Of a stretch of 64,000 nt of DNA, positions 1 through 64,000 are shown piece after piece (positions within the stretch are counted from its first letter, which is position 1; every line of letters begins with the position of its first letter). The notes beneath the pieces were generated by a model. The model made no database searches and was not told the origin of the DNA. It was given only the letters and a program-made list of their open reading frames with translations. The DNA is taken from NCBI GenBank assembly GCA_964467225.1, contig CAYXPQ010000001.1, positions 75,803 through 139,802 on the forward strand. The letters run 5' to 3'. The position numbers were made by a program, and so were the translations under genes. This DNA comes from an uncultured Candidatus Saccharibacteria bacterium. GTDB taxonomy: Bacteria > Patescibacteriota > Minisyncoccia > Phycocordibacterales > PALSA-1337.

Positions 1-1
1 A

Positions 2-1456
2 GAACATAATGATTCTCTAATGCAACAATATCTTGATGGTAAAGAGATTGCCATTGATGTTTTGAAAGCGGAAATTAGAAAATTAGTTATTGAAAACAAG
101 ATTTTCCCAGTATTTACTGGATCAGCCTTGAAGAATGTCGGTGTTCAACTAGTTCTAGATGCTGTGGTGGATTATCTACCAGCACCAACAGATATTAAAG
201 CTGTGAAAGGAACTGATCCAAATACAGGAGAGGAAATATTAAGAAAGCCATCAGATGAAGAGCCATTTGCTGCACTAGCTTTCAAGCTTCAGAATGATCC
301 ATTCGTAGGACAATTAACATTCTTCCGAGTATATTCTGGAACAATTGAGGCTGGGACATACATTTACAATTCAACTACAGGTAAGAAAGAGAGACTTGGT
401 CGTATTGTTAGATTGCAGGCTGATAAGAGAGAGGAGGTAAAGAAAGTCTTCGCGGGAGAGATCGCGGCAGCAGTGGGTCTAAAGGATGCTCTAACATCTC
501 ATACTTTCTGTGATGAGAACAACCCAATAATCCTTGAAGCTATCAAATTCTTGGAGCCAGTTGTATCCCTACGTGTTGAGCCAAAGACAAAGGCAGATCA
601 AGAGAAAATGGGTATGGCGCTTAGAAAGTTGGCAAATGAGGATCCTACATTTAAGATTTCTTCAAACAATGAAACAGGCGAGACTATTATCTCAGGTATG
701 GGTGAATTACACCTAGATATCATGGTTGATCGTATGAAAAGAGAGTTTGGTGTTGAGACAAATGTAGGTAAGCCACAAGTAGCATATCGAGAGACAATTC
801 TTGGTACTGCAGAAGCTGAACACAAATACATCAAGCAATCAGGAGGTAAGGGTCAATACGGTCACGTAAAGATTACTATTAAACCAATGGAGAAGCTTGC
901 AGAAGGTGAGAAAGTGGCAAAGAATGTAAGTAGATATGATGATTTCGAATTCATCAACTCTATTAAAGGAGGAGTTATTCCGCAAGAATTCATTCCAGCT
1001 GTTGAGAAAGGAGTTCATGAAGCTATGGATAGAGGAATTGTGGCAGGATTCAGAATGGTAAATGTAAGTTGTGAATTAACATTCGGTTCATATCATGATG
1101 TGGACTCATCAGAAATAGCATATAAGATTGCAGGATCACAGGCATTCCAAGAAGCTGCAAAGAGAGCAAAACCAGTTATTCTTGAACCTATAATGAAGCT
1201 TGAAGTTCTTTTCCCTGACAAATTCATGGGAGATGTAACAGGAAGCATTTCATCAAAGAGAGGAACAATTGAAGAAATGACAGAAAGAGGTCAATCAAAG
1301 GTTCTACATGCCATGGTACCTCTATCAGAAATGTTCGGTTATACAACTCAATTAAGATCAATGACATCAGGACAAGGCTCAGCAACAATGGAATTTGATC
1401 ATTACGAAGTGGTTCCAAAGAATGTGGAAGCATCAATAGTTGAAGCAAGGAAATAG
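2..1456 (+). CDS. fusA: elongation factor G, C-terminal ~478 aa (5' end lies upstream of window)
   Basis: ORF open to the window edge. The translation shows EF-G domains II–V. It is followed by a strong terminator and lies in the str-operon context upstream of tuf. Confidence 0.9.
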   Translation, partial: EHNDSLMQQYLDGKEIAIDVLKAEIRKLVIENKIFPVFTGSALKNVGVQLVLDAVVDYLPAPTDIKAVKGTDPNTGEEILRKPSDEEPFAALAFKLQNDPFVGQLTFFRVYSGTIEAGTYIYNSTTGKKERLGRIVRLQADKREEVKKVFAGEIAAAVGLKDALTSHTFCDENNPIILEAIKFLEPVVSLRVEPKTKADQEKMGMALRKLANEDPTFKISSNNETGETIISGMGELHLDIMVDRMKREFGVETNVGKPQVAYRETILGTAEAEHKYIKQSGGKGQYGHVKITIKPMEKLAEGEKVAKNVSRYDDFEFINSIKGGVIPQEFIPAVEKGVHEAMDRGIVAGFRMVNVSCELTFGSYHDVDSSEIAYKIAGSQAFQEAAKRAKPVILEPIMKLEVLFPDKFMGDVTGSISSKRGTIEEMTERGQSKVLHAMVPLSEMFGYTTQLRSMTSGQGSATMEFDHYEVVPKNVEASIVEARK

Positions 1457-1511
1457 TATTGGGGATAACTAAATTTGTGAGATTATAAATTAGATATATA
1501 ATATACTCACT

Positions 1512-1556
1512 ACCAAAGAAGGTGTCTCGCAAGTCGAGCACCTTCTTTGTTTGGTA
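1512..1556 (+). terminator. rho-independent terminator after fusA
   Basis: Nested GC-rich hairpin accaaagaaggtg-t-ctcg-caagt-cgag-caccttctttg followed by a T-rich tract ttggt. Confidence 0.7.
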
Positions 1557-1581
1557 AATTATTAAAATATAAAAAACAAAA

Positions 1582-2061
1582 ATGTTCGGTATACACTTAA
1601 AGCATGTTCTTGTTCTAACTCTGTTGGCAGGTATAGCATATTCTTTGCCACAAGTTAAAGACGGACTTTCAGATTCTTTCTCCAGTATATATGTGCAAAA
1701 TCAAGCAGCACTTTTTAATTTTCCAAATATTAATCCTCAAAATAGCTATGGTAATAGAATGATGAATAATCAGGCTATAGGTGTTGGGGAGATTAAGAAA
1801 ATGATAATTGTTCCTGAAGAAATAGTACGTGTTCTAGTCAAAGAAGGAGTAATTCCACAAGACAAAGCAGTTCTTGCAGTAAAAATCTTGAAGGAAAGAC
1901 TATTTAATAATCAACCAATGCCTCCACAACAACAAGGAGCAAGTACCACTAGACCAAATGTAATAAGGGTACAGGTATCTACTTCTTCACGACCTATGAT
2001 GAAATTGGAATTACAGAGATCTCCATATGAATTTCAGGAAAGGGTACAACTGGATAACTAA
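1582..2061 (+). CDS. hypothetical secreted protein (N-terminal signal-like hydrophobic segment, Q/N/P-rich)
   Basis: 159-aa ORF with an ATG start. The N-terminus has the signal-peptide-like stretch LVLTLLAGIAYS. Terminators lie before and after the gene. Confidence 0.5.
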   Translation: MFGIHLKHVLVLTLLAGIAYSLPQVKDGLSDSFSSIYVQNQAALFNFPNINPQNSYGNRMMNNQAIGVGEIKKMIIVPEEIVRVLVKEGVIPQDKAVLAVKILKERLFNNQPMPPQQQGASTTRPNVIRVQVSTSSRPMMKLELQRSPYEFQERVQLDN

Positions 2062-2094
2062 TCTTTTATAGGTATCCTTTTGGGTTTATAATAA

Positions 2095-2116
2095 AGACCA
2101 GTTAAGCTGGTTTTTA
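2095..2116 (+). terminator. rho-independent terminator-like hairpin
   Basis: Hairpin accag-ttaag-ctggt followed by a T5 run. Confidence 0.45.
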
Positions 2117-2134
2117 TTATTTATTATTTAATTT

Positions 2135-5100
2135 ATGAAGAATATTATTAAAGTTTCTGTTTCAATATCTGTAATTTTTGTAGTTTTATTTGGTTTTAAT
2201 ATACAAATTTCAAATGCACAGACAAATTCTAATAAAGTTTTGAGTGGAGCTTGTATTTCTATAAACTCTTCTAAAACAATGAAAATTTCTTCCGGTAAAG
2301 TTTATATTAACGGAAAGGAATATGAATATACTGGGGGCGGCGGAAGTTTTCCAAGTAATAAATCATTTCCACTTTATGTAAAAACTCTTTATGGAAGTGT
2401 ATATAATCCATTGCCTGGAGAGGGTAAGGATGGTCCAGATAGTCTTAAGATTGGATATGTTACTACAGGTAAAGATAGTTTGATTACTGAAATAGTAAAT
2501 GTTTCACCATGGTGTGAGAATTATTCTTATGATATTGCAACAACAGCTACTACAAGTAAACCAGTAATAAAGGTTATTAGTCCAAATGGAGGAGAAGTTT
2601 TATATGTTGGCCAAAGTTATCCTGTAAAGTGGAGTGACAACAGTGGAGATGTAAGCAATGTATCTATTTCCCTAATAGATTACAATTCTGGAACGGAATT
2701 TAATCTATCTGGAGATGTCTCATCTAGGTCTTCAGGTGTAGATGGAACAAGCGTTTATTCACTACTAATACCGTCATATATAACAAAGAATATGACAACT
2801 ACAGGTGATGGTAACAATAAATTTAAAATTAGAATTTATTCTAAAAATGGAGCGGTAGATTCAAGTGATAACTATTTTACTGTAAGATCTACAACAACGC
2901 CATCTCTAAAAGTTATTAGTCCAAATGGTGGTGAGACACTATTAATGGAAGGATATTATCCTATAAAATGGTATGACACTAGGGATAGAAGCGATGTTAC
3001 TATATTTCTCGTTGATTACAAAAGCGGAACTGCAATACCTTTAGCTAGTAATGTATCTGTTACTGCATCAGGTATTGATGGTATAAGTACTTATACAGTC
3101 CAAATTCCAGGATATGTAGAAAGAAAGTTGGCAGTCGATACTAAGAGCTTTAAAATTAGAGTTGATTCAACTGGCGGGAGTGATTTAAGTGATGATTACA
3201 TTACTATAGCTTCTGCAACTTCTTCCAGCATAGACACCCCATGCTTTACTTTTAACAGAGACCTATCATACGGATCAGAGAACAAGGAAGTTGACTATCT
3301 AGTCAAAGCTCTACTTAAAGAAGGATCAATAAGAAATCCAAATAATCTAACTATTAAAAGTGAGAAATTTGATGAATCAGTATTAACTGGTGTAGTAGCA
3401 TTTCAAGGTAAATACGGAATACCACAAACAGGATATGTAGGACCTCTTACAAGAGCGATGTTAAATCGACTTTATGGTAATTGTAATCAGAGTGAGAATA
3501 TTTCTGCTACATTAAAGTTAATTAGCCCAAATGGTGAGTTATATAATGTTGGCTCAAGAGTTCCAATCTCATGGAATCACAATGGTAATCTAAAGAGTGT
3601 AACAATAGATATAATGACTGCTGATGGACAGAAAACATTACTTTCTCAATCATATAATGAAAATCCAGGAAGATATTCTTTCTTAGTAGCTACAGGAACA
3701 CCAGAAGGTAAGTATATGGTAAGAATAAGAACAACCAACTATTCTTCAAGTAATTATTTCTATGTGGGTAGCACAGGAAATTCTGCGACAAACTCAAAAT
3801 GTGATTTTGAGGTAAAATCACCAATAGCAAATTCTAAGGTTAACTTCCCACTGACAGTAACTGGTACTATAGATAGAAGTAAGTCAAATAATGCTGGATG
3901 TAGATGGCAAACATTTGAAGGGGTAGCTGGTACGGCCAAATTTTACGCTTATCTTACAGAAAAGAATCGTGATGGAACAATGAAAGGCTGGACATCAATA
4001 GGTGATTCAGTAATTATGAATCTAGAGAAAGTTAACTCAGATAAATCAAATTTTAATGTCAGATTTAATTTTCCGGAGGGAGGTTTCCAAATTAATAATC
4101 CAGTTAAGATTGTGTTTACAGAGGAAAATCCAGCAGCAATACGTCCAGCACTTACCTTTGAATTACCATTATACTTAGATACCTCAGGAAATTCTGCGAC
4201 AACAACTCCAAACATCTCCAAGGCTCAAATATCTGGTTCATGTGTTCTGAGTGCACCATCTGGTTATGCCATTACTTCAGGTAAATTAAAATTAAACGAT
4301 AAAGAATATTCATTTAGTGGTGGAAGAGGGTCATATTTGCCAAGTAATAGAGTAATGCCAGTATATCTATATATGCCAAGAGAGGGTTATGTGGCAAGTT
4401 ACGTATATTTGAATCCACCAGTAAATGTAGGGGTTGGAACAACTACAGCATTGAAGATTGCAACAATTGTTACAGGAGATAAAGGGGTTATAAGAAATAT
4501 TTATAATCTAAATCCTCTTTGTCAAAGTTATACAAATATCAAAGCTGAAGCAACATCAGTGCCTACAACTAATCAAACAATAAAGGTTATAAGTCCAAAT
4601 GGTGGGGAAGTGTGGCAGATAGGTAAGACATATGAATTTAGATGGAGTTCAAGTGGAATAGATAAGGTAATGATCAATCTTACAAATCAAGATAATAATT
4701 TTGGATATGGTACATTGAATGCTATTGATGCGAGAACAGGAAGGGTCACCTATACACTTCCAAATACTCTACCGGCAGGTAAATACAAAGTATTTATGGT
4801 GGATGCATCAGGTAAAACAATTACAAATGATTCAAGTGATAATTATTTCACAATAGTAAATTCAACATCAGGATATACACCAACTCCATCTACTACATAC
4901 ACTCCATATCCAAGCTATACACCTACATACTCACCAACTCCAAGTCAAACATATAATTCATACCCAACAGCAACCTACACCTCATCACCAACATACACAA
5001 CTAGCCCAACATATTCATCTACTCCAACATATACCTATACACCAAGTCCAACTTATTCATCATCACCTACAGCAACATATTCACCTAGTTATACATACAG

Positions 5101-5218
5101 TCCAAGTCCATCATATTCACCATCGCCATCTTCTTCACCGACTTCATTCTATGATATAGACAGGTTCTCATTAGGTGCAGCAATACTTAGTGCATTTAGG
5201 GGAATGATGGGGTTGTAG
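2135..5218 (+). CDS. large secreted surface repeat protein with a peptidoglycan-binding domain and an S/T/P/Y-rich tail
   Basis: 1027-aa ORF with a signal peptide. It has at least four internal repeats of a ~90-aa module carrying the motif (I/V)SPNGGE..W..G..Y.(I/F)(K/R)W; this resembles the Kre9/KNH-like family (tentative). A PG_binding_1-like segment is present (DYLVKALLKEG..VVAFQGKYGIPQTGYVGPLTRAML). There are duplicated large N-terminal and central modules (SGKVYINGKEYEY... and SGKLKLNDKEYSF...). The C-terminus has ~90 aa of T/P/S/Y-rich low complexity followed by a short hydrophobic end. Confidence 0.75.
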   Translation: MKNIIKVSVSISVIFVVLFGFNIQISNAQTNSNKVLSGACISINSSKTMKISSGKVYINGKEYEYTGGGGSFPSNKSFPLYVKTLYGSVYNPLPGEGKDGPDSLKIGYVTTGKDSLITEIVNVSPWCENYSYDIATTATTSKPVIKVISPNGGEVLYVGQSYPVKWSDNSGDVSNVSISLIDYNSGTEFNLSGDVSSRSSGVDGTSVYSLLIPSYITKNMTTTGDGNNKFKIRIYSKNGAVDSSDNYFTVRSTTTPSLKVISPNGGETLLMEGYYPIKWYDTRDRSDVTIFLVDYKSGTAIPLASNVSVTASGIDGISTYTVQIPGYVERKLAVDTKSFKIRVDSTGGSDLSDDYITIASATSSSIDTPCFTFNRDLSYGSENKEVDYLVKALLKEGSIRNPNNLTIKSEKFDESVLTGVVAFQGKYGIPQTGYVGPLTRAMLNRLYGNCNQSENISATLKLISPNGELYNVGSRVPISWNHNGNLKSVTIDIMTADGQKTLLSQSYNENPGRYSFLVATGTPEGKYMVRIRTTNYSSSNYFYVGSTGNSATNSKCDFEVKSPIANSKVNFPLTVTGTIDRSKSNNAGCRWQTFEGVAGTAKFYAYLTEKNRDGTMKGWTSIGDSVIMNLEKVNSDKSNFNVRFNFPEGGFQINNPVKIVFTEENPAAIRPALTFELPLYLDTSGNSATTTPNISKAQISGSCVLSAPSGYAITSGKLKLNDKEYSFSGGRGSYLPSNRVMPVYLYMPREGYVASYVYLNPPVNVGVGTTTALKIATIVTGDKGVIRNIYNLNPLCQSYTNIKAEATSVPTTNQTIKVISPNGGEVWQIGKTYEFRWSSSGIDKVMINLTNQDNNFGYGTLNAIDARTGRVTYTLPNTLPAGKYKVFMVDASGKTITNDSSDNYFTIVNSTSGYTPTPSTTYTPYPSYTPTYSPTPSQTYNSYPTATYTSSPTYTTSPTYSSTPTYTYTPSPTYSSSPTATYSPSYTYSPSPSYSPSPSSSPTSFYDIDRFSLGAAILSAFRGMMGL

Positions 5219-5250
5219 AAGTTATCAACTTTTAACAGAATTAATTTAAA

Positions 5251-5289
5251 AATATACTTTATGGGTGAAGAATATCCATAAAGTATATC
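5251..5289 (+). promoter_or_regulatory. perfect inverted repeat spanning the start codon of the downstream protease gene
   Basis: The sequence is aatATACTTTATGG-gtgaagaatat-CCATAAAGTATatc. Each arm is 11 bp perfect (13/14 when extended). The loop begins with the GTG start codon at 5265, and a T-rich tract follows. Confidence 0.5.
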
Positions 5290-7349
5290 TTTTCATATTA
5301 ATTTTTCTATTCAGTTCATCACCTGTATCAGCGATTGAGATTCAGTGCATAAATAATGAAACAAACGATTTAGCTTTTCATGTTAATAATCAAATAGACA
5401 ATAGAATTAAATTGTCTGATTCATCAACGGGGTTAAATATCTATAGTGTTAGGTCTACTGAGGCAGGGTCAAATTGGACTAGGAATTCTAATTCTTGGAC
5501 TCAAAAATTATCACCTCTAGATTTTACTGGAGTAAGTGGATCAAATAATGATTTAGCACATCATGCTAACAATCCTTATTGGGGAGGGGCAACACTTATT
5601 ACTCCAAGACATTTTGTAACAGCAAATCACTTTAGATTTGAAAATGGTTCAACTGTTAATTTCTATGATAAGGAGGGAAGGGTAGTCTCTAGGAAAATGA
5701 CTAATTCCTATACAGTTCCAAATACTGATATTACAGTAGGACTACTCGAAAGCGATGTCGATAACAGTATCACATATTATCCTGTTATGAAAATTTCTAC
5801 ATTAGAGAGTATGTTATCAAGACCAGACGGATATTTCTATAATGATTTACCAATAGTAGTATTTAATCAAAATGCACAAGCAATAATTCGCTCCCTTATA
5901 AAAAAAGACACACCAAAAAGTTTTAATCATGCTAATTACGGTGATAGTATTAGATCTAGCTTCACCAAGGACTTAATAGAAGGAGACTCAGGACAGCCAG
6001 GTTTTATTATCATTAATGATAAGCCAATTTTACTTTTTGCAAATTTTCTAACGAATACATCTCCAAGTTTGGGTGATTATATTAATGAAATAAATTCTGG
6101 CATACAATCTTTGGGAAATAGTAATGGATATAATATTACAGAATATACAAATAATAATTTTAAAACATATAGTTCATTCTGTACTGGGCCAGTGTTACCA
6201 TCGCCTGATCAGTTTAAAGTTACAACAAATACCGCATGCTTATCTCCTACAGATAAATTAAAGGTAGATATAACTTGGTCTAAGCCACTAAATTATTCTA
6301 TGCAATCTAGTGGATATCAGTATAGATTATATAAGAACAATCAATCTCCAGATTTCTTATCAATGAATACTTATAATTATACTGATATAAATGTTCAACC
6401 TAATACAGAATATACTTACATATTAAAACTATATTACGGAACATATTCATCAGGTGAAGTAAAATTCCAAATAAAAACTCCATCTTTGTGCTCATCTTCT
6501 GTTATAGTAAATAATCCTCCAGTTGTTGTATCTAATCCAGTTCCAGTTACTACTCCTCTATCCAATTATGAACCTTTACCAGCCAAAAATAATGATGCGG
6601 ATAAGGACGGAATAATAGACGGCCTGGATATGTGTCCAAATACAAGTATTGATCAAAAAAGTTTTGTTAATACCAAAGGATGCATTAAACCAAAAATAAC
6701 TAAATTTAGTTTTTCAAAAGATTTATCCAATATTGATCTTAGAGAAGTTGATAATCTTGAAATATCTAATTCATATGGAAGGGTGTTGTTCACTTCACCC
6801 GTTTCACTTACAAGATCTAATCAACAATTAGACATTGATACTAATTTATACATTGGCAATAATATAGTTTCATTAAATTCTGTTAATCTTCCTGAATTAA
6901 ATAGGGGAGCGATAATTACATTTAACAATCTTTCCTATAGAAATCCAGTAATATATAAAGATGATTCAATTTGTACTACTTGTGAAGTTGTTTCTTATAC
7001 CAATAATACTTTCAGATTTAAAGTCCTAGGATTTTCAAATTATTCTGTTGTAGATATGCCACTTATTCCAGACAAACCTGTAATAATAGATAACCCCATT
7101 CAGGATCCAACTCAACCTGTGACAATTACGCAACCCGCAGTACAGCCAGTAATCATTACTCAGTCAGTTGTTAATCAGAGTGTTGTCCAACAAGTACAGA
7201 CACCACCAACACAACAAACAAAACCATTATCACAACAAGGAATACCAAAACTCCAATCAAATCCCAACATTGAAGTTCCAGTTGATAATAATCAAGTACC
7301 AGATGCAGATATTTTTAATACTGGTTATTTCCCTGAAGATATATATTGA
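5265..7349 (+). CDS. secreted trypsin-like (S1 family) serine protease with Fn3-like domain, thrombospondin-type-3-like Ca-binding repeat and Q/P/V-rich C-terminus
   Basis: 694-aa ORF with a GTG start and a signal peptide ending VSA|IEI. His motif WGGATLITPRHFVTANHF, compared with trypsin CGGSLI..WVLTAAHC. Asp candidate in NTDITVGLL. Ser motif EGDSGQPGF, compared with GDSGGP. An Fn3-like region follows (YQYRLYKNNQSP...TEYTYILKLYYG), then DADKDGIIDGLDMCPNT (TSP3/OmpA-like Ca-binding). Confidence 0.65.
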   Translation: MKNIHKVYLFILIFLFSSSPVSAIEIQCINNETNDLAFHVNNQIDNRIKLSDSSTGLNIYSVRSTEAGSNWTRNSNSWTQKLSPLDFTGVSGSNNDLAHHANNPYWGGATLITPRHFVTANHFRFENGSTVNFYDKEGRVVSRKMTNSYTVPNTDITVGLLESDVDNSITYYPVMKISTLESMLSRPDGYFYNDLPIVVFNQNAQAIIRSLIKKDTPKSFNHANYGDSIRSSFTKDLIEGDSGQPGFIIINDKPILLFANFLTNTSPSLGDYINEINSGIQSLGNSNGYNITEYTNNNFKTYSSFCTGPVLPSPDQFKVTTNTACLSPTDKLKVDITWSKPLNYSMQSSGYQYRLYKNNQSPDFLSMNTYNYTDINVQPNTEYTYILKLYYGTYSSGEVKFQIKTPSLCSSSVIVNNPPVVVSNPVPVTTPLSNYEPLPAKNNDADKDGIIDGLDMCPNTSIDQKSFVNTKGCIKPKITKFSFSKDLSNIDLREVDNLEISNSYGRVLFTSPVSLTRSNQQLDIDTNLYIGNNIVSLNSVNLPELNRGAIITFNNLSYRNPVIYKDDSICTTCEVVSYTNNTFRFKVLGFSNYSVVDMPLIPDKPVIIDNPIQDPTQPVTITQPAVQPVIITQSVVNQSVVQQVQTPPTQQTKPLSQQGIPKLQSNPNIEVPVDNNQVPDADIFNTGYFPEDIY

Positions 7350-7467
7350 ATATGAGAAGCCAAGTTACTATAGGATTGCCGTAGATTTTGTAAAACATCA
7401 AGCAAATGAAATTATTGGAAGAATTACTAGAGGTTTTATGAAAATATGGAGTAAAATTTGACAAGCA

Positions 7468-7501
7468 AATGCGTACTTGCTATGATGGCGAGTACGCATT
7501 T
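7468..7501 (+). terminator. stem-loop (possible terminator) downstream of the protease gene
   Basis: Perfect 11-bp stem aaatgcgtact ... agtacgcattt with a 12-nt loop. The tract after it is only weakly U-rich. Confidence 0.4.
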
Positions 7502-7592
7502 AGCGTTGGTGTTTCTAGGGTTACTACCCTTATTTTATTAATTTAGTTAACAATTTATCTTTAATTCTTCGGGATTAAAGCACTAAAATTAT

Positions 7593-8780
7593 ATGGCAGC
7601 AGAATTTAATCGTTCAAAGACCCATGTTAACGTAGGTACTATTGGCCACGTGGATCATGGAAAGACAACACTTACTACTTCAATTCTAGCAGTACAAGCA
7701 AAAGACGGTCTTGCTACACTCAAGGCTTATGCTGATATTGCAAAGGGAGGTACTGTTCGAGATGCAACAAAGGTGGTTACTATTTCTCTAGCTCACGTAG
7801 AATACGAGACAGCAAATAGACATTATGCTCATATCGATGCTCCAGGTCACGCTGATTACATAAAGAACATGATCACAGGTGCCGCTCAGATGGACGGTGC
7901 TATTCTTGTAGTATCTGCTCTTGATGGAGTTATGCCACAAACAAGAGAGCATATTCTTCTAGCTTATCAGGTTGGAGTGCCAAATATTGTTGTTTTCCTT
8001 AATAAATGCGACATGGTTGCTGAAGCTGATCTACTAGATCTAGTGGAAGAAGAGGTAAGAGATCTTCTTACAAAGAACCACTACGATGGTAAGAATGCTA
8101 CAGTTATCAGAGGTTCTGCTCTAAAAGCTCTTGAGGGTGATCCAGTATGGGTAGCCAAGATCAAGGATCTTATGAACGCTCTAGATACAGCAATCCCAAC
8201 ACCAGTACGCGAAACAGATAAGCCATTCCTTATGCCAATTGAAGACATCTTCTCAATCGAAGGTAGAGGAACAGTAGTAACAGGCCGTGTAGAAAGAGGA
8301 ACTCTAAATCTAAACGACGAAGTTGAAATAATTGGATTCAAGGATACTTCAAAGACTACAGTTACAGGTATTGAAATGTTCAATAAGTCTCTAAAGCAAG
8401 CTATTGCTGGAGATAATGCTGGACTTCTGCTAAGAGGAACAGGCAAGGATGATGTCACAAGAGGTATGGTTCTTGCAAAAACTGGCTCAGTAAAGCCACA
8501 TACAGATTTTGAAGCTGAGGTATACATCCTTAAGAAAGAAGAGGGAGGAAGACACACACCTTTCTTTACAGGATATAAGCCACAGTTCTACATCAGAACA
8601 ACAGATGTTACAGGAGAAGTAACACTAGCTCAGGGAGTTGAGATGGTTATGCCTGGAGATACAGTAACATTTAAGGTTAAGCTAGTAGCACCAGTAGCTC
8701 TTGAAGACAAAATGAGATTTGCTATTCGAGAGGGGGGTAAGACAGTAGGTGCAGGAGTTGTAACAAAGATTGTTGCATAA
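7593..8780 (+). CDS. tuf: elongation factor Tu
   Basis: 395 aa with [19 protein letters not shown] and NKCD GTPase motifs; full-length EF-Tu. Confidence 0.97.
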
Positions 8781-8798
8781 TTAATTTAGATTAATATC

Positions 8799-9176
8799 AT
8801 GACTACAATCGCTAAAGAAACAAATAAAGTATCAAAGCCAAGAGCAAGTAAGGTTGCTAAGGAAGGAGAAGTTGCAAAGCTTCGAATTCGAGTTAAGGCT
8901 TATGAGAATAAGATTCTGGATGCTTCATTAAAGCAGATAATGGATACAGCGATTCGTTATGATGTACAGTTCTTTGGCCCTATTCCACTTCCAACAGAGA
9001 TTAAGAAATACACAGTCAATCGTGCTTCTTTCGTATTCAAGAATGCTAGAGAGCAATTTGAAATGAGAGTTCACAAGAGATTAATTGATATTCTAAATCC
9101 AAATCAGAAGATTATAGAGGCACTTACTAACCTAAGCTTACCATCTGGAGTCAATATTGACGTTAAAATGATGTAA
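8799..9176 (+). CDS. rpsJ: 30S ribosomal protein S10 (with N-terminal K-rich extension)
   Basis: Core sequence RIRVKAYENKILD...FFGPIPLPT matches S10. It is 18 nt downstream of tuf. Confidence 0.93.
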   Translation: MTTIAKETNKVSKPRASKVAKEGEVAKLRIRVKAYENKILDASLKQIMDTAIRYDVQFFGPIPLPTEIKKYTVNRASFVFKNAREQFEMRVHKRLIDILNPNQKIIEALTNLSLPSGVNIDVKMM

Positions 9177-9194
9177 GATAAGTAAAATACTGCA

Positions 9195-9800
9195 ATGAAA
9201 TTTATTCTTGGACGAAAATTAAATATGACTCAAATATTCGATAAAGATGGTGTAGTTCAGCCAGCTACTCTTATCGCAACTACTCCAGTAGTGGTAACTC
9301 AAATAAAGACAAAGGAAAATGATGGTTATGATGCTATTCAAGTTGCAACAGGCAAGACAAATCCAAGTAGATTAAATAAAGCAATGAAGGGTCATGTAAA
9401 GGATCTAGGTGCTTTTACTGATCTCAGGGAATTTAGAGTTGATAATCCAACAAATAAAGTAGGAGACAAAGTTGAATTAACTCAATTCAATCCAGGCGAT
9501 ATTGTAGAAGTTAGTGCAATTACAAAGGGTAAGGGATTCCAAGGTGTAGTTAAGAGACATGGTTTCGGAGGAGGACCAAGAACTCATGGTCAGAAGCACT
9601 CAGAAAGAGAGCCAGGTTCTATCGGAGGAGGATTGAGAAATAAAGTTCCAAAGAAAATGAGAATGGCAGGAAGAATGGGTGGAGATAGAGTTACTGTGAA
9701 GAATTTAAAAGTTCTTCATGTTGATTCTACAACAAATACTCTATATATTTCTGGAGCAGTACCAGGTCGTCGAGGTACATTGATAGAGATCACCTCATAA
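9195..9800 (+). CDS. rplC: 50S ribosomal protein L3
   Basis: 201 aa with L3-like sequence, at the conserved S10-operon position. Confidence 0.93.
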   Translation: MKFILGRKLNMTQIFDKDGVVQPATLIATTPVVVTQIKTKENDGYDAIQVATGKTNPSRLNKAMKGHVKDLGAFTDLREFRVDNPTNKVGDKVELTQFNPGDIVEVSAITKGKGFQGVVKRHGFGGGPRTHGQKHSEREPGSIGGGLRNKVPKKMRMAGRMGGDRVTVKNLKVLHVDSTTNTLYISGAVPGRRGTLIEITS

Positions 9801-9805
9801 ATTTT

Positions 9806-10459
9806 ATGGAACATATAATATACAATCAGAAAGGAAAGGAAGCAGGAAAGATTAAATTACCAGAATCAGTTTTTGGTATTGCTTGGAATGCAGACTTGGT
9901 TCATCAAGTTGTTACATCAATGATGTCTAGTGCTAGACATCCTATAGCTCATACTAAGACTCGTGGAGAGGTAAGTGGAGGAGGTAAGAAGCCATGGCAA
10001 CAGAAGGGTACAGGTCGCGCAAGACATGGTTCTACAAGATCACCTATTTGGGTTGGTGGAGGTATTGCTCATGGTCCGAGGAATGACAAGAATTTCGACA
10101 GAAAAGTAAATAAGAAAGCTAGATCAAAAGCTCTTTATACTATTCTTTCAAAAAAATTAAAAGATGGTGAAATACTATTTGTAGATTCATTGAATTTCTC
10201 AAAACCACAGACAAAGGATGCAAAAGAAATAATTGTTTCATTCTCAAAAATCAAAGGATTTGAGAAATTCTCAACAAAACCAAAAAATGTTGCATTGATC
10301 GCTCTAGACAAGAAGACATCAGAAGTTACAAAGAGTTTCCAGAACTTTGGCAATGTTTCAGTAGAAGAATTGAGAACAATTAACCCCGTTTCACTTATGA
10401 ATCATAAGTATTTGGTTATTGCTAATCCAAAAGAAAGCCTTAAAATTTTTGATAAATAA
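9806..10459 (+). CDS. rplD: 50S ribosomal protein L4
   Basis: 217 aa with L4-like sequence and conserved position. Confidence 0.92.
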   Translation: MEHIIYNQKGKEAGKIKLPESVFGIAWNADLVHQVVTSMMSSARHPIAHTKTRGEVSGGGKKPWQQKGTGRARHGSTRSPIWVGGGIAHGPRNDKNFDRKVNKKARSKALYTILSKKLKDGEILFVDSLNFSKPQTKDAKEIIVSFSKIKGFEKFSTKPKNVALIALDKKTSEVTKSFQNFGNVSVEELRTINPVSLMNHKYLVIANPKESLKIFDK

Positions 10460-10460
10460 C

Positions 10461-10730
10461 ATGACAACAATAATCCGACCAAGAATAACAGAGAAATCAG
10501 GAATTGCAGGTGAGAACTTGAATGTTTACACATTTGAGGTTTTCAAAAACTCTACAAAGCTCTCAATAGAGAAAGAAATAAAAGCTTTGTACAAAGTTAA
10601 TCCTGAAAAGATTAGAATTATTAATCTTCCAGCAAAGACTATTATTGTCAGAGGCAAAAGGGGCACTCAATCTGCAGTTAAAAAGGCATTAGTTTATCTC
10701 AAAAAGGGAGATAAGATAAATATCGCTTAA
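10461..10730 (+). CDS. rplW: 50S ribosomal protein L23
   Basis: ATG at 10461 immediately after the L4 stop. The product MTTIIRPRITEKS... is L23-like. The longer ORF from 10419 overlaps rplD and was not used. Confidence 0.88.
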   Translation: MTTIIRPRITEKSGIAGENLNVYTFEVFKNSTKLSIEKEIKALYKVNPEKIRIINLPAKTIIVRGKRGTQSAVKKALVYLKKGDKINIA

Positions 10731-10746
10731 ATTTATAATAATCACC

Positions 10747-11607
10747 ATGAAAAGCTATCATCCATCAACACCATCAAGAAGACACATGACTACGATTCCA
10801 TATCGTAAGTATCTTACAGCATCTGAACCTTTCAAAGCTCTTACAAAGGGTATGAAGAGAGATATGGGAAGAAACTCTGCTGGAAGAATTACTGTTAGAC
10901 ATAAGGGTGGAGGAAATAAAAAGCTATATCGTATGGTGGATTTCTCTTATGATAAGAAGAATATTCCTGCTAAGATTATAACTATTGAATACGATCCATT
11001 CAGAACAGGATTTATCGCTCTTGCACAATATGCAGATGGTGAGAAGAGATACGTACTTGTACCAAAGAATATGAAAGTTGGTGATAAGTTCATTGTTTCT
11101 GAGACGGCTTCTATAGAAATAGGCAACAGACTACCATTGAAGAACATTCCAGTTGGAACATTTGTATATAATATTGAGATCAAGCCACAAGGTGGTGCAA
11201 AGTTAGTTAGAGGAGCAGGATCATTTGCTCAAGTTATTGCTAATGATGCAGGATATACTCATATTAAATTACCTTCAACAGAAGTAAGAAAAGTTCATGA
11301 TAATGCATGGGCTACTGTTGGTACAGTATCAAATGATGAAAGCAGACTTGTTAATATTGGTAAGGCAGGAAGATCAAGATGGCTAGGTATACGTCCAACT
11401 GTCAGAGGTTCTGCTCAAAACCCAGTCGATCATCCATACGGAGGAGGAGAGCAGAGAGCGGGTCGAGGTCTACGAAGGCTTAAGACTCGATGGGGTAAGC
11501 CAGCCGGCAAGGGTCAGAAGACAAGAACTCCAAAGAAATATTCAAACATCTTTGTAGTATCACGAAGAAAGGTCGGTAAGAATAAAAATGTAGAGTCAAA
11601 TGGATAA
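10747..11607 (+). CDS. rplB: 50S ribosomal protein L2
   Basis: 286 aa with a C-terminal GGGEQRAGRG..R L2 signature region. Confidence 0.95.
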   Translation: MKSYHPSTPSRRHMTTIPYRKYLTASEPFKALTKGMKRDMGRNSAGRITVRHKGGGNKKLYRMVDFSYDKKNIPAKIITIEYDPFRTGFIALAQYADGEKRYVLVPKNMKVGDKFIVSETASIEIGNRLPLKNIPVGTFVYNIEIKPQGGAKLVRGAGSFAQVIANDAGYTHIKLPSTEVRKVHDNAWATVGTVSNDESRLVNIGKAGRSRWLGIRPTVRGSAQNPVDHPYGGGEQRAGRGLRRLKTRWGKPAGKGQKTRTPKKYSNIFVVSRRKVGKNKNVESNG

Positions 11608-11682
11608 GTTCATTAAAAAAACAAAATCAATAATAGACAATTTGATAATCAGTCTTATTGATTCGCTAAATTAATGAATAAT

Positions 11683-11710
11683 TTGACTTAATACGAAATT
11701 TTGTTAGTAT
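11683..11710 (+). promoter_or_regulatory. sigma70-like promoter TTGACT-N16-TAGTAT upstream of rpsS
   Basis: Lies in the 110-nt rplB–rpsS gap. The same hexamers occur upstream of rpsN. Confidence 0.45.
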
Positions 11711-11718
11711 AAAAAACC

Positions 11719-12066
11719 ATGTCACGATCACTTAATAAAGGACCATACGTTGAAGAGCGACTCTTGCAAAAGATAGCTGGAAAGAAACCTACTGAAACTG
11801 GGGTTATTAAGACATGGTATAGAAGAAGTCAGATTTCTCCTGAAATGGTCGGATTTATCTTCGGAGTATACAATGGGAGACAGCATGTTGATGTACTGGT
11901 CTCAGAGGATATGGTAGGACACAGATTGGGTGAATTCGCTCCTACTCGTAAATTCCTTAGACATGGAGGTAAAATGCAGAAAGAGCTTGAATTAAAGGCT
12001 AAGGAGAATGAAATGGCAGCTGCAAAATCAGCAAAGGAGGCTGCAGCAGCACCTGCTAAAAAATAA
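11719..12066 (+). CDS. rpsS: 30S ribosomal protein S19 (with Ala/Lys-rich C-terminal extension)
   Basis: S19 core GPYVEERLL...[13 protein letters not shown]. It carries an extra ~25-aa A/K/E-rich tail. Confidence 0.92.
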
Positions 12067-12075
12067 TTTAAATAT

Positions 12076-12417
12076 ATGATTACCGCATCACTAAAAAATT
12101 ATAGACAATCACCACGAAAGGTAAGAAGTGTGGCTAATCTTGTACGCGGTAAATCAGTCGATCAGGCTTTAAATACTTTGAATTTCTTGAGTAAAAAAGC
12201 AGCAGACCCACTTTATGGTTTGTTACTTTCTGCAATTGCTAATGCCAAGAATAATTTTAAAATCGAAAAGGACAATCTTATTATAAAAGAAATACGAGTA
12301 GATGCTGGCTATATATTAAAGCGTCGAATGCCAAGAGCTCGAGGGAGTGCATTCCCAATTAACAAAAGAACAAGTCATGTAAATTTGGTACTTACACCAA
12401 AGCCAGTTAAAAAATAA
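12076..12417 (+). CDS. rplV: 50S ribosomal protein L22
   Basis: 113 aa with L22-like sequence and conserved position. Confidence 0.92.
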   Translation: MITASLKNYRQSPRKVRSVANLVRGKSVDQALNTLNFLSKKAADPLYGLLLSAIANAKNNFKIEKDNLIIKEIRVDAGYILKRRMPRARGSAFPINKRTSHVNLVLTPKPVKK

Positions 12418-12421
12418 TTTT

Positions 12422-13102
12422 ATGTCACATTCAGTACACCCATATTCACATAGATTAGGAGTAATACGAGACTGGAAGAGTCGATGGTTCTCTCTTAATA
12501 AAGGATATAGAACAGCCTTGAAGACTGATTTAATTATTCGTGAATTTTTAATAAAAGAGCTTAGAAATTTCTATTTAGCTGATATACATATTGAAAGAAA
12601 TAGAAAGACTTTGAGAATTGTTATTAAAACTTCAAGACCAGGTATGATAATTGGTCGTGCAGCAGATGGAGTTCAAAAGTTAAATCAAAAGATTCTTAAT
12701 TTATTAAAGAAAAAGGGTATAGATCTAGTTGGACAAGAATTGAGATTAGACATTGAAGAAGTTAAGAACCCAGAATCAAATGCATCAATCGTAGCTATGA
12801 TGGTTGCAGAAGGTCTTGAGAAGAGACTTCCATTCAGAAGAGTTCTAAAACAAACTCTTGAGAAAGTTCTGGCTAACAAGGAGGTAAAGGGAGCAAAGAT
12901 CAAACTTGCTGGAAGACTTGGTGGTGCAGAAATGGCAAGACAAGAGGATTTAAAGAAGGGTCAAATTCCACTTCAGACATTGAGAGCTGATATTGACTAT
13001 GCTCGTGAGAAAGCCCATATGACATATGGAGATATCGGTATAAAGGTCTGGATATACAAAGGTCAAATTTTCAGTAAAGATATTAAGATAAATAATAAAT
13101 AA
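12422..13102 (+). CDS. rpsC: 30S ribosomal protein S3
   Basis: 226 aa with KH-domain S3 sequence. Confidence 0.94.
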   Translation: MSHSVHPYSHRLGVIRDWKSRWFSLNKGYRTALKTDLIIREFLIKELRNFYLADIHIERNRKTLRIVIKTSRPGMIIGRAADGVQKLNQKILNLLKKKGIDLVGQELRLDIEEVKNPESNASIVAMMVAEGLEKRLPFRRVLKQTLEKVLANKEVKGAKIKLAGRLGGAEMARQEDLKKGQIPLQTLRADIDYAREKAHMTYGDIGIKVWIYKGQIFSKDIKINNK

Positions 13103-13107
13103 CTACC

Positions 13108-13539
13108 ATGCTTTTCCCTAAAAAAGTAAAATTCAGAAAGTGGCATACTGGCAGGACAAATGCTAAGAAGCTTGCTAATGGTGTAGAGACAAGAGGTGTT
13201 AAATTATCTTTCGGATCATTTGGTCTTAAGGCGCTATCATATGGAAGACTTTCATCAAATGAGATTGAAGCAGCAAGAAAGGTTATGGCAAGATATGCTA
13301 CAAAGTCAGGAAAGGTATGGGTTAGAATTTTCCCTGATAGACCATTTACACAGAAGCCACCTGAAGTTAAGCTAGGAAAGGGTAAGGGAGATCCAGTCGG
13401 ATTCGTAGCCCAAGTCAAAGCTGGTCGTGTACTCTTTGAAATTGACGGAGTTGATGATAAGGTAGCACAAGAAGCTCTGAGAAAGGCTGGTACAAAGATT
13501 TCCGTTAAGACAAAGGTTGTTAGTAGAAATATGATGTAA
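13108..13539 (+). CDS. rplP: 50S ribosomal protein L16
   Basis: 143 aa with L16-like sequence. Confidence 0.94.
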   Translation: MLFPKKVKFRKWHTGRTNAKKLANGVETRGVKLSFGSFGLKALSYGRLSSNEIEAARKVMARYATKSGKVWVRIFPDRPFTQKPPEVKLGKGKGDPVGFVAQVKAGRVLFEIDGVDDKVAQEALRKAGTKISVKTKVVSRNMM

Positions 13540-13552
13540 TTCAAACAAAATT

Positions 13553-13729
13553 ATGAAAGAACTAAAAAATAAAACTCCACAAGAATTGAAAAAACTCGTA
13601 GCAGAGAAGCGAGAGGTTCTTCGTAATTTTAGATTTGGAACTTTGGGTGGAAAGTCAAAGAATGTAAAGCTTGGACATACAACAAAGAAAGAAATCGCAA
13701 GAATAATGACAGAATTGTCACTTCGATAA
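13553..13729 (+). CDS. rpmC: 50S ribosomal protein L29
   Basis: 58-aa ORF MKELKNKTPQELKKLVAEKREVLRNFRF... It is below the length cut-off of the ORF track and was found by manual translation. L29-like coiled coil at the conserved position. Confidence 0.85.
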   Translation: MKELKNKTPQELKKLVAEKREVLRNFRFGTLGGKSKNVKLGHTTKKEIARIMTELSLR

Positions 13730-13745
13730 AAAGTAAAATAATTTT

Positions 13746-14006
13746 ATGGATAAGAAAAATACACAAAATAATACAGTATCAAAAAGAAAGATTCTTTCAG
13801 GAGTTGTTGTGTCCGACAAAATGAAAGATACAATAGTAGTTCTTGTTGAGAGATTTGTTAAGGATAATAAATACAAGAAATACATTACTCTTAGAAAGAG
13901 ATACAAGGTACATGATGCTGGAAACACAAAGAAGATCGGAGACAAAGTCTCAATAGAGTCATGTAGACCTATTTCAAGACATAAGTCTTTTAAAGTAATT
14001 TCATAA
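13746..14006 (+). CDS. rpsQ: 30S ribosomal protein S17
   Basis: 86 aa with S17-like sequence. Confidence 0.92.
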   Translation: MDKKNTQNNTVSKRKILSGVVVSDKMKDTIVVLVERFVKDNKYKKYITLRKRYKVHDAGNTKKIGDKVSIESCRPISRHKSFKVIS

Positions 14007-14016
14007 CAAAACTACC

Positions 14017-14388
14017 ATGATACAACCACGTTCAATAGTAAGAATAACAGATAATTGCGGAGCAAAAATTGGCCGTATATTCAAAGTTCTTGGTAGCTCA
14101 AAGAAGAGATATGCTGAGATAGGAGATTTGGTAATACTTTCTGTACAAAAAGCAGAACCAAGAAAGACAATTAAGAAAAAAGACGTTCTTCAAGGTGTAG
14201 TCGTAAGACAAGTAAAAGCTTATAGAAGGAAGGACGGTTCTTATATTAGATTTGATGAGAATTCAGTAGTTATTCTTGAAAAGGGAAAGAAGGAGCCAAT
14301 TGCAGGTCGTATATTCGGTCCAATTCCAAGAGAGATTGCTGAGAAGGGCTTCCAGACAATTGCTTCTAAAGCACCAGAAATAGTATAG
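14017..14388 (+). CDS. rplN: 50S ribosomal protein L14
   Basis: 123 aa with L14-like sequence. Confidence 0.95.
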
Positions 14389-14401
14389 TAATTTAAATAT
14401 C

Positions 14402-14620
14402 ATGAAAATCAAAAAGGATGACAATGTAATAGTTTTGACTGGAAAGGACAAGGGTAAGTCTGGTAAAGTTTTAAAGTCTTTCCCCAAGGAGAATAAAGTT
14501 CTAGTATCAGGAATCAATGTATTTAAGAAACACCAAAGACCAACAAAGCAAGGTCAGAAGGGACAAGTGGTAGAGAAGAGCGGTCCTATTCATGTTTCTA
14601 ATGTTGCATTAAAGAAATAA
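14402..14620 (+). CDS. rplX: 50S ribosomal protein L24 (short, KOW domain only)
   Basis: 72 aa with KOW motif [15 protein letters not shown], at the conserved position. Confidence 0.88.
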
Positions 14621-14621
14621 T

Positions 14622-15191
14622 ATGAAAACACATACAGCAAAAACTACATTTGAGATGAATAAGGAGTCTTTCAAGGCTTTGAAGGAGAAATTTGGTCTCA
14701 AAAATCCTATGCAAGCACCAATGCTTTCTAAGGTTGTTATTAGTACAGGTACTGGATCAATTAAAGACAAAAAGAAGATTGAGCTTGTTGCCGATAGACT
14801 TTCAAAAATAACAGGACAGAAGCCAGCTCCAAGATCAAGCAAGAAGTCAATCGCTTCATTCAAAGTTAGACAAGGAGATCTCGTCGGTTATCAAGTAACA
14901 CTAAGAGGTAAGAGAATGTGTGATTTTATTGATAAGCTTATTCATATAGCACTCCCAAGAACAAAGGACTTCCGTGGTATTACAAAGACTGCAGTAGATC
15001 AGATGGGTAACTACACTCTAGGAATCAAAGAGCACACAATTTTCCCTGAGACAGCAGATGAAGATCTAAAGGATGTATTCGGATTTGGTATTACAGTAGT
15101 GACAACATCAAAGAGCAAGGAACAGACATTAGCTTTCATGGAGTATCTCGGTTTCCCATTTAAGAAAGAAGAGGTAAAGAAGAGGGGGTAG
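14622..15191 (+). CDS. rplE: 50S ribosomal protein L5
   Basis: 189 aa with L5-like sequence. Confidence 0.94.
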   Translation: MKTHTAKTTFEMNKESFKALKEKFGLKNPMQAPMLSKVVISTGTGSIKDKKKIELVADRLSKITGQKPAPRSSKKSIASFKVRQGDLVGYQVTLRGKRMCDFIDKLIHIALPRTKDFRGITKTAVDQMGNYTLGIKEHTIFPETADEDLKDVFGFGITVVTTSKSKEQTLAFMEYLGFPFKKEEVKKRG

Positions 15192-15194
15192 GTT

Positions 15195-15224
15195 TGACTA
15201 GAAAAATTACATTTGTTAATATTT
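15195..15224 (+). promoter_or_regulatory. sigma70-like promoter TTGACT-N17-TAATAT immediately after rplE
   Basis: Near-consensus hexamers. It directs plus-strand transcription into a ~60-nt unit that ends at a hairpin and T7 run. Confidence 0.45.
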
Positions 15225-15228
15225 GATC

Positions 15229-15292
15229 ATGAAAGAAACTTTCGGCCGTGGTTTATATACCACACTTGGCGGAGGGTTTTTTTCTTTTAATC
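15229..15292 (+). ncRNA. candidate small RNA / terminator module (could also encode a 25-aa peptide MKETFGRGLYTTLGGGFFSFNLFL)
   Basis: Bounded by the promoter at 15195 and the hairpin GTGGT-ttatat-ACCAC plus gagggTTTTTTTc. It is convergent with the minus-strand gene 15287..15706. Confidence 0.3.
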
Positions 15293-15706
15293 TATTTCTG
15301 TAGGAAATACTGACATTAAATGCTTATTTCTGTTCCTTATATTCTCAGTTATTTGAATACAAAATAGTTCTCCACTTTTTGTTTTTCCGAGAAACCTATG
15401 TAATTTTTCAGAAGATTTATTTGGATTTATTTTTGAAATAGGTTCAATACTCGAATTTTTAATTAAATCCAGAGCACATTCATAATACCTTAATCTTCGA
15501 GTGCGATCATTTGGATTTTTTGTTCTGATATGATCCCAAAAATAGTCAAGAAATATTTTATCCTTATTAAAGTATTTGGATCTAATATAAGGTCTTCTTT
15601 TAGTTTTTGAACATAGTTTTTTATAAATTGATAATGCTTGCGGGTATACATCTTTATAACTTGTACCAGATAACTTTTTAATTTTTGCTTCGTAAAATTT
15701 CCTCAT
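15287..15706 (-). CDS. hypothetical small basic protein encoded antisense within the spc ribosomal operon
   Basis: 139-aa ORF (420 nt without a stop) in AT-rich DNA. It is very K/R-rich. An upstream perfect -35 TTGACA is present on the minus strand near 15752–15757. No family could be recognised. Confidence 0.55.
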   Translation of the reverse strand: MRKFYEAKIKKLSGTSYKDVYPQALSIYKKLCSKTKRRPYIRSKYFNKDKIFLDYFWDHIRTKNPNDRTRRLRYYECALDLIKNSSIEPISKINPNKSSEKLHRFLGKTKSGELFCIQITENIRNRNKHLMSVFPTEID

Positions 15707-15814
15707 TCACTAACCATAACAAAAACACTATTAAGAAAAGCTTAAGAAAAGTGTCAAAAAACAGCATTGGGAAATGGAGGGGTGAGGGTGTCTACATTTA
15801 TTTTATTGAGTAGT

Positions 15815-15843
15815 TTGACTTATTTTTGGCTATTTGATAGTAT
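15815..15843 (+). promoter_or_regulatory. sigma70-like promoter TTGACT-N17-TAGTAT upstream of rpsN
   Basis: Lies in the 245-nt non-coding region before rpsN. It shares its hexamers with the rpsS promoter. Confidence 0.45.
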
Positions 15844-15951
15844 AACTCCACGTTCTAGAAAACAAAGAAATACAAGGAATTAGCGACTTGAAGCATTAAC
15901 CCAGCGAAAACAATAGGGTGAAGCTAACTAGTCCTCATTTTTATTTAAAAT

Positions 15952-16137
15952 ATGGCAAAGACATCAGTAAAAGCACGAGCAGCAAAGACCCCTAAATTCA
16001 AATCAAGGGTAGTTAGACGATGCTTCCGATGCGGAAGAAAGAATGGATATATGAGGGATTTTGATTTGTGCCGTATTTGTTTCCGAGAGTTTGCTAACGA
16101 AGGAGTTATTCCAGGAATAAAGAAATCATCATGGTAA
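15952..16137 (+). CDS. rpsN: 30S ribosomal protein S14 type Z (zinc-binding)
   Basis: 61 aa with C..C...C..C motif CFRCGRKNGYMRDFDLCRIC. Confidence 0.93.
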   Translation: MAKTSVKARAAKTPKFKSRVVRRCFRCGRKNGYMRDFDLCRICFREFANEGVIPGIKKSSW

Positions 16138-16523
16138 CAGACCCAATCGCAGATTTAATAATAAGAATTAAGAATGCTAGCGATGCTGGCAAGGCTTCGA
16201 TAACAGTTCCTTATTCAACTCTTAAAGAGAATATTTCACATGCTTTATTAAAAGGTGGATATATTACTTCAGTAGAAGTTAAGGGAAAGAAAATCGACAA
16301 GACTCTAGAAATAAATTTAGCTTATATTGGCGGCGAACCAAGAGTTCATGGTATTGATAGAATTTCAAAGCCATCAAGACGCTTATACCAAAAGTCAAAG
16401 GATATAAGAATGTTTAAGAGTGGTTTTGGAAATATTGTATTCTCAACACCACAGGGAATACTTCTTGATGCTGATGCAAAGAAGCTTAAGGTCGGAGGAG
16501 AGATTTTATTTAAAATCTGGTAA
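16131..16523 (+). CDS. rpsH: 30S ribosomal protein S8
   Basis: 130 aa with S8-like sequence. Overlaps rpsN by 7 nt. Confidence 0.93.
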   Translation: MVTDPIADLIIRIKNASDAGKASITVPYSTLKENISHALLKGGYITSVEVKGKKIDKTLEINLAYIGGEPRVHGIDRISKPSRRLYQKSKDIRMFKSGFGNIVFSTPQGILLDADAKKLKVGGEILFKIW

Positions 16524-16533
16524 TAAAAATATT

Positions 16534-17067
16534 ATGTCAAGAATAGCAAAAAAACCTATAGCAATACCAGAAAAGACAGAAGTTACATATTCTGCTGGGG
16601 TTCTAACTGTTAAGGGACCTTTAGGAGAAGTAAAGAAGACATTAAGACCAGAGATCAATGTTGCTATTGCTAACAATGAAATTACGCTTATTCCTTCAAG
16701 ACAATCATTGGATGTTCTAGCTCTATGGGGAACATATGCTTCTCATATTAGAAATATGTTTGAGGGCGTTCACAAAGCTTTTGAGAAGAAGTTAATAGTT
16801 GAAGGTATTGGATTCAAGTCAGATATTAAAGGTAAAGAAGTTCATCTTGCACTAGGTTTCTCACATCCAGTTATAAAGGCAATTCCTGATGGTCTAAAGG
16901 TTACTTCAGAAAAAAACGTCATAACAGTTTCTGGTATCGATATAGAGAAAGTAGGTCAATTTGTTGCTCAGATCAGAGCGCTGAAGAAGCCTGAACCATA
17001 CAAGGGTAAAGGAATTCGATATAGTGATGAAGTTATAAGACGAAAGCAAGGTAAGAAGTCTGTATAA
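16534..17067 (+). CDS. rplF: 50S ribosomal protein L6
   Basis: Start chosen at MSRIAKKPIAIPEK (ATG 16534). The longer ORF from 16420 overlaps rpsH in another frame. Confidence 0.9.
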   Translation: MSRIAKKPIAIPEKTEVTYSAGVLTVKGPLGEVKKTLRPEINVAIANNEITLIPSRQSLDVLALWGTYASHIRNMFEGVHKAFEKKLIVEGIGFKSDIKGKEVHLALGFSHPVIKAIPDGLKVTSEKNVITVSGIDIEKVGQFVAQIRALKKPEPYKGKGIRYSDEVIRRKQGKKSV

Positions 17068-17079
17068 TAAATAATTTGT

Positions 17080-17403
17080 ATGAATACAAGCAAACAAAAA
17101 CAATTAAAGATTGCAAGACGACATAATAGAATTAGATCAATTCTATCAGGTACTTCAGAGCGACCAAGACTTTCTGTCTTTAAGTCAAACAAATTCATAT
17201 ATGCTCAGATTATTGATGATACAAAGGGCCATACTCTTGTTCAATCTTCATCAGATGATGCAAAGAAAGTCGGAAGTGATATTGCAAAAAAGGCAAAAGC
17301 ACTTAAGATTGTAAAAGTAGTATTTGATCGAGGAGGATATCTTTATACAGGCAAGATAAAAGCAATAGCAGATTCTGCTAGAGAGGGTGGACTTGAATTT
17401 TAA
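17080..17403 (+). CDS. rplR: 50S ribosomal protein L18
   Basis: 107 aa with L18-like sequence. Confidence 0.92.
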
Positions 17404-17415
17404 GATTTAAATAAT

Positions 17416-18033
17416 ATGGAACCAGAAATAATTACAACTGAACAAAAGCCAATAGAAAGTAAGCCTGTAGAGAAGGTAGCTGATAAGCCTTTTGATAATA
17501 GACCTCCACGAGATAACAATCGTAGATCTGGTGGTAAGAGACCACAAAGAACAGATAAAGAGAGAGTTAAGCCAGAATTTGATACAAAAATCATTGCAAT
17601 AAGAAGAGTGACCCGTGTTGCTTCAGGAGGAAGAAGATTCACATTCTCTGTAGCAGTAGTATCTGGAGACAAAAAGGGTAGAGTTGGTGTTGGACTAGGA
17701 AAGGCAGGGGATACATCTCTTGCTATTGATAAAGCTACAAGAAACGCCAAGAAAAACATGATAAAGGTTACTCTTTCACCAGCAATGACAATTCCACATA
17801 TGGTAGAGGCAAAATATTCAAGTGCAAGAGTTATGATTATGCCAGCAAGAGGAAGAGGAGTAGTAGCAGGAAGTTCAGTAAGAAATGTTATTGAACTAGC
17901 AGGTATAAAGGATGTATGTGCTAAACTCCTTTCAGGAAGTAAGAATAAGCTTAATATAGCAAGAGTAGCCATAAAGGCTCTTTCCAAGCTTTCAAAATAT
18001 CCAAGAACAGGATCAGTAGTAGCAGCTAAATAA
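17416..18033 (+). CDS. rpsE: 30S ribosomal protein S5 (with ~50-aa basic N-terminal extension)
   Basis: S5 dsRBD and C-terminal domain (IIAIRRVTRV..GGRRF.F...VV.GD). The N-terminal extension is K/R/P-rich. Confidence 0.93.
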   Translation: MEPEIITTEQKPIESKPVEKVADKPFDNRPPRDNNRRSGGKRPQRTDKERVKPEFDTKIIAIRRVTRVASGGRRFTFSVAVVSGDKKGRVGVGLGKAGDTSLAIDKATRNAKKNMIKVTLSPAMTIPHMVEAKYSSARVMIMPARGRGVVAGSSVRNVIELAGIKDVCAKLLSGSKNKLNIARVAIKALSKLSKYPRTGSVVAAK

Positions 18034-18046
18034 TTAATACACTACC

Positions 18047-18490
18047 ATGCAACTCCATAATTTAATTCCAAAAACAAAGAATAAGAAAACGATGACAGTC
18101 GGCCGAGGAGGCAAAAGAGGCAAGACTTCTGGAAGGGGTACAAAAGGCCAAAATGCTCGTGCTGGACACAAGAAGAGACCAGAGCTAAGAGATTTTATTA
18201 AGAGAATCCCAAAGATGCGAGGTCGTGGTGTAAATTCTAATAAGTCTATTAATGATAGATTTATTCCTATTAACATTAAAGACATTGAAATGGTATTTGA
18301 GGCTGGATCTCAAGTTAATCCTAGTACTTTAATTGAGAAGAAGCTTATTTCAACAATCGATGGTAAAATACCTGCAGTTAAGATCCTTGGTGCAGGTGAT
18401 ATTACTAAAAAGTTACAATTTAGTGGTTGTAAAATTTCAGATCAAGCAAAAGCAAAGATCGAGAAAGTTGGAGGTTCAGTACAGTTATAA
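18047..18490 (+). CDS. rplO: 50S ribosomal protein L15
   Basis: 147 aa with Gly/Arg/Lys-rich L15 N-terminus GRGGKRGKTSGRGTKGQNARAG. It follows rpsE directly with no rpmD between them. Confidence 0.92.
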   Translation: MQLHNLIPKTKNKKTMTVGRGGKRGKTSGRGTKGQNARAGHKKRPELRDFIKRIPKMRGRGVNSNKSINDRFIPINIKDIEMVFEAGSQVNPSTLIEKKLISTIDGKIPAVKILGAGDITKKLQFSGCKISDQAKAKIEKVGGSVQL

Positions 18491-18502
18491 TAGAATAAAA
18501 AT

Positions 18503-19774
18503 ATGAATGGATTTCTATCAAAAATAAGCATTGTTCTAAAAGATCCAACAATGCGCAAGAGAATTGCGTTTACTATAGTTGCACTTATAGTTTTTAGATT
18601 ATTTTCAGCTATTCCAATTCCAGGTATTGATGTGGCAAGTCTTGAGAGGTTATTAGCTGGTAATCAGTTTTTTGGATTGCTAGATATTTTCTCAGGAGGA
18701 GGTATATCTAGACTTTCTATTGTGATGCTTGGAGTCAGCCCATTTATTACAGCTTCTATTATTATGCAATTGCTTGGAATGATGATTCCAAAAATGAAAG
18801 CAATGATGCAAGAAGAAGGGGAAATAGGTCGTCAAAAGATGTCTCAGTATTCTAGATTGATTTCTGTACCACTCGCTGCTATTCAAGCTTTTGCTTTTAT
18901 AAGTCTTTTCCAAAGTCAGAATGTTATTCCAGAACTTTCTGGAATGATGCTAGTGGTAAATATTATAATTATCACTGCCGGTTCAGTAATGTTAATGTGG
19001 CTTGGTGAACTTATATCAGAGTTCGGTATAGGAAATGGAGTATCTTTGATTATATTTGCAGGTATAGTTGCTGTCTTGCCTACAAGAATAATGCAATTCG
19101 TAGCCGGATTTGATCCAGCACAGTTGCCAGCTTATCTTCTATTCCTTCTGATATCACTTGTTGTGATTGTTGGAGTAGTTGTTATAACTGAAGCAGAAAG
19201 ATCAATTCCAGTCACTTATGCAAAGCAAGTTAGAGGGAATAAAGTTTATGGTGGTACCTCAACATATTTACCACTTCGTTTAAACCAAAGTGGAGTTATT
19301 CCAATCATATTTGCACTTTCTATACTTCTTTTCCCTCAAATAATCTCAAATGTTCTCTCAAAAGTTTCAAATCCCGTTATTGCAGATACCGCTCGATCAA
19401 TTTCTGATTTTCTAAATGCTCCTTGGCCGCATGCAATAATCTACTTCTTATTAGTATTTATATTCACATATTTCTATACTGCTGTAACTTTTGATCCAAA
19501 GTTGATATCAGAGAATTTGCAAAAGGGTGGAGCATTTATACCAGGCGTTAGACCAGGTGAATCTACTATGAATTATTTAGGTAAAGTAGTTACAAGAATA
19601 ACTTTAGTAGGTGCTTTATTTCTAGGCTTTATTGCTGTGCTACCATTGGGTATTCAAGCTTTCACAGGAACTCAAACCTTGGCAATAGGCGGAACAGCTC
19701 TATTGATTGTGGTGTCAGTTGTATTGGATCTCATCAAAAAGATTGATGCTCAGGCCTCAATGCGAGAATACTAG
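18503..19774 (+). CDS. secY: preprotein translocase subunit SecY
   Basis: 423 aa polytopic membrane protein with SecY sequence. Confidence 0.95.
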   Translation: MNGFLSKISIVLKDPTMRKRIAFTIVALIVFRLFSAIPIPGIDVASLERLLAGNQFFGLLDIFSGGGISRLSIVMLGVSPFITASIIMQLLGMMIPKMKAMMQEEGEIGRQKMSQYSRLISVPLAAIQAFAFISLFQSQNVIPELSGMMLVVNIIIITAGSVMLMWLGELISEFGIGNGVSLIIFAGIVAVLPTRIMQFVAGFDPAQLPAYLLFLLISLVVIVGVVVITEAERSIPVTYAKQVRGNKVYGGTSTYLPLRLNQSGVIPIIFALSILLFPQIISNVLSKVSNPVIADTARSISDFLNAPWPHAIIYFLLVFIFTYFYTAVTFDPKLISENLQKGGAFIPGVRPGESTMNYLGKVVTRITLVGALFLGFIAVLPLGIQAFTGTQTLAIGGTALLIVVSVVLDLIKKIDAQASMREY

Positions 19775-19795
19775 AAATATGTTATCCTGATCCTT

Positions 19796-20380
19796 ATGGA
19801 TCAAAAAGTCTTTATTCTAATAGGAAGATCAGGTTGTGGTAAGGGAACCCAGGGTGAACTTCTTACAAAATATCTAAAGGAAATAGATAGCCAAAGAGAT
19901 ACACTCTATATTCAGAGTGGTAGTGAAGTACGTGAATTTATAAAAGGTAATTCTTTGACTCAGAGAATATCAAATCAATACTATAAAGATGATAAATTAC
20001 AGCCAGAATTTATCTCAGTTTATATGTGGATTAATGTATTGGTAAATAATTTTGATGAATCAAAACATTTGATATTTGACGGTACTCCAAGAAGAAAGCA
20101 TGAAGCGGGAGTGCTAGATTCTGTATTTGATTTCTATTCTTTAAAAAAGCCTACAGTCATAAATATTGATGTAAGTGAAGAATGGGCCACTGCTAAACTT
20201 TCTGCAAGACACAGGATGGATGATAATATGGATGATATAAAAAAGAGACTGGCTTGGTATATTACAGATGTAGTTCCAGCCATTGAATTTTACAAAGACA
20301 ACCCTCGTTATAATTTTATTTCAATAAATGGGGAAAGAAGCATAGACGAAGTATATAAAGATATTATAAAACACATATGA
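19796..20380 (+). CDS. adk: adenylate kinase-like nucleoside monophosphate kinase
   Basis: P-loop GRSGCGKGTQ at the conserved post-secY position. 194 aa. Confidence 0.75.
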   Translation: MDQKVFILIGRSGCGKGTQGELLTKYLKEIDSQRDTLYIQSGSEVREFIKGNSLTQRISNQYYKDDKLQPEFISVYMWINVLVNNFDESKHLIFDGTPRRKHEAGVLDSVFDFYSLKKPTVINIDVSEEWATAKLSARHRMDDNMDDIKKRLAWYITDVVPAIEFYKDNPRYNFISINGERSIDEVYKDIIKHI

Positions 20381-21147
20381 TAAGAATTAAGACAAAGGAG
20401 GATATACAGAAATTGAGAGAGGGAGGCAAAAGACATGCGGAAATCCTCGACTTGCTTAAAAATATGGTTAAGCCGGGAGTAACTGCAAAGGAGTTGGACG
20501 ATGAGGCATATAGATTGATCAAAGAAGGCGGGGATATTCCTGCTTTTTTAAACTATAAGCCAAGAGGCGAGTCTAGACCTTTTCCTGCCAGTCTATGTGT
20601 TTCTATTAATGACGAAATAGTGCATGGTATTCCAAATGAAAAAGAAAAGATTTTGAAAGATGGAGATATTGTTACAATTGATTTGGGTTTAATTCATAAA
20701 GGATTAATCACTGATGCAGCAATTACAGTTCCAGTGGGCAACATAACTCCCGAATTAAAAAAGTTATTAGAAGTCACCAAAGAAGCATTATATTCAGGAA
20801 TTAAAGCTGCAAAAGGTGGCAAAAGAGTTGGCGATATTAGTGTGGCTATTGAGAGACTGGCTGTATCTGCCGGTTTTGGAGTTGTTGAAGAATTATCTGG
20901 TCATGGAGTTGGCTATAGTGTGCATGAAGATCCATATGTTCCAAATTATGGTGTTGCTGGTACAGGAGATGTACTCAAACCTGGCATGGTGCTGGCTATT
21001 GAACCAATTTTTAATCTAGGCGATCATAGAACTCTTCTAGATAAAGATGGGTACACCTATAGAACACGAGATGGAAAACCAAGTGCACATTTTGAACACA
21101 CAATTTTAATTACAAAAAGCGAGCCAGAAATATTAACTAAAATGTAA
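20377..21147 (+). CDS. map: methionine aminopeptidase type I
   Basis: 256 aa pita-bread fold sequence with metal ligands (D..D..H..E..E). 4-nt overlap with adk. Confidence 0.9.
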   Translation: MIRIKTKEDIQKLREGGKRHAEILDLLKNMVKPGVTAKELDDEAYRLIKEGGDIPAFLNYKPRGESRPFPASLCVSINDEIVHGIPNEKEKILKDGDIVTIDLGLIHKGLITDAAITVPVGNITPELKKLLEVTKEALYSGIKAAKGGKRVGDISVAIERLAVSAGFGVVEELSGHGVGYSVHEDPYVPNYGVAGTGDVLKPGMVLAIEPIFNLGDHRTLLDKDGYTYRTRDGKPSAHFEHTILITKSEPEILTKM

Positions 21148-21151
21148 ACAT

Positions 21152-21763
21152 ATGAAAACACAACATTCAAAGCATGAAAGAACATTAGTAATAATAAAAC
21201 CCGATGGTATTCAAAGAAGTTTGATAGGGGAAGTGATTAATAGATATGAAAGAACTGGTCTGAAGTTAGTTGCCATCAAAATGCTTGTACCGACAAAAGA
21301 AATGGTTGAGGCTCATTATACTCTCGATCCTGAATGGAAATTAAAAACCGGAATAAAGAATATTCAGGCATACAAAGATAAAGGTCTTACTCCTCCACAT
21401 GATGATCCCATCAAACAATCAGAAATGATCTTGGAGAAATTAAAGAAATACATGGCAAGTGGACCAGTAATAGCAATGGTGTGGCAAGGAATGCATGCCG
21501 TAGCTATAGTTAGAAAGATTACAGGTGGAACTGAGCCACTATTGTCCGATGTGGGAACAATAAGAGGGGATTATGTTCTTGATTCATATCAAGTCGCTGA
21601 TGAAGATATTCGAGCTATAAGAAATATTGTTCATGCTTCTGGTGCTGTAAAAGAAGCAAATGATGAAATCAAATTCTGGTTCAAGGATAATGAGATTATG
21701 AAATATAATCACATTCAAGACAGAATTTTGTACGATGTCAATCTAGACGGTATTCTTGATTAG
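21152..21763 (+). CDS. ndk: nucleoside diphosphate kinase (with C-terminal extension)
   Basis: N-terminus ERTLVIIKPDGIQRSLIGEVI..GLKLVA is NDK-like. At 203 aa it is longer than the canonical ~140 aa. Confidence 0.75.
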   Translation: MKTQHSKHERTLVIIKPDGIQRSLIGEVINRYERTGLKLVAIKMLVPTKEMVEAHYTLDPEWKLKTGIKNIQAYKDKGLTPPHDDPIKQSEMILEKLKKYMASGPVIAMVWQGMHAVAIVRKITGGTEPLLSDVGTIRGDYVLDSYQVADEDIRAIRNIVHASGAVKEANDEIKFWFKDNEIMKYNHIQDRILYDVNLDGILD

Positions 21764-21969
21764 AATATAATTATAGTAGGTTACGAGAGTATTAACTCTA
21801 TAACTTTTAATTTGGGAGATCAACGAGTCCTCGTGATTCACATTATGTTGCACCTTGGTGTTAACATTGAGATCACCCACCTAGTATTTTACTAGGCTTG
21901 ATACTCTTGTAGCCTATCGAAAACGTCTGCTTCATGCAGATGTTTTCGTATCTGATATAATTAATCATA

Positions 21970-22353
21970 ATGCGTCATATAAAGATTTCTGTTATTACAA
22001 TATTTTTCTCTACTTTACTATATTATCTACACAAAATAGCTTTAGATAATCATTTGTATATGCAGTTTTGGTTCTACGACATAATGATGCACTTCTTGGG
22101 TGGGGTATGTATTGCACTGCTTTTGTATTGCATTTCAATATTTTTTAATATAAATCATATAAGAAATAATATTTTTAATTTAATTTTCTATACTTTTATT
22201 ATTGGTATATTCTGGGAAGTCTTTGAAGTCTATTATAGAATAGCAGGTCATCCTATTCATACTTTGGCATATAAGTTAGACACAATAAAGGATTTGATAA
22301 TGGATAGCTTGGGGGCAGTAGCAGTTGGGTTAATTTTTAAAAATAAAAAATAA
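21970..22353 (+). CDS. small integral membrane protein (VanZ-like, tentative)
   Basis: 127 aa with four predicted TM segments. Confidence 0.5.
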   Translation: MRHIKISVITIFFSTLLYYLHKIALDNHLYMQFWFYDIMMHFLGGVCIALLLYCISIFFNINHIRNNIFNLIFYTFIIGIFWEVFEVYYRIAGHPIHTLAYKLDTIKDLIMDSLGAVAVGLIFKNKK

Positions 22354-22354
22354 A

Positions 22355-23713
22355 ATGAGTGCAAATATTACATTCTGTAGTGGTGTGGGCAGTGTAACTG
22401 GAGCGAATTTTCTCTTAGAAATTGCTGACAAAAAAATCTTAATAGATTGTGGATTGATTCAAGGTGAGAAGTCTGCTCAAGTAGAGAATAGGGGAGGTTT
22501 TGGTTATGATGCTAGGGAAATTGATATGCTTTTTGTTACTCATGCTCATCTTGATCATGTTGGCCGAATACCAAAATTAGTTAGAGAAGGTTTCTCAGGT
22601 GTAATATATTCAACACTTGAGACTCGAGAACTAGCGTTGCTAATATTAGAAGATGCTGTAGGTCTTCTGGAGAGAGAAGCAAATAATGACGGACTAACTC
22701 CTATTTATGATATGGAAGATGTAAAAAAATCTTTCACATTATGGCAAACAATTCCATACCATGAGGAGACGAATTTCCCTGAGGGATTCTCAGTATATTT
22801 AAGAGATGCTGGACATATTCTAGGTTCTTCCATGATTCAATTTACCTATGGTGGCAAGAGAATTGTATTTACTGGAGATCTTGGCAATACTCCTACTCCG
22901 ATTCTTAGGGATACAGAATCAATAGAAGGTGCAGATTATGTAATTATGGAAAGTGTATATGGCGATAGGAATCATGAACCAAAGAGTGAAAGGATTAAAA
23001 AATTAGAAAATATTATTAGAGATACTTTCTCCAGAGGGGGAACTGTAGTTATACCTACATTTTCATTAGAGAGAACTCAAGTTATTCTTTATGAAATAAA
23101 TAAATTAATAGAATCAAAGTCAATTCCCAATATTCCTGTATATGTTGATTCTCCTCTAGCCACAAAAATTACTGATATCTATAAATCCAGTACCCATCTT
23201 TTCAATCAAAAAGCACAAGATGAAATAAAAAATGGTGATGATATATTTGATTTCCCTAAATTATCATTTACAGTCAGTGGGGAAGCATCAAGAAGTATCG
23301 ATCATATCAAAACTCCAAAAATAATAATAGCTGGCTCAGGAATGTCTATAGGGGGCAGAGTAATACATCATGAGGAAATATATTTACCCGATTCCAAGAA
23401 TACTATTCTGCTTGTAGGTTATCAAACTTTAGGTTCTGTTGGCAGACATCTTATAGATGGTGATAAAAAAGTTCAAATACATGGTAATGAAATTCCAGTC
23501 AAAGCCAAGATAGAGAGTATACTAGGGTATTCTTCGCATAAGGATTCAGATAATTTATTGGATTTCGTTGTTACAACTCAAAAGACAGTTAAAAATGTTT
23601 TTGTAGTAATGGGTGAACCCAAGGCCTCGCTGTATTTGGTTCAGAAAATAAAAGACTATCTTGGTTTGAATGCTATTTATCCTGAAAGATTGAAGAAATA
23701 TAAGCTGTGGTAG
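22355..23713 (+). CDS. metallo-beta-lactamase fold / beta-CASP ribonuclease
   Basis: 452 aa with MBL motif HAHLDHVGRIP. The overall length and layout resemble RNA-metabolising beta-CASP enzymes. Confidence 0.7.
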   Translation: MSANITFCSGVGSVTGANFLLEIADKKILIDCGLIQGEKSAQVENRGGFGYDAREIDMLFVTHAHLDHVGRIPKLVREGFSGVIYSTLETRELALLILEDAVGLLEREANNDGLTPIYDMEDVKKSFTLWQTIPYHEETNFPEGFSVYLRDAGHILGSSMIQFTYGGKRIVFTGDLGNTPTPILRDTESIEGADYVIMESVYGDRNHEPKSERIKKLENIIRDTFSRGGTVVIPTFSLERTQVILYEINKLIESKSIPNIPVYVDSPLATKITDIYKSSTHLFNQKAQDEIKNGDDIFDFPKLSFTVSGEASRSIDHIKTPKIIIAGSGMSIGGRVIHHEEIYLPDSKNTILLVGYQTLGSVGRHLIDGDKKVQIHGNEIPVKAKIESILGYSSHKDSDNLLDFVVTTQKTVKNVFVVMGEPKASLYLVQKIKDYLGLNAIYPERLKKYKLW

Positions 23714-23715
23714 AT

Positions 23716-24066
23716 TTAAGCAACCTTCTTTACAATTGCCTCAAATGACTTAGGATTCTCAGCTGCTAGGGCAGAAAGAACCTTTCTGTCTAATGCAATA
23801 TTTGCTTTCTTTAGATTGCCTATAAATTTACTGTATGAATATTTCTCATTTAGATTTCTCAATGCAGCATTGATTCTTACATTCCATAGGTTTCTCATAT
23901 CACCCTTCTTGTCTCTTCTGTGTGCGAAAGCATAAGCTCCAGCATGTGAAATGGCTTCATAAGCATTTCTTTCTTTCTTACTTCTTGAGAATCTGTAACC
24001 CTTTACTTGGCTTAATATATTTCGTCTTGTCTTTAGTGCGTGTACACCTTTCTTTACTCTTGTCAT
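23716..24066 (-). CDS. rplT: 50S ribosomal protein L20
   Basis: 116 aa with L20-like sequence. It is last in the infC-rpmI-rplT operon. Confidence 0.92.
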   Translation of the reverse strand: MTRVKKGVHALKTRRNILSQVKGYRFSRSKKERNAYEAISHAGAYAFAHRRDKKGDMRNLWNVRINAALRNLNEKYSYSKFIGNLKKANIALDRKVLSALAAENPKSFEAIVKKVA

Positions 24067-24084
24067 GGTATTTTATTTAATTAA

Positions 24085-24270
24085 TTATGCATTTACTAAG
24101 AAACGACTCTTCTCTTTGTTAGTCATTGAGAATTCCATTCCTCGCTTCTTGGCTAATTGAGATCTTCTGCTTTCTTTTGAATTGAAATGATTTTGACCCT
24201 TTGAACGAGCAATAATCTTGCCGTTTCGTGTTAGCTTAAGTCTTTTTAAAAATGATTTGTTTGTTTTCAT
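24085..24270 (-). CDS. rpmI: 50S ribosomal protein L35
   Basis: 61 aa and very basic. It lies between infC and rplT. Confidence 0.85.
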   Translation of the reverse strand: MKTNKSFLKRLKLTRNGKIIARSKGQNHFNSKESRRSQLAKKRGMEFSMTNKEKSRFLVNA

Positions 24271-24278
24271 ATTATTAA

Positions 24279-24794
24279 TTATGATTTCCTCTCAATAACT
24301 GCAGAAAGTCCCTTTAGTCCTTTTGTTGGAGGTACTGCGACCTTATATTCAACAGTTATAAGCTTTAGGATTCTTTCCATTCTTTCTTTGAGAAAGTTAA
24401 AGTCCATAAACTTAGATCGTCCTACGAGATATAGATCAATTTTTACTCTATTTCCATCTTTTAGCCATTCTGAGGCTTTTTTGGCTTTGAGTTCTAGATC
24501 GTGGTCTCCTGTGCCGATTTTAACCTGAATATTCTTTAATTCTGACGTTTGAGTGCGAGATTTTGCAACCTTCTGCTTCTTCTTTTCGTCATATTGAAAT
24601 TTACCATAATCCATGATTTTTGCAACTGGGGGAGTGGCATTGGGTGATATTTCAATGAGGTCTAGATTTCGAGCCTGAGACTGCTTTAAAGCTTCTGCAA
24701 GAGGAATAACACCAAGATTTTCACCTTCGTCGGTGATAACTCTTAGTTCTGGAGCCTTTATGTATTGATTAATCCTAACTCGTTGGGTACTCAT
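24279..24794 (-). CDS. infC: translation initiation factor IF-3
   Basis: 171 aa with IF3 N- and C-domains (INQYIKAPELRVI..., LDLIEISPNATPPVAKIMDYGK). Confidence 0.93.
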   Translation of the reverse strand: MSTQRVRINQYIKAPELRVITDEGENLGVIPLAEALKQSQARNLDLIEISPNATPPVAKIMDYGKFQYDEKKKQKVAKSRTQTSELKNIQVKIGTGDHDLELKAKKASEWLKDGNRVKIDLYLVGRSKFMDFNFLKERMERILKLITVEYKVAVPPTKGLKGLSAVIERKS

Positions 24795-24833
24795 GTATTA
24801 GAACATATTTATAGCATAATTTTTTTTCAATGT

Positions 24834-25913
24834 CTAGAAAAGACTTCTTATAAGTTTGATAAAAATTCCGGCAAATTTCTCTAACCAGTAACGTTGATCC
24901 CATTTCTCTAATGTTATCTCTTCAGTATTTTGTAAGTCTATATTAAATTGCTCTTTCAACTGATTTGATAGTATAACATTATTACTTACTATATTTGCTT
25001 CAAAGTTGTATAACAGACTTACGTGGTCAATATTTAAAGTGCCTATTGTCGACCAATTATCATCAATAGCAATAGTCTTGGCATGCATCATCCTATTTTT
25101 ATAAAGAAAAATTCTAATTCCTGATTTTAATATTGTGTGGAAGTAAGTTCGGGCAGCCAAGTCAACAAAAGTATGATCTGATCTTTCTGGTATTAGTATC
25201 TTAACTTCAACACCTCTTCTTGATGCCCGTTTGAGTGCATGAGTAATCCTGTGCGTGGGAACAAAGTAGGGAGTAGTAATGCAAATGCATTTTTTTGAAT
25301 TTTTTATTGCTTCTACTAATTGATTATATAATTTTCTCTGTCTAGGAAGGGGATTGTTGCTTACGTATCTGAATTCGAGGTCACTTGGTAACTCTCTTTT
25401 TATATTGCGCACCCTTTTTCTTTGAGATCTATTCCACATTTTTTCAAAATCTTTTTGCATGTTATTTACCACGGGTCCTTGTATCATAAGATTTGTCTCG
25501 CGCCAGTCTTTTGTCTTTTCCCAAATACATACACTGCCTGTGAAAGCGATTTTGCTATCGATTACTATTGTTCTGCGATGATTTCTAAAATACCACGATC
25601 TATAATTGGGCACGTCGAGAAAATCTGGCAAAAGCGTTTTAAAAAATAATAGCTCTATTCCTTTTTGCTTTAGATTCTCGATAGCATCATTGCCGAAAAA
25701 TAAGAAGCTTCCTGCGGCATCCCAAATAAATCTAACCTTAACTCCTTCTGCTGCTTTCTTGGCACAAATATCGATTATTCTATTTCCAAATGCGTCTGAT
25801 ACGAAAATGAATTGCTCAAGATCTATTGTCTTTGTGGCAGATTCACAAGTTCTTACAATATCGTCCAAAACTTCTTCAGTTGTTGTATAGATTTTCCAAG
25901 TAGTCTGATTCAT
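24834..25913 (-). CDS. phospholipase D superfamily protein (cardiolipin synthase-like, two HKD-type motifs)
   Basis: Second motif HAKTIAIDDNWSTIGTLN is a canonical HxK(x)4D(x)6G.xN. The first motif HRRTIVIDSKIAFTGS is degenerate. Confidence 0.7.
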   Translation of the reverse strand: MNQTTWKIYTTTEEVLDDIVRTCESATKTIDLEQFIFVSDAFGNRIIDICAKKAAEGVKVRFIWDAAGSFLFFGNDAIENLKQKGIELLFFKTLLPDFLDVPNYRSWYFRNHRRTIVIDSKIAFTGSVCIWEKTKDWRETNLMIQGPVVNNMQKDFEKMWNRSQRKRVRNIKRELPSDLEFRYVSNNPLPRQRKLYNQLVEAIKNSKKCICITTPYFVPTHRITHALKRASRRGVEVKILIPERSDHTFVDLAARTYFHTILKSGIRIFLYKNRMMHAKTIAIDDNWSTIGTLNIDHVSLLYNFEANIVSNNVILSNQLKEQFNIDLQNTEEITLEKWDQRYWLEKFAGIFIKLIRSLF

Positions 25914-25971
25914 TCAACTTAATTATAGCTTTTTATAGCGACTAAAGAAATATTATAGGATTTGTAGTAAG

Positions 25972-26259
25972 ATGATGGCAGAAAGGAGTGGTATGAAAAA
26001 AAATTCAAGACGCCGGAAAAATAGAATGACTCTCGTGGATCCGTTTGATAGGGATATGAGAGTAGTGGATGCAAAAGCTCTTTTCAGAGCTTACATGATC
26101 AAAAACATAGTTTATTCTAAGCTTCCACCACCTAAGAAGTGCTGTGATTGCTGTTCAACTCCTCTGGGAAATAATTGTAAGGTAAGAGGGATTGATTCAA
26201 ATGGCTTAGAATGTATTGTGTATATTTGTCCAGCTTGTGATCTTATGCACAGACTATGA
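25972..26259 (+). CDS. hypothetical small protein with Arg-rich N-terminus and C-terminal Cys-rich zinc-ribbon-like motif
   Basis: 95 aa with CCDCC...C..C...C..C. It is followed by a strong terminator. Confidence 0.5.
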   Translation: MMAERSGMKKNSRRRKNRMTLVDPFDRDMRVVDAKALFRAYMIKNIVYSKLPPPKKCCDCCSTPLGNNCKVRGIDSNGLECIVYICPACDLMHRL

Positions 26260-26270
26260 AAACTTTTTCA

Positions 26271-26310
26271 AGCGCTGATTTGTTCAACAAGTCAGCGCTA
26301 TTGTTTTTAT
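26271..26310 (+). terminator. rho-independent terminator
   Basis: Stem agcgctgatttg / caagtcagcgct followed by attgttttta. Confidence 0.7.
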
Positions 26311-26368
26311 AGTACAACATAGTGTGGATAATAAAAATCTTAAAAGTAATATAATTATATGAGATCCT

Positions 26369-26563
26369 ATGATAACCGTCGACGATATAACCCAAGTTGT
26401 CTTTGAGGGGGTCAATTCTGATTTCAATAGATGGTGTGCGGGAGTTTCTCTGGGGCATAGTCCAACAAGTATTGAGGCACTCTCACACTTTCTATCAAAT
26501 GGTGGATATTTGTGGGCGCTTTCTGTTCTTGGTATACAGGAGAGGAATTATTGTGGTGAATAG
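26369..26563 (+). CDS. hypothetical small ORF in locally GC-richer patch (alternative overlapping frame 26397..26639 ends exactly at a terminator)
   Basis: Only weak support from ORF length and the adjacent hairpin terminator. It cannot be decided which frame, if either, is real. Confidence 0.2.
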   Translation: MITVDDITQVVFEGVNSDFNRWCAGVSLGHSPTSIEALSHFLSNGGYLWALSVLGIQERNYCGE

Positions 26564-26640
26564 TTATCAAGTTCAGAAGAGAGTTGGTCGGTATTATCGA
26601 GATCTTAGTCGTTGTGGCTGGGATCTTTTTGATAAATAAA

Positions 26641-26684
26641 ATCAGACCACAGTAACTTGCGTCAGTGTGGTCTGTGAGTTGGGG
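26641..26684 (-). terminator. hairpin terminator (minus-strand orientation; possibly bidirectional)
   Basis: Stem cagaccaca / tgtggtctg. On the minus strand it is followed by attttatttat. It lies ~55 nt downstream of the minus-strand gene 26739..26939. Confidence 0.55.
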
Positions 26685-26738
26685 GTATTACTGACCACTT
26701 TGGTGTTGGTGTGAGTTATTTGTATAATGAGATTATTG

Positions 26739-26939
26739 CTAGAAAATCTTCCCACACTGGGTGCAAATTTCATAGTCGCATCCAAAAACTGGATCATGAT
26801 CACCCTCGATCTTGTCTTGGGGGTGTTCGCATGAATTCTGAAGATCTTGAATTCTCTTTTTCAAATCTTCAATTGATAAATTATGGACTTTGATTTGTTG
26901 ATTTATCGCATCAACTTGAGCCTTGATAGTGTCAGACAT
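26739..26939 (-). CDS. hypothetical small coiled-coil protein with C-terminal zinc ribbon
   Basis: 66 aa with CEHP...C.YEICTQC and a terminator downstream. Confidence 0.45.
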   Translation of the reverse strand: MSDTIKAQVDAINQQIKVHNLSIEDLKKRIQDLQNSCEHPQDKIEGDHDPVFGCDYEICTQCGKIF

Positions 26940-27014
26940 ATTCTTGGGTGTTGATTGTGATTACTCTAACTTTCTGGTCGCAATCATACACTTATGTAAG
27001 TAATAAATCAATTT

Positions 27015-27035
27015 CTGTGGAGATGGGCGGAATCG
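27015..27035 (-). repeat. 21-nt exact copy of the tmRNA 3' end (T-loop to 3' terminus), att-like
   Basis: ctgtggagatgggcggaatcg is identical to 28419..28439, which is the 3' end of ssrA on the minus strand. Confidence 0.7.
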
Positions 27036-27233
27036 GTCAATGTTGTATACAGATTACCCTCTACAGATGAGAAAACTTTATTTGTAACGGACAAAAACAA
27101 ATAAAATTTATAGCCTTATTTAAAAGGATATTTAGTAGATTTATTTGCAAAATATATACCAGGGATACACTACCACTACACCAAAAACACAGACCTTCTT
27201 TATATTTAATATTTATGGTATAGTGTTGCTACT

Positions 27234-36488: not shown

Positions 36489-36575
36489 GGAGAGATGGGT
36501 GAGTGGTTTAAACCAGCGGTTTACTAAACCGCCGTTCTTTAATTAGAACCGCGAGTTCGAATCTCGCTCTCTCCG
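36489..36575 (+). tRNA. type II tRNA-Ser-like gene with apparent anticodon ACU (unusual)
   Basis: Acceptor GGAGAGA/TCTCTCC, anticodon arm GCGGT-TTACTAA-ACCGC, long variable arm gttct-ttaat-agaac, T-arm GCGAG-TTCGAAT-CTCGC and discriminator G. Confidence 0.65.
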
Positions 36576-36577
36576 CA

Positions 36578-36706
36578 ATGATAAGCAAGGACGGCTAAAT
36601 GCCGTCCGAGCTTAGCATCATTGCGTGAGAAGAGCAGATGAGAAAGCCGGAGCGCGACGGCGCGAGGCAGGGTCGTAGGCTGAGCCAGCAGGCGAAGACC
36701 TATGAC
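36578..36706 (+). other. 129-nt GC-rich structured insert downstream of the second tRNA-Ser-like gene
   Basis: Hairpins caatgataagc..gcttagcatcattg and ggacggc-taaat-gccgtcc. It ends ...tgaCCGAAT, like element 1. Confidence 0.5.
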
Positions 36707-36726
36707 CGAATCTCGCTCTCTCCGCA
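36707..36726 (+). repeat. exact 20-nt direct repeat of the tRNA 3' end (T-loop to CA)
   Basis: cgaatctcgctctctccgca is identical to 36558..36577. Confidence 0.7.
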
Positions 36727-36732
36727 AATTAT

Positions 36733-37257
36733 TTACCCCTCAATCAACTCAACATTTATATCTAGAGTAACATCATTTGCAACTACTAATCCTCCCGCTT
36801 CCATAACAGCATTCCATGATACTCCATAATCTTGTCTGTTTAATGTACCTGTAACTGTAAAAGCTGCTACTCTTTTACCATATATACCCATAACTATTCC
36901 ATCAAAATATGCATCAAGTGTAACTGTTTTTGTTACTCCTCTCATTGTTAGATCACCTTCTATTAAATATTTATTTCCAGATGACTTCTTAAATGATTTT
37001 GAGACAAAAGACATAGTAGGATGATTGGCAGAGTCGAATAAGTCTGCAGATCTTAGATGATTATCTCTTGTTTCATTGTTTGTACTGATGCTTGAAGTCT
37101 TCGTACTGAATTCTATCTTTGCATTTTCAAAATCATCATTATCAGTGATTACATTTCCTGAGAATTCATTGAAATGACCCTTTACAGTTGAGACAACCAA
37201 ATGCTTTATCTTAAAACCTATTGTTGAATGTGCCGGATCAATATTCCATTGTGACAT
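36733..37257 (-). CDS. YceI-like polyisoprenoid-binding protein
   Basis: 174 aa. The N-terminus WNIDPAHSTIGFKIKHLVVSTVKGHFNEFSG matches the YceI family signature. Confidence 0.8.
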   Translation of the reverse strand: MSQWNIDPAHSTIGFKIKHLVVSTVKGHFNEFSGNVITDNDDFENAKIEFSTKTSSISTNNETRDNHLRSADLFDSANHPTMSFVSKSFKKSSGNKYLIEGDLTMRGVTKTVTLDAYFDGIVMGIYGKRVAAFTVTGTLNRQDYGVSWNAVMEAGGLVVANDVTLDINVELIEG

Positions 37258-37358
37258 AATTTTATTTATTTATATTTTTAATGCATCTATTTTAACACTA
37301 TGTACTTTACAAAGTAAAGTATTTACAAAATCATTTTATTATAATATTATTCCGAATT

Positions 37359-37661
37359 ATGAAGGGCTCAAATAAAAAGCATAATAAATGCCCAGTAACT
37401 CTAGTAGCAGACCTATTATCAGATAGATGGACTATGTTGATTATTAATAATCTTCTGAATAATGGGGAAATGAGATTCTGTGAACTTGAGCGTGCTCTTG
37501 TTGGTATTAGTACTAGAACTTTAACTTTAAAATTAAAGCATCTGGAGGAACAGTTGATAATTGAGAAGAACGATAACTATTATTGTCTTACAAAAATCGG
37601 CTCTAAATTGAATCCAATAATCAACGAAATGCGCTCGTTTGGTAAATATTTAATGATATAA
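37359..37661 (+). CDS. HxlR-family winged-helix transcriptional regulator
   Basis: CPVTLVADLLSDRWTMLIINNLLNGEMRFCELERAL.GISTRTLTLKLKHLEEQ matches the HxlR signature. Confidence 0.8.
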   Translation: MKGSNKKHNKCPVTLVADLLSDRWTMLIINNLLNNGEMRFCELERALVGISTRTLTLKLKHLEEQLIIEKNDNYYCLTKIGSKLNPIINEMRSFGKYLMI

Positions 37662-37690
37662 TTAGAATATTAAAAACTAATTATAAAATT

Positions 37691-38083
37691 ATGAAAGGAT
37701 ATGTAACAAATATTGAGAAAGTCTCTCTTGATAATGATAATTTTCGTAAAGTGCTCTACACAGATACAAATAGCCAATTGGTAGTAATGTCTTTATTACC
37801 AAGCGAGGATATAGGAGAAGAAGTGCATGATGTTGATCAATTCTTAAGAGTAGAGAAGGGAAATGGAAAGGCGGTTCTAAATGGAATTGAACATGAAATA
37901 TCAGATGGAAGTGTAATAATAGTACCTGTTGGAGTAAAGCATAATATCATCAATTCTTCTAATGGGTCCATGAAATTATATTCACTATATATGCCACCTC
38001 ATCACAAGGACGGAGTAGTACATAAGACCAAAGAAGAAGCTGAATCTGATACAGAACATTTCGATGGCGAAGTATCTGAATAG
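37691..38083 (+). CDS. cupin domain protein
   Basis: 130 aa with cupin motifs G.EVHDVDQ... and VIIVPVGVKHNI. Confidence 0.6.
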   Translation: MKGYVTNIEKVSLDNDNFRKVLYTDTNSQLVVMSLLPSEDIGEEVHDVDQFLRVEKGNGKAVLNGIEHEISDGSVIIVPVGVKHNIINSSNGSMKLYSLYMPPHHKDGVVHKTKEEAESDTEHFDGEVSE

Positions 38084-38085
38084 TA

Positions 38086-38694
38086 TTAATGTGTTAGTGT
38101 TAAGTTCATAATATTATTATATCCACCTTCGTCGAGACATCTATTTGCTTCATTTAATGTACTACCAGTAGTTGTTACATCATCAATAACTACTATTCTC
38201 TGATTTTTATCAATACTTTTGACTAAACTAAATATTTTTTGAGAATTTACTATTCTTTCTTTACGATTTTTATGTGTTTGCTTTTCTATATTTCTATTTC
38301 TAATAATAAAATCAAAGTCTTTTTTAAATATTTTATCTTTATCAAGTTTAATTATTTCATCAATCATTAATTCACATTGATTATAGCCACGTTCTCTTCT
38401 TCTTTCTTTAGAAATAGGTATTGGTATCAGTAATAATGGCTGATTATGCTTAATGAGTTCACAATATAGAGAATACCCAGCGATTTCTATGGCCTTTTTA
38501 TTTCTTTTGTATTTGATTTGCCATACTAACTCCTTAATTATTGGTTCTTGATATGGATAAATAGAGCTATTCCACTCATTTTTAAATGAATATTTACTAT
38601 AAAGCTCTTCTTTATTGATATTTCTTATTTCAACTTCATTTATATTAGGAGGGAAAATAAAGTCTAGAATGTAGTCAATTATTTTTAACATCAT
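38086..38694 (-). CDS. ComF-like phosphoribosyltransferase-domain protein (lacks N-terminal zinc ribbon)
   Basis: C-terminal PRTase motif RIVVIDDVTTTGSTL. It is adjacent to the type IV pilus locus. Confidence 0.6.
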   Translation of the reverse strand: MMLKIIDYILDFIFPPNINEVEIRNINKEELYSKYSFKNEWNSSIYPYQEPIIKELVWQIKYKRNKKAIEIAGYSLYCELIKHNQPLLLIPIPISKERRRERGYNQCELMIDEIIKLDKDKIFKKDFDFIIRNRNIEKQTHKNRKERIVNSQKIFSLVKSIDKNQRIVVIDDVTTTGSTLNEANRCLDEGGYNNIMNLTLTH

Positions 38695-38735
38695 ATCATT
38701 CTACACTAATTCTTGATTAGTGATATAATACTGCA

Positions 38736-39875
38736 ATGAGTTTTATGAGTAGTATATTCTCAATTTTCTCAAGCAAGAGCCCCAGTGTTCTTGGTGTTGA
38801 TATTGGTTCCTCTGCGATAAAGGTAGTACAGATAAAGAAAAAAAGAGGAAGGGCAGTGCTCGAAACCTACGGAGAACTTGCTCTAGGCCCATATTCTGGT
38901 GTGGAAGTTGGTAGGGCCACGAATCTTCCTGTAGACAAAATTATTGATGCATTAAAGGATATTCTAAGAGAATCAAAGACAACTACAGTCTCAGCTGGAG
39001 TAGCTCTCCCGTTATCTTCAAGCCTCATTTCATTTATCAGTGTTCCCGCAGTTCCAGACAAGCAATTAGCTGATGTTATAAAACTTGAAGCTAGAAAGTA
39101 CATACCAGTGCCTATGAATGAAGTAATGATTGATTATTCTATTGTTCCTAAGGAAGATAATTATCCTCCTGAGGATGATAGTCAAAATCAAAATACAAAG
39201 CCAGATCCTGCTCAACCTTCAAAGTTAGTTAATAAAGATGTATTGGTTGTGGCAATTCACAATGAATACGTAAATAATTACCAATCAATTATGACTGGAA
39301 GCGGTATACAACCGACTTTCTATGAAATTGAGTTATTTAGTTCAATAAGAGCTGTGGTAGATCAGGGTATTAATGCTGTAATGATTGTAGATATGGGTGC
39401 AAGTATTACCAAGCTCTATATAGTCGAAAGAGGAATATTACGCACATCTCATATTATAAATAGAGGAGGTCAAGATATTACCTTAGCTATTTCAAAATCA
39501 CTAAGTGTTAGTGTCAGTGAAGCAGAAAACTTAAAGAGAGTAAATGGTCTCAAGGGTGGTCCAGAATACAAAGAATTGACTGAAATCATAACAGTTAATC
39601 TAGATTACGTATTCTATGAGGCAAATGCTACAATGCTGAATTATCAAAAGAAATACATGAAGAATGTAAGTAAAGTAATACTTACTGGTGGGGGAGTATT
39701 ATTAAAAGGTCTTACAGATCTTGCAAAGATCAGTTTCCAAACTGAAGTGATATATGCAGACCCATTTTCAAGATTAGAAACCCCTGCTTTCTTAGCAGAT
39801 CATTTCCTTCAAGCGGGTCCAGAATTTGCAGTAGCGATTGGTTGTGCTCTGAGAAGGCTTTCCGAGGTTGATTGA
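38736..39875 (+). CDS. pilM: type IV pilus assembly protein PilM (actin-like ATPase fold)
   Basis: 379 aa with N-terminus VLGVDIGSSAIKVVQI. It is first in the pilMNO order. Confidence 0.8.
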   Translation: MSFMSSIFSIFSSKSPSVLGVDIGSSAIKVVQIKKKRGRAVLETYGELALGPYSGVEVGRATNLPVDKIIDALKDILRESKTTTVSAGVALPLSSSLISFISVPAVPDKQLADVIKLEARKYIPVPMNEVMIDYSIVPKEDNYPPEDDSQNQNTKPDPAQPSKLVNKDVLVVAIHNEYVNNYQSIMTGSGIQPTFYEIELFSSIRAVVDQGINAVMIVDMGASITKLYIVERGILRTSHIINRGGQDITLAISKSLSVSVSEAENLKRVNGLKGGPEYKELTEIITVNLDYVFYEANATMLNYQKKYMKNVSKVILTGGGVLLKGLTDLAKISFQTEVIYADPFSRLETPAFLADHFLQAGPEFAVAIGCALRRLSEVD

Positions 39876-39933
39876 TAAGATATACACATAAGCTATCGAT
39901 TTAACTTTAATAATCTAGTATAATTTATACTGA

Positions 39934-40575
39934 ATGGAGACTAAATTTCAAACATCATTTATACCAAAGAAACCTTTAGTAACTGATCCTACTAAACCTA
40001 TAGTCGTTCACCGCGGAGGTGTAAGTATAATGATGATTGTATCAATAATTCTATTCATTGCATCAATAGGAGGTGCAGTATTTAGTGTTGTTTGGATTGG
40101 AGTTCTAAACCAAGCTCAAGAATCATATAAACAACAATTAGCGGATAGCGAAAAGAGATTTAATATATCCTTAATTGAAGATTTAAAGAAATTTAGTTCA
40201 AAAATTGAAATCAGTAAGGAATTATTCGAGAAACATTTAAGTGTTTCAGAGATTTTTCCAATTATTAATGAATTGACTATTGAAACAGTAAAATTTGATA
40301 GTTTTGTATTTTCTGAACCAGAGAAAGGTGGAGATAATATAAAGATTACAATGTACGGAGTAGCAAAAAACTATAATTCTATAGCATTTCAGTCAGATGT
40401 ATTCGGTTCTTCAGAGAAATTCGGCAAGAATAAAGTAATAAAGAATCCAGTGGTTGCAGATCTCTCAGAAGAAGAGAGTGGTGAGATCAACTTTACATTT
40501 AGTGGTTTATTAAGTACCAATGATGTGTTGTATGAGAAGACGGTAGATGCAAGTGTTAATATCAACAATCAATAA
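39934..40575 (+). CDS. pilN: type IV pilus assembly protein PilN-like (single TM)
   Basis: 213 aa bitopic protein following pilM. Confidence 0.65.
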   Translation: METKFQTSFIPKKPLVTDPTKPIVVHRGGVSIMMIVSIILFIASIGGAVFSVVWIGVLNQAQESYKQQLADSEKRFNISLIEDLKKFSSKIEISKELFEKHLSVSEIFPIINELTIETVKFDSFVFSEPEKGGDNIKITMYGVAKNYNSIAFQSDVFGSSEKFGKNKVIKNPVVADLSEEESGEINFTFSGLLSTNDVLYEKTVDASVNINNQ

Positions 40576-40580
40576 ATTAT

Positions 40581-41156
40581 ATGAATAAAGGAGTTGCACC
40601 AATTCTACTTTTAATACTAGCTGTCGGAGTATACTTTACTTTTACTAAGAGTAAGGTCGATGAAATTAAGTCTATAAAAACCGTAAATGCTGGATACGAA
40701 GAAGCTCTAGAGAATGTAGAGAAGCTTATTAAGGTCCGTGATGGAGTTCTAAAGACATATAATTCGATTGATGAGGTTGATAGAAGAAGATTAGATAAGA
40801 TTATCCCAAATAACATAGACAATGTAAGATTGATAATTGATATTAAGGGAATTGGTGAGCAGCATGGCTTAACGCTAAGAAATGTTAAAACAAGTGCAAA
40901 GAGTGCCGCTACAACAAATTCAGCTAATGGTGTAGGTATAGGTTCAGAAGTTTCTGCCTATGGTAGTGACTCATCAAAATATGAGACAGTGACTCTTTCA
41001 TTTGAAGTAGCAGCAAGTTATAAGAGTTTTGTTGAATTACTAAAATCAATAGAATCTAGTTTGAGAATATTAGATATTTCAAAAATAGATATTATAGCCA
41101 ATGATACAAATATCTATGATTATGAGGTTGAGTTAAAGACATATTGGTTAAAATAA
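40581..41156 (+). CDS. pilO: type IV pilus assembly protein PilO-like
   Basis: 191 aa with an N-terminal TM helix and a coiled-coil region. Confidence 0.6.
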   Translation: MNKGVAPILLLILAVGVYFTFTKSKVDEIKSIKTVNAGYEEALENVEKLIKVRDGVLKTYNSIDEVDRRRLDKIIPNNIDNVRLIIDIKGIGEQHGLTLRNVKTSAKSAATTNSANGVGIGSEVSAYGSDSSKYETVTLSFEVAASYKSFVELLKSIESSLRILDISKIDIIANDTNIYDYEVELKTYWLK

Positions 41157-41163
41157 TAAAATT

Positions 41164-41529
41164 ATGAATAATCAATCTTCATCAAAAAAAACAATAATAG
41201 TATTCATCATAATTTTGGCAATTAGTGGATTATTGTATTTCTATTCTATTGGTTCACCAAGTGATTCCTCAGTGTCATCATTGGATGTAAGCATTCCACC
41301 AGATGCAATGGTATCAGGTGTGGTCAGTTCCAAGGCTTTAGTTTTACTTAGAGAAGTCAGTACATTAAAGATAGATCCTAATTTCTTTGGTGGTGCTATT
41401 TATAAATCTCTACTAGACTATTCTGTTGAAGTACCACCTCAAAATGTTGGAAGACCAAATCCATTTCAACCATTCCCAGGACAGTCAAAGACTTCCATGA
41501 ATAAGTCGATAGCTCCAAGGACAAGATAA
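41164..41529 (+). CDS. hypothetical membrane-anchored protein (PilP-like position)
   Basis: 121 aa with an N-terminal TM helix, between pilO and pilB. Confidence 0.4.
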   Translation: MNNQSSSKKTIIVFIIILAISGLLYFYSIGSPSDSSVSSLDVSIPPDAMVSGVVSSKALVLLREVSTLKIDPNFFGGAIYKSLLDYSVEVPPQNVGRPNPFQPFPGQSKTSMNKSIAPRTR

Positions 41530-41533
41530 ATAT

Positions 41534-43249
41534 ATGAGTGTAGTTGATATTCTATTAAAGAAAAATCTTATATCACAAGATGATATACGTGAGATTAAAA
41601 AGAGAACTGGAGAAGGAGAATCTCTAGATCAAATTTTGGTTGAAATAGGAGTCCATTCAGAAGATATATTGGCTGCCAGAGGTGAATTTCTGAATATTCC
41701 TATTAGAAATTTAGGTGAATCTAGTGTTCCATTTGAAGCTTTGGATTATATCCCAGAAGAATCAGCAACCCATTATAAATTTGTTCCAATTGGATTGAAA
41801 GAAGGGACTTTAGAAGTTGGTATTGTTGATCCTGATAATATAGAAGCTAGAGATGCATTAAATTTTATTGCATCAAAAAGTAATATTCCTTACAAAATAT
41901 TTTTGATAAGTGGTACAGATTATACAAAAGTAATAGAGTTATATAAGGGAATTGGTGGAGAGGTATCAAAGGCTCTTTCTGAACTTGAAACTGTTCTCTC
42001 TATTGATAACGAAGCTACAGTAGATGTAAAGAAAGGCAAGACAGAGAAAGACACAAATGCAATAATCATAGAAGATGCTCCTGTGGTCAAGATTGTAGCA
42101 ACTATTGTTAGATATGCTACAGAGGGTAATGCTTCTGATGTACATATTGAACATATGCGTGACAGAGTCAGGGTACGTTTCCGTGTCGATGGTACTCTAA
42201 ACACTAGTCTCGTTCTTCCATCTCAAGTTCATAGTGCTGTGGTCGCACGCATTAAGGTTCTTTCTAATATGAAATTAGACGAGAAAAGAAAACCGCAGGA
42301 CGGCAGATTCTCAGCAAGAATTGATGGTAGGAAAGTGGATTTTCGAGTCTCTACATTTCCAGCTTACTATGGGGAGAAGGTCGTGATGCGTATCCTAGAT
42401 CAAGAGAAGGGTGTAAAGAAGATTGAGGAGATGGGACTGTCTGAGAAAAACCTAGCACATTTCAAAGAGGCAATTAATAAACCATATGGACTAATTTTGA
42501 TCACTGGACCTACAGGTTCTGGAAAATCAACAACACTTTACTCTATGTTAAATGAAGTTGATAGAGAAGGAGCAAATGTGCTTTCTCTAGAAGATCCTAT
42601 TGAATATAATATGGATGGTGTAAGTCAGTCACAGGTCCATCCAGAGATTGGTTATACATTTGCTTCTGGATTGCGTACAACTCTTAGACAAGATCCAGAT
42701 ATAATAATGGTCGGTGAGATCCGAGATAAGGAGACTGCGCAGCTTGCTGTGCAAGCTGCGCTTACAGGTCACTTAGTGTTCTCAACCCTACACACTAACA
42801 ATGCCGCTGGAGTTATACCAAGACTTATAGATATGGGTGTAGATCCTTATCTTATTGCGCCAACACTTATTCTCGCAATCGCTCAGAGACTTGTCGGAAC
42901 TCTGCCTCAAGGTGGGGGTAAGCCTATTCCGGTTGAAGGTAGTATAAAAATGCTTATTGATAGACAATTCTCTGATCTTCCAGAGCAATATAAGAAGGAG
43001 ATTCCATTTACAGATACAGTATTCGGAATAAATCCAACCCCCGACTGTCCAAAAGGAACACGAGGACGTATGGCAGTGTTTGAAGTTATGAGAATGGATA
43101 AAGAAATTGAAGCAGCAATTCTAAAAAACCCAAATGAGTTAGAGATTTCAAGAATATTAAGACAAAAGGGAATGTTGACGATGAAAGAGGATGCAATGCT
43201 GAAAGCCTTTCAAAGGATAATTCCATTTGAGGAAGTTAATAAGCTCTAG
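41534..43249 (+). CDS. pilB: type IV pilus assembly ATPase PilB (GspE family)
   Basis: 571 aa with an N-terminal GSPII_E_N-like domain and Walker A GPTGSGKSTTLY. Asp and His boxes are present. Confidence 0.9.
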   Translation: MSVVDILLKKNLISQDDIREIKKRTGEGESLDQILVEIGVHSEDILAARGEFLNIPIRNLGESSVPFEALDYIPEESATHYKFVPIGLKEGTLEVGIVDPDNIEARDALNFIASKSNIPYKIFLISGTDYTKVIELYKGIGGEVSKALSELETVLSIDNEATVDVKKGKTEKDTNAIIIEDAPVVKIVATIVRYATEGNASDVHIEHMRDRVRVRFRVDGTLNTSLVLPSQVHSAVVARIKVLSNMKLDEKRKPQDGRFSARIDGRKVDFRVSTFPAYYGEKVVMRILDQEKGVKKIEEMGLSEKNLAHFKEAINKPYGLILITGPTGSGKSTTLYSMLNEVDREGANVLSLEDPIEYNMDGVSQSQVHPEIGYTFASGLRTTLRQDPDIIMVGEIRDKETAQLAVQAALTGHLVFSTLHTNNAAGVIPRLIDMGVDPYLIAPTLILAIAQRLVGTLPQGGGKPIPVEGSIKMLIDRQFSDLPEQYKKEIPFTDTVFGINPTPDCPKGTRGRMAVFEVMRMDKEIEAAILKNPNELEISRILRQKGMLTMKEDAMLKAFQRIIPFEEVNKL

Positions 43250-43261
43250 TATAATAAAGTC

Positions 43262-43657
43262 ATGAATAATGAAAATGTAAGCATACTTTTTATTGATGAT
43301 GATAAATTTCTACTTGATATGTATGCATTGAAATTTTCAAAGAATAATTTTGATGTTCATACTGCTCAGGGTCCTGAGGAGGGTCTGAAATTACTAAGAG
43401 ATGGATTGAGGCCAAATATAATTCTGACAGATGTGGTAATGCCTGCTATGGATGGAATAGAATTACTAGAGACAGCACAGAAGGAAGGCTTGGTTAAGAA
43501 TAGCGTTCTTATAATTCTTACGAATCAAGGTTTACCTGATGATATAGCTAGAGCTAAGAAGATTGGTGTAGATGGATATATTATTAAGGCAACCACCATT
43601 CCATCCGAAGTACTTATACAAGTTCAAAAGATTTATTTATCATCAAAAAGACAATAG
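43262..43657 (+). CDS. response regulator receiver domain protein (CheY-like, stand-alone)
   Basis: 131 aa with phospho-acceptor region ILFIDDD...DVVMPAMDG. It lies between pilB and pilT. Confidence 0.8.
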   Translation: MNNENVSILFIDDDKFLLDMYALKFSKNNFDVHTAQGPEEGLKLLRDGLRPNIILTDVVMPAMDGIELLETAQKEGLVKNSVLIILTNQGLPDDIARAKKIGVDGYIIKATTIPSEVLIQVQKIYLSSKRQ

Positions 43658-43658
43658 T

Positions 43659-44717
43659 ATGGAATATAAAAAAGAAATTGAGCAATTAGTCGACATGGTT
43701 ATAAAGGAGAATGCTTCAGATCTTCATTTGGCTGAAGGTAGGAATCCTATTATTCGTGTATCGGGCAATCTAATTCCTTTAGCTAAACTTCCCAAGCTTA
43801 GTTCTGCTGATATGAATGGTCTTATTTCTCAATTTTTAACTCCAGAGAACAAAGAGATATTTAAAAACGATAGGTCTGTGGATTTCTCTTATAGTATGAC
43901 CTCAGCACGTTTCCGAGGTAATGCTTTCTATCATCAAGGTGAAATATCAATTGCACTAAGACTTATTCCAAAACAGATTAGAACTTTAGCTGAGCTTAAT
44001 CTTCCACCCATTATTGAAACATTTACACGTAAACAGCAAGGGTTCTTTCTTGTTGTTGGACCAATTGGTCAAGGAAAGTCTACCACTCTTGCTTCTTTGA
44101 TTGAGATGATAAATCAAACTAGAACTGAGCATATTATGACCATTGAAGATCCTATTGAGTATATGTATGAGTCCAAAAAATCTATCATTGATCAAAGAGA
44201 GGTTAGGGTCGATACTCCAGGTTTCAAAGAAGGACTTGTTTCAATGTTCAGACAAGATATTGATGTGTGTTTAGTAGGGGAAATGCGCGATACAGACACT
44301 ATCGCTACTGCTGTAACTGCTGCAGAGACAGGTCATTTGGTATTCTCAACTCTACATACAAACAACGCAGCCCAGACCATTAACCGTATTATTGATTCAT
44401 TCCCATCAGGTCAACAAGATCAGATTAGGATTCAGCTTGCTGGAAGTCTTACAGGAATATTTTCTCAGAGATTAATTCCTAGAATTTCTGGAGGTTTGAT
44501 TCCTGCATTTGAGCTACTTATTAATAATAATGCAGTTGCGAATCTTATAAGAGAGAAGAGAATTCATGAAATTAATACTGTAATAGAAACAAGTTCTGGA
44601 GATGGAATGGTTGATATGAACAGATCTTTGGCAGAATTAGTACGCGCAAGAGAGATTACTGTAGAGAGTGCATATCTGAATTCACTTAATCCCAAAACTC
44701 TTGAACGTCTGGTATAA
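43659..44717 (+). CDS. pilT: twitching motility ATPase PilT
   Basis: Start set at MEYKKEIEQLVD (ATG 43659), just after the receiver stop. Walker A GPIGQGKSTTL. ~352 aa. Confidence 0.85.
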   Translation: MEYKKEIEQLVDMVIKENASDLHLAEGRNPIIRVSGNLIPLAKLPKLSSADMNGLISQFLTPENKEIFKNDRSVDFSYSMTSARFRGNAFYHQGEISIALRLIPKQIRTLAELNLPPIIETFTRKQQGFFLVVGPIGQGKSTTLASLIEMINQTRTEHIMTIEDPIEYMYESKKSIIDQREVRVDTPGFKEGLVSMFRQDIDVCLVGEMRDTDTIATAVTAAETGHLVFSTLHTNNAAQTINRIIDSFPSGQQDQIRIQLAGSLTGIFSQRLIPRISGGLIPAFELLINNNAVANLIREKRIHEINTVIETSSGDGMVDMNRSLAELVRAREITVESAYLNSLNPKTLERLV

Positions 44718-44729
44718 TTAAACAAAATT

Positions 44730-45938
44730 ATGCTTTTTATATATCAAGCAATAGATCAAACAGGTGCACCAAAGAATGGATCAATAGATGCAGTGAATGT
44801 TGATGTTGCCATTGCTTCTCTACAGAGAAGAGGGTTGGTAATAACGTCTATAAATGAAGAAGGTGCGAAGAAATTCAATATGTCCATGAATATTTCATGG
44901 TTAGAGAGAGTGTCTAATAAAGATATTGTTATTCTTTCTAGACAATTGGCTACACTTTTTGAAGCTCAAGTCTCTGCGCTTAGAATCTTCAGACTATTAG
45001 GAGGAGAAGCAGAGAATAAAGTCTTGAGATCAAAACTTAATATAATTGCTGATGATCTTCAAGCGGGTAGTTCTATTTCTATAGCATTGTCTAAGCATCC
45101 CAAAATTTTCTCAGAATTTTATGTAAGTATGGTTAAATCAGGTGAGGAATCAGGTAAATTAAATGAGACCTTTAGCTATTTGGCAGATTATCTCGATAGA
45201 ACTTATGAATTAGTATCCAAAGCTCGTGGTGCGCTTATCTATCCATCATTTGTTATTATGACCTTTATTACTGTGATGATACTAATGTTCACTATGGTTA
45301 TTCCAAAAATTAGTACCATTTTGGTTGAATCTGGTCAGGATATCCCAATATATACCAAGATCGTCTTGGGTATTAGTAATTTCTTTGTTGATTTTGGCTT
45401 TATATTGGCGGGTATAGTTATAATTGGAGGTTTCTTATTAATTAGATATATTCGAACTCCGACTGGTAAAGCAGCTTTTGATAGATTTAAGTTAAGTGTT
45501 CCTTATGTTAGTAACCTTTTCCGTAAGTTATATTGGTCAAGGCTTTCGGATAACATGAATACAATGCTTGTATCAGGCATTCCTATTGTTAGAGCACTAG
45601 AATTAACATCCTCAGTTATTAACAATTCCATCTATCAGAAGATTCTGGCAGATGCAGTTGATTCAGTTAAGGCTGGTAAAGCTGTATCTGAAGCTTTAAC
45701 TGTAAATGGTGAGATTCCTGGAATTATGATTCAAATGATGAAAGTGGGTGAGGAGTCTGGAGAGTTGGGTCCAATATTGAAGACTCTTGCTAGATTTTAC
45801 GCTAGAGAGGTCACTACAGCGGTGGACGCCTTGGTGGGATTGATTGAGCCACTTATGATTGTCTGTCTTGGAGGTGGTGTTGCCGTGCTACTAGCTTCTG
45901 TCCTAATACCTATTTACAATGTAGCCTCTGCACAATAG
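44730..45938 (+). CDS. pilC: type IV pilus inner-membrane platform protein PilC (GspF family)
   Basis: 402 aa with two GspF repeats. Confidence 0.85.
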   Translation: MLFIYQAIDQTGAPKNGSIDAVNVDVAIASLQRRGLVITSINEEGAKKFNMSMNISWLERVSNKDIVILSRQLATLFEAQVSALRIFRLLGGEAENKVLRSKLNIIADDLQAGSSISIALSKHPKIFSEFYVSMVKSGEESGKLNETFSYLADYLDRTYELVSKARGALIYPSFVIMTFITVMILMFTMVIPKISTILVESGQDIPIYTKIVLGISNFFVDFGFILAGIVIIGGFLLIRYIRTPTGKAAFDRFKLSVPYVSNLFRKLYWSRLSDNMNTMLVSGIPIVRALELTSSVINNSIYQKILADAVDSVKAGKAVSEALTVNGEIPGIMIQMMKVGEESGELGPILKTLARFYAREVTTAVDALVGLIEPLMIVCLGGGVAVLLASVLIPIYNVASAQ

Positions 45939-46023
45939 TTTTCCACAAACAATATCATTGTTATGTTTTATCTGTTATAATTATAGCCATCAAGTAATTA
46001 TTAATAAGTAATTTAATTAGTTT

Positions 46024-46488
46024 ATGAAGAAATATTCACAAGGCGGTTTCACATTGATCGAGTTGCTGGTTGTTATTGCGATCATTGGTATATTGTCATC
46101 AGTAGTATTAGCAAGTTTGAGTACAGCGAGAAATAAGGCTAAGGATTCAAAAGTTCAGAGTCAATTGGGCGCAATGAGAGCACAAGCTTTGTTATACACT
46201 GGAACAGGTACTGGGGTTGCGGCAGTATCACCATGTGCAGCTACAGCCAATACGTTATTTGATACTAACAATAACGGTCTAGGTAATTTAGTGGGTCCAA
46301 TTATTGCTCAAACAACAACAAGATGTTCATCTCAAGCAGGACAACCTTCAGCAGGAAATGTTAATTGGGCGGTAGCTGCTGATGTAACAGGAGGTACATG
46401 GTGTGTAGATAGTACAGGAGTATCAAGATTTTCTACAACAGCTCTTAACGCAGTTATTCAAAACGGAGGATACACTTGTCAGCCATAA
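46024..46488 (+). CDS. type IV pilin (candidate major pilin, paralogue A)
   Basis: N-terminus MKKYSQGGFTLIELLVVIAIIGILSS and a C-terminal Cys pair. A terminator hairpin follows at ~46517–46545. Confidence 0.85.
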   Translation: MKKYSQGGFTLIELLVVIAIIGILSSVVLASLSTARNKAKDSKVQSQLGAMRAQALLYTGTGTGVAAVSPCAATANTLFDTNNNGLGNLVGPIIAQTTTRCSSQAGQPSAGNVNWAVAADVTGGTWCVDSTGVSRFSTTALNAVIQNGGYTCQP

Positions 46489-46516
46489 TTTTTTTATAGA
46501 TAGAATACTTAATAAA

Positions 46517-46545
46517 GACCGCATGTTTATGCGGTTTTTTATGTG
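46517..46545 (+). terminator. rho-independent terminator after pilin A
   Basis: Stem accgcat-gttt-atgcggt followed by a T6 run. Confidence 0.7.
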
Positions 46546-46649
46546 TTGTGGATAACTAGTATTTCACATTATTAACACTTATAGCTATTTATTGCTATAA
46601 TTATCACCATAAGTTTATTATTAGTTTATTAAAAGTAATTAATTAGTTT

Positions 46650-47105
46650 ATGAAGAAATATTCACAAGGTGGTTTCACATTGATCGAGTTGCTGGTTGTT
46701 ATTGCGATCATTGGTATATTGTCATCAGTAGTATTAGCAAGTTTGAGTACAGCGAGAAATAAGGGTGCAGATGCAAAGATTCAATCTCAATTACAATCAA
46801 TGAGAGCACAAGCTGAATTATTTACTGGTACACATCTAGCTATCTCTAACACAGGTACTCCATGTGCTACAACTGGAATCTTTCAGACTGCAAATAATGG
46901 TCTAGGTAACTTATTAGGTGGTATTACAACTCAAACAAGATGTGCCTCAGACACATCTGGTAATTGGGCTCTTTCTGCCGTCACATCCACTGGAGCATGG
47001 TGTGTAGATAGTACAGGAGTATCAAGAGGTGCTACTTCAGGAGGGGTGGCTTATACTACTACTCTAACTACTTCGATTGCAGCTGCTGGTGTATCTTGTC
47101 TATAA
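46650..47105 (+). CDS. type IV pilin (paralogue B; 5' 132 nt including upstream region near-identical to paralogue A)
   Basis: The N-terminal 38 aa are identical to paralogue A. The two genes also share a conserved C-terminal block. Confidence 0.85.
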   Translation: MKKYSQGGFTLIELLVVIAIIGILSSVVLASLSTARNKGADAKIQSQLQSMRAQAELFTGTHLAISNTGTPCATTGIFQTANNGLGNLLGGITTQTRCASDTSGNWALSAVTSTGAWCVDSTGVSRGATSGGVAYTTTLTTSIAAAGVSCL

Positions 47106-47129
47106 TTTAATCAAATTACACCCTACATT

Positions 47130-47160
47130 ACCTCACCTTACGGTGGGGTTTTGTTTTTTA
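47130..47160 (+). terminator. rho-independent terminator after pilin B
   Basis: Stem cctcacc-ttac-ggtgggg followed by ttttgtttttt. Confidence 0.6.
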
Positions 47161-47216
47161 TAAACTGTGGAATTCTTTTGTATTTTTAATTTATATCTCT
47201 GATATACTTAAGGAAT

Positions 47217-47702
47217 ATGAAAAAACACTTAACAACAAAAGGTTTTACATTAATAGAATTATTAGTAGTTATCGCGATCATCGGTATATTGTCATCAGTA
47301 GTATTATCAGATTTAAGTACAGCCAGAAGTAAAGGAGGTGATGCGGCTATAAAGCAAGCATTAGCAGGAGCTAAGACTCAAGCTCAATTATTCAATACTA
47401 CAAATGGCACATTTACAGGAGTATGTGGATCCGGAGGTGAGACTATTGGAGATATGGTTTTGAATGCAGCTCAGAATCTAGGACAGACTGCTATTGTTGG
47501 TGGTACTGCAGATGCATTCGCATACAATCTTGACGGTTCTGTTACAGGAGCGGCGGTATGTCATGAGACAAATGATGGATGGGCAGCTATAGTGTCATTA
47601 AAAAATCCTATTGCTACCAGTTCTGGATGGTGCGTAGATTATTCTGGTAAGTCAGAAGAGAATACAACTCTAAGTTCTAACTCAGTAGATTGTGGTTTGT
47701 AA
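47217..47702 (+). CDS. type IV pilin-like protein (paralogue C)
   Basis: Prepilin N-terminus KGFTLIELLVVIAIIGIL. 161 aa. Confidence 0.8.
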   Translation: MKKHLTTKGFTLIELLVVIAIIGILSSVVLSDLSTARSKGGDAAIKQALAGAKTQAQLFNTTNGTFTGVCGSGGETIGDMVLNAAQNLGQTAIVGGTADAFAYNLDGSVTGAAVCHETNDGWAAIVSLKNPIATSSGWCVDYSGKSEENTTLSSNSVDCGL

Positions 47703-47708
47703 AATTAT

Positions 47709-48206
47709 ATGAAATTAAAATTTAACAACAAAGGATTCACTCTTATAGAGTTAATGGTGGTGGTTGTAATAATTGCAATTCTTACTTCTGTTGTTATGGC
47801 AAGTTTTGCTCAAGCCAAGGCTAAGAGTAGAGATGCAAAAAGAATTTCTGATTTGGCACAATTGCAGTTGGCACTTGAGTTGGGATTTGATAAGTGTAAT
47901 TCTTTTCCAGCAGTATCTACGGTTAATGGTGTTCATGTAGTCGTTCTGGGTTCTGTCTTTAGTACAACATGCATTCATCCCACTAGAGGAACTCCGTATG
48001 TTTTATCTGATTTTATTTCTAGAGTTCCTAATGATCCAAGTGGACCAACTGTCAACTATGTATATGAAGTTTATGCTACCAGATTTGATTATAGATTAAT
48101 GGCAACCCTTGAGACAATGAATGGTGCAACTGCAGGAGGTGTGACGGGAAATATTGGTCAGGCATTGTGTGCTACAGGAAATAATTATTGTGTGGCTCCA
48201 AGATAA
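47709..48206 (+). CDS. type IV pilin-like protein (paralogue D)
   Basis: Prepilin N-terminus NKGFTLIELMVVVVIIAIL. 165 aa. Confidence 0.75.
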   Translation: MKLKFNNKGFTLIELMVVVVIIAILTSVVMASFAQAKAKSRDAKRISDLAQLQLALELGFDKCNSFPAVSTVNGVHVVVLGSVFSTTCIHPTRGTPYVLSDFISRVPNDPSGPTVNYVYEVYATRFDYRLMATLETMNGATAGGVTGNIGQALCATGNNYCVAPR

Positions 48207-48209
48207 TAA

Positions 48210-49007
48210 ATGCAAAGTTATTTTTTTACATTTTCATTCATACTAGGTGTATTAATCGGTAGTTTTTTGAATGTTGTTGCTTTGAGATATAACACTGGTA
48301 TGACTCTGAAGGGAAGATCAAAATGCTTTTCTTGTGGTAAAAATCTGAAATGGTATGAACTTGTTCCTCTATTCAGCTTTTTATTCCAAAAGGGTAAATG
48401 TAGAAATTGTAAAAGCAAAATTTCATGGCAATATCCAGTAGTAGAATTACTTGCAGGCATATTATTTGTTCTTGTAATATGGACTTTCCCTCCTCTTACA
48501 GTTCAGGCTAGTTTTACAACTCTATATTATATCTTTATTACTTGCCTGCTATTAGTCATTATTATCTACGATATAAAGCATAAGATAATACCCGATCAGA
48601 TGGTGTACCTTTTTGGAGTTATAGCATTGCTTAAATTATTTATTTCTTCAGATCTAAGTTTTGTTGCTCCTTCAATAAATTCTATTCTGGCAGGACCATT
48701 GCTCGCTCTACCTTTTGCTCTTTTGTTTCTATTTTCAAAAGGTACATGGATGGGACTAGGGGATGCAAAACTCGTATTGGGTATTGGTTGGACATTGGGT
48801 CTCATCAAAGGTATTTCAGCGATTGTTCTTGCATTTTGGATTGGTGCAATATTGAGTGTTATTTGGATGTATATTGTATTTAGGAAATTAAAATCGCATT
48901 ATGAAATTCCTTTTGGCCCATTTCTAGTATTAGGTATGTATTTGGTATTAATATTCAACATTCAAGTGATAGATTTCAGGCCATTCTTGTCTTTATTTTC
49001 AAATTAA
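48210..49007 (+). CDS. pilD: prepilin peptidase PilD (A24 family)
   Basis: 265 aa polytopic protein with N-terminal CxxC...CxxC zinc motif (CFSCGKNLKW...CRNC) and conserved Asp-containing loops. Confidence 0.85.
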   Translation: MQSYFFTFSFILGVLIGSFLNVVALRYNTGMTLKGRSKCFSCGKNLKWYELVPLFSFLFQKGKCRNCKSKISWQYPVVELLAGILFVLVIWTFPPLTVQASFTTLYYIFITCLLLVIIIYDIKHKIIPDQMVYLFGVIALLKLFISSDLSFVAPSINSILAGPLLALPFALLFLFSKGTWMGLGDAKLVLGIGWTLGLIKGISAIVLAFWIGAILSVIWMYIVFRKLKSHYEIPFGPFLVLGMYLVLIFNIQVIDFRPFLSLFSN

Positions 49008-49010
49008 ATT

Positions 49011-49613
49011 ATGCCTAAAATAAATTTTAAAAATAAAGGATTTACTTTAGTGGAGCTCATGGTGACTGTGGGTATATTTACGATTATTTCTGGACTGCTT
49101 TTGGCTCGATATAGTAATTTTAATCAAGGAATTATTCTAACAAATCTGGCATATGATATTGCGCTTACTATTAGAAGTGCCCAATCTTCAAGTATCAATG
49201 TAAAAAGTTATCCAGGTAGCACAGGATATTCAGGAGAATTCAATTATCCTTTTGGTGTATATTTTACTGACAACTCTACATCTTTTATCAGTTTTGCAGA
49301 TTCTAACTATAACGATAATACTGATATCGGTAGTTATAATACAGGTGAAGCAATAGCGACGACAAATATTACAAGAGGTAGTAGAATTAGTGATATATGT
49401 TCTGGAACAGAGACAAACTGTAATAACAATATATCAGAGCTGAATATAGTTTTCAAAAGGCCAGATCCTATAGCTCATATAGTGTCAGTAGATCCGACTA
49501 ATGGAAATAAAATCACTACAGAGAATCCATATGCAGAAATTACAGTATCATCAGTTGAAGGGCTAACAAAAAAGGTGATTGTTAGATCTACAGGTCAAAT
49601 ATCAGTTAGATAA
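49011..49613 (+). CDS. minor pilin / pseudopilin
   Basis: Prepilin N-terminus NKGFTLVELMVTVGIF. 200 aa. Confidence 0.7.
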   Translation: MPKINFKNKGFTLVELMVTVGIFTIISGLLLARYSNFNQGIILTNLAYDIALTIRSAQSSSINVKSYPGSTGYSGEFNYPFGVYFTDNSTSFISFADSNYNDNTDIGSYNTGEAIATTNITRGSRISDICSGTETNCNNNISELNIVFKRPDPIAHIVSVDPTNGNKITTENPYAEITVSSVEGLTKKVIVRSTGQISVR

Positions 49614-49614
49614 A

Positions 49615-50226
49615 ATGATAAGAAATAATATTAAATACAATAAAGGATTTACTTTGTTAGAGATGATAGTCTCATTAGGTATATTTGCTGTGGTGGCTGT
49701 TATAGCAGTAGGAGCTTTACTCAAGATTTCCGATGCAAATAGAAAATCTTTGATATTAAAGACCGCAGTTAATAATCTCAATTTTGCACTCGAGACAATG
49801 TCTCGTGAAATGAGATTGGGATCAGGTTATACTTGTTCGCCAAATATCAATTCAATTACTAGAAATGGTAACACAACGAATTGTTCTAATAATGGAGGTT
49901 GGGTTTTAGCATTTGATTCGCAATATAGAGGAAAGGATTCAACAAATATTAATGTGGAATGTAATCTTACTTATGTATATTTTTTTGACAAAGCAGTGAA
50001 TAAGTTAAAAAAGATGCAAAGCAGATATTGTGACGATAATATTAATGATTCTAATAAATATTTTGATGTAATTTCCCCTGATGTAAATATTATTGATTCT
50101 GATATAAGAATTGATAGATCTAATCAACCAAAAGCATTTATTTGGCTAAAGGGGGAAGTGGGTACAAGAGAATTTGATAAAGTTGGGTTCTCACTTCAGA
50201 CAACCATATCACAAAGAGCACCATAA
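49615..50226 (+). CDS. minor pilin / pseudopilin
   Basis: Start at ATG 49615 (MIRNNIKYNKGFTLLEMIVSLGIF), immediately after the previous stop. The longer ORF from 49579 overlaps that gene. Confidence 0.7.
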   Translation: MIRNNIKYNKGFTLLEMIVSLGIFAVVAVIAVGALLKISDANRKSLILKTAVNNLNFALETMSREMRLGSGYTCSPNINSITRNGNTTNCSNNGGWVLAFDSQYRGKDSTNINVECNLTYVYFFDKAVNKLKKMQSRYCDDNINDSNKYFDVISPDVNIIDSDIRIDRSNQPKAFIWLKGEVGTREFDKVGFSLQTTISQRAP

Positions 50227-50229
50227 TTT

Positions 50230-50753
50230 ATGACAACAATTAATTATAAAAAAGGATTTACAATTATAGAAACACTAGTTGCTGTGACAATACTTATGTT
50301 GGCAATTATAGGTCCAATGACAGTATCTCAAAAGAGTCTAGTAGCTTCTATATATGCTAAGGATCAGATAATTGCATCATATCTTGCTCAAGATGTAATG
50401 GAGTATTTAAAAAATAAAAGAGATACTTATTTATCCACTTCATCTTTCCAGAATTGGGTAAATACTTATGCAGTATGTACAAGTTCTAATCCATGCAGTG
50501 CAGATACATTCATGGATAGATTCGATGCTCCATGTGTAAATTCATGTAGATTATATGATAGGGGTACCCGTTATACTCCAGACAGTACTTCTGCTGAACC
50601 TACTATTTTCTATAGAAGTTTCTATATAGACCGTCTAGCAACCGCAACTTCAAATGCTGCAAATGAGGTAAGGGTGGTTGTAAGAGTATGGTGGCAGAAT
50701 AGTAACAATCCGAGCGAAACATTATTAGAAAGTCAATTTTTTAATGTTGTAAG

Positions 50754-50757
<4 letters not shown>
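50230..50757 (+). CDS. minor pilin / pseudopilin
   Basis: Prepilin N-terminus KKGFTIIETLVAVTILMLAI. 175 aa. Confidence 0.7.
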
Positions 50758-53250
<2,493 letters not shown>

Positions 53251-53275
53251 AATAGTTTGTGATATATTTCTATTT

Positions 53276-53581
53276 ATGATAACAGTTAAGGAAATAGAGA
53301 ATCTGGCAAATCTAGCTCGAATTAAATTGGACGAATCAGAGAAGCAGTCTTTGACGAAGGAGATTGATTCTATATTGAATTATATTGATGAAATTAAAAA
53401 AGCTACAGTCAATATCGATTTTGAACCCACTGTTGGAGCTGTAAATAATATTTACCGAGAAGATAGCCTCGAGTCCATTTCCTCAGATACAAGAGAAGCA
53501 ATTCTAAATGAAGCTCCTGACAGAGAAGGGGATTTTGTAGCAGTGAAAAAAATTATCGATCAAGAACAATTTGATTTATGA
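53276..53581 (+). CDS. gatC: Asp/Glu-tRNA amidotransferase subunit C
   Basis: 101 aa with ITVKEIENLANLARIKLDESEKQ. Confidence 0.85.
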   Translation: MITVKEIENLANLARIKLDESEKQSLTKEIDSILNYIDEIKKATVNIDFEPTVGAVNNIYREDSLESISSDTREAILNEAPDREGDFVAVKKIIDQEQFDL

Positions 53582-55002
53582 TTGATTTAAATAATCTGAC
53601 AATTAAAAAGGCGCATGAAGCAATGAAAAGATGTGAGTATACTGCTGTAGATCTTGCAAATGCTTATTTATCTGAAATTAAAAATAAAAATGGAGAAATA
53701 AATGCTTATCTAGAAGTGTTCTCAGATGTGATAGAACAAGCTAAGGAAGCTGACAAAAGATTTAAGGATGGTACAGCGACTCTTCTAACTGGTATACCTT
53801 TTGCAGTTAAAGATAATATTCTGATAAGAGGTAGAATTGCTAGCTCAGCTTCAAAAATATTGGATGATTACCATGCGACTTATGATGCTACTGTTATTGA
53901 AAGATTGAAGAAAGAAGGAGTTATATTTGTTGGGAGAACAAATATGGATGAGTTTGCTATGGGTGGATCGACCGAGAATTCTGCTTTTGGAGTTACAAAA
54001 AATCCTTTTGATACTTCAAGAGTTTCGGGCGGATCATCTGGAGGTACTGCAGGTGCTATAGCAATGAATGGAGCTCTAGCCGGCCTGGGTTCTGATACAG
54101 GAGGATCGATAAGACAGCCTGCGAGTTTTTGTTCCCTTGTCGGTCTAAAACCAACTTATGGCAGAGTCTCAAGGCATGGAGTAATGGCTATGGGTTCTTC
54201 TCTAGATCAAATAGGACCATTTGGTAAAACAGTTACTGATGTAGAGACAATTTACAATATTATTTCTGGTAATGATCCCAAAGATAGCACGACCATAAAA
54301 AAAGAGACTTATAAATCAAAAAAAATATCTGGAAAGCCAATAATAGGTATTCCAAGACATTTCTTAGGTGGTGATGGTATTGATAAGGATACTATGGATA
54401 ATTTCAATGAATCTCTAGATAAATTAAAATCCTTAGGATATCAAATTAAAGATATAAATTTACCAAATATCTCTTATTCCTTGGCAGTGTATTATGTCAT
54501 TATGCCTGCAGAAGTATCTTCAAATCTTTCTCGCTTTGATGGAGTAAGATTTGGTCTTCATAAAGATGGCAAAAGCGGCATAGATGACTATTTCGAAACT
54601 AGAGGAGCTGGCTTTGGTAAGGAAGTTAGAAGGAGAATTTTGCTTGGAACTTATGTTCTTTCTTCTGGATATTACGATGCATATTACAATAGAGCAAATG
54701 CCGTTAGGAGAATTATTACACAGGACTTCGTGAAAGCATTTGAAAATGTTGATATAATATTAACACCTACGACACCGGCACCAGCCTTCAAAATCGGTGA
54801 GAAAGTTTCTGATCCAGTAGCAATGTACCTTGAGGATATATTTACAGTAACTGCAAATCTCACTGGTATGCCAGCTATGTCTATACCTTCAGGATTTTCG
54901 GAAAAGGAAGGCAAGCAACTTCCTTTAGGTATACAGCTTACAGCAAGACATGGTGAAGAAAGTTTACTTTTTGAAGTTGGTAAAAAGTTTTTGGGTGAAT
55001 AA
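53578..55002 (+). CDS. gatA: Asp/Glu-tRNA amidotransferase subunit A (amidase signature)
   Basis: 474 aa with GGSSGG and the amidase signature region. 4-nt overlap with gatC. Confidence 0.92.
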   Translation: MIDLNNLTIKKAHEAMKRCEYTAVDLANAYLSEIKNKNGEINAYLEVFSDVIEQAKEADKRFKDGTATLLTGIPFAVKDNILIRGRIASSASKILDDYHATYDATVIERLKKEGVIFVGRTNMDEFAMGGSTENSAFGVTKNPFDTSRVSGGSSGGTAGAIAMNGALAGLGSDTGGSIRQPASFCSLVGLKPTYGRVSRHGVMAMGSSLDQIGPFGKTVTDVETIYNIISGNDPKDSTTIKKETYKSKKISGKPIIGIPRHFLGGDGIDKDTMDNFNESLDKLKSLGYQIKDINLPNISYSLAVYYVIMPAEVSSNLSRFDGVRFGLHKDGKSGIDDYFETRGAGFGKEVRRRILLGTYVLSSGYYDAYYNRANAVRRIITQDFVKAFENVDIILTPTTPAPAFKIGEKVSDPVAMYLEDIFTVTANLTGMPAMSIPSGFSEKEGKQLPLGIQLTARHGEESLLFEVGKKFLGE

Positions 55003-55004
55003 AT

Positions 55005-55601
55005 ATGGAACAAACAACTAATATAGTTTCTCCACCTACTATTGATAGTGTCAGTTATTTGAGTAATCTACTTACTTATATAATTAATCATATACCAAAT
55101 GTGATTGATTTTATGAAATATATAGTAGGTGTTTTTGTTGGGATTTCTTTTATTCTATCCCTCATGCTTTTTATCGGAATTATATATAGTGTTGAGAAAT
55201 TGAAACAGATTAGAAAAAAGGAAGAAGAAATTTATAATCCAAAGATTGAAGTTGCTTATCAAGAAGTAATGAAAGGTGACCCAGAACTCGCTTATAGGTG
55301 GGATAAAGTCAAAAATCATATTGAAAGTGAGAACGATAATGATTGGAGACAAGCTATTATCGAGGCAGATATTATGCTTGGTGAATTATTAACCAAGATG
55401 GGTTATAAGGGTGAGGGAATAGGTGAGCAGTTGAAGCGTGTTGAAAAATCAGATTTTAATACTCTTGATGATGCTTGGGAAGCTCATAAAGTTCGCAATA
55501 GAATTGCGCACGATGGTTCTGATTATGTTCTAAATAAGACTGAAGCGAAGCGTATAATAGATTTATATAGAAAGGTCTTTGATGAATTTTATTTCATTTA
55601 G
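55005..55601 (+). CDS. hypothetical membrane-anchored protein with HEPN-like R-x4-H motif
   Basis: 198 aa with one N-terminal TM helix. The C-terminal region carries DDAWEAHKVRNRIAHDG. It starts 3 nt after the gatA stop. Confidence 0.5.
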   Translation: MEQTTNIVSPPTIDSVSYLSNLLTYIINHIPNVIDFMKYIVGVFVGISFILSLMLFIGIIYSVEKLKQIRKKEEEIYNPKIEVAYQEVMKGDPELAYRWDKVKNHIESENDNDWRQAIIEADIMLGELLTKMGYKGEGIGEQLKRVEKSDFNTLDDAWEAHKVRNRIAHDGSDYVLNKTEAKRIIDLYRKVFDEFYFI

Positions 55602-55654
55602 TTGCACTATTGCACCCTTGTCATTTTTATTTATTATGTTAATATTGTTTTAAT

Positions 55655-55726
55655 AGCGGGGTAGAGCAACGGTAGCTCGTCAGGCTCATAACCTGAAGAT
55701 TGTCGGTTCGATTCCGACCTCCGCAA
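55655..55726 (+). tRNA. tRNA-Met (anticodon CAU), initiator-like (A1·A72 unpaired)
   Basis: Cloverleaf with anticodon loop CTCATAA, T-arm GTCGG-TTCGATT-CCGAC and acceptor AGCGGGG/CTCCGCA with a 1–72 mismatch. Confidence 0.7.
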
Positions 55727-55783
55727 CAAGTATTAATTTAAAAACTGGCGGATTCTGGCTTTTTTTGTTATATTTTGTTTTAT

Positions 55784-55860
55784 GTCGGCGTAGCTCAGTT
55801 GGCTAGAGCGTGGGACTCATAAGCCCAAGGTCGAAGGTTCGATCCCTTCCGCCGACACCA
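55784..55860 (+). tRNA. tRNA-Met elongator or tRNA-Ile2 (anticodon CAU), CCA encoded
   Basis: Acceptor GTCGGCG/CGCCGAC, anticodon loop CTCATAA, T-arm GAAGG-TTCGATC-CCTTC and a genomic CCA. Confidence 0.75.
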
Positions 55861-55918
55861 TAGAATGGTTATTATATATTTTGAATTTATACAATATTAT
55901 GTATAATAGGTTATAAAT

Positions 55919-55992
55919 GCGGTCGTAGCTCAATTGGTTAGAGCACTCCCCTGTCACGGGAGAGGCCGCGGGTTCGAGTCCCGTCGACCGCG
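55919..55992 (+). tRNA. tRNA-Asp (anticodon GUC)
   Basis: Acceptor GCGGTCG/CGACCGC, anticodon arm CTCCC-CTGTCAC-GGGAG and discriminator G. Confidence 0.85.
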
Positions 55993-56024
55993 CATTCGTA
56001 AAATAAATAAGTTATAATACAAAT

Positions 56025-56405
56025 ATGAAACATAAAGTAGCAAAGATCCTTCTTGTAGAAGATGACCCCACACAAAGACTGGCTTTAGGTGTGAATCTTG
56101 TAAATGAAGGATTTGTTGTTTACAATGCTAAGAATGGAGAAGAAGGATTACTATATGCCTTAGGAGAACATCCAGATGTGATTCTTCTGGATATTGTGAT
56201 GCCAAAGATGAATGGGTTTGAAATGATAAAGCAGTTACGAGCAGATGAATGGGGTAAGAATGCAAAAATAATAATTTTGACTAATTCGCCAGACCTGCAA
56301 AATGTTGAGAAGAGTATAAATAGTGAGGTCTATGAATATATTATAAAAAGTGATACAACTACTGAGAAGATTATTCAGAAAGTTAGGGATTTGTTATTAG
56401 TATAA
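56025..56405 (+). CDS. response regulator receiver domain protein (CheY-like, stand-alone)
   Basis: 126 aa with ILLVEDDP...DIVMPKMNG. It is embedded between tRNA-Asp and tRNA-Thr. Confidence 0.8.
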   Translation: MKHKVAKILLVEDDPTQRLALGVNLVNEGFVVYNAKNGEEGLLYALGEHPDVILLDIVMPKMNGFEMIKQLRADEWGKNAKIIILTNSPDLQNVEKSINSEVYEYIIKSDTTTEKIIQKVRDLLLV

Positions 56406-56410
56406 TTTAA

Positions 56411-56486
56411 GCCGACGTAGCTCGGTTGGTAGAGCACTCCATTGGTAATGGAGAGGTCATCGGTTCAATCCCGATCGTCGGCTCCA
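56411..56486 (+). tRNA. tRNA-Thr (anticodon GGU), CCA encoded
   Basis: Acceptor GCCGACG/CGTCGGC, anticodon arm CTCCA-TTGGTAA-TGGAG and T-arm with TTCAATC loop. Confidence 0.85.
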
Positions 56487-56603
56487 TTTTGTGAATAATG
56501 TTGTTGATTGTACATATAGAAGTTGTATAATTATGAGCATGTGAGTACTAATAAGGCTGTTGCCTAACTGTTAGTATTTACCAAAATAGAATGTCTACAT
56601 AAG

Positions 56604-56630
56604 ATTCTGCCTTGGCAGAATTTTGTGTTT
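56604..56630 (+). terminator. rho-independent terminator after the tRNA cluster
   Basis: Stem attctgcc-ttg-ggcagaat followed by ttttgtgtttt. Confidence 0.6.
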
Positions 56631-56664
56631 TACAGAGGTAAATATTAAATGTATAATTCTATAT

Positions 56665-57864
56665 ATGACGAATAGAGAAAGACTTGGAATAGTTTTTATT
56701 AGTCTATTTGTACTTTTTAGTTTAGTCTCATCAACTAGCCAGTTTGATCTCAACTATATTTTTACTAAAGTAAATAATTTATCAAATTCAATTCTTGCAA
56801 AAGTTGGTGATGCCTTACCAAATGAGACCCCAATAGCAAAATCTAATTCTGATACAGTTCAAGTGATTAAACCTAGTGATAGTCTCTTAGTTCAACTTGA
56901 AAATATAAATGATAATCAAGTCTTTTCAGTTGATAGATGTGAGACGAAGGAATCTCTTGCAAGATACCCTATCGACAAAAATAAGTTAGCTAAAGATGCA
57001 AAATGCACAGCAGGATACATGGAAGGTACTGTTTTGAATATCAAAATCGCTAATGCAAATAATAGTGTTGAAATTCTTGATGATCTAATTAAATTACTAA
57101 AAGGCACTTTAAATAATCTTAATGCAAAAGGCACAATAGATGGTATGGTAATTGCTGGCCTTCCTGTAGGTGCAGAGATAAAGACAGTAATAGAAAATGC
57201 CAATAATATCTCAGTTGCATGTATAAACAAAGATGGTGATAAGTTGAAAAATCAAAGAGTTGGAAAGTATAAGCCAGTTAATGATGAAATGTATACTTCT
57301 GTTACAGAAGAACAAAAGAAGAGTCTAGAATTTATCAAAAATGGAATTAAAGATTTAAATACAAAAATCCAGAAGTCACAGGAAAGTAAAGAAGATATAG
57401 TACAAAAATTATTGCTCCAGTCATTGGAGATTGTAAAAAGATTTAAAACAGATTTCATACCAGTTGATGCGTCACTTCTGGCAGATAATAGAAATCTTGA
57501 TAATCTAGCTAAATTAAAAATGACTGTTGATATGCAAAAAGATAATTCAAATAATCTTATAATAGATAATCCGAATAAATTCTTATCATATAAGATAAGT
57601 ATAGCAACAAGATTTATGTCTGGCATTCCGCATATTAGTGAACCTTATTATAAGGGCAAGGTTACAATGTCTGTAGAAGATGAAAGTATTGAGAATGACA
57701 CTGTGGTGATTCCAGAACCAATTATTTTTAAAGATTTGAGGGAGACTATTGTTGCCAAAATCAATGAATTAACAAAAATAAGATCAAAGTTTGCAAAAAA
57801 TTTATCAATAGCTCAAGAATCAAAGAAAAAGTTGGAATCAAATAGTTATTATTGCCAACTGTAA
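56665..57864 (+). CDS. hypothetical secreted protein
   Basis: Start moved to ATG 56665 (MTNRERLGIVFISLFVLF...). This places the terminator at 56604–56630 upstream of the gene. Signal peptide. No recognisable family. Confidence 0.55.
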   Translation: MTNRERLGIVFISLFVLFSLVSSTSQFDLNYIFTKVNNLSNSILAKVGDALPNETPIAKSNSDTVQVIKPSDSLLVQLENINDNQVFSVDRCETKESLARYPIDKNKLAKDAKCTAGYMEGTVLNIKIANANNSVEILDDLIKLLKGTLNNLNAKGTIDGMVIAGLPVGAEIKTVIENANNISVACINKDGDKLKNQRVGKYKPVNDEMYTSVTEEQKKSLEFIKNGIKDLNTKIQKSQESKEDIVQKLLLQSLEIVKRFKTDFIPVDASLLADNRNLDNLAKLKMTVDMQKDNSNNLIIDNPNKFLSYKISIATRFMSGIPHISEPYYKGKVTMSVEDESIENDTVVIPEPIIFKDLRETIVAKINELTKIRSKFAKNLSIAQESKKKLESNSYYCQL

Positions 57865-57867
57865 GTT

Positions 57868-59151
57868 ATGAGAGATATATTCCAGCCTATTATAGCAAAC
57901 TTGGAAAGCATTATTGAACATGGAGGTTATGTTATTTTATCTTTGATAACTATTTTGGAAGGTGTACCAATAATTGGTTCACTAATTCCAGGACATACAG
58001 TAGTGATAATATCTGGATTTTTATCAAAGATAGGAGTATTTCATCTGGGTGTTGTTATTTTTGTAGTGATATTATCTGCTATGATAGGGGATTTCTCAGG
58101 ATTCTATTTGGGCAAAAAGTATGGATATGGTTTTTTGAATAAATTTGGAAAAGCGCTATTTATCAAAGATGAATATATAGAAAAGGCAAAACAAATAGTA
58201 GTAAATCACACAGGCAAAGCAATAATTCTTGGTAGATTTAATCCTATTACTAGACCATTAGTACCATTCATTGTTGGTGCCAGTAAGGTTCATATAAATA
58301 AGTTTTGGTTATTTGATTTTCTGGGAGTTGCATTGTGGGCAGTATTTTCAATTCTGCTGGGGTATATATTTGGTGCGAGTTATCATCTAGTTTCAGGCGT
58401 AATAGGCAAATTTATTTTTATCGCTGTAATTATTTCTATTTTAATAATATGGGGATATAGTTTGATAAACAAAAGATTTCATATTTTTGCTAAATATGAA
58501 TTAATAGTACTTATATTTAACTTGATAGGTCTTTATGGATTTTTCAAAACAATTCAAGATGCGATTACTGATCATACTTTCATGGCGGAATTGGATATTT
58601 GGTTGAATACTTTTTTTATTACTAATGCCAAATTGTCATCACTTGTTTTCATGAATTTGATTACTGATATATTCAGTCCGTTATCGTTGTTGCTTGTTTC
58701 AATTGTGATCTCATTTTATTTATTTCACAAAAAAAGGTGGAGGTATTTGCTGATCACACTATCTTCGGTGTTTGGAGGTTTTATTATGGGTGGATTCATA
58801 AAGGAAATTATAGAAAGAACTCGACCACTAAATTCTTTTGTCTTTGAATCAGATTATAGTTTCCCTAGTGTGCATGCACTCATGGCAACAATCTTTTTTA
58901 CTCTAATCATATATATTTTCATTTGCAAAATAAAATCTCTAGTTATTAGAGAATTATCTATTGTGTTATCGGTTCTTCTTATTGTACTGGTTTCTGTTTC
59001 TAGATTATATTTAGGTGTACATTGGTTGTCAGATATTATTGCTGGATGTTCGTTTGGTCTATTTTGGACTACCTCGATTATATTGTCGGTTAGATATTTT
59101 GGTCTTATTTATACTAATATCAGAGACAACTGGTATAAAAAAACAATATAA
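57868..59151 (+). CDS. DedA-family / PAP2 (type 2 phosphatidic acid phosphatase) fusion membrane protein
   Basis: N-terminal DedA/SNARE-associated region (VPIIGSLIPGHT...GFYLGKKYG). C-terminal PAP2 motifs KEIIERTRP, PSVH and SRLYLGVHWLSD. Confidence 0.7.
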   Translation: MRDIFQPIIANLESIIEHGGYVILSLITILEGVPIIGSLIPGHTVVIISGFLSKIGVFHLGVVIFVVILSAMIGDFSGFYLGKKYGYGFLNKFGKALFIKDEYIEKAKQIVVNHTGKAIILGRFNPITRPLVPFIVGASKVHINKFWLFDFLGVALWAVFSILLGYIFGASYHLVSGVIGKFIFIAVIISILIIWGYSLINKRFHIFAKYELIVLIFNLIGLYGFFKTIQDAITDHTFMAELDIWLNTFFITNAKLSSLVFMNLITDIFSPLSLLLVSIVISFYLFHKKRWRYLLITLSSVFGGFIMGGFIKEIIERTRPLNSFVFESDYSFPSVHALMATIFFTLIIYIFICKIKSLVIRELSIVLSVLLIVLVSVSRLYLGVHWLSDIIAGCSFGLFWTTSIILSVRYFGLIYTNIRDNWYKKTI

Positions 59152-59158
59152 ATTATAA

Positions 59159-59890
59159 TTGAACATTATGTATAAAATAGTATTACTTAGACATGGACAA
59201 ACAGTCTATAACAGGGATAAAGTATTTTGTGGTTGGACAGATGTAGATTTAACAGAACAAGGAATAAATGAAGCTATTGAGGCAGGTAAAAGCCTCAAAC
59301 TTTCTGGTTATAAATTTGATATTGCATTTTGTTCAGTACTCAAGAGATCTCGAGAAACATTGAGTATTGTATTAGATGAATTAGGTCAATCAGATTTACC
59401 AATAAACTATACTTGGAGATTAAATGAAAGACATTATGGAGCATTACAAGGTCAGAAGCATGCGGATGTTGCTGCTACATGTAGTGTTGAGCAAGTTCAG
59501 AAATGGCGCAGAAGCTTCTGTGAAAGACCACCATTGCTTACTGAGGAAGATCCTAGAAATCCATGTAATGACGAGAAATATTGTGATATTGATAAAAAGG
59601 ATTTGCCTTGTGGAGAATCTCTAGAAGATACTGTGAAGAGAGTTTTGGTATATTGGCAAAATGATATCGTACCTGTTGTTAAAGCTGGCAAAATTTCTAT
59701 AGTCGCAGCAAGTGGAAATAGCCTTAGAGCACTTGTAAAACATATTGATGGTATAAGTGATGATGGTATAGTGGGATTAGAAATACCAACTGCTACTCCG
59801 TTAGTCTATGAATTAGATGAGAATCTAAAGCCTATTAGTAGATACTATCTTGTGAAGGATGGTGTAAAACAGCCATTGTCCAGAAATTAA
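59159..59890 (+). CDS. gpmA: 2,3-bisphosphoglycerate-dependent phosphoglycerate mutase-like (histidine phosphatase family)
   Basis: N-terminus LLRHGQTVYNRDKVFCGWTDVDLTEQG (RHG catalytic motif). 243 aa. Confidence 0.8.
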   Translation: MNIMYKIVLLRHGQTVYNRDKVFCGWTDVDLTEQGINEAIEAGKSLKLSGYKFDIAFCSVLKRSRETLSIVLDELGQSDLPINYTWRLNERHYGALQGQKHADVAATCSVEQVQKWRRSFCERPPLLTEEDPRNPCNDEKYCDIDKKDLPCGESLEDTVKRVLVYWQNDIVPVVKAGKISIVAASGNSLRALVKHIDGISDDGIVGLEIPTATPLVYELDENLKPISRYYLVKDGVKQPLSRN

Positions 59891-59918
59891 TATTGTTGAT
59901 ATAATATTTGCAGTTGTT

Positions 59919-59998
59919 CCAAGTGTTGGCGGACGGCTGTACTCACATATTAATTTAGACATTATATTTGGAGCTAGCACCCGTTCGCCAACATTTGG
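59919..59998 (+). other. long-range imperfect inverted repeat between gpmA and murB
   Basis: ccaagtgttggcggacg ... cgttcgccaacatttgg (15/17 complementary) separated by a 46-nt spacer. Confidence 0.3.
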
Positions 59999-60023
59999 CG
60001 CAATTTTATGCTAGTATAGGGAA

Positions 60024-61043
60024 ATGAAAATTACGGAGAATCAGGGATTGAAAGAATTGACTACATTTAAAACTGGTGGGAATGCTCGTTATTTTTGTAT
60101 TGTTACAAATGAAGATGAGCTTATAGAAGCTATTGGATTTTCTAAAAAAAATAAAATTCCTTTTTTCATATTAGGTGGTGGCTCTAATATTCTTGTAGCA
60201 GACAAGGGCTTTGATGGTCTTGTAATAAAGATTGAAATAAAGGGAATAAAGTATGAAGAGAATGGAAATTCTGTAAAAGCAATTGTAGGAGCAGGGGAGA
60301 ATTGGGATAATCTGGTAGCTGATACAATAGAAAGAGGATATTATGGTCTTGAGAATCTTTCTTTAATTCCTGGTACTGTGGGAGCTTCTCCGGTGCAGAA
60401 TATTGGCGCGTATGGAAGCGAGGTCAAAGATACTATTGAATCCGTCTATGTTCTAGATGTTAAAAAAGACGAATACAAAACTTTTTCAAATTCAGAATGT
60501 GATTTTTCATATAGAGATAGTATTTTTAAAAAAGAAAAGGGTAGATATGTGGTTATTTATGTTACTTTTAATTTAAATAAAGATGGCAAATTAAATTTAA
60601 CTTATAAGGATGTACAAGAATATTTTAATAAAAGGCAGAATTCCAATCCAAGTCTAAGACAAGTTAGAAATGCAATAGTTGATATTCGGACAAATAAATT
60701 ACCAAATTTGCAGGAATATGGTACTGCTGGATCATTTTTCAAAAATGTGATTGTTTCTCAAGCGAAAGCAAGGGAATTGGTCTCAAAATATCCGGATATA
60801 ATAGTTCATCAAGTAAATGATAAGAAAGTCAAAATCCCATTGGCTTGGATACTTGATAATATTTGTGGATTTAAGGGTAAAAGAAAGGGAAATGTCGGTG
60901 TCTACAAAAATCAGGCATTAGTATTGGTAAATTATGGCAATGCAATTTCAAATGAGGTTATTGAGTTAGCTCAAGAGATGGTGGACTGTGTATATGAAAA
61001 GACTGGTATTGAGATTTTTCCTGAGGTGGAATATGTGATATAG
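60024..61043 (+). CDS. murB: UDP-N-acetylenolpyruvoylglucosamine reductase
   Basis: 339 aa with an FAD-binding region (ILGGGSNIL) and a MurB C-terminal domain. Confidence 0.88.
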   Translation: MKITENQGLKELTTFKTGGNARYFCIVTNEDELIEAIGFSKKNKIPFFILGGGSNILVADKGFDGLVIKIEIKGIKYEENGNSVKAIVGAGENWDNLVADTIERGYYGLENLSLIPGTVGASPVQNIGAYGSEVKDTIESVYVLDVKKDEYKTFSNSECDFSYRDSIFKKEKGRYVVIYVTFNLNKDGKLNLTYKDVQEYFNKRQNSNPSLRQVRNAIVDIRTNKLPNLQEYGTAGSFFKNVIVSQAKARELVSKYPDIIVHQVNDKKVKIPLAWILDNICGFKGKRKGNVGVYKNQALVLVNYGNAISNEVIELAQEMVDCVYEKTGIEIFPEVEYVI

Positions 61044-61056
61044 TGTCATTCACATT

Positions 61057-63537
61057 ATGGCATTTTCAATAAAGAACATATTTGGCGATCCTAACAAGAA
61101 ATTATTAAAGAAATATGAGCCAATAGTGGCTCAGGTTAATAGTTTTGAAGCAAGTATATCTGCTCTAACAGATGAACAGTTGAAGTCCAAAACTGCAGAT
61201 TTTAAATCTAGGCTGAATTCTGGAGCGAGTCTTGAATCTATTTTACCTGAGGCATTCGCTACTGTTCGCGAGGCGTCTAAGAGGCTTCTTAGACAAAGAC
61301 ATTTTGATGTTCAACTTATTGGAGGTGCAATTCTAAATAGTGGAAGTATTGCCGAGATGAGAACAGGAGAGGGTAAAACTCTTGTTGCAACTCTGCCTGC
61401 ATATCTCAATGCTCTTACTGGTAAGGGTGTGCATGTTGTAACTGTAAATGATTATCTTTCAAGACGTGATGCAGCATGGATGGGTCAGATCTATAATTTC
61501 CTAGGATTATCTGTAGGAGTTATTAATCACGAGAGTTCATTTATTTATGATCCTACTCATACTGAGAAAGATAAAGAAAGAGATGAGCTAGGATCATTTA
61601 AAGTTGTTCATGAATTTCTAAGACCTGTAACAAGAAGAGAAGCATACAATGCTGATATAACTTATGGTACGAACAATGAATTTGGTTTTGATTATTTGAG
61701 AGATAATCTTGAATACGAAATCGGTGCTTTGAGACAAAGGCCATTTAACTATGCGATTGTTGATGAGATCGACTCTATCTTGATCGATGAGGCTCGAACA
61801 CCCCTTATCATTTCTGCTCCAACTACGGATTCTGAGAATTTGTATAAAACATTTTCTGTTATGGTTAGAGATTTTATCAAAGATGAGGATTATACAGTTG
61901 ATGAGAAGCAGAGAACTATTTCCCTAACTGCAAAGGGAATTGAGAAAGCAGAGAGAAATTTGGGAGTTGATAATATTTATACTGATAAAGGTATCAAATA
62001 TGTTCATCATCTAGAAACAGCGGTTAAAGCTAAAGCTTTATACAATTTAAATACAGAATACGTTGTCAAAGACGATCAAATAGTGATTGTCGATACATTT
62101 ACTGGAAGATTACAACCTGGACGAAGATGGTCAGAAGGCTTACATCAAGCTATTGAAGCCAAAGAAGGTGTAACAGTTCAGAAAGAAAGTAGAACTTTTG
62201 CTTCTATTACTTTCCAGAACTATTTCCGACTTTATAAAAAGCTTTCTGGTATGACAGGTACTGCTGCGACTTCTAGCGAAGAATTCTACAAGGTGTATGG
62301 ACTTGAAACTGTAATAGTTCCGACAAACAATCAAACTCAAAGAAAAGATCTTAATGATTATATTTTTCAAACTGAGATAGGGAAATTTAAAGCTATTGCT
62401 CGTAAGGTGAAAGAATTGAATAAGACTGGACAGCCTGTGCTTATCGGTACTGTTTCAATAGATAAAAACGAAGTGCTTTCAGAATTTCTAAAAGCAGAAG
62501 GTGTTAAACATGAGATTTTGAATGCCAAAAACCACGAACGTGAAGGAGAGATAATTGCGCAAGCGGGTAAGAAGGGTGCAGTGACGATTGCTACAAACAT
62601 GGCGGGTAGAGGAGTAGATATTAGACTTGGAGGCAATCCTGGTTCAAAGGATTTATATGAAGAAGTAAAATCTCTTGGAGGATTATTCGTACTTGGCACA
62701 GAAAGACATGAAGCAAGAAGAATAGACAATCAGCTTCGAGGTCGTTCTGGTAGACAGGGAGATCCAGGAGCTACTCAGTTTTTCGTATCTCTTGAAGATT
62801 CACTTATGAGAATTTTTGCCTCAGATACTATCAAATCCTTGATGGGCAGACTTGGTGTTGCTGAAGATGAACCTATTGAGAATAGAATAATTACAAGATC
62901 TCTTGAAACTGCACAGACAAAGATCGAAGGATTCAATTTCGATTCTCGAAAGCATATCTTGGAATATGATGATATTCTCAATCATCAAAGAAAGACAGTA
63001 TACGAAAGAAGACTAGCTATTCTTCTGGGAAATATTGATGAAGTAGAAGCAAAATTAATGGAAGTTGTAGGTGATAATGCAGAAATAAAGAAGATTATTG
63101 ATGATAAGATTAAGTTGATTGGTCGAGAAAGATTTATCAATACTGCTAGACAATTAATGCTTCAATCTATTGATATGTTCTGGGTTGAGCATTTGGAAGT
63201 AATGGATTATACAAGATCAAGTGTAAATCTTCGTGCTTATGGACAGCGAGATCCATTGGTGGAATATAAAAAAGAAGGATTAAGATTATTTAAAGAAATG
63301 CAAGCTGCAATTAATAATCAAATATTAAATCTCTTACCTCATGTTGGTGGTAATGTTGCAACCCCCGAGGCAGTAGAATTGAAGGAAGTACATGATCAAG
63401 CTCAAGTAATAGGTAAGGGTGATGGTAGTGATTCTATTGTTAATACTTCATCTTCCAATAAGCCAGAATTAGGTAGAAATGATCCTTGCTATTGTGGATC
63501 GGGTAAGAAGTATAAACGTTGCCACGGCAACGTGTAA
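61057..63537 (+). CDS. secA: preprotein translocase ATPase SecA
   Basis: 826 aa with DEAD-like motor, Walker A GEGKTLVATL and C-terminal zinc finger CYCGSGKKYKRCHG. Confidence 0.95.
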   Translation: MAFSIKNIFGDPNKKLLKKYEPIVAQVNSFEASISALTDEQLKSKTADFKSRLNSGASLESILPEAFATVREASKRLLRQRHFDVQLIGGAILNSGSIAEMRTGEGKTLVATLPAYLNALTGKGVHVVTVNDYLSRRDAAWMGQIYNFLGLSVGVINHESSFIYDPTHTEKDKERDELGSFKVVHEFLRPVTRREAYNADITYGTNNEFGFDYLRDNLEYEIGALRQRPFNYAIVDEIDSILIDEARTPLIISAPTTDSENLYKTFSVMVRDFIKDEDYTVDEKQRTISLTAKGIEKAERNLGVDNIYTDKGIKYVHHLETAVKAKALYNLNTEYVVKDDQIVIVDTFTGRLQPGRRWSEGLHQAIEAKEGVTVQKESRTFASITFQNYFRLYKKLSGMTGTAATSSEEFYKVYGLETVIVPTNNQTQRKDLNDYIFQTEIGKFKAIARKVKELNKTGQPVLIGTVSIDKNEVLSEFLKAEGVKHEILNAKNHEREGEIIAQAGKKGAVTIATNMAGRGVDIRLGGNPGSKDLYEEVKSLGGLFVLGTERHEARRIDNQLRGRSGRQGDPGATQFFVSLEDSLMRIFASDTIKSLMGRLGVAEDEPIENRIITRSLETAQTKIEGFNFDSRKHILEYDDILNHQRKTVYERRLAILLGNIDEVEAKLMEVVGDNAEIKKIIDDKIKLIGRERFINTARQLMLQSIDMFWVEHLEVMDYTRSSVNLRAYGQRDPLVEYKKEGLRLFKEMQAAINNQILNLLPHVGGNVATPEAVELKEVHDQAQVIGKGDGSDSIVNTSSSNKPELGRNDPCYCGSGKKYKRCHGNV

Positions 63538-63622
63538 ATTTCCGTCGCTCGTCCATTATGTAAGTAGACTTCCATATGGACTCGCTAGGAAATAAAAAAA
63601 GTGTCATGGGAAGTAGGGAATG

Positions 63623-63651
63623 AAATAAGTCCCAGACAGACTAGCTGACTG
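63623..63651. terminator. hairpin (possible bidirectional terminator) after secA
   Basis: Stem agtcccagaca / tgactgggact with a single mismatch. Weakly U-rich tracts on both strands. Confidence 0.45.
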
Positions 63652-63689
63652 GGACTTGTGTTCATTCTGATATGCGTAAAGTGTTGATA

Positions 63690-63902
63690 CTACCAACACT
63701 TCGGGGCAGCAGGATGACTCGGACTAGTGAGGTTGAAAGCATGAGTCATAAGAGGGCCTATATCGCATCTGAATGCTCTGACTTCAGCATTGAATCTCTC
63801 ATGTTCATCCTTTGCTCTTTCAATGGCCTCTTTTTCATTTGAGGCCTTCACATCAAAATTGCGGCCACAACTTGTGCATGGTACACTCCAAGTATTTTCC
63901 AT
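63690..63902 (-). CDS. hypothetical small zinc-ribbon protein
   Basis: 70 aa with C..C ... C..C(W) pairs in a locally GC-richer stretch. No recognisable family. Confidence 0.35.
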   Translation of the reverse strand: MENTWSVPCTSCGRNFDVKASNEKEAIERAKDEHERFNAEVRAFRCDIGPLMTHAFNLTSPSHPAAPKCW

Positions 63903-64000
63903 AAAGAACTCCTTTCTTGAACTGAATTATATATTAAATAAAACACTCAGTCAAGTTGATACCTACTGTACATGCTATATAATACCCCTACATTATTAGA

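Follow-up and report, generated by a model that had tools for sequence, protein, structure and literature searches.

A probably lineage-ancestral cassette between fusA and tuf of a patescibacterium encodes predicted surface proteins, including a putative trypsin-fold protease

What occupies the long spacer between the elongation factor genes fusA and tuf in this patescibacterial genome, and did it arrive there recently? The initial annotation of the window (the whole 64,000-nucleotide stretch of DNA analysed) placed the two genes about 6 kb apart with three secreted-protein genes inserted between them, and the distance is borne out: 6,136 bp separate them, holding three ORFs in the same orientation (Table 1). 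A 6-kb gap is unusual among bacteria in general, since 25 of the 27 non-patescibacterial loci sampled have fusA-tuf gaps of 29-188 bp. The part of the fusA product encoded here matches, at 100% identity, the complete EF-G (714 aa) of locus L001, in which the Pfam EF-G domains are present. In our reading, the spacer of this ultra-small, Paceibacteria-type patescibacterium holds a protease module tethered to the cell envelope, one that diversifies fast, is ancestral to its lineage and is not a recent insertion. With the proposed mechanism included, this reading has about an even chance of being right (probability roughly 0.5); what the genes encode, together with the ancestry of the cassette within its lineage, we regard as highly probable.

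Table 1. Features of the fusA-tuf island and its borders (window positions; aa, residues of the respective product)
Feature	Position	Strand	Basis
fusA (EF-G), C-terminal/3' part, left island border	20..1456	+	ORF list
Hairpin and U-rich tail after fusA, candidate intrinsic terminator	hairpin 1514-1549, with tail 1514..1556	+	folding
ORF1, 159 aa; product small, predicted exported or N-terminally anchored	1582..2061	+	ORF list; sequence features
Hairpin and U-run after ORF1, candidate intrinsic terminator	hairpin 2088-2120, with U-run 2088..2130	+	folding
ORF2, 1027 aa	2135..5218	+	ORF list
ORF2 signal peptide	aa 1-28	+	sequence
ORF2 two paralogous modules, no known family	aa ~35-130, ~697-800	+	repeats/composition
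ORF2 four Kre9_KNH-type Ig-like modules	aa 143-252, 256-360, 458-545, 814-908	+	Pfam
ORF2 PG_binding_1 domain	3299..3463, aa 389-443	+	PF01471
ORF2 domain without family	aa ~555-683	+	
ORF2 S/T/P/Y-rich (mucin-like) linker	aa 910-1003	+	composition
ORF2 short hydrophobic C-terminal tail	aa 1004-1027	+	sequence
16-bp AU-rich hairpin around ORF3 GUG start	5252..5288	+	folding
ORF3, 694 aa as encoded, GTG start	5265..7349	+	ORF list
ORF3 signal peptide	aa 1-23	+	sequence
ORF3 trypsin-fold serine protease domain (predicted)	5334..6194, aa 24-310	+	AlphaFold2, Foldseek, triad
ORF3 FN3-like module	aa ~310-405	+	
ORF3 TSP3 calcium-binding repeat	aa 442-461	+	
ORF3 Nup98/Nup145N-type (peptidase S59, ZU5 superfamily) autopeptidase-like beta-sandwich	6672..7052, aa ~470-596	+	sub-threshold Pfam, PDB profile, model
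ORF3 P/Q/V-rich linker	aa 597-694	+	composition
Displaced ORF3 3' end, conserved 37-aa amphipathic tail EYEKPSYYRIAVDFVKHQANEIIGRITRGFMKIWSKI	7348..7461	+, +1 frame	ortholog alignment, three-frame translation
tuf promoter and ~105-nt leader, right island border	7452..7592	+	TTGACA 7458-7463, 17 nt, TG-TATGAT 7481-7486
tuf (EF-Tu)	7593..8780	+	S10 operon next: rpsJ, rplC, rplD, rplW, rplB, rpsS

All three products begin with basic residues followed by a hydrophobic segment, and AXA-like cleavage motifs are found in ORF2 (SNA, cleaved before Q) and ORF3 (VSA, cleaved before I). With these signal-peptide-like N-termini, the three co-oriented genes appear to encode exported surface-type proteins, as had been claimed. 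ORF1 had been described as a small, secreted, Q/N-rich protein; its N-terminus supports secretion, and the Q/N-richness is weak (Q 8.8%, N 7.5%). Its N-terminal hydrophobic segment and a central helix are conserved, its C-terminal part is rich in P, Q, S and T, and Pfam and NCBIfam scans found no known domain in it. Only five homologs occur among 5.8 billion proteins, at 43-90% identity; those in L087 and L090 hold the equivalent position, and the L090 copy is broken by an in-frame stop within a 57-nt insert.

The repeated ISPNGGE-type beta-modules recognized earlier in ORF2, which was taken for a surface protein, match the Ig-like Kre9_KNH family of Pfam at 46.4 bits (cutoff 24.6); the protein has three copies of ISPNGGE and one of ISPNGEL. 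The PG_binding_1-like domain also passes HMM search, so that assignment is not overturned: PF01471 scores 24.7 bits on the whole protein, 29.4 bits on the excised segment (E 9e-7, profile positions 8-57) and 32 bits on the L087 ortholog, against a cutoff of 23. PF01471 domains occur in endolysins, amidases and surface proteins; in ORF2, by contrast, the domain is internal among Ig-like modules and carries an insertion of about 10 aa, and unlike PG_binding_1 wall enzymes the protein has no wall-hydrolase domain. ORF2 is reshuffled across orthologs, from 470 to 1027 aa: in those of 470, 797 and 922 aa the Ig modules vary, but a signal peptide, PG_binding_1, the linker and the tail are all still there.

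The initial annotation suggested that the PG-binding domain could target a host cell wall. If PG_binding_1 docked on the wall of a host and the protease degraded host surface proteins or the peptide stems of peptidoglycan, the cassette could open the host envelope for an episymbiont. The organism is patescibacterial and type IV pilus genes lie in the window, and S1-fold bacteriolytic enzymes exist, alpha-lytic protease of Lysobacter being one. We nevertheless consider this use unlikely. The window encodes MurB, so the organism builds its own peptidoglycan and its own wall is the simpler ligand; PG_binding_1 often anchors a protein to the wall of its own cell, tethering on the producer is suggested by the C-terminal tails and by linkers of a wall-spanning type, and Pfam and NCBIfam scans of the cassette found no lytic domain (lysozyme, amidase or M23).

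ORF3 had been called the protease outright, a name that a trypsin-fold model with invariant His, Asp and Ser supports, although the protein matches no protease HMM in Pfam or NCBIfam. The AlphaFold2 model of the protease domain reached pLDDT 92.1 and pTM 0.91, and Foldseek returned 743 PDB matches to it at E<=1e-3; each of the 50 matches listed is a serine protease with the trypsin fold, among them trypsin, thrombin and chymotrypsin, at E 1e-9 and a probability of 1.0. The putative triad, His122, Asp155 and Ser242 (the Ser of GDSGQP), is invariant across 19-23 homologs. A profile search against PDB sequences gave no significant match (E 0.34); the His57-motif region aligns with chymotrypsinogen C. 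The protease family numbers 3,918 cluster representatives at E<=1e-3. Judged by predicted structure and conserved catalytic residues, ORF3 is very probably a serine protease.

The model shares its two-beta-barrel fold with the chymotrypsin/trypsin-fold peptidases (MEROPS clan PA, family S1; PF00089 Trypsin, PF13365 Trypsin_2), and in ORF3 the catalytic residues come in the order His, Asp, Ser, with the motifs TA(N)H, D(I)T(V)GLL and GDSGxP. P0236, a remote member of the family, exceeds the PF00089 cutoff itself (28.4 bits, cutoff 20.6). ORF3 differs from the S1 enzymes in its ~15% identity to those that have been solved, in an N-terminal extension of ~85 aa with a conserved LDFTGV motif, in lacking a Cys after the catalytic His, and in setting the catalytic domain within a long surface-protein architecture. 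In that architecture it resembles the wall-associated cell-envelope proteinases of Gram-positive bacteria (e.g., lactococcal PrtP and streptococcal C5a peptidase), which are subtilisin-like (S8) and anchored through LPXTG and sortase: a large exported protease, Ig/FN3-like spacers, a Pro/Thr-rich stretch that crosses the wall and an anchor at the C-terminus, with the feeding of an auxotrophic cell as a plausible role. Here, however, the catalytic domain is S1-like, proteins of ORF3 type end in a short tail, amphipathic or hydrophobic, that has no LPXTG, and the peptidoglycan-binding domain sits on a separate neighbour protein.

The autopeptidase-like domain of ORF3 ends in G589-F590-S591, and a conserved GFS(N/T)YSV stands at the position where S59 peptidases have HF before the cleaved bond and S after it. 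It scores 20 bits with PF04096 (E 8e-4), below the cutoff of 28.4; a PDB profile search gave the Nup116 C-terminal domain at E 0.04, and the domain model is of moderate quality (pLDDT 69). The ZU5 superfamily autopeptidases include Nup98/Nup145N S59, the ZU5 of PIDD and GPS/GAIN, and ZU5 is found in large bacterial surface proteins and polymorphic toxins (PMC3482391). In contrast to these, ORF3 has an invariant Gly where the HFS/T motif has the catalytic-site His, so the domain may be unable to cleave itself. If the module did cleave itself between F590 and S591, the protease might be held non-covalently or be releasable. We found no description of an S1-like protease combined with a ZU5-type autopeptidase in the searchable literature.

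The end of ORF3 at 7349 in the ORF list does not hold. Alignment of the orthologs P0002-P0007 and three-frame translation recovered a conserved tail into which the orthologs run on, their stop codon overlapping the tuf -35 box; here a frameshift near 7340-7349, in a (TA)n run, cuts the tail off, and the DNA of this region is identical in two further assemblies, L001 and L002. The helical hydrophobic moment of the tail is 0.73, which 0 of 500 shuffles reached. ORF3-type tails in general have moments of 0.5-0.8 (reached by 0-2 of 500 shuffles in seven of eight), and most protease-family members end with a hydrophobic or amphipathic segment of 20-25 aa, whereas the ORF2 tail is not clearly amphipathic by the hydrophobic-moment test. 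Pfam and NCBIfam domain scans matched neither tail to a known family. PBP5 and PBP6 of E. coli are anchored in the membrane by C-terminal amphipathic helices. The ORF3-type protein, predicted to be Sec-exported and to have a terminal helix (~18-25 aa) of high hydrophobic moment, is like them in this respect, although the tails have no sequence relationship and those of ORF2 type are more uniformly hydrophobic.

Without the tail, which the frameshift removes, the protease of this genome would be expected to come free instead of staying tethered; alternatively, its gene may be starting to decay. Together with the in-frame stop in L090 ORF1, the frameshift suggests relaxed selection in some lineages, or assembly errors. 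The same two lesions, and a GC content of 0.28-0.36 in the island below the 0.38-0.42 of its flanks, would also fit a cassette of decaying, non-functional cargo, its genes drifting to pseudogenes in a permissive site and its domain resemblances without present function. This we find improbable: ORFs as long as 694 and 1027 aa stay intact although the genome is AT-rich, more than 20 homologs share the catalytic triad and many further positions without change, all ORF2 orthologs keep PG_binding_1, linker and tail despite synonymous saturation in the neighbouring genes, and L092 keeps an equivalent gene pair.

The cassette, or the pair of protease and PG-binding proteins, lies at the same site in six related lineages, which include every close relative recovered: L003, L004, L006, L087 and L090 share the position, and L092 has the pair. 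Third-codon-position identity of tuf and fusA falls to 59-66% in the more distant pairs, with synonymous sites near saturation, and a repeat search and domain scans of the island borders found no flanking or direct repeats, integrase, transposase or tRNA gene. A common site in all recovered close relatives, at this divergence and with clean borders, argues that the cassette is ancestral to a lineage of about genus to family depth and that the arrangement has been inherited within it. A mobile genomic island recently acquired by the str operon could account for the GC dip and the unusual location, but is very improbable given those borders, the identical site in relatives so diverged at third positions, and the related pair in the same gap of L092, a synteny that contradicts recent acquisition.

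The initial annotation had called the insertion accessory unless it proved universal in the phylum. It is not universal: ten other patescibacterial-type fusA-tuf gaps (10 of 10 listed loci, 559-5,252 bp, in a small sample among the at least 600 pattern matches listed) hold unrelated genes without the cassette. Yet it is ancestral within its lineage, so neither "inserted" nor "accessory" fits. The fusA-tuf junction appears to be a recurrently occupied, variable site in the Patescibacteria sampled.

Among the related lineages the flanking proteins are 89-100% identical (EF-Tu or EF-G, 91-99%), against 43-76% for the cassette proteins. Evolution so much faster than in the neighbours, with modules reshuffled, is what host-range determinants would show and counts toward a host-directed use, as does a protease-PG_binding_1 fusion in L094 that adjoins a type IV pilus cluster (an ORF2-like architecture protein lies 3 kb off). 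Protease-family and PG_binding_1/Ig proteins are neighbours in three genomic contexts and are joined into single polypeptides elsewhere, the fusions linking the protease domain with PG_binding_1 or with Kre9_KNH; the profile of distant protease-family members matches PG_binding_1-containing endolysins and a cell-wall hydrolase. In L092 the order is fusA, protease protein, PG_binding_1 protein, PMT glycosyltransferase, tuf, and both large proteins end in a shared tail, PVFRATLWDA[VI]K[VN]LFGF.

Under the tethered-module reading that we prefer, the ORF2 and ORF3 proteins would be exported by Sec and kept at the envelope through the tails at their C-termini, by analogy with the amphipathic-helix anchor of PBP5, and ORF2 might be held additionally through PG_binding_1 bound to peptidoglycan. 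The extended linkers, possibly O-glycosylated, would cross the wall and present both Ig modules and protease on the outside of the cell. There, or at the contact between symbiont and host, the protease could cleave proteins or peptides for nutrient scavenging or surface remodelling. The site between two highly expressed translation genes would reflect a junction that varies and stands open across the Patescibacteria sampled, with tuf having a conserved promoter of its own.

That promoter (7458-7486) is the best match in the region, at 11 of 12 positions. The promoter/leader block, for which Rfam gave no match, is nearly invariant in L003, L006 and L087 despite the low third-position identity of tuf and fusA in the more distant pairs. 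The claim that each gene has its own terminator survives in part. Good candidates follow fusA (-22.9 kcal/mol, z -6.5, a fold matched by 0 of 200 shuffles) and ORF1 (-17.1 kcal/mol, z -5.2), the former kept and the latter identical in L090; both are missing from L087, where the ORF1-ORF2 spacer is only 22 nt. Beyond ORF3 there is a weak hairpin at 7517-7530 (-9.3 kcal/mol, z -1.9), and it lies downstream of the tuf promoter.

The missing hairpins of L087, whose absence would let transcription of the str operon run on into the cassette, favour a housekeeping role in which the proteins maintain the cell's own envelope (pilins, S-layer, wall proteins or wall-peptide turnover) and the str/S10 site provides growth-rate-regulated co-expression. 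Stable inheritance of the position across species-level divergence and the making of its own peptidoglycan by the organism point the same way. Such a role is nonetheless doubtful: in this genome the cassette is shielded from fusA by strong hairpins, the low identity of the cassette proteins beside their conserved neighbours and the gain and loss of whole modules are unexpected for housekeeping, the ten other patescibacterial loci lack the cassette, and ORF1 and ORF3 are disrupted in some lineages.

The sole hairpin between ORF2 and ORF3 (-20.6 kcal/mol, z -4.1) is unconvincing as a terminator, being AU-rich and enclosing the ORF3 start codon. It is possibly a translational or stability element, and its 5' arm, ATATACTTTA, is kept in L003, L006, L087 and L090.

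In bacteria, fusA and tuf are normally neighbours, in a gene order that ranks among the most stable. Here they flank a 6,136-bp spacer with three ORFs, all on the plus strand (see table), which on sequence grounds appear to encode a module made up of a peptidoglycan-binding, Ig-rich scaffold (ORF2), a tethered S1-like protease carrying a ZU5/Nup98-like module (ORF3), and a small partner protein (ORF1). All three N-termini are basic and continue into a hydrophobic segment, with cleavage-type motifs in ORF2 (SNA↓Q) and ORF3 (VSA↓I), and the GC content of the spacer is 0.28-0.36 compared with 0.38-0.42 in fusA and tuf. The closest named EF-Tu among the matches listed comes from a Candidatus Taylorbacteria genome (82% identity), and the next best among them from genomes labelled Patescibacteria, Parcubacteria, or Saccharibacteria. 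The window also encodes type IV pilus genes and MurB. From the EF-Tu relatives and MurB, we therefore take the source to be a patescibacterium that builds its own peptidoglycan.

Genes at the fusA-tuf junction, in window coordinates
Feature	Position	Strand	Remarks
fusA (3' part; the window begins inside the gene)	20-1456	+	ORF list
ORF1, 159 aa	1582-2061	+	ORF list
ORF2, 1027 aa	2135-5218	+	ORF list
ORF3, 694 aa, GTG start	5265-7349	+	ORF list
tuf	start 7593	+	followed by rpsJ, rplC, rplD, rplW, rplB, rpsS

The cassette formed by ORF1-3 sits at the same position in all close relatives recovered (loci L003/L004, L006, L087, and L090), where identity to the window is 89-100% for the flanking proteins, 43-90% for ORF1, 56-76% for the aligning parts of ORF2, and 49-70% for ORF3. 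ORF2 varies in length between 470 and 1027 aa as Ig modules are gained or lost, with signal peptide, PG_binding_1 domain, linker, and tail kept in every case. We rejected a reading of the spacer as a mobile element because its borders carry no integrase or transposase gene, no flanking direct repeats, and no tRNA gene; the repeats that were found are internal to ORF2, at Ig-module boundaries and in the S/T/P/Y linker. By these comparisons, the cassette appears to be a lineage-ancestral, fast-evolving envelope module. In L090, the ORF1 ortholog (9734-10282) is split into ORFs of 78 and 93 aa by an in-frame TAA stop within a 57-nt insertion, which marks either a pseudogene or a mistake in the assembly.

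A further relative, L092, with EF-Tu 91% and EF-G 94% identical, encodes in the same gap a member of the protease family that includes a Kre9_KNH module, a PG_binding_1 protein of 1094 aa, and a glycosyltransferase of the PMT family (protein O-mannosyltransferase-like; 14136-15422). At another locus, L094, a protease-PG_binding_1 fusion adjoins a type IV pilus cluster, and a protein with an ORF2-like architecture is encoded 3 kb away. The protease and PG_binding_1/Ig types are therefore tied together in three contexts, through fusions as well as through gene neighbourhood.

The wider picture of the junction comes from EF-Tu-fetched loci, a small sample in which, among the matches listed, the gap is 29-188 bp in 25 of 27 non-patescibacterial genomes and 559-5,252 bp in all 10 patescibacterial-type loci (among loci L008-L030). 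None of those ten gaps, among the matches listed, contains homologs of ORF1-3; their genes are unrelated, some of them for very large or pilin-like proteins and others for two families of small conserved proteins. Ten split junctions with unrelated cargo thus make the split common in this sample of the phylum and the ORF1-3 cargo clade-specific, which indicates that the fusA-tuf junction is an open, variable site in the sampled Patescibacteria. We found no direct description of a fusA-tuf split in Patescibacteria in the literature. Each of the two small protein families lies just upstream of tuf, one with the motif '...KKTGDRIVVFD...' in L024, L025, L026, and L030, the other with '...EWGL...EEQI...LYQAILVRSL...' in L011, L012, and L013. 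In relatives, extra genes also occur inside other ribosomal-protein operons, with NYN and ORF6N genes 3' of rplE in L003 (13058-14654), an ORF6N gene between rplE and rpsH in L006 (11570-12483), and PAP2 plus a 126-aa protein between rpsG and fusA in L092 (4519-5702). Such operons seem to be porous in general across this lineage.

The peptidoglycan-binding domain that the initial annotation had proposed for ORF2 is borne out by HMM searches, in which PG_binding_1 (PF01471; Pfam gathering cutoff 23) scores 24.7 bits when all of ORF2 is scanned, 29.4 bits (E 9e-7) on the excised residues 368-452, and 32 bits on the L087 ortholog, and the assignment therefore stands. The Ig-like modules belong to Kre9_KNH (PF10342, 46.4 bits against a gathering cutoff of 24.6), with three stretches scored and four SPNG-type modules visible in the sequence. 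ORF2 also contains two paralogous N-terminal-type modules, one domain without an assigned family, and a 94-aa stretch in which Ser, Thr, Pro, and Tyr make up 91% of the residues, and it ends in the tail ...RFSLGAAILSAFRGMMGL. The PMT-family gene in the L092 gap hints that the S/T/P-rich linkers may be O-glycosylated; no PMT homolog was found in the 64-kb window. A PDB sequence search with ORF2 gave a low-complexity match only, and NCBIfam scans of ORF1, ORF2, ORF3, and two tails returned nothing useful.

ORF3 has no Pfam or NCBIfam match at E ≤ 1, and hence none to the S1 models PF00089 or PF13365. Its first ~300 residues form a conserved domain common to many Patescibacteria proteins, in which Ig-like domains and a C-terminal PG_binding_1 commonly follow the protease-type domain. 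The AlphaFold2 model of residues 24-310 (23-sequence alignment, pLDDT 92.1) is a predicted double beta-barrel of the chymotrypsin fold, and a Foldseek search of the PDB returned 743 matches at E ≤ 1e-3, with trypsin, thrombin, and chymotrypsin at the top (E ~1e-9, probability 1.0, TM 0.45-0.62). A predicted triad in His-Asp-Ser order, H122 (TANH), D155 (TDITVG), and S242 (GDSGQP), is invariant in 19-23 homologs. The sole PDB sequence matches of the protease profile, chymotrypsinogen and thrombin, are non-significant, with the His motif aligned to His57 of chymotrypsinogen C. The family profile matches a distant member, P0236, at E 2.5e-43, and P0236 passes the Pfam Trypsin model PF00089 (28.4 bits against a cutoff of 20.6), a link from ORF3 to PF00089 that is transitive only. 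Taking model and sequence together, ORF3 is very likely a trypsin-fold serine protease. Its family is large and without a curated model, with 3,918 cluster representatives at E ≤ 1e-3 in a profile scan of 1.84 billion representatives. A full-length family alignment searched against the PDB was set aside, as it mainly hit PG_binding_1 endolysins through parts absent from ORF3.

Downstream of the protease domain, ORF3 continues with a segment resembling FN3 and a calcium-binding TSP3 repeat, and residues ~470-596 are predicted to adopt a Nup98-APD-type beta-sandwich. Against Pfam Nucleoporin2/peptidase S59 (PF04096), this region scores 20 bits (E 8e-4), its orthologs ~17 bits, and the distant member P0159 26.8 bits, all below the cutoff of 28.4; a profile search of the PDB gave the Nup116 C-terminal domain at E 0.04. 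The domain ends in GFS(N/T)YSV, with G-F-S (aa 589-591) invariant in 5 of 5 orthologs. The S59 catalytic/scissile motif is HF↓S/T, located at the C-terminal end of the domain (bioRxiv 10.64898/2026.09.13.750810), and since Gly replaces its His in ORF3, self-cleavage is uncertain. Earlier work grouped the ZU5, GPS, and Nup96/98 autopeptidases together and reported ZU5 domains from large surface proteins of bacteria (PMC3482391), beside which the ORF3 domain would, from its sequence, be a further example. Except for that ZU5-superfamily paper, we found no direct description of bacterial Nup98-like domains in the literature.

The ORF3 orthologs run through a Pro/Gln-rich linker into a conserved tail such as EYEKPSNLKIAIDFIKRETANIIDRIAKGFMRVWSKI. 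In the window, the conserved 37-aa amphipathic tail lies in the +1 frame at 7348-7461, the ORF3 stop codon is at 7347-7349, and the frameshift site is a (TA)n run near 7340-7349. The same frameshifted DNA is present in two other independent assemblies (L001 and L002). The frameshift could represent a fixed truncation or phase variation, with programmed frameshifting less likely. If a programmed +1 shift occurred at UAU-UGA, the product would be one residue shorter than the orthologs, and nothing speaks in favour of it. An alternative genetic code in which UGA is a sense codon was rejected as an explanation of the ORF3 stop, since the tail is encoded in the +1 rather than the 0 frame, and more stops follow in the latter.

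Tails of the ORF3 type are predicted to be strongly amphipathic helices (hydrophobic moment 0.5-0.8), and in seven of eight the observed moment is reached by 0-2 of 500 shuffles. Most members of the protease family end in a comparable tail of 20-25 aa, and in L092 both large proteins carry one of identical type, PVFRATLWDA[VI]K[VN]LFGF. LPXTG and other known sorting motifs are absent from these tails, which have no NCBIfam match, and we regard them as candidates for a new kind of C-terminal anchor or sorting signal. Within this clade, the ORF2 tail could not be equated with the ORF3-type motif; it is not clearly amphipathic. The general arrangement of a low-complexity linker followed by a 20-25 aa hydrophobic or amphipathic tail recurs in many patescibacterial surface proteins (ORF2 aa 1004-1027, window 5144-5215; L092 8001-14112; P0002-P0025 of the protease family).

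To our knowledge, little has been established about the way in which ultra-small episymbiotic bacteria attach to a host and feed on it, and annotation is missing for most of their surface proteins. For this locus, the most likely arrangement is one in which ORF2 and ORF3 would be exported by Sec and displayed at the cell surface by means of their C-terminal tails and wall-spanning linkers together with binding to peptidoglycan, and proteolysis would take place at the surface. The target may be the host or the cell itself; the host wall as the target of PG_binding_1 is conceivable but unsupported. A more far-reaching proposal is a Patescibacteria-specific system for surface display and host interaction, in which both large proteins would be exported and held by a new C-terminal tail signal, the Nup98/ZU5 module would cleave itself so that the protease stays non-covalently held and can be shed at contact, the scaffold would engage the host wall, and divergence and module shuffling would reflect host-range adaptation. 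We consider this whole improbable; if it were true, the fusA-tuf locus would be a determinant of host specificity. We found no direct description in the literature of CPR peptidoglycan-binding surface proteins. No current view is overturned by these results, whose value lies in annotation and testable leads rather than in a surprise of principle: the locus offers a conserved, concrete gene pair for testing, a PG-binding multi-Ig scaffold and an S1-like protease, and a bacterial surface protein in which an S1-like protease appears to be combined with a module resembling Nup98/ZU5-type autopeptidases and with a C-terminal tail that recurs.

The initial annotation also gave each cassette gene its own terminator, which holds in part. 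Taking an intrinsic terminator as a stable hairpin that contains GC, comes straight after the stop codon, and leads into a U-run, we find strong hairpins with U-runs after fusA (1514-1549, z -6.5) and ORF1 (2088-2120, z -5.2), both absent in L087. The hairpin between ORF2 and ORF3 encloses the ORF3 start codon, and the one 3' of ORF3 (7517-7530), a weak hairpin, comes after the tuf promoter and inside a conserved leader. The former is a conserved 16-bp AU-rich hairpin around the GUG start (5252-5288) and may be a translational control element. ORF2 and ORF3 open with nearly identical codons (MKNI.KV; repeat D7).

The best promoter of the region, TTGACA-17-TGnTATGAT, is at 7458-7486, and in the orthologs the ORF3 stop codon overlaps its -35 box. 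Four lineages share an almost unchanged sequence from this promoter to the tuf ATG; at third codon positions in tuf and fusA, identity between the more distant pairs is only 59-66%. The near-invariant block spans ~140 nt (7452-7592; tuf/fusA synonymous sites 59-88% identical across the four lineages), comprises the promoter, which is strong and of sigma-70 type, and a leader of ~105 nt that contains a small hairpin and a U-run, and may serve as a regulatory leader of the tuf-S10 operon. An Rfam search of window 1-12000 at E ≤ 1 gave no match, and the conserved tuf leader is therefore without a known family. Promoter-like matches inside the island (30 against 34 expected) were not used because they occur at chance frequency. 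L006 and L087 carry a 31-nt insert ahead of the tuf start codon. Elsewhere in the window, ARAGORN predicts two tRNAs with anticodons unusual for bacteria, a tRNA-Ile with anticodon TAT (31877-31951) and a tRNA-Ser with anticodon ACT (36489-36576).

Follow-up and report, generated by a model that had tools for sequence, protein, structure and literature searches.

The window analysed here, a stretch of 64,000 nucleotides of DNA, is bacterial, with a tmRNA and tRNAs present, and the locus belongs to a str/S10 ribosomal region that comprises fusA (20-1456), three inserted genes, tuf (7593-8780), rpsJ, rplC and rplD. Given the tmRNA and the bacterial ribosomal operons, an archaeal TATA-box reading of the A/T-rich upstream region was dropped. 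The first inserted gene, orf159 (1582-2061), encodes a product with a hydrophobic, signal-like N-terminus. The second, orf1027 (2135-5218, forward strand), carries PG_binding_1 and Kre9_KNH Ig-like domains (Pfam) and a signal-like N-terminus, as of a secreted or surface protein, and ends with the stop codon TAG at 5216-5218. The third, orf694 (5265-7349, forward strand), encodes 694 amino acids, in which a serine protease domain of the trypsin/chymotrypsin fold is followed by an FN3-like domain and low-complexity regions. No similarity was found between orf1027 and orf694, and the idea that they are paralogues was rejected.

The protein encoded by orf694 had no Pfam match. Its AlphaFold model reached a pLDDT above 90 over residues 30-410, and a Foldseek search with this model returned chymotrypsin, granzyme A, tPA and Vibrio VesC. 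Across 26 homologues, S242 in the motif GDSGQP was invariant, and H122 (TANHF) and D155 were nearly so. The translation begins with a signal-peptide-like N-terminus, MKNIHKVYLFILIFLFSSSPVSA. An earlier note on this DNA had called the product a secreted protease, and the N-terminus, the fold match and the conservation of these three residues agree with that description; at the level of the modelled fold, the assignment of orf694 as a secreted, trypsin-fold serine protease is supported. GTG 5265 is the first possible start of orf694 after an in-frame stop codon, and since every orthologue has an ATG at the aligned position, this start is well supported. For annotation, the locus comparison thus favours GTG 5265 as the true start.

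This start codon lies within a perfect inverted repeat. Read directly from the window, positions 5240-5300 are ...aaaaATATACTTTATGG GTGAAGAATAT CCATAAAGTATATcttttcat, in which forward-strand arms of 13 bp at 5252-5264 (ATATACTTTATGG) and 5276-5288 (CCATAAAGTATAT) enclose an 11-nt loop at 5265-5275 (GTGAAGAATAT). The loop opens with GTG 5265-5267, which a direct reading and the ORF list identify, in agreement with the earlier note, as the start codon of the protease gene and the loop's first triplet; it is also the putative transcription start (+1). In orf694, the 3′ arm covers the third base of codon 4 and codons 5-8, in the n-region of the signal peptide. Behind it, a U-rich tail at 5289-5300 (CTTTTCATATTA; UUCUUUUU in most orthologues) could be the U-tract of a terminator and also codes for the hydrophobic core of the signal peptide. 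Positions 5251 and 5289 form an A·C mismatch, beyond which there are three more A-U pairs: AAA at 5248-5250 (AAAG in orthologues), the 5′ half of an outer helix in the RNAalifold structure, pairs with UUU at 5290-5292. A repeat search extended the palindrome to 17 nt at 94% complementarity (5248-5264/5276-5292). The palindrome first noticed by eye is therefore real and was quoted with the correct sequence, and the span given for it (5251-5289) overshot by one base at either end. Counted from the start codon, the helix reaches from -13 to +24. In the RNA fold, the loop can be closed to 5 nt by G·U, U-A and G·U pairs, and with wobble and outer pairs counted the duplex grows to 16-19 uninterrupted pairs in the window and in two related loci (L003 and L006).

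The 64-kb window contains just four perfect hairpins with stems of 10 bp or more and loops of 3-15 nt, and the protease-start palindrome is the longest of them. Stems of at least 13 bp arose in one of 60 dinucleotide shuffles (0.017 per shuffle), so that about 0.02 would be expected by chance per window. As RNA, the 45-nt element folds with a free energy of -16.9 kcal/mol (z = -6.6). The element is also single-copy. A covariance model built from eight sequences matched only the orthologous site in the window and 24 related loci (206 kb), and arms with at most two mismatches were not enriched elsewhere in the window. Searches of the curated RNA families of Rfam 15 gave only chance-level hairpin matches (mir-965, with 19.7 bits against a gathering threshold of 43, and K10_TLS). 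A palindrome occurring many times would have pointed to a dispersed repeat; its single occurrence across the window and the 24 loci led us to reject a REP- or MITE-like element. A further conserved feature, the box AGTTATCAAC (5220-5229, forward strand, -45 to -36 relative to the start codon), lies right after the upstream stop codon. Its TTAT.AAC bases are invariant in eight loci and are shifted by 8 nt by an insertion in L028. The box showed no enrichment in the window and its spacing is not fixed, as L028 illustrates, and it was rejected as a shared regulatory motif.

Protein-based searches recovered seven more syntenic loci, namely L003 (with identical copies L004 and L005), L006, L007, L008 (with which L009-L011 were grouped), L012, L028 and L029; a profile search for further close relatives of orf694 added none. 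These loci share a gene order in which an upstream surface-protein gene precedes the protease gene, followed by tuf where the contig reaches that far. The upstream neighbour is co-directional in every one of them, the gap between orf1027 and orf694 is only 46-56 nt throughout, and the orf694 proteins are 45-66% identical to that of the window. The question whether the palindrome is absent from orthologous loci had been raised earlier; the seven other loci, like the window, all have it in the corresponding position, with six distinct sequences among them. More distant homologues (about 40% identity) are found in different gene neighbourhoods, often following a tRNA, and lack the hairpin. The sources of distant orf694 homologues label them Patescibacteria or Candidatus Paceibacterota, and on these names we place the bacterium of the window among the CPR/Patescibacteria.

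RNAalifold predicted a 12-bp core and a 4-bp outer helix (AAAG/CUUU) across the whole set, which is limited to six independent sequences of a single narrow clade. On this 16-pair structure, 99.2% of the cells were standard pairs; the 11-bp core of the 5′ arm was paired in 8/8 loci, and no core pair was broken in any of the eight. Three pairs had undergone double-sided changes that kept them paired: in L008 a G-C became A-U, in L003 a U-A became G·U, and in L006 an outer A-U became G-C. Four further pairs showed one-sided wobble changes. The observed pairing values were reached by only 3 of 500 column shuffles, and partners slid along the alignment were paired at 39-66%. The loop sequence varies among the loci and the stem is conserved. 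An out-of-frame ATG at 5261, which the earlier note had placed in the 5′ arm, is indeed there, yet it is lost in L003 (TAGGG) and L008 (TATAG), and a conserved upstream ORF beginning at this codon was discarded as an explanation.

These changes bear on whether the palindrome means anything at all. It could be a chance or non-functional product of AT-rich DNA, such as the remains of a mobile element's end or a trace of replication slippage, and the base composition is of the right kind, with about 35% G+C in the window and 77% A+T in the arms. Against this stand the roughly 0.02 hairpins of such length expected per window, the single copy in the searched DNA and the compensatory changes that kept the arms paired while neighbouring intergenic bases and the proteins diverged. 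Conservation and covariation effectively refute the chance reading, which we regard as barely credible.

The two strands can be told apart by the substitutions. The one-sided changes and the U-A to G·U change give G·U pairs on the plus strand and would leave A·C on the minus strand. Plus-strand folds range from -14.6 to -21 kcal/mol and minus-strand folds from -8.3 to -16.8 kcal/mol. In no locus is the plus strand the less stable one, and it is clearly the stronger in L003 (-19.5 vs -8.3 kcal/mol) and L006 (-21.0 vs -11.3 kcal/mol). L012 and L029 provide a second distinction. Their loop is 10 nt long, so that the following 19 nt, CCATAAAGTATTTCTTTTT, are read in the other frame (MKSSIKYFF vs MKNIHKVYLF) until a 2-nt gap further on restores the reading frame, and the nucleotides are conserved all the same. 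As the same nucleotides are translated in different frames, conservation of the 3′ arm for its peptide is ruled out. Together, the covariation, the plus-strand G·U pairs and the frame change in L012 and L029 show that what is selected is the helix of the sense-strand RNA, rather than the peptide or a symmetric pair of DNA half-sites.

The last point concerns a proposal of the earlier note, in which the palindrome is an ideal operator. A dimeric repressor would bind the inverted repeat (-13 to +24) and block transcription initiation. Several observations suit it: the position over a -10 box and transcription start is typical of repressor operators, the half-sites of L008 change symmetrically (G to A, C to T), and neither strand gives the better palindrome in the window and L007. 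In L003 and L006, however, the half-sites change asymmetrically, to G·U in the sense RNA and to non-identical sequences in DNA, and L012 and L029, with a loop of 10 instead of 11 nt, have their half-site centres 1 bp closer together. Moreover, all 11-12 arm positions are kept paired, more than a helix-turn-helix dimer would read, and the motif occurs nowhere else in the window or the 24 related loci. Nor was an adjacent regulator found: the three ORFs between fusA and tuf are secreted- or surface-like, without a DNA-binding domain match, and the other neighbours are translation genes. The asymmetric changes, the variable spacing and the lack of a neighbouring regulator count against the proposed operator, and on the sequence comparison a DNA operator is disfavoured; we consider it very unlikely. 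The accompanying idea of tight control over a self-damaging protease found no support beyond the structure itself.

With the sense RNA as the target of selection, the place of the hairpin behind orf1027 can be considered. It begins 34 nt downstream of the orf1027 stop codon, with the stem starting at 5252, and is followed by the T-rich tract CTTTTCATATT, as the earlier note had stated. T makes up five of the first eight bases behind the stem in the window and seven of eight in most orthologues. The hairpin and its tail were flagged by both a consensus terminator scan and a second scan, with a stem of 13-16 bp at -16.2 to -16.9 kcal/mol and the tail CUUUUCAU in the window, where the U-tract is interrupted, as compared with UUCUUUUU in most orthologues. 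Other intergenic terminator-like hairpins of the genome fall between -12 and -22 kcal/mol, a range that includes the protease-start hairpin at -16.2 kcal/mol; those in the window mostly have G+C-rich stems, unlike this one. Its stem contains only three G-C pairs, all near the loop and none at the base, and its loop measures 9-11 nt unless wobble pairs close it.

In outline, the element resembles an intrinsic terminator, a stem-loop shortly after a co-directional stop codon and then a U-rich tract. It differs from the usual ones in that its 3′ arm and U-tract lie within the first 12 codons of the next gene and its 5′ arm overlaps that gene's putative -10 box. In the AT-rich, reduced genome of Mycoplasma gallisepticum, mapped terminators are typically built of five A-T pairs, with two G-C pairs adjoining the loop (PMC4245973). 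The protease-start hairpin shares with them a mostly A-U stem with few G-C pairs beside the loop, and departs from that 7-bp type (PMC4245973) in its longer stem (11-16 bp) and long loop (9-11 nt). A terminator for the giant upstream gene, offered in the earlier note as an alternative, is in our view the best fit, short of proof; termination would occur at the U-tract, at about 5290-5300. Three other hairpins at gene junctions of this locus (1514-1549, 2088-2120 and 7467-7501) were not conserved in the orthologues, and no general rule was drawn from the junction hairpins. With those three unconserved, the protease-start hairpin may have a more specific role than that of a generic terminator.

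As a long and nearly perfect duplex that separates two cistrons of the same direction, the element also recalls the intercistronic RNase III hairpins of the phage T7 early region and of rpsO-pnp. By analogy with T7 early RNA, it could be a target of an RNase III-like enzyme or a 3′-protective hairpin that uncouples the stability of the two cistrons. The 16-19 contiguous pairs in the window, L003 and L006 fit such a role, as does a stem that is conserved around a variable loop. RNase III is discussed among the conserved RNases in a survey of ribosome biogenesis factors, which highlights the reduction of these factors in CPR/Patescibacteria (PMC12641178). Unlike the T7 and rpsO-pnp hairpins, however, the duplex in most loci falls short of the roughly two helical turns of a typical RNase III substrate and is interrupted by a 2×2 internal loop, and it overlaps coding sequence and a promoter-like hexamer. 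Processing would also leave the invariance of this hexamer, at leaderless spacing, unexplained, and we judge it unlikely.

The hexamer leads to the way in which genes begin in this genome. No Shine-Dalgarno motif was visible upstream of approximately 67 ORFs in the window, orf694 included. We defined -10-like hexamers as TANNNT with at least five of six matches to TATAAT, and d as the number of bases between hexamer and start codon. Such hexamers peak sharply at d = 6, where nine genes were found against 1.4 expected, and five of the nine carry an exact TATAAT (32063, 32707 on the minus strand, 38736, 43262 and 56025). The protease gene belongs to this class. TATACT at 5253-5258 (forward strand), inside the 5′ arm and invariant in 8/8 loci, is followed by TTATGG and then by the GTG, and the putative +1 is a purine, the G of GTG in the window and the A of ATG in the orthologues. 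Its -35 region is weak (TGTAAA-like). Homologues that have no hairpin show a similar arrangement: TATAAT-6-ATG in L053, TATAAT-7-ATG in L014 and L030, and TATACT-7-ATG in L032. When six bases separate the two, +1 falls on the start codon, which is the signature of a leaderless mRNA. We infer that transcription of orf694 starts at 5265, from a putative leaderless promoter, and the data suggest that leaderless initiation without a Shine-Dalgarno sequence may be the rule in this lineage.

RNA folding separates the two possible forms of the protease message. The region from -20 to +30 around 66 gene starts has a median free energy of -2.75 kcal/mol, compared with -5.8 kcal/mol for random 50-mers. 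With the 5′ arm included, the orf694 start is an extreme outlier among these 66, at -16.9 kcal/mol (z = -6.2). An RNA that begins at the start codon reaches only -4.1 kcal/mol over its first 50 nt, which is ordinary for the genome, and in four loci such RNAs folded no better than shuffled sequences (z of about -0.8 to +0.7).

The first of these forms underlies the view that the hairpin controls translation. If orf1027 and orf694 share a transcript, or if transcription starts upstream of 5248, the hairpin would hold the start codon and the first eight codons, and the protease would be made at a low or conditional level, with release by melting, a helicase, a binding protein or ribosome read-through among the routes proposed. 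The conserved, covarying sense-RNA helix is what this reading calls for. Pairing takes in the first base of the start codon in 8/8 loci and the whole codon in L006, and a structure of -16.9 kcal/mol would strongly inhibit initiation in a genome that lacks Shine-Dalgarno sequences and keeps its starts unstructured. The short intergenic gap in all loci is also in keeping with it, and in L012 and L029 an upstream TAAAAT could put the transcription start at the base of the hairpin. This upstream -10 is inconsistent, however, being found in L012, L029 and weakly in the window, as against the invariant TATACT at leaderless spacing, and in homologues elsewhere a -10 lies at d = 6-7 with no hairpin present. 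The element shows no features that would point to binding of a ligand or protein, its loop varies in sequence, and no alternative structure that would open the hairpin was seen. Constant burial of the start codon would, moreover, simply silence a conserved gene.

Hairpins that hold a start codon are familiar from the replicase operator of phage MS2/R17, where the coat protein binds such a hairpin and thereby controls translation. The element resembles this operator, and RNA thermometers, in that a start codon sits atop a conserved hairpin with a predicted block to initiation. It differs from both in that no binding protein or temperature logic is evident and the loop is unconserved; in comparison with RNA thermometers its stem is far longer and more perfect. 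In contrast to translational operator hairpins, the mRNA here would probably not contain the 5′ arm. Because of the invariant TATACT at the modal leaderless spacing, the presence of that arm in the protease mRNA is doubtful. The earlier proposal that the RNA sequesters its initiation region therefore holds as regards the conserved sense helix at the most structured of 66 starts, and is weakened by the doubtful 5′ arm. We regard translational occlusion as possible but on the unlikely side; it can coexist with the explanation that we prefer, on read-through transcripts.

That explanation, to which we give a probability somewhat short of even, is that the hairpin acts as a terminator or insulator on RNA reading through from orf1027 and that its 5′ arm serves as the leaderless promoter of the protease gene. 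The palindrome would form a stem-loop on the sense strand, with a core of 11-13 bp and a U-rich tract on its 3′ side, and its 5′ arm would double as the -10 box (TATACT) and discriminator, with the transcription start at the protease start codon. Only RNA that reads through from orf1027 could form the hairpin. On such RNA it would be an intrinsic terminator or a 3′-end hairpin for orf1027, and where transcription escaped termination, the protease start region would be buried and its translation blocked. RNA begun at the start codon would be leaderless and, without the 5′ arm, would escape the hairpin; it would be the unstructured, translatable form.

Several features qualify the terminator-promoter model. 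The conservation of TATACT is confounded with that of pairing, since both concern the same bases, and the window has GTG, not ATG, as the putative 5′-terminal start codon. Phe and Leu codons of a signal peptide, in a genome this AT-rich, would also account for the U-tract, some of which is paired with the A-tract upstream. More tentatively, we propose that one 45-nt module is put to triple use, as terminator or insulator, as the -10 box and start of a leaderless promoter, and as the first codons and signal-peptide core of the protease, with two RNA isoforms. The read-through isoform would be folded, terminated and untranslatable, and the promoter-initiated, leaderless isoform would be open and translatable.

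For leaderless mRNAs of Actinobacteria and Deinococcus, the -10 box precedes the start codon by about 7 nt, and mycobacteria accept GTG as well as ATG as a 5′-terminal start codon. The protease gene is like them in having a TATAAT-like hexamer 6 nt before an A/GTG, no Shine-Dalgarno sequence and a putative 5′ end that is unstructured. Unlike known leaderless promoters, the one proposed here lies inside one arm of a conserved hairpin, in a member of the CPR/Patescibacteria. Leaderless mRNAs of M. tuberculosis are reported in Cortes et al. 2013 (as cited in PMC12641261). In the literature searched, we found no published description of leaderless initiation in CPR/Patescibacteria, nor of the absence of Shine-Dalgarno sequences together with -10 boxes 6 nt before gene starts in this lineage. 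Each ingredient, an intrinsic terminator, a leaderless promoter and a hairpin over a start region, is known; it is their stacking on one conserved palindrome that is unusual.

The element is restricted to one lineage, with eight known loci, and is of a familiar kind, so its wider impact is modest. CPR/Patescibacteria are mostly uncultured, and little was found, in the literature searched, on how their transcription and translation start and stop. For these organisms, the locus offers a conserved and testable case of how terminator, promoter and coding start may share one set of 45 bases in an extremely compact genome. A further lesson is that a hairpin over a start codon in such genomes need not mean translational control. 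If the model is true, it would document isoform-specific accessibility of a start codon in a CPR bacterium and, together with the peak of -10-like hexamers at d = 6, would be evidence for this lineage's reliance on leaderless initiation.

Between fusA and tuf, the str operon, whose gene order is otherwise universal, carries an insertion of three genes, orf159, orf1027 and orf694 (1582-7349). All three encode secreted or surface proteins; that of orf1027 has a peptidoglycan-binding domain, and that of orf694 is the protease. Across orthologous loci, the gene directly upstream of the protease gene encodes a product that varies in length from 335 to 1027 aa, and its C-terminal tail is conserved.

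Two further elements lie next to or within the hairpin that covers the orf694 start codon. Directly 3' of the orf1027 stop codon lies the box AGTTATCAAC (5220-5229), which hardly varies across the eight loci compared and was not enriched elsewhere in a scan of the window. Its spacing to the hairpin is not fixed, as evident from an 8-nt insertion in the syntenic locus L028. In addition, the -10-like hexamer of the hairpin is part of a palindrome arm, and its mirror copy TATACT therefore occurs on the minus strand at 5282-5287, where the consensus scan listed TAGAAA-16-TATACT. This element could act as a promoter for antisense transcription that enters orf1027 from its 3' end.

Terminator-like hairpins were also found at two junctions of the inserted genes. 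The first (1514-1549) lies just 3' of a promoter-like TTGTGA-16-TATAAT, and the second (2088-2120) overlaps a TATAAT hexamer (2087-2092). On the 3' side of the second hairpin comes TATTAT, located 7 nt upstream of the start codon (ATG) of orf1027. Both hairpins are absent from the orthologous locus L009.

At the other end of the insertion, the orf694 reading frame stops at 7349, whereas its orthologues run about 37 residues further (..EKPSY..RI.SGF..). The window encodes a C-terminal tail of the orthologous type in a different frame (7350-7461, within an ORF at 7168-7461), so its copy of the gene has a frameshift or an early stop near the 3' end. In a second assembly (L001), an identical 694-aa product is called, together with a 52-aa ORF.

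The approximately 125 nt preceding tuf (7458-7592) are almost invariant among the window, L003, L006, L007 and L008, although the flanking proteins are merely 49-66% identical. This stretch includes the tuf promoter TTGACA-17-TATGAT (7458-7486) and, 3' of it, a conserved leader with small hairpins. The first of these consists of AGGGTTACTACCCT and a T-tract (7517-7530), and the second, formed by CTTTAATTC and GGATTAAAG near 7559-7580, has a loop insertion in two loci. The leader had no match in Rfam, and the conserved stretch may represent an undescribed leader RNA of the tuf/S10 operon. A perfect 11-bp palindrome, AAATGCGTACT..AGTACGCATTT (7467-7501), holds the promoter's -10 box TATGAT in its loop; its pairing is not conserved, as the 5' arm is altered in L006 while the 3' arm is unchanged.

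Elsewhere in the window, ARAGORN reported tRNA genes at 36489-36576 and 31877-31951, tRNA-Ser (anticodon ACT) and tRNA-Ile (anticodon TAT), and Rfam confirmed both as tRNAs. An A34 anticodon in the tRNA-Ser would be unusual, and may reflect a mis-assignment. Downstream of a tRNA-Thr gene, the hairpin TAAGATTCTGCC-TTGG-CAGAATTTTG, followed by a T-tract (56600-56625), overlaps the TTG codon at 56623 that is the putative start of an ORF at 56623-57864. The start region of this ORF ranks second for structure among those of the window, and the TTG start may have been mis-called.

Examining gene starts throughout the window revealed no Shine-Dalgarno motifs. TATAAT-like hexamers showed a sharp peak exactly 6 nt 5' of the start codons (for example, at the genes starting at 32063, 32707 on the minus strand, 38736, 43262, 56025 and 60024), and the start regions were unusually unstructured. 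Taken together, these three features suggest that leaderless or near-leaderless mRNAs are widespread in this CPR lineage.

Follow-up and report, generated by a model that had tools for sequence, protein, structure and literature searches.

Gene and neighbourhood

The window analysed here, 64,000 nucleotides of DNA from an uncultured Candidatus Saccharibacteria bacterium, contains on its forward strand an open reading frame of 694 amino acids with a GTG start (5265..7349, +), exactly where the original prediction had placed a secreted trypsin-like protease with a fibronectin type III (Fn3)-like module, a thrombospondin type 3 (TSP3) calcium-binding repeat and a Gln/Pro-rich tail. All the motifs quoted in that prediction are present in the frame: TANHF at aa 119-123 (His122), NTDITVGLL at aa 153-161 (Asp155), GDSGQPGF at aa 240-247 (Ser242), and DADKDGIIDGLDMC at aa 444-457, an exact fit to DxDxDGxxDxxDxC. 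The proposed list of parts was largely right about the H-D-S protease, the Fn3 and TSP3 modules and the tail, but it was incomplete, since it passed over a domain of about 125 residues, related to peptidase S59, that follows the TSP3 repeat and precedes the tail. The suggested Pfam check by HMMER found neither Trypsin nor fn3 in the query, with TSP_3 below threshold. The combination of S1, Fn3 and TSP3 modules, which had been thought unusual for bacteria, is not in itself unusual among bacterial surface proteins.

Secretion is a plausible part of the earlier reading. Residues 1-23 (5265..5333, +; MKNIHKVYLFILIFLFSSSPVSA, followed by IEIQC), read directly from the sequence, make up a predicted Sec-type signal peptide, with a basic n-region, a hydrophobic core of 13 residues and a V-S-A cleavage motif. 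All eight Cys residues can plausibly be paired within their own domains (predicted disulfides 28-306, 325-409, 457-473 and 570-573), as would fit an extracytoplasmic protein. On the whole, we consider it rather probable that the gene encodes a Sec-exported, modular serine endopeptidase of the cell envelope of a Patescibacteria (CPR) bacterium.

The gene is preceded by a conserved partner (2135..5218, +) encoding a secreted protein of 1027 aa, with Kre9/KNH Ig-like repeats, the Pfam domain PG_binding_1 and a stalk rich in S, T, P and Y. L005 and L004 have orthologues of this partner at the corresponding place, the one in L005 with 76% identity. The two genes lie directly before tuf, and this position is kept in the orthologous genomes.

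Fn3 domain, linker and TSP3 repeat

The middle of the protein is occupied by a chain of small modules. The first is an Fn3 domain (6198..6491, +; aa 312-409) flanked by the conserved Cys325 and Cys409. The Fn3-like assignment made earlier is borne out by a beta-sandwich of the Fn3 type and by profile similarity, with the query itself below the Pfam fn3 threshold. It is followed by a Pro/Val-rich linker (6492..6587, +; aa 410-441), which contains seven Val and seven Pro in 28 residues (aa 413-440) and is modelled with a pLDDT of about 48-55.

After the linker comes a single calcium-binding repeat of the TSP3/OmpA type (6588..6683, +; aa 442-473) with the pattern D444xDxDGxxDxxDxC457-PNT...G-C473. 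Its identification in the original prediction was correct, as seen from the exact motif and from the match of profile A3 to the repeats of the OmpA-family protein 5wtl (E 1.5e-5); the binding of calcium is predicted from the motif. Pfam TSP_3 scores 16.3-17.2 bits in the query, under the cut-off of 25, and matches 15 of the 19 aligned members. The repeat shares with other TSP type-3 and OmpA-like repeats (PF02412; 5wtl) the DxDxDGxxDxxDxC-P motif and a Cys after it. It differs from them in being present as one copy, below the Pfam gathering score, and in forming a composite unit with the S59-like sandwich: in 14 of the proteins compared the repeat stands ahead of this module.

A Nup98-like module

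The main interest of the protein is its next part, a homologue of the Nup98/Nup145-type autoproteolytic domain (peptidase S59; 6684..7055, +; aa 474-597), with a putative scissile bond between Phe590 and Ser591 (7032-7037, +). The module has the Nup98-type beta-sandwich fold. The Pfam model of the family, PF04096 (Nucleoporin2), scores 16.9 bits in the query against a gathering score of 28.4, and 29.6-32.8 bits, above the gathering score, in five homologues of the module; in two homologues the match reaches position 147 of the 148 in the profile. The module's own profile (A4), which found five proteins in a homologue search, matches Nup98, Nup116 and Nup145 in the PDB at E-values of 2.8e-4 to 7e-3, and its PDB matches are almost exclusively autoproteolytic domains of nucleoporins. 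HHalign aligns module and Nup98-type domain with a probability of 94% and with the cleavage sites in register.

Phe590 and Ser591 do not vary and fall on the cleavage site of Nup98 in the alignment. Phe-Ser-x-Tyr is invariant in 13 sequences whose identity to the query is otherwise 32-84%, and there is conservation in the next strand, S-x-Y-x-V/I-E, as well. The His of the Nup98 motif is replaced by Gly in 12 of the 13 sequences and by Ser in one. In Nup98 itself, the H862A and H862Q changes affect cleavage only slightly, while the Phe and Ser are essential, and CARD8 and NLRP1 are cleaved at SF|S (PMC3210808); the replacement of His by Gly is thus compatible with cleavage.

There are a number of differences from Nup98, Nup145N and Nup116 (S59, PF04096). 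The module is bacterial and, by prediction, extracytoplasmic; it has Gly for the motif His; its distal half is shorter and carries a CxxC pair; and its cleavage is putative. The FG repeats upstream and the Nup96 downstream that make up the nucleoporin context are absent from its flanks. It is always preceded by the TSP3-type calcium-binding repeat, and it is followed by the Gln/Pro-rich stalk and a wall or membrane anchor in place of Nup96. Elsewhere in the family, large ectodomains precede the module and a C-terminal PG_binding_1 anchor comes after it. No S59-like module was found within 3 kb of any of the 80 named genome loci examined.

The beta-sandwich and the xF|S site are common to the module and the ZU5/FIIND domains of PIDD, CARD8 and NLRP1, in which, as would be the case in the module, the Ser attacks a bond strained by a buried Phe; the His is missing from CARD8 and NLRP1 too (SF|S), and the fragments remain associated. 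The SEA domains of mucins and the GAIN/GPS domains of adhesion GPCRs, whose folds are unrelated and which can serve as analogies only, would share the placing of a module that cuts itself where an extracellular head meets its anchor, and with it the logic of a non-covalent, sheddable junction.

The module could also be a beta-sandwich with a structural or binding role that docks a peptide strand without cutting it, like yeast Nup116/Nup100, so that the protein stays a single chain. We regard this as a realistic, if somewhat doubtful, possibility. It draws on the loss of the motif His to Gly, and on two more residues linked to catalysis in Nup98, a Lys and an Asn, which cannot be mapped because the region is shorter in the module. 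Non-cleaving proteins of the S59 fold exist in eukaryotes, Nup98-96 of the trypanosome T. brucei among them. One natural homologue, in L003, has its genuine stop codon right after the P1 Phe, an end that speaks for the S59-like nature of the module; homologues of this kind, on the other hand, need no cut, and they show that the S59-like fold can function without cleavage. Set against this are the invariance of Phe-Ser-x-Tyr across sequences that have otherwise diverged widely, the cleavage that persists in Nup98 H862A and at SF|S sites, and the conservation of the S-x-Y-x-V/I-E strand, which is what one would expect of a retained cleavage product. A more far-reaching reading, which we hold to be possible but somewhat less likely than not, is that bacteria own a genuine, functional counterpart of the Nup98 autoproteolytic domain, which together with the calcium-binding TSP3 repeat would form a self-cleaving, non-covalent "breakaway" joint between the large extracellular heads of CPR surface proteins, here a protease, and their wall or membrane anchors.

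The protease domain and its family

The N-terminal domain (5346..6182, +; aa 28-306) is a divergent serine-protease domain of the chymotrypsin fold (PA clan), with the triad codons at 5628-5630 (His122), 5727-5729 (Asp155) and 5988-5990 (Ser242) on the forward strand. The structural model is confident (pLDDT 91.7) and has the double beta-barrel of chymotrypsin. The residues follow in the order His, Asp, Ser with a GDSGGP-type motif, and in the model they occupy the secondary-structure positions of His57, Asp102 and Ser195. Ahead of the barrel there are about 85 residues that form a conserved extension specific to the family. Among 24 close homologues there is no change in the three catalytic motifs, and His122, Asp155 and Ser242 are invariant in all 152 family representatives, which are less than 50% identical to one another; G240 is conserved in 96% of these, D241 in 99% and G243 in 99%. 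With such conservation, the resemblance to proteases is not due to chance.

The sequence relationship to known proteases is far more distant. Direct searches of Pfam, NCBIfam, PHROGs and PDB sequences with the query gave no match for the N-domain; Trypsin and Trypsin_2 of Pfam have no match in the query at E<=10, nor in ten diverse relatives at E<=1. Below threshold, 30 of 31 PDB sequence matches of the family are PA-clan proteases, the best profile E-value being 0.19, and in weak HMM alignments the His motif falls on His57 and GDSG on Ser195. When profiles A1 and A2 are compared by HHalign with bovine trypsin and chymotrypsinogen, only the His57 block aligns, at 5-22% probability; the case for homology to S1 is therefore structural and does not come from the sequence. 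What remains of the trypsin-like S1 assignment is the chymotrypsin fold with its H-D-S triad; by sequence the domain is not a member of PF00089. Compared with S1 and PA-clan enzymes such as bacterial trypsins (5dj7), V8/Glu endopeptidases (1qy6) and SPATE autotransporter protease domains (3ak5), it is 9-19% identical, and its family matches neither PF00089 nor any other Pfam model. The family has ..A.HF in place of AAHC, so that TANHF lacks the Cys of the His-loop disulfide (Cys42-Cys58), and it has the conserved extension where S1 enzymes have the Ile16-type activation N-terminus.

At 50% identity the family comprises 1,596 clusters. It occurs commonly in Verrucomicrobiota and Planctomycetota, and cultured Luteolibacter and Anabaena have it as well; it is not specific to CPR, which makes a guess of the proposal that the protein is a host-surface enzyme of an episymbiont. 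A trypsin-family enzyme specialised in attacking or holding the surface of a host cell would suit an extracytoplasmic, modular protein in a Patescibacteria genome, with relatives that carry adhesin-like modules (Ig, cadherin, PKD and dockerin) in fusion. We nevertheless consider such a specialisation rather unlikely, as free-living Verrucomicrobiota, Planctomycetota and cyanobacteria have the catalytic family in abundance, and the frequent fusion to PG_binding_1 points at least equally to the cell's own wall. Much less likely still is a dead protease fold serving an adhesin as a binding module, like those of HGF, haptoglobin or the trypsin-like scaffolds of the Streptomyces umbrella toxin UmbA, since pseudo-proteases typically lose triad residues and a triad invariant in 152 of 152 sequences, within a G-D-S-G that is 96-100% conserved, is expected only under selection for catalysis.

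A phage origin for relatives of about 390 aa that consist of Big_2 and the protease domain was also considered. Among 50,697 phage records the query has no match and these relatives have one weak match, to a hypothetical protein; the version in Luteolibacter is a stand-alone lipoprotein of 273 aa in an ordinary chromosomal context, which leaves such an origin unsupported. The catalytic domain defines a very large chymotrypsin-fold family with a perfectly conserved triad, the members of which are probably exported and active. As it escapes the models of Pfam, NCBIfam and PHROG, annotation pipelines label the members as hypothetical or as "Ig-like/peptidoglycan-binding".

Stalk, frameshift and C-terminal helix

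The last part of the frame is a low-complexity stalk rich in Gln, Pro, Val and Ile (7056..7349, +; aa 598-694), which ends at a premature TGA. The Pro/Gln/Val-rich C-terminus described earlier has the composition claimed (15 Pro, 15 Gln, 12 Val and 11 Ile in the last 94 residues), but it is a tail cut short by a frameshift. The stalk is modelled with a pLDDT of 53-69, and the homologues have repeats of the (V/I)QP type at the same position.

The frame breaks at an (AT)4 run (7339..7346, +) that is 2 nt shorter than in the L005 orthologue, and it is this break that makes the stop at 7347-7349 premature; the ancestral reading frame runs on to 7461. The DNA of this region is identical in two assemblies from separate read sets (L001 and L002). 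It is conceivable that the shift is an assembly error that recurs because the samples assembled are related. A conserved amphipathic segment, IEYEKPSYYRIAVDFVKHQANEIIGRITRGFMKIWSKI (7345..7461, +), survives intact in the +1 frame and lines up colinearly with the C-termini of P0002-P0005 and P0162. It is identical to P0002 in 22 of 38 residues (58%), against 66% to the orthologue for the whole protein. Its helical hydrophobic moment is 0.68-0.80, compared with 0.18 +/- 0.10, and a maximum of 0.51, over the protein.

PBP5 and PBP6 of E. coli are anchored in the membrane by C-terminal amphipathic helices. Like these, the segment is a short helix, basic and amphipathic, at the very end of an exported enzyme; there is no sequence relationship, and the anchoring suggested here draws on the hydrophobic moment only. 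From this amphipathicity and by analogy, the segment was probably the envelope anchor of the ancestral protein.

Since the out-of-frame tail is still open and nearly as conserved as the rest, the shift must be recent. That the gene is a decaying pseudogene, with the frameshift as its loss of function, is highly improbable: the stop is premature relative to all orthologues, but only the last ~37 residues are lost, and the frame of 694 codons is unbroken and keeps every catalytic and structural motif.

Three other explanations of the C-terminus were rejected. Programmed +1 frameshifting at UAU-UGA-A would require tRNA-Tyr to re-pair on AUU, which it cannot, and there is no upstream Shine-Dalgarno-like stimulator. 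Reading UGA as a sense codon yields unrelated sequence with a stop 8 codons on. A C-terminal sorting motif common to the protease and its upstream neighbour was discarded as well: an HMM of the segment matches nothing else in the window, and the neighbour has a conserved C-terminal motif of its own.

Proposed working and implications

Based on these features, we propose the following order of parts: a signal peptide; a chymotrypsin-fold catalytic domain (His122/Asp155/Ser242, with a GDSGxP oxyanion motif); an Fn3 spacer and a Pro/Val linker; the composite of TSP3 repeat and S59 autoproteolytic beta-sandwich; an extended, (V/I)QP-rich stalk; and a C-terminal helix, basic and amphipathic, which the ancestral protein had and all orthologues have. 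After export, helix and stalk would tether the protein to the cell envelope with the protease head pointing outward. In the Nup98-like module, an intramolecular N-to-O acyl shift at Ser591 would cut the Phe590-Ser591 bond, and the new N-terminal strand (S-x-Y-x-V/I-E) would remain docked in the sandwich, as in Nup98-Nup96. Head and anchor would then be joined only non-covalently, and the head could be shed. In the present genome, the loss of 2 nt in the (AT) run removes the anchor helix, and the enzyme is predicted to be released rather than tethered.

The repeated arrangement of head, TSP3 repeat, S59-like module, stalk and anchor suggests that CPR bacteria have a general way of mounting, and perhaps shedding, the large surface proteins that are central to their epibiotic lifestyle. 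A 2005 survey listed no prokaryotic homologue for Nup98 (PMC1257468), and no description of a bacterial Nup98-type autoproteolytic domain was found in the literature searched. If the more far-reaching reading is true, peptidase S59, so far treated as an invention of the eukaryotic nuclear pore, gains a prokaryotic, extracytoplasmic relative, which would be a possible evolutionary source of the nuclear-pore domain. A Nup98-type domain in bacterial surface proteins bears on the origin of nuclear-pore parts, and the module is a small and easily testable candidate for self-cleavage.

RNA hairpin at the start codon

A conserved RNA hairpin of 16 bp (5252..5288, +), found by pattern scan and folding, encloses the GTG start at 5265, with a folding dG of -16.9 kcal/mol and a z of -5.9. 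The orthologues in L004 (z -6.8) and L005 (z -8.4) have equivalent hairpins around their ATG starts.

The Protease Domain

A secreted modular protease would, by itself, be ordinary. The moderate interest of the one encoded here comes from the combination of an unmodelled protease family with a Nup98-like module that has a conserved Phe-Ser site, and also from the gene's conserved place beside tuf and a frameshift that removes the putative anchor. The gene lies at 5265..7349 on the + strand, as the original prediction had placed it, and encodes 694 aa from a GTG start. All the motifs named in that prediction are found in the protein: TANHF, which contains His122; NTDITVGLL, which contains Asp155; GDSGQPGF, which contains Ser242; and the calcium-binding repeat DADKDGIIDGLDMC at aa 444–457. 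By its sequence, MKNIHKVYLFILIFLFSSSPVSA|IEIQC at the N-terminus is a putative Sec signal peptide of the classical type, and the final 94 residues are abundant in Pro, Gln, Val and Ile.

The designation of the enzyme as trypsin-like stands for the chymotrypsin fold and the catalytic triad, but not for membership of PF00089. In HMMER searches against Pfam the protein matched neither Trypsin nor fn3, and its TSP_3 score of 16.3 bits fell short of the cut-off, 25; NCBIfam, PHROGs and a PDB sequence search returned no match. An indexed search gave 26 homologues which, where named, were only Paceibacterota or Patescibacteria proteins, and an exhaustive phmmer search with aa 1–327 gave 1,596 cluster representatives at E ≤ 1e-3. 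The region common to the protease-family homologues is aa ~28–306. The three catalytic motifs are unchanged in 24 close homologues; in a set of 152 representatives that share less than 50% pairwise identity, none lacks His122, Asp155 or Ser242 (152/152 for each), and Gly240, Asp241 and Gly243 are kept in 96–99%. The predicted structure puts His122 in the turn following a strand, Asp155 at a strand start, and Ser242 in the loop preceding the last strand pair and the C-terminal helix. A profile of the domain reached a best E-value of 0.19 against the PDB, short of the significance threshold; 30 of the 31 weak matches were PA-clan proteases, aligned at the His57 and Ser195 blocks, and the HHalign alignment with trypsin and chymotrypsinogen covers the His block only. 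We conclude that the N-terminal domain is a chymotrypsin-fold enzyme, predicted to be active, whose triad is intact and strongly selected for, and that its family is separate from PF00089 and unmodelled. Unlike PF00089 trypsins, it has no His-loop disulfide, and its family carries a conserved N-terminal extension of ~85 residues.

Across species-representative genomes the family turned out not to be CPR-specific. The nearest relatives are in Patescibacteria. Those further removed are numerous in Verrucomicrobiota, Planctomycetota, Lentisphaerae and Omnitrophota and are also found in some cyanobacteria and Bacteroidales; the carriers include the cultured Luteolibacter and Anabaena lutea, and Luteolibacter sp. 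AS25 has a stand-alone 273-aa lipoprotein-type version amid ordinary chromosomal genes. Other members bear dockerin repeats or a Big_2 module; the suspicion that the Big_2-bearing relatives are phage proteins found no support. The observation behind the original prediction is confirmed, and its interpretation is supported in part.

A Nup98-like Module

A profile made from aa 301–625 and the homologous segments matched, in the PDB, the Fn3 domains of tenascin-R (1.3e-5) and NagJ (1.8e-5), an OmpA-family protein with TSP3-type repeats (5wtl, 1.5e-5) and, unexpectedly, the autoproteolytic domains of Nup98, Nup116 and Nup145 (1.4e-4 to 1e-3). On the 19 segments of this profile, Pfam detected TSP_3 in 15/19, fn3 in 5/19 and the Nup98-96 autopeptidase S59 family, PF04096, in 14/19 (best E-value 1.6e-9). 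The query itself scores 16.9 bits with PF04096, below the cut-off of 28.4, which five relatives pass (29.6–32.8 bits); in two proteins the match extends to profile position 147 of 148. When a profile of the module only was searched against the PDB at E ≤ 1, nucleoporin autoproteolytic domains made up 16 of the 17 sequences found. HHalign with the human Nup98 domain gave 94% probability (E 1.2e-7) and set FRFKVLGF|SNYSVVD of the module on WVFKVSHF|SKYGLQD; the human sequence used agrees with the PDB alignments of the module-only search.

A Nup98-type domain in prokaryotes is not described in the full-text literature that was searched, and work beyond that literature may exist. A 2005 survey reported prokaryotic homologues of nuclear-pore proteins, none of them for Nup98 (PMC1257468). 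PF04096 has already been flagged on one relative by automatic Pfam annotation, so the similarity is latent in the databases.

In 14 of the module-bearing proteins compared a TSP3-type repeat stands before the module. Large Ig-, cadherin- or PKD-rich ectodomains are typical upstream, and a low-complexity linker followed by a C-terminal PG_binding_1 domain is typical downstream. One giant surface protein of 3,350 aa, P0027, unites the protease domain and the TSP3 + Nup98-like cassette (aa 1313–1606 and 2942–3126); it also has two C-terminal PG_binding_1 domains and many Ig/Fn3 and pectate-lyase-like regions. Because the module sits between head and anchor, the architecture suggests a self-cleaving non-covalent joint, of which Nup98-Nup96 would be the homologous case and the SEA and GAIN domains analogous ones.

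The Question of Self-Cleavage

The candidate scissile bond is Phe590|Ser591. Phe590, Ser591 and Tyr593 are conserved in 13/13 sequences of the bacterial module alignment and Gly589 in 12/13; among 20 module-bearing proteins compared, two carry SFS.Y at the site and the others GFS.Y. The Phe of such a site is a buried anchor straining the bond, and the Ser is the nucleophile of cleavage (PMC3210808). The change from His to Gly at the module's site is not a strong argument against cleavage, since H862A and H862Q in Nup98 affect it only slightly, and CARD8 and NLRP1 are cut at SF|S (PMC3210808). Some other S59-fold proteins do not cleave, and the region of the further Lys and Asn implicated in catalysis in Nup98 is shorter in the query module, where neither could be mapped. 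In the module homologue P0163 (L003 2–355) the reading frame closes, at a genuine TAA, with the very Phe that aligns with P1; this marks F|S as a real structural boundary and also shows that the fold is able to work without cleavage. Yeast Nup116 and Nup100 terminate in like manner. Judged from sequence, the chance that the module cleaves itself would be about even, or slightly better. The gene after P0163 begins 38 nt on, with its own signal peptide; another homologue, P0056 (2,446 aa), likewise terminates ...GF, the end of its sequence as given.

The Frameshift and the C-Terminal Segment

All close orthologues share a conserved terminus of ~37 residues, [YF]EKPSY..I..[FY]VK.....I..RI..GF..... 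The window still encodes it intact, in the +1 frame, directly after the stop at 7347–7349 and through 7461; the (AT)4 run at 7339–7346 is 2 nt shorter than in the orthologue at locus L005, a loss to which the stop is due. Two separately assembled read sets have identical DNA at the frameshift. Programmed frameshifting at the stop and UGA recoding were both rejected on sequence. The displaced segment is 58% identical to the orthologue, versus 66% for the whole protein, which indicates that the frameshift is recent or strain-level. In the L001 assembly the displaced segment appears among the gene calls as an ORF of its own, 52 aa long. Treated as a helix it is amphipathic, its hydrophobic moment being 0.68–0.80 compared with 0.18 ± 0.10 over the remainder of the protein, and it would fit an in-plane membrane anchor.

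Genomic Context

Three genes are interposed between fusA and tuf in an otherwise classical rpsL-rpsG-fusA-tuf-rpsJ arrangement (window 20–8780; L001 2224–12644): a 159-aa ORF, a secreted 1027-aa surface protein and the protease. The last two form a pair that is directly upstream of tuf-rpsJ-rplC also in genomes where the orthologues are 66% and 49% identical. In the 1027-aa protein (2135–5218), four Kre9/KNH-type Ig-like repeats occur together with a PG_binding_1 domain in the centre and a long stalk rich in S/T/P/Y; the protein's C-terminus carries the motif (F/Y)xDxDRFSLGAAIL.AFR.MMGL, which orthologues keep and which may represent another type of C-terminal anchor or sorting signal. The 159-aa ORF (1582–2061), between fusA and the pair, has an N-terminal hydrophobic segment and, as a called gene in L001, no family in the precomputed Pfam annotation; a 15-bp terminator-like hairpin lies 3' of it at 2088–2120.

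A stable hairpin, with a U-rich run after it, surrounds the protease start codon at three loci: window 5252–5288 (z-score −5.9), L004 ~1524–1560 (−6.8) and L005 ~2897–2947 (−8.4), the last two carrying orthologues. It could occlude translation, or attenuate or terminate transcription coming from the upstream gene. Directly after the end of the restored ORF and ~107 nt before tuf, a pattern scan found a strong, near-consensus sigma-70-like promoter at 7458–7486 (TTGACA-17-TATGAT, TG extended −10, 11/12 matches); a weak terminator-like hairpin is at 7517–7530.

Elsewhere in the window, ARAGORN reported a tRNA-Ile with anticodon UAU (31877–31951) and a tRNA-Ser with anticodon ACU (36489–36576), both unusual anticodons for bacteria, with a tRNA-Ser(GCU) nearby at 34917. 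The tmRNA gene at 28421–28827 (−) has a long predicted tag peptide, AKVKSIVSPYFGSRDFTFALATA.

Follow-up and report, generated by a model that had tools for sequence, protein, structure and literature searches.

A candidate toxin-antitoxin-like cassette of a basic protein gene and a convergent hairpin RNA between rplE and rpsN in a Patescibacteria genome

The type III toxin-antitoxin (TA) systems ToxIN, CptIN and TenpIN combine an endoribonuclease with an adjacent structured non-coding RNA in strict co-occurrence, and the RNA consists of 34-36-nt repeats arrayed upstream of the toxin within one operon. Type I systems include txpA/RatA and bsrG/SR4 of Bacillus subtilis, in which the convergent antisense RNA is made from a strong promoter and overlaps the toxin mRNA at its 3' end, the two genes have a common bidirectional terminator, and the toxin is a membrane peptide of <60 aa. 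Another type I system, SymE/SymR of E. coli, has a larger protein toxin that cleaves RNA and provides a precedent for keeping a soluble toxin of >100 aa in check with an antisense RNA encoded in cis; the overlap of SymR with symE covers the 5' end and the start codon, and the SymE fold is AbrB-like. Outside TA systems, the free-standing homing endonuclease genes of phages, which spread by intronless homing, are small genes in spacers between highly conserved genes and are patchy among close relatives.

Here we describe a gene and a small RNA in the rplE-rpsN gap of a 64-kb stretch of DNA (the window), which resemble each of these systems in part. As in type III systems, a predicted endoribonuclease and an adjacent structured RNA strictly co-occur, and some loci have tandem RNA units; however, the RNA here is a single hairpin downstream of the gene, on the opposite strand and with its own promoter. 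Instead of an upstream co-transcribed repeat array and a ToxN/AbiQ-type endoRNase, which characterize type III, we found two tandem units in a few loci only and no PADLOC match of the protein to ToxN/AbiQ-type models. The convergent small RNA, its strong promoter, the predicted 3' overlap and the common bidirectional terminator recall txpA/RatA and bsrG/SR4, but the overlap here would be limited to the terminator hairpin, the RNA is conserved in primary sequence as well as structure, and the protein is soluble, basic and 139 aa long. A type I membrane-peptide toxin was rejected for this size and composition and for the globular alpha/beta fold modelled. Unlike the phage homing endonuclease genes, this gene has no homing fold or motif and has an obligatory RNA partner, and most of its copies do not lie between conserved genes.

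The rplE-rpsN gap and its protein family

The gap is 760 bp, from the end of rplE at 15191 (TAG stop at 15189-15191) to the start of rpsN at 15952, and the minus-strand ORF of 139 aa reported there in the preliminary description was confirmed at 15287-15706. The features of the region are as follows.

14622..15191, plus strand: rplE (L5), from the ORF list; last gene of the upstream ribosomal transcription unit
15189..15753, no strand: cassette, a 565-bp block with a homologue in an unrelated genomic context
15194..15222, plus strand: small RNA promoter (-35 TTGACT at 15194-15199, 17-nt spacer, TG at 15214-15215, -10 TAATAT at 15217-15222)
15229..15285, plus strand: small hairpin RNA, ~55 nt, from model R1, folding, covariation and the strand test
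15287..15706, minus strand: protein gene, 139 aa, the single ORF of the cassette
15713..15721, minus strand: extended -10 of the protein gene, TGTTATGGT, 6 nt before the ATG, read from the sequence
15731..15752, no strand: pair of 11-nt direct repeats in tandem, TTAAGAAAAGC / TTAAGAAAAGT, ahead of the protein gene
15815..15843, plus strand: rpsN promoter, TTGACT-17-TAGTAT with TG; ancestral, outside the cassette
15880..15935, plus strand: conserved, structured leader of the rpsN-rpsH unit, TTAGCGACTTGAAGC ... GAAGCTAACTAGTCC, from alignment A6; ancestral, outside the cassette
15952..16137, plus strand: rpsN (S14, zinc type, 61 aa); first gene of the downstream ribosomal transcription unit

We found at least 183 homologues of the protein at E <= 0.01, and 345 loci of GTDB species genomes contain relatives of it; almost all of these carry Patescibacteria labels. 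The family comprises 246 representative clusters; it is widespread but patchy, and fairly well conserved (50-60% identity across phylum-level labels). Hence, the ORF is a genuine gene and, as supposed earlier, not noise.

Upstream of the gene, many loci of the family carry the motif TTTGnTAnnnT 6-8 nt ahead of the start codon. Since the extended -10 lies only 6 nt from the ATG in the window, its position would imply a leaderless or near-leaderless mRNA. The perfect -35 TTGACA formerly assigned to this gene (15751-15756, minus strand) did not hold up: it sits on the border of the cassette and is 33 nt away from the conserved extended -10, and the closest copy (L006) has TCAGCA there. The tandem 11-nt repeats may be an operator, and iterated TTTTATC-type repeats occupy the corresponding place in other loci.

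Sequence searches did not connect the protein to a described family. It had no Pfam, NCBIfam, PHROG or PADLOC match at E <= 10, no sequence-profile match to the RelE/ParE, PBECR1-5, MuF_C or colicin D families and no match among PDB sequences, profile search included; 49 family members likewise had none in curated protein libraries. Profile searching with the wider alignment A5 gave 331 proteins, and since none of the best 120 of these has a Pfam domain, they provide no bridge to a known superfamily. Among phages, tblastn against 50,697 genomes returned noise only (E >= 0.8), and neither the family profile nor the core pattern of the RNA matched in 2.9 million viral contigs (IMG/VR). The window holds no paralogue of the protein and no extra copy of the RNA, and we found no description of the module in the literature on Patescibacteria TA systems or small RNAs, on PBECR or on ribosomal operon insertions in CPR.

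The AF2 model (pLDDT 96) is a globular alpha/beta domain of helices followed by a four-stranded antiparallel sheet, which resembles the arrangement of the BECR RNases (RelE/ParE, colicin D and PBECR / MuF-C; Iyer et al. 2017, PMC5512222). The structure search proposed in the preliminary description was run with Foldseek and gave weak scores: RelE-type toxins and phage polyvalent / MuF-C proteins came out as its best structural neighbours, the phage proteins ranking first (E 4.6e-4 to 2.7e-3, TM 0.5-0.6), and nothing in PDB fell below E 0.3. Unlike the BECR RNases, the protein matches no Pfam BECR, PBECR or RelE profile, and its model has an additional N-terminal helix and beta-hairpin (residues 1-52). 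Conserved residues of the family are R37, K50, H59, R71 and S132. H59, in helix 54-60, is present in 44/49 diverse members; S132, in the last strand, is invariant (49/49). The active site of PBECR and colicin D consists of a His (or Arg) in a helix and a C-terminal Ser/Thr (PMC5512222), and H59 and S132 as modelled match this configuration. The fold thus weakly resembles RelE and phage PBECR RNases, and the protein is predicted to be a metal-independent RNase or an RNA-binding effector with a BECR (RelE / colicin D / phage PBECR)-like fold. Its basic composition (K+R 23%, D+E 10%), from which nucleic-acid binding had been proposed, is weakly informative in itself; it is the fold that points to a BECR/RelE-like RNase domain.

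The hairpin RNA and the cassette

The plus-strand promoter, short hairpin unit and U-run noted previously are real elements, conserved in 76 aligned loci. In its family-wide form the promoter is TTGACA-17-TGnTATAAT; TTGACN is present in 60/76 loci, at least 9/12 positions match in 67/76, and the TG extension is kept in 56/76. The hairpin has an outer stem with an internal G.G and a 3' bulge, an inner stem of 5 bp and the loop UUAUAU, and it is followed by a U7 run (15277-15283). Folding of 15192-15290 gave -27.5 kcal/mol (z = -4.75, with 0/200 shuffles as stable).

Compensatory changes were found in 11/15 pairs of the hairpin, and 95.4% of its cells were paired, versus 87.4% in shuffles (0/500) and 31-58% with the partners slid. 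The strand test counted 122 G.U pairs in the RNA sense versus 11 A.C, which indicates selection on the strand that bears the conserved promoter. While the stems covary, the internal loop (UUCGGCC / GGCGGA) and the apical loop are nearly invariant across distant lineages, and between the window cassette and L006 the hairpin is conserved more than the coding sequence.

Model R1 matched the window once, at the hairpin (77.1 bits, E = 7e-18; next best 14 bits). Across 588 kb it gave 89 matches at E <= 1e-3, nearly all directly 3' of the protein gene, versus one in 405 kb of related DNA without the gene. The RNA lies on the opposite strand beside essentially every family member, including those just 32-36% identical to the window protein, and several loci have two tandem hairpin units. 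We found one orphan RNA without the gene (L095) and further orphan or extra copies (L029, L067, L071 and L075). No stand-alone gene without the RNA was found; the sole RNA-less copy is a domain fused C-terminally to an HNH-STAND NTPase.

The two genes are convergent, as in type I antisense geometry, with 2-4 nt between the predicted RNA end and the stop codon of the protein gene. Because they have a common bidirectional terminator, the RNA would be fully complementary to the 3' end of the mRNA. The hairpin probably also terminates transcription in both directions, from rplE and from the cassette gene. A terminator scanner gave no call at 15229-15285. In one locus (L057) the RNA gene lies upstream of the protein gene and points away from it; the two do not overlap at the 3' end yet are still adjacent, which favours a trans, protein-directed role.

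A plain intrinsic terminator was rejected because of the near-invariant loop sequences, the RNA's own conserved promoter and its exclusive link to one gene family. Hence, the small RNA is a conserved, structured partner gene rather than a generic terminator. A peptide ORF (in the window, an ATG followed to 24 codons) was rejected as well, since the 'ATG' is CTG, GTG, TAG, AAG or ACG elsewhere. Rfam gave no gathering-level match in the region and nothing for the small RNA in E-value mode; the best sub-threshold match was ctRNA_p42d (16.4 bits vs a cut-off of 50, E = 0.41). We also note that the strand-specific G.T pairs would be compatible with a single-stranded DNA hairpin as well.

By blastn, 15189-15753 is 87.4% identical over 565 bp to 3954-4518 of L006, with no homology beyond, and in alignment A2 the homology stops, in both loci, where the convergent neighbouring gene has its stop codon. 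Several genomes have two copies or tandem copies of the module. Gene and RNA move together as a cassette. The tie to the ribosomal operon seen earlier was not borne out: most family members lie in unrelated contexts, and the junction carries different cargo in relatives. No neighbouring ORF family is common to the ~80 loci compared, the largest neighbour cluster (9 loci) being mostly duplicates of one context. This, with the single ORF of the window cassette, provides no partner for a type II TA system, and no protein antitoxin or immunity gene was found near the family loci. Five of 80 loci are in ribosomal clusters, at the three junctions rplE|rpsN, rplB|rpsS and rpsS|rplV; given the common ancestry of three of these loci with the window, the enrichment is not clearly above chance. 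An autoregulatory role in the ribosomal operon, also suggested before, found no support.

Function of the pair

The leading explanation, predicted from sequence and model and held with moderate confidence, is a TA-like module with an RNA antitoxin, of the toxin/antisense-RNA type; the preliminary description had pointed the same way. A self-contained, horizontally mobile two-gene cassette would have inserted at the pre-existing terminator/promoter boundary between rplE and rpsN. Its hairpin RNA of ~55 nt, convergent to the protein gene, would be driven by the near-consensus sigma-70 promoter, and this abundant RNA would neutralise the protein in an addiction or conflict module. In the main route, the protein would bind the conserved internal loop or bulge of the RNA directly, as in type III, with the RNA possibly a pseudo-substrate; in a secondary route, the RNA, perfectly complementary to the mRNA 3' end, would act as type I style antisense. 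The hairpin terminator would end the rplE unit and keep read-through from the ribosomal operon out of the protein gene. The analysis shows conservation, co-occurrence, the covariation and strand of the RNA, the cassette boundaries and the ancestral state of the junction; that the genes are transcribed, that the protein is a toxic RNase and that the RNA neutralises it is inferred. That orphan RNAs occur and RNA-less stand-alone genes do not is an asymmetry that would be as expected of an antitoxin.

Going further, we tentatively suggest an undescribed class of protein-RNA conflict system, essentially confined to Patescibacteria, in which a BECR-like RNase is checked by a single convergent hairpin RNA, conserved in sequence, that binds the protein, possibly as a pseudo-substrate. 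Such a class would have its genes laid out as in type I and its protein neutralised by contact with RNA as in type III. Travelling as a 0.5-0.6-kb cassette with its own bidirectional terminator, the module could settle even between ribosomal-protein genes. If the TA-like reading is true, both the protein family and the structured small RNA are new (neither is in Pfam, NCBIfam, PADLOC or Rfam), and a BECR-type protein with a single convergent hairpin RNA would be an unusual TA architecture in CPR/Patescibacteria, for which very few non-coding RNAs or conflict systems have been characterised. The module is compact, with a coding sequence of ~420 nt and an RNA of ~55 nt, and is easily testable. 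With the covariance model and protein profile, hundreds of metagenome-assembled genomes can be annotated for both partners.

Several observations are awkward for a TA-like module. In L010 the gene follows rpsS at a distance of 16 bp in the same orientation and so should share the transcript of a very highly expressed operon, which sits poorly with a toxin. In the STAND fusion the family domain is C-terminal, the usual sensor place, and HNH is the likely effector, which suggests that it binds rather than kills; this copy has Arg in place of H59. The conservation of the family, which is unlike that of many fast-evolving toxins, its absence from the viral contigs and phage genomes searched and the substitution of H59 in 5/49 diverse members would likewise count against this reading. 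Some of these points suit a non-toxic ribonucleoprotein or regulatory pair, in which an RNA-binding or -processing protein and its cognate hairpin RNA have an accessory cellular function (for example, as chaperone, processing enzyme or sensor). Besides the co-directional gene directly after rpsS, the sensor position in the STAND NTPase and the moderately good conservation of the protein, the strict gene-RNA adjacency and the sequence conservation of unpaired RNA nucleotides fit such a pair, and a PBECR domain that has been described as inactive and probably RNA-binding is the MuF-C of phage Mu (PMC5512222). However, the gene-RNA pair is patchy in distribution, lies in varied contexts and moves as a discrete unit; the His/Ser residues of catalytic type are conserved; orphans exist for the RNA and not for the gene; and the insertion site is shared with MazF-like and NYN genes. 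We regard the non-toxic pair as unlikely, though well worth weighing.

A mobility module, with the protein as a nuclease or recombinase (for homing or hairpin-directed transposition) and the hairpin, as DNA or RNA, its recognition site, is distinctly improbable. The discrete 565-bp unit in unrelated contexts, the insertions between highly conserved ribosomal genes at the three junctions, reminiscent of intronless homing, and the strand-biased G.T pairs, which also fit a folded DNA strand, agree with it, but the protein matches no Y1_Tnp or any other transposase, integrase or homing-endonuclease family, and the near-consensus promoter and U-run that flank the hairpin on the selected strand point to an RNA product. 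Moreover, the hairpin is at one end only, 15189-15753 has no convincing terminal inverted repeats or target duplications, and there is no consistent target site (neighbour orientation is mixed, 35 co-directional vs 23 convergent), nor is the ribosomal share of the loci clearly above chance. On the same grounds (no Y1_Tnp match, a one-sided hairpin and no terminal repeats) an IS200/IS605-type element was rejected; the identical search picked up a true Y1_Tnp gene at the rplE|rpsN junction of L132. Purely type I style antisense, in which the RNA pairs with the mRNA 3' end for RNase III degradation without touching the protein, would account for the convergent genes, the common terminator and full complementarity, a layout as in Bacillus txpA/RatA and bsrG/SR4. 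Yet such pairing needs no particular sequence, while the internal and apical loops are near-invariant as the stems covary; the upstream, divergent RNA of L057 has no 3' overlap, and the protein is not a small hydrophobic peptide, so we consider this mechanism alone very improbable. It is scarcely credible that the hairpin is an ordinary bidirectional intrinsic terminator beside a chance promoter match in AT-rich DNA. Promoter-like sites are indeed not enriched in 14000-17000 (8 found vs 10.3 expected), and A- and U-tracts flank the hairpin on both sides, but 76 loci preserve the promoter hexamers, their spacing and the TG extension, conservation is higher in the hairpin than in the coding sequence, and model R1 matches only beside this gene family. 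Promoter conservation and the R1 matches already contradict this reading.

The ribosomal boundary

RplE is 84-90% identical to RplE on related contigs. In relatives whose rplE-rpsN spacer is 'empty' (126-207 bp), rpsN is already preceded by a terminator, a promoter of the TTGAC.-17-TAGTAT type and a conserved leader. Hence, the insertion did not split the spc operon, as had been thought. The promoter described ahead of rpsN is present, with TG, but is not new: relatives without the insertion (L096, L098 and L102) have homologous promoters, and since they have the leader too, both are ancestral. The cassette thus appears to have entered an already existing terminator/promoter boundary, and the S10-spc ribosomal cluster in this lineage is two transcription units, cut at rplE|rpsN.

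In relatives, the rplE|rpsN junction holds solo MazF-like, NYN, ORF6N or IS200-like genes. The junction is an insertion hot spot, and the boundary would be a landing pad for small selfish genes.

Rfam gave no match for the rpsN leader at gathering level or in E-value mode, and folding of the rpsN 5' UTR as a single sequence gave no structure signal (z = -0.03). Its structure is visible only by comparison, in alignment A6, and the leader contains the conserved element GAUUGGAAGC...GCUAACCAAUC.

The 139-aa protein family and its hairpin RNA

The window is AT-rich (34.7% G+C), and its 760-bp rplE-rpsN spacer holds a single long open reading frame (ORF).

Features of the rplE-rpsN region
11719-19774: S10-spc ribosomal gene row, rpsS to secY, in typical order
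15189-15191: rplE stop codon (TAG)
15194-15222, plus strand: promoter-like site with TG extension
~15231-15284, plus strand: hairpin (folding energy -27.5 kcal/mol, z = -4.75)
15287-15706, minus strand: ORF of 139 aa (K+R 23%, D+E 10%)
15815-15843, plus strand: promoter-like site with TG extension, the rpsN promoter
15880-15935, plus strand: structured rpsN-rpsH leader, also at L007, L026, L086, L093, L096-L098, L102 and other loci
15952: rpsN start

Both plus-strand promoter-like sites named in the preliminary description are present. Since such sites are not in excess across the region (8 versus 10.3 in shuffles), these matches are meaningless without comparative support. The terminator scanner did not call the hairpin. 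At gathering level, Rfam matched one tmRNA gene and seven tRNA genes in the whole window (28419-28827 on the minus strand, 31877-31950, 34917-35005, 36489-36575 and 55655-56483) and no other families in the 64 kb; it held nothing comparable to the hairpin RNA and no match for the rpsN leader.

We found that the ORF, argued earlier to be more than noise, is a genuine gene with at least 183 homologues at E <= 0.01, most of them 50-65% identical and 134-144 aa long, the best 88% identical. Searched exhaustively, a set of 1.84 billion cluster representatives gave 246 clusters at E <= 1e-3. With each GTDB species represented by a single genome, relatives turned up at 345 loci, nearly all of them in MAGs with labels such as Patescibacteria, Parcubacteria, Peregrinibacteria or Doudnabacteria. 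The homologues are annotated at source as hypothetical proteins, with no Pfam domain among the matches listed, and neither the 139-aa protein nor 49 members matched Pfam, NCBIfam, PHROGs, PADLOC or PDB sequences. In the diverse alignment of these 49 members, F52, R71 and S132 are invariant; R37, K50 and G107 are kept in 48, S43 and K63 in 46, and H59 in 44.

The 110 nt 3' of the family gene's stop codon resemble each other in nearly every one of about 85 loci. Read in the opposite sense, the consensus of 76 aligned loci (alignment A3) is TTGACA, 16-18 nt ending in TTTGnTATnAT, about 7 nt, and then GAAAAAGnCUUUCGGCCGUGGUUUAUAnACCACACnUGGCGGAAGGUCUUUUU. The -35 box is TTGACA in 44 of the 76 and TTGACN in 60; the sigma-70 consensus is matched at 9 or more of 12 positions in 67, and 56 carry the TG extension. 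RNAalifold applied to 70 distinct cores gave 15 pairs, and compensatory changes are seen in 11 of these. Paired cells reach 95.4%, versus 87.4% in shuffles (0/500) and 31-58% with slid partners, and double-change cells number 104 where 31 are expected. Hence, the short promoter and hairpin unit noted in the preliminary description is a conserved small-RNA gene, as borne out by the 76 aligned loci, the covariation and the covariance-model matches described below.

The helices are canonical in 95.4% of cases in the RNA sense versus 84.8% in the mRNA sense, with 122 G.U versus 11 A.C, which points to selection on the strand bearing the promoter and U-run, namely the window plus strand, opposite the protein gene. 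Sequence varies in the stems (GUGG/CCAC, GAAG/CUUC, GCAGC/GCUGC, GAGG/CCUC, GGAG/CUCC) and hardly at all in the internal loop (UUCGGCC ... GGCGGA) and the apical loop. A small peptide encoded by the plus-strand unit was rejected, as other loci do not keep the 5' 'ATG' seen in the window copy.

Joint movement of the gene and the RNA

The protein gene and the structured RNA gene show strict co-occurrence, family-wide co-evolution and joint movement. The covariance model of the hairpin RNA matched the 64-kb window once, at 15229-15285 on the plus strand (77.1 bits, E = 7e-18; next best 14 bits). In 588 kb of family loci it gave 89 matches at E <= 1e-3, located almost without exception on the opposite strand directly 3' of the gene, including beside members with 32-36% identity to the window protein. 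The 405 kb of related ribosomal loci lacking the family gene gave a single strong match, in L095. There rplE is directly followed by a complete RNA gene with its promoter and then by a MazF-like gene, and the family gene is missing. RNA without the gene does occur, and no stand-alone family gene without the RNA was seen among the loci examined; a copy fused to a STAND NTPase (P0177, locus L166) has no hairpin RNA downstream. Additional or tandem RNA units occur at L029, L067, L071, L075 and others, and at L057 the RNA lies upstream of, and divergent from, an intact family gene (3857-4402). The L057 contig and flanks are G+C-rich (hairpin unit 53% G+C), which may reflect transfer beyond the usual AT-rich CPR genomes or mis-binning of the contig.

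The closest homologue (L006, protein P0001, 88% identical) is flanked by genes for an ABC transporter and a membrane protein. Nucleotide similarity between L006 and the window is confined to 15189-15753, where 565 bp are 87.4% identical. This block, here called the cassette, takes in the small-RNA promoter, the hairpin RNA and the family gene together with its 47 upstream bp. At either locus, similarity stops where the convergent neighbour has its stop codon. Other members occupy varied contexts with no conserved neighbour, and several genomes hold two or tandem copies. We looked for terminal repeats, target duplications and a target-site rule and found none, and no copies were found in the viral collections searched. 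By eye, recurrent neighbours resemble 23S-rRNA-intervening-sequence-type four-helix-bundle proteins (L009 2851-3348, L047 4693-5082, L037 3142-3615 and others); these candidates seem to be another small gene type scattered through CPR genomes.

Of 80 GTDB loci of the family, five are situated inside the S10-spc cluster, at three junctions.

Insertions inside the S10-spc cluster
rplE-rpsN: L007, L015 and L026, as in the window
rplB-rpsS: L014
rpsS-rplV: L010, on the same strand as the ribosomal genes

Because L007, L015 and L026 align contiguously with the window across the ribosomal genes (66-77% DNA identity), the insertion they share was probably inherited. In L010 (3680-5561, from a Portnoybacteria MAG), 16 bp separate rpsS from the start of the family gene, with rplV next, so transcription together with the S10 operon is to be expected; the opposite strand nonetheless carries the hairpin RNA (4406-4463).

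The rplE-rpsN boundary

We surveyed the junction in 80 metagenomic relatives with RplE 57-90% identical (L086-L165). None carries the family gene. Their rplE-rpsN distance spans 71-1412 bp, and in many rpsN is not within 3.4 kb. Every short 'empty' spacer (126-207 bp; L086, L093, L096, L097, L098, L102) holds a promoter of the TTGAC.-17-TAGTAT / TAGGAT type and a conserved leader, (U)AGCGAUUGGAAGC, a length-variable hairpin and AGCUAACCAAUCC; those of L096 and L098 also hold a terminator. In 19 aligned leaders (alignment A6), P1 covaries (compensatory changes in 4 of 9 pairs), P2 is invariant and the apical hairpin varies in length. The leader may serve autoregulation by a ribosomal protein (S8 or S14) and be peculiar to this CPR clade.

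Because the empty spacers carry homologues of the rpsN promoter and leader of the window (15815-15935), the comparison indicates that the cluster was split into two transcription units before the cassette arrived and that the cassette occupies their boundary. This overturns the earlier proposal that the insertion split the operon and brought rpsN a new promoter. The site that prompted the finding is incidental, one of many landing sites. Longer spacers carry other cargo, often on the opposite strand (PemK/MazF-like solo genes, ORF6N, NYN, a GerE/LuxR regulator, an IS200-like Y1 transposase, an aspartyl protease), which marks the spacer as an insertion hot spot in this lineage.

Protein fold and candidate mode of action

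A confident AlphaFold2 model from 49 sequences (pLDDT 96, pTM 0.89) has helix 17-34, beta-hairpin 40-52, helices 54-60, 65-72 and 75-84, and four strands over 90-135. The Foldseek comparison suggested earlier was empty for the PDB, and among predicted viral structures its top matches were phage polyvalent, MuF-C and 'Nuclease' proteins (E 4.6e-4 to 2.7e-3, probability 1.0, TM 0.51-0.60). In the model, H59 (helix) and S132 (last strand) fit the described PBECR/colicin D active-site layout (PMC5512222). We tentatively treat the protein as BECR-like (an RNase fold), membership of the superfamily not being established because no sequence profile ties the protein to it.

The family domain is C-terminal in two long proteins. 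P0177 (685 aa; L166 203-2260) has an HNH nuclease, then a STAND (NACHT/AAA_16) NTPase, then the family domain, with Arg replacing H59; P0204 (736 aa) has an NTPase then the family domain, and its Pfam scan gave no HNH match. Such a domain order is characteristic of conflict systems.

We give about even credence to a toxin-antitoxin (TA)-like module, in which an RNase-type effector, harmful when free, would be neutralised by the abundant RNA. Conserved unpaired nucleotides, tandem RNA units and the divergent RNA of L057 suggest that neutralisation would most likely be by binding; as a second layer, the RNA might also pair, as antisense, with the 3' end of the mRNA. In the window's orientation, read-through from the strongly expressed rplE unit would yield more RNA-sense hairpin and stop before the protein gene. 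The TA-like reading must contend with the weak model-based evidence for a BECR fold, the co-directional gene after rpsS in L010, and the STAND fusions, which put the domain in a sensor position. A non-toxic RNA-binding pair, likewise built on gene-RNA co-occurrence, is an alternative to consider, if a rather unlikely one.

That the pair, which moves jointly, serves mobility is improbable; the cassette lacks defining features of IS200/IS605. Antisense action alone is suggested by the convergent layout, and the hairpin is a predicted bidirectional terminator; judged from the alignment, loop conservation exceeds the needs of either a pure antisense RNA or a terminator, and we hold the former very improbable and give almost no credence to a hairpin that is just a terminator. 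The TA-like module would act most like a hybrid of type I (layout) and type III (protein-RNA partnership) with a BECR-like protein. Unlike type II systems it has no protein antitoxin, unlike type III no repeat array or ToxN-type toxin, and unlike classical type I no small hydrophobic peptide; literature searches turned up no account of this module.

The protein-gene promoter is just an extended -10 a few nt before the start codon, which implies a leaderless mRNA; the RNA promoter is far better. Just upstream of this -10 lie iterated ~11-nt repeats, CTTTTCTTAAG twice in the window (15731-15752) and (A/T)TTTTATC(A) in most such loci (L013-L017, L022, L024, L026, L033, L048, L051, L056, L069), which may be operator sites for autoregulation.

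Solo MazF-like/NYN genes at rplE-rpsN also have an opposite-strand near-consensus promoter aimed at their 3' end (plus strand: L095 1060-1135, L105 4070-4150, L089 2300-2385), followed by a hairpin in L095 (TTGACA-17-TATTAT, then CCCCAC..GUGGGG and a U-run) and L105 (TTGACT-17-TATACT). Convergent small RNAs may be a general partner of solo RNase-type genes in these genomes.

What the first reader, a model, noticed from the sequence alone, without database searches (positions are those of the whole stretch)
15195..15292. Promoter-to-terminator mini-unit: candidate sRNA, or a 25-aa peptide, antisense-proximal to the inserted gene
The promoter TTGACT-N17-TAATAT is followed ~30 nt later by the hairpin GTGGT-ttatat-ACCAC and gagggTTTTTTT. 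This defines a ~60-nt transcript. It could alternatively be read as the peptide MKETFGRGLYTTLGGGFFSFNLFL, whose 3' codons are the terminator T-run, which usually signals an RNA rather than a peptide. Its 3' end abuts the stop of the convergent gene. This geometry is typical of type I toxin–antitoxin or cis-antisense pairs.
Basis: inference. Interest (0 to 1): 0.5.

Follow-up and report, generated by a model that had tools for sequence, protein, structure and literature searches.

The report
Small antisense RNA guarding toxin-like gene
The promoter-hairpin unit is a conserved small RNA gene, not a peptide, that always travels with a mobile toxin-like gene in Patescibacteria (CPR bacteria), so the pair looks like an undescribed RNA-controlled toxin-antitoxin module.

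Summary
The promoter is TTGACT (15194-15199), a 17-nt spacer, and a TG-extended TAATAT (15217-15222). It fires straight into one long imperfect hairpin (15231-84, 21 bp, -26.7 kcal/mol, z -6.5) ending in a U-run that abuts the stop of the convergent 139-aa gene "X139".

The window is the ribosomal-protein operon of a Patescibacteria (CPR) bacterium, and the unit sits between rplE and rpsN.

- **Linkage:** X139 homologues occur in at least 13 unrelated gene neighbourhoods across CPR lineages. In all 18 distinct copies examined, the same convergent promoter and hairpin follow the stop codon.
- **RNA, not peptide:** the stem covaries (9 of 19 pairs, 0/500 shuffles). The start codon and reading frame are not conserved.
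- **Not catalogued:** no Rfam or Pfam family matches.
- **X139 fold:** the model is confident (pLDDT 96). It weakly resembles RelE/BECR RNase toxins and domains of phage polyvalent proteins. There is no conserved protein neighbour.
- **Orphan RNA:** in one relative X139 is deleted but the RNA gene survives.

Best reading: an RNA-antitoxin module sharing a bidirectional terminator, most likely cis-antisense (type I-like), possibly protein-binding (type III-like). Transcription and toxicity are untested.

The parts
15194..15199 (+). -35 hexamer TTGACT of the small-RNA promoter. It starts 2 nt after the rplE stop codon (15189-91).
   Evidence: TTGA is invariant in 17 aligned instances.
15214..15222 (+). 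TG-extended -10 (TGtTAATAT); the -10 hexamer is 15217-15222.
   Evidence: T-A...T is invariant and the upstream TTTG nearly so. The spacer is 16-18 nt in 15/15 instances.
15229..15288 (+). Predicted small RNA of about 55-60 nt. The inferred start is near 15229, 7 nt after the -10. The hairpin is 15231-15284. The U-run is 15277-15283 plus 15285-15288.
   Evidence: Fold of -26.7 kcal/mol, z -6.45. Covariance-model hit of 85.3 bits on the + strand only. Covariation: 95.8% of cells paired, 9/19 pairs with double changes, 0/500 shuffles. The transcript itself is not shown.
15244..15271 (+). Conserved core of the RNA: invariant G15244.G15271 mismatch, flanking C-G/G-C pairs, apical stem GUGGU/ACCAC (15248-52 / 15259-63), loop UUAUAU and a 3' bulge that starts with an invariant A (15264).
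   Evidence: Invariant columns. The apical stem covaries: GUGG/CCAC versus GCAG/CUGC, GGGAG/CUCC and GUAG/CUAC.
15287..15706 (-). X139: a 139-aa basic protein of an uncharacterised CPR family and the partner of the RNA. It is a putative BECR/RelE-like nuclease toxin.
15728..15757 (-). Candidate X139 promoter: TTGACA (15757-15752), an 18-nt spacer, then TAATAG (15733-15728). The spacer holds a tandem 11-nt repeat (15731-15752).
   Evidence: Read from the sequence. Homology with the modules in L085 and L090 starts here, about 50 nt upstream of the ATG. In those two the -35 is poor. This part is inference only.
15192..15760 (.). Approximate extent of the inserted two-gene module between the rplE stop and the ancestral rpsN promoter/leader.
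   Evidence: Comparison with insertion-free relatives such as L017 and L022, and with the same module in other contexts.

Best explanation
The feature is the RNA gene of a compact, mobile two-gene module found in Patescibacteria (CPR bacteria).

**Proposed mechanism**
- A near-consensus sigma-70 promoter with an extended -10 starts transcription at the foot of a long imperfect hairpin. That hairpin is also the RNA's own intrinsic terminator. The product would be a roughly 55-60-nt RNA that is all stem-loop plus a U-tail.
- The element has the A-tract / GC-rich stem / U-tract anatomy of a bidirectional terminator. It lies 0-15 nt past the stop codon of the convergent gene X139.
- The X139 mRNA must therefore end in the exact complement of the small RNA.
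- I propose that the RNA acts as an antitoxin-type repressor of X139, a putative BECR/RelE-like RNase toxin with no protein antitoxin.
- The RNA would be made constitutively and abundantly. It would pair with the 3' end of the scarce X139 mRNA, starting by loop-loop contact of the two complementary hairpins. The duplex would be cut, for example by RNase III, removing the protective 3' hairpin and destabilising the message. This is how RatA/txpA, SR4/bsrG and the par RNA I/RNA II pair work.
- The invariant G.G mismatch and bulged A suggest that the RNA is also recognised by a protein, possibly X139 itself.

**Shown:** the sequence anatomy, conservation, covariation, strict linkage to X139, absence of a coding frame, and absence of a protein partner.

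**Inferred:** transcription, toxicity of X139, and both pairing mechanisms.
For: 1. **Linkage.** 18 distinct X139 copies in at least 13 unrelated neighbourhoods all carry the convergent promoter and hairpin directly after the stop. The neighbours include L5, L20, an S1-domain gene, S20/ClpP, ComEC, an ABC transporter, a YafQ toxin island and radical SAM. The model hits nothing else in 92 loci except a remnant site.
2. **RNA structure.** 95.8% of cells are paired and 9/19 pairs have compensatory changes. 0/500 shuffles reach this, and slid controls give 51-66%.
3. **Strand bias.** The RNA strand folds better than the X139-sense strand in 13/15 instances because of G-U pairs. The model scores 85 bits against 18 bits.
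4. **Promoter.** TTGA, TA...T and the TG extension are invariant. The -10 ends 3-8 nt before the first paired base in 15/15 instances.
5. **Not a peptide**.
6. **X139 is toxin-like.**
   - BFVD hits are polyvalent-protein and MuF-C domains.
   - Arg, Lys, His and Glu residues are invariant.
   - No neighbouring protein is conserved.
   - The same L5|S14 gap holds MazF/PemK, PBECR1 and ORF6N genes in relatives.
   - The domain is fused to HNH-STAND NTPases.
7. **Orphan RNA.** L032 has lost X139 but keeps an intact promoter and RNA at 75 bits. This is the order of loss expected for an antitoxin.
8. **Precedent.** The convergent, shared-terminator geometry is that of known 3'-overlapping type I systems (PMC8167048).
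Against: - No expression data exist, so neither RNA is shown to be made.
- The overlap covers only the 3' UTR, not the coding region or the ribosome-binding site.
- The RNA has no significant complementarity to the X139 translation start (z between -1.8 and +1.1).
- Two very stable complementary hairpins pair slowly unless their loops kiss.
- Toxicity is untested.
- Invariant unpaired nucleotides are not needed for pure cis-antisense action and point to the protein-binding rival.
Confidence: 0.45

Rival explanations
1. Protein-binding RNA antitoxin (type III-like). The hairpin RNA binds X139 protein directly and keeps it inactive, and decay of the short RNA releases the nuclease. The convergent position would only reflect compact packing and terminator sharing.
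For: - The G.G mismatch, its flanking pairs, the bulged A and often the loop UUUAUAYA are invariant from Paceibacteria to Peregrinibacteria and Microgenomates, at about 50% protein identity. A cis-antisense RNA needs no fixed sequence.
- Structure is selected on the RNA strand.
- X139 is very basic, with an invariant KRRPYxRS patch, and has a nuclease-like fold.
- No protein partner exists.
Against: - Known type III antitoxins are tandem repeats upstream of the toxin on the same strand. Here there is a single hairpin on the opposite strand.
- The abutting convergent geometry is kept in 18/18 cases. A freely diffusing protein ligand would not require that.
- No binding test is possible with these tools.
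Confidence: 0.22
2. Insulator only. The hairpin is the bidirectional terminator of the mobile X139 cassette. The promoter merely loads polymerase against incoming transcription, or is a relic of resident promoters, and the short RNA has no function of its own.
For: - The anatomy is that of a bidirectional terminator, with A-tract, GC-rich stem and U-tract.
- The cassette often lands directly behind highly expressed genes (L5, L20, S20), where read-through would run antisense into X139.
- In this clade promoters commonly follow stop codons directly, and a terminator plus promoter already separate rplE from rpsN in insertion-free relatives.
Against: - A terminator needs no promoter, yet the -35, the extended -10 and their exact distance to the stem are conserved in every context. 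This includes sites with no upstream convergent gene (L091, L098, L105, L109).
- The invariant mismatch and bulge are unnecessary for termination.
- The promoter and RNA persist after loss of X139 in L032.
Confidence: 0.15
3. Leaderless mini-gene for a 24-aa peptide (MKETFGRGLYTTLGGGFFSFNLFL).
For: The ATG at 15229 lies 7 nt after the -10, which is a leaderless geometry. An ORF runs 15229-15303.
Against: - The start codon is absent or followed at once by a stop in L013 (ATA), L018 (ACG), L082/L101 (CTG), L098 (ATA), L095 (ATG-TAA) and L092.
- Length differences of -1, -2, +1, +4 and +7 nt shift the frame.
- Substitutions are compensatory in the stem, not synonymous.
Confidence: 0.02
4. DNA-level recombination or mobility site, such as an attC-like, REP-like or IS200-like hairpin used to move the X139 cassette.
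For: The X139 cassette is clearly mobile and lands at many sites, often exactly at a stop codon. The element is an imperfect palindrome with extrahelical bases.
Against: - No integrase or transposase is linked.
- X139 lacks HUH and tyrosine motifs.
- There is one copy per module and none at the other end.
- No flanking inverted or direct repeats are present.
- The attC core sites (RYYYAAC / GTTRRRY) are absent, read from the sequence.
- The conserved promoter and G-U strand bias indicate RNA-level selection.
Confidence: 0.05

Closest known systems
par locus of Enterococcus faecalis pAD1 (RNA I/Fst and RNA II), a type I toxin-antitoxin
   Same: Toxin mRNA and a roughly 65-nt antitoxin RNA are transcribed convergently and share one bidirectional intrinsic terminator, which is one of the pairing regions (PMC8167048). 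The RNA promoter is strong and the toxin promoter weak.
   Different: Fst is a 33-aa membrane peptide, whereas X139 is a 139-aa basic soluble protein. RNA II also pairs with 5' direct repeats to block translation, and no 5' complementarity was found here. The sequences are unrelated and there is no Rfam match.
txpA/RatA, bsrG/SR4 and bsrE/SR5 of Bacillus subtilis (3'-overlapping type I systems)
   Same: The cis-antisense RNA overlaps the 3' end of the toxin mRNA, and the duplex triggers RNase III-dependent decay (PMC8167048).
   Different: Those RNAs are 180-220 nt and overlap 75-120 nt including coding sequence. Here the RNA is only the terminator hairpin and stops at the stop codon. Their toxins are small hydrophobic peptides.
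SymE/SymR and RalR/RalA of E. coli (type I systems with nuclease toxins)
   Same: They show that an RNA antitoxin can control a soluble nuclease-type toxin rather than a membrane peptide (PMC8167048).
   Different: SymR overlaps the 5' UTR and start of symE, and RalA acts in trans with Hfq. SymE has an AbrB-like fold, not a BECR-like one.
ToxIN, CptIN and TenpIN (type III toxin-antitoxins)
   Same: A protein endoRNase toxin is neutralised by a small structured RNA with no protein antitoxin. A labile RNA senses transcription shut-off.
   Different: The type III antitoxin is an array of tandem repeats upstream on the same strand and is processed by the toxin. Here there is one hairpin with its own promoter on the opposite strand. 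No PADLOC or Pfam match to those toxins was found.
RelE/ParE-superfamily (BECR fold) toxins and the PBECR domains of phage polyvalent proteins
   Same: These are the best structural neighbours of the X139 model. The layout is helices followed by a 3-4-stranded antiparallel sheet, with invariant Arg, Lys, His and Glu residues.
   Different: No sequence-profile similarity was found. X139 carries an extra N-terminal helix and hairpin. These toxins pair with protein antitoxins or immunity proteins, and none is present here. Neither of the two recent surveys checked (one of RelE/ParE-superfamily toxins, one of BECR RNases) mentions an RNA antitoxin for these toxins.

Membership tests
Type I toxin-antitoxin system | The antitoxin is a small RNA gene with its own promoter, encoded antisense to or overlapping the toxin transcription unit. 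| tested here: met
   A conserved promoter and terminator hairpin lie convergent to X139 and end 0-15 nt from its stop in 18/18 instances. This holds at the sequence level only.
Type I toxin-antitoxin system | The toxin is a small (usually under 60 aa) hydrophobic membrane peptide. | tested here: not met
   X139 is 139 aa, Lys/Arg-rich and predicted as a globular alpha/beta protein. SymE and RalR are accepted exceptions.
Type I toxin-antitoxin system | RNA-RNA pairing blocks translation or triggers decay of the toxin mRNA. | not testable with these tools
   Full complementarity of the two 3' ends follows from the geometry. No pairing to the translation start was found. Transcripts and decay need experiments.
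Type III toxin-antitoxin system | The antitoxin is an array of tandem RNA repeats upstream of the toxin on the same strand, separated from it by a terminator. | tested here: not met
   There is a single hairpin on the opposite strand, one model hit in the window, and no repeats of it.
Type III toxin-antitoxin system | The toxin belongs to the ToxN, CptN or TenpN endoRNase families and binds its RNA. | tested here: not met
   No Pfam or PADLOC match. Structural neighbours are RelE-like, not ToxN/Kid-like. Binding is not testable here.
RelE/ParE (BECR-fold) toxin superfamily, including PBECR | BECR fold. | tested here: inconclusive
RelE/ParE (BECR-fold) toxin superfamily, including PBECR | Sequence-profile match to a member family. 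| tested here: not met
   No Pfam family at E up to 1. No PDB sequence at E up to 10. hhalign against a PBECR1 protein gives probability 0.3%.
RelE/ParE (BECR-fold) toxin superfamily, including PBECR | An adjacent co-transcribed protein antitoxin or immunity gene. | tested here: not met
   Neighbours differ in every context and are unrelated to each other.
Intrinsic (bidirectional) transcription terminator | A GC-rich stem-loop followed directly by a U-run, mirrored by a 5' A-tract. | tested here: met
   The stem ending in GAGGG is followed by U7CU4, and the 5' arm GAAAGAAA is the mirror A-tract. The simple scan misses it because of the bulge and mismatch. Termination itself is untested.
Any Rfam 15 RNA family | A score at or above the family gathering threshold. 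| tested here: not met
   The best hit is ctRNA_p42d at 16.4 bits against a threshold of 50, E 6.8. Nothing but tRNAs appears in 13 related loci.
Small protein-coding gene | Conserved start codon and reading frame. | tested here: not met
   The start codon is lost in at least 6 lineages and frame-shifting indels occur.
Integron attC / REP / IS200-type DNA hairpin | Core recombination sites, a linked recombinase, and multiple or paired copies. | tested here: not met
   No RYYYAAC/GTTRRRY cores (read from the sequence). No recombinase in any neighbourhood. A single copy per module.

The most novel reading that the evidence does not exclude
This would be the first RNA-neutralised toxin of the BECR/RelE-like fold class and the first RNA-based toxin-antitoxin or defence family specific to CPR/Patescibacteria. 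A roughly 55-nt hairpin RNA would act at two levels. It would be antisense to the toxin mRNA 3' end through a shared bidirectional terminator, and it would bind the toxin protein directly through its invariant G.G/bulged-A core. That makes it a type I/III hybrid. Because it depends on a strong constitutive promoter and a short-lived RNA, it would sense transcription shut-off, for example by phage. The related domain at the C-terminus of HNH-STAND NTPases would tie the family to antiviral defence.
Probability: 0.2. Interest if true: 0.8.

Novelty: new variant of a known kind. Interest (0 to 1): 0.62.

Why it matters
CPR/Patescibacteria are a large, mostly uncultured part of bacterial diversity with tiny genomes. 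Almost nothing is known about their small RNAs or their toxin-antitoxin and defence repertoire.

- **What it would add:** a family of about 300 protein clusters that always carries its own convergent small RNA would add an RNA-antitoxin module with a new toxin fold class and a new minimal RNA.
- **Practical use:** it gives an annotatable RNA family (covariance model R1) and protein family for CPR genomes.
- **Local genome biology:** it explains why a foreign gene can sit inside the otherwise invariant rplE-rpsN junction. The module brings its own terminator, and the site already carries a terminator and promoter in relatives.
- **Testability:** the system is about 570 bp and can be tested directly in E. 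coli.

Tried and rejected
- **Peptide reading:** rejected. The start codon and frame are not conserved.
- **Known RNA family:** nothing in Rfam, using an E-value scan of the window region and a gathering scan of 13 loci.
- **Known protein family for X139:**
  - Pfam, NCBIfam, PHROGs and PADLOC give nothing. One PycTIR hit at E 0.0045 on one homologue is treated as noise.
  - PDB sequence profiles give nothing.
  - Foldseek on the PDB gives nothing.
  - afdb50 was unavailable.
- **Relic of the ancestral rpsN promoter:** this was my first idea and I rejected it. The same promoter and hairpin accompany X139 in at least 13 unrelated contexts.
- **Trans pairing of the RNA with the X139 translation start:** no better than shuffles.
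- **Extra copies of the hairpin (REP-like):** one hit in 64 kb; the other hits are generic terminators below 18 bits.
- **Flanking inverted or direct repeats marking a transposon:** none convincing. The similarity GTAG(G)TTTGACT at 15188 and 15809 is a stop codon plus a promoter, not a clear target duplication.
- **Phage origin:** no relative in IMG/VR.
- **Conserved protein partner:** none.
- **Homology of X139 to the unrelated 123-aa gene in the analogous L021 arrangement, or to a PBECR1 protein:** hhalign negative.
- **Literature:** the held library returned no paper that links CPR/Patescibacteria to RNA-antitoxin systems, and the two BECR/RelE surveys I searched for the terms do not mention an RNA antitoxin for these toxins.
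- **Limit of the metagenome scan:** the X139 protein query returned only 4 loci because single-protein queries reach close relatives only.

Full report
**1. Setting**

The window is low-GC DNA from a Patescibacteria (CPR) bacterium of the Paceibacteria/Taylorbacteria type. The closest L5 proteins (98-84% identity) come from such MAGs.

The finding lies in the S10-spc ribosomal-protein cluster:
- rplX at 14402-14620
- rplE (L5) at 14622-15191
- the feature under study
- a convergent 139-aa ORF at 15287-15706, called X139 here
- a second promoter at 15815-15843
- rpsN (zinc-type S14) at 15952-16137, followed by rpsH

**2. The observation**

The promoter is TTGACT at 15194-15199, a 17-nt spacer, and TAATAT at 15217-15222 with a TG extension at 15214-15.

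- a 13-bp lower stem, GAAAGAAACUUUC paired with GAGGGUUUUUUUC
- a G.G mismatch
- GCC/GGC
- a four-base 3' bulge
- the apical stem and a six-base loop

Its energy is -26.7 kcal/mol against -10.3 +/- 2.6 for shuffles (z -6.45). On the opposite strand it is only -15.9 kcal/mol, because three G-U pairs become A.C mismatches.

The first paired base is 8 nt after the -10, where transcription should start. The U-run is the 3' arm of the stem and stops 3 nt before the X139 stop codon. The predicted RNA is therefore a bare stem-loop with a U-tail, about 55-60 nt long.

Inside the window the promoter match alone is not better than chance (51 matches against 43 expected). The simple terminator scan misses the site.

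**3. The element travels with X139**

X139 has 183 homologues in the word-indexed search and about 301 clusters at 50% identity in the exhaustive search. Nearly all are stand-alone proteins of 135-145 aa. All named sources are CPR lineages: Parcubacteria, Portnoybacteria, Peregrinibacteria and Microgenomates.

I fetched DNA around 13 homologues and found further copies in three of the L5 loci. The neighbours are different each time:

| Context |
|---|
| L5 / S14 |
| ABC transporter / unknown gene |
| TruB / S1-domain protein |
| Acetyltransferase / EamA, with two tandem copies |
| A YafQ toxin island |
| Radical SAM / DsbD |
| Unknown genes |
| Type II secretion genes and a tRNA |
| Methyltransferase / L20-L35-IF3 |
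| S20 / ClpP |
| Epimerase / ComEC |
| Zip / PLD |

In all 18 distinct copies the X139 stop is followed within 0-15 nt, on the opposite strand, by the same hairpin. A TTGA(C/T)N - N16-18 - TAnnnT promoter precedes it.

In the 17-sequence alignment the -35 TTGA, the -10 T-A...T and most of the upstream TTTG are invariant. The -10 ends 3-8 nt before the first paired base in 15/15 instances.

My first idea was that the promoter is the old rpsN promoter stranded by an insertion. This evidence refutes it. The promoter and hairpin belong to the inserted module. The promoter at 15815 is the one orthologous to the rpsN promoter of insertion-free relatives.

**4. It is an RNA, not a peptide or a DNA site**

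- **Covariation.** RNAalifold recovers the same structure, and 9 of 19 pairs have compensatory double changes. On the model-based alignment 95.8% of cells pair. None of 500 shuffles reaches the observed pairing, number of covarying pairs or covariation score. Sliding the partners by 1-3 columns drops pairing to 51-66%.
- **Apical stem.** It switches between GUGG/CCAC, GCAG/CUGC, GGGAG/CUCC and GUAG/CUAC. One lower-stem pair switches between A-U and G-C.
- **Strand.** The RNA strand is more stable than the X139-sense strand in 13/15 instances. The covariance model R1 scores 85.3 bits on the + strand and 17.7 on the - strand.
- **Copy number.** R1 finds no other copy in 64 kb. In 92 other loci it hits only next to X139 or next to an X139 remnant.
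- **Coding.** The ATG at 15229 becomes ATA, ACG, CTG or ATG-TAA in relatives. Indels of 1, 2, 4 and 7 nt break the frame.
- **Databases.** No Rfam family matches.
- **DNA-site readings.** There are no attC cores, no paired copies and no linked recombinase.

**5. What X139 is**

No Pfam, NCBIfam, PHROG, PADLOC or PDB-sequence match exists.

The AlphaFold model is confident (pLDDT 96, pTM 0.89). It has a long helix, a beta-hairpin, three short helices and a four-stranded antiparallel sheet.

Structural searches gave these results:
- Foldseek on the PDB finds nothing significant.
- Foldseek on BFVD finds domains of phage polyvalent, MuF-C and nuclease proteins (E 3e-4 to 2e-3, TM 0.5-0.6). That is the protein class in which the PBECR nucleases were defined (PMC5512222).

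The fold assignment (BECR-like RNase) is therefore a lead, not a proof.

Other supporting points:
- R37, R42, K50, H59, R71 and E100 are invariant.
- No conserved protein neighbour exists.
- The distribution is patchy and mobile.
- One copy sits in a YafQ toxin island.
- In relatives the same L5|S14 gap holds PemK/MazF toxins, a PBECR1 nuclease and ORF6N proteins.
- An X139-like domain forms the C-terminus of HNH-STAND (NACHT/NB-ARC) NTPases. There H59 and the KRR patch are lost.
- In L032 the X139 gene is deleted down to its last ten or so codons, while the promoter and RNA are intact at 75 bits. This is the order of loss expected if the RNA is the antidote.

**6. Mechanism**

The element has the anatomy of a bidirectional intrinsic terminator: A-tract, GC-rich stem, U-tract. 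It is the only terminator candidate downstream of X139. The X139 mRNA should therefore end in the exact complement of the small RNA.

A near-consensus extended -10 promoter drives the RNA. The X139 promoter is weak: an 18-nt spacer here, and a poor -35 in L085 and L090.

This design matches 3'-overlapping type I systems. In par, RNA I and RNA II share a bidirectional terminator. In RatA/txpA and SR4/bsrG, the duplex leads to RNase III-dependent decay (PMC8167048).

I rank the readings as follows:

| Reading | Probability | Main reason |
|---|---|---|
| Cis-antisense control | 0.45 | The abutting convergent geometry is kept in 18/18 cases |
| Protein-binding, type III-like | 0.22 | The invariant G.G mismatch, flanking pairs and bulged A are not needed for antisense action or termination |
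| Pure insulator | 0.15 | Fits the terminator anatomy but does not explain the conserved promoter or the invariant unpaired bases |

The first two could both be true. No pairing to the X139 translation start was found. All functional steps are inferred: transcription, toxicity and pairing.

**7. Comparison and novelty**

- **Works like:** a type I toxin-antitoxin of the par or RatA kind.
- **Fails as a type I member:** the toxin is not a small hydrophobic peptide.
- **Fails as a type III member:** there is no repeat array, and the RNA is on the wrong strand and side of the toxin gene.
- **Fails as a type II RelBE member:** there is no protein antitoxin and no profile match.
- **Databases and literature:** neither the RNA nor the protein is in Rfam or Pfam. 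I found no paper describing them. Two recent surveys, one of RelE/ParE-superfamily toxins and one of BECR RNases, do not mention RNA antitoxins or CPR members.

I rate it a new variant of a known kind: an RNA-antitoxin module with a new toxin family, a minimal RNA and a new host clade.

**8. Why the module sits here**

In this clade the rplE-rpsN junction already carries a terminator and/or promoter. Its length varies from 21 nt to more than 3 kb, with many different inserts. It is therefore a permissive landing site.

In the window the module's hairpin also terminates transcripts coming from rplE. The promoter at 15815 restarts transcription for rpsN.

Noticed in passing
window 15881-15939 (+); homologous sites upstream of rpsN in L002, L004, L005, L007, L010-L012, L014-L018, L020-L034, L036, L041, L045, L048, L049, L054 and L066: A conserved 5'-leader structure lies between the rpsN promoter and the rpsN-rpsH genes. 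It reads GCGAUUGGAAGC - variable hairpin - AGCUAACCAAUCC, with P1 GAUUGG/CCAAUC, P2 AGC/GCU and a covarying distal stem. 7 of 12 pairs show double changes. There is no Rfam match. It is a candidate ribosomal-protein autoregulatory leader, perhaps for S8 or S14, in Paceibacteria.
   Followed up: partly
L001-L080, region between rplE and rpsN (window 15192-15951): The L5|S14 junction is an insertion hot spot in this clade. The gap ranges from 21 nt to more than 3 kb. Inserts include ORF6N proteins (L007, L008, L012, L066), PemK/MazF toxins (L025, L041), a PBECR1 nuclease (L027), a methyltransferase (L030) and many unknowns. The closest relative, L001 (98% L5 identity), carries a different insert.
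   Followed up: partly
L021:3561-4100: An analogous but unrelated arrangement lies directly after rplE. A promoter TTGACA-N17-TAAGAT is followed by about 100 nt that end in the terminator CAACCCCTTCGGGGGTTTTGTGTTTT. This abuts the stop of a convergent 123-aa ORF with no Pfam family and no similarity to X139. Convergent small-RNA/small-protein pairs may be a wider theme in these genomes.
   Followed up: partly
proteins P0168 (685 aa), P0201 (736 aa), P0217 (299 aa): An X139-like domain forms the C-terminus of STAND NTPases (NACHT/NB-ARC/AAA_16). P0168 also has an N-terminal HNH nuclease. In these fusions the invariant His59 and the KRR patch are replaced, which suggests an inactivated, sensor-like copy in an Avs-type defence protein.
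   Followed up: partly
L032:3567-3720: This is an orphan RNA gene. The promoter and hairpin are intact (75 bits), but X139 is reduced to its last ten or so codons, and the rpsN promoter and leader follow directly.
   Followed up: yes
L091:1249-1770 and 2501-3025: Two tandem X139 modules sit in one Peregrinibacteria contig. The proteins are 62% identical. Each has its own promoter and hairpin, with different lower-stem sequences but the same core.
   Followed up: partly
window 11682-11721 (+): A third promoter of the same type (TTTGACT, TG-extended TAGTAT) ends only 8 nt before the ATG of the gene at 11719, in the 111-nt gap after the 286-aa gene. This is a leaderless-mRNA geometry inside the ribosomal-protein cluster.
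   Followed up: no
window 15731-15752 (-): A tandem 11-nt repeat (CTTTTCTTAAG / CTTTTCTTAAT in X139 sense) lies inside the spacer of the candidate X139 promoter. It is identical in L085 and recognisable in L090, L101 and L102. It may be an operator.
   Followed up: no
window 15189-15199; L013, L032, L085, L088, L102 at the equivalent site: In several independent contexts the -35 box of the RNA promoter begins 0-2 nt after the stop codon of the upstream host gene (TAG/TAA followed by TTGAC). This may reflect extreme compaction or a preferred insertion point.
   Followed up: no
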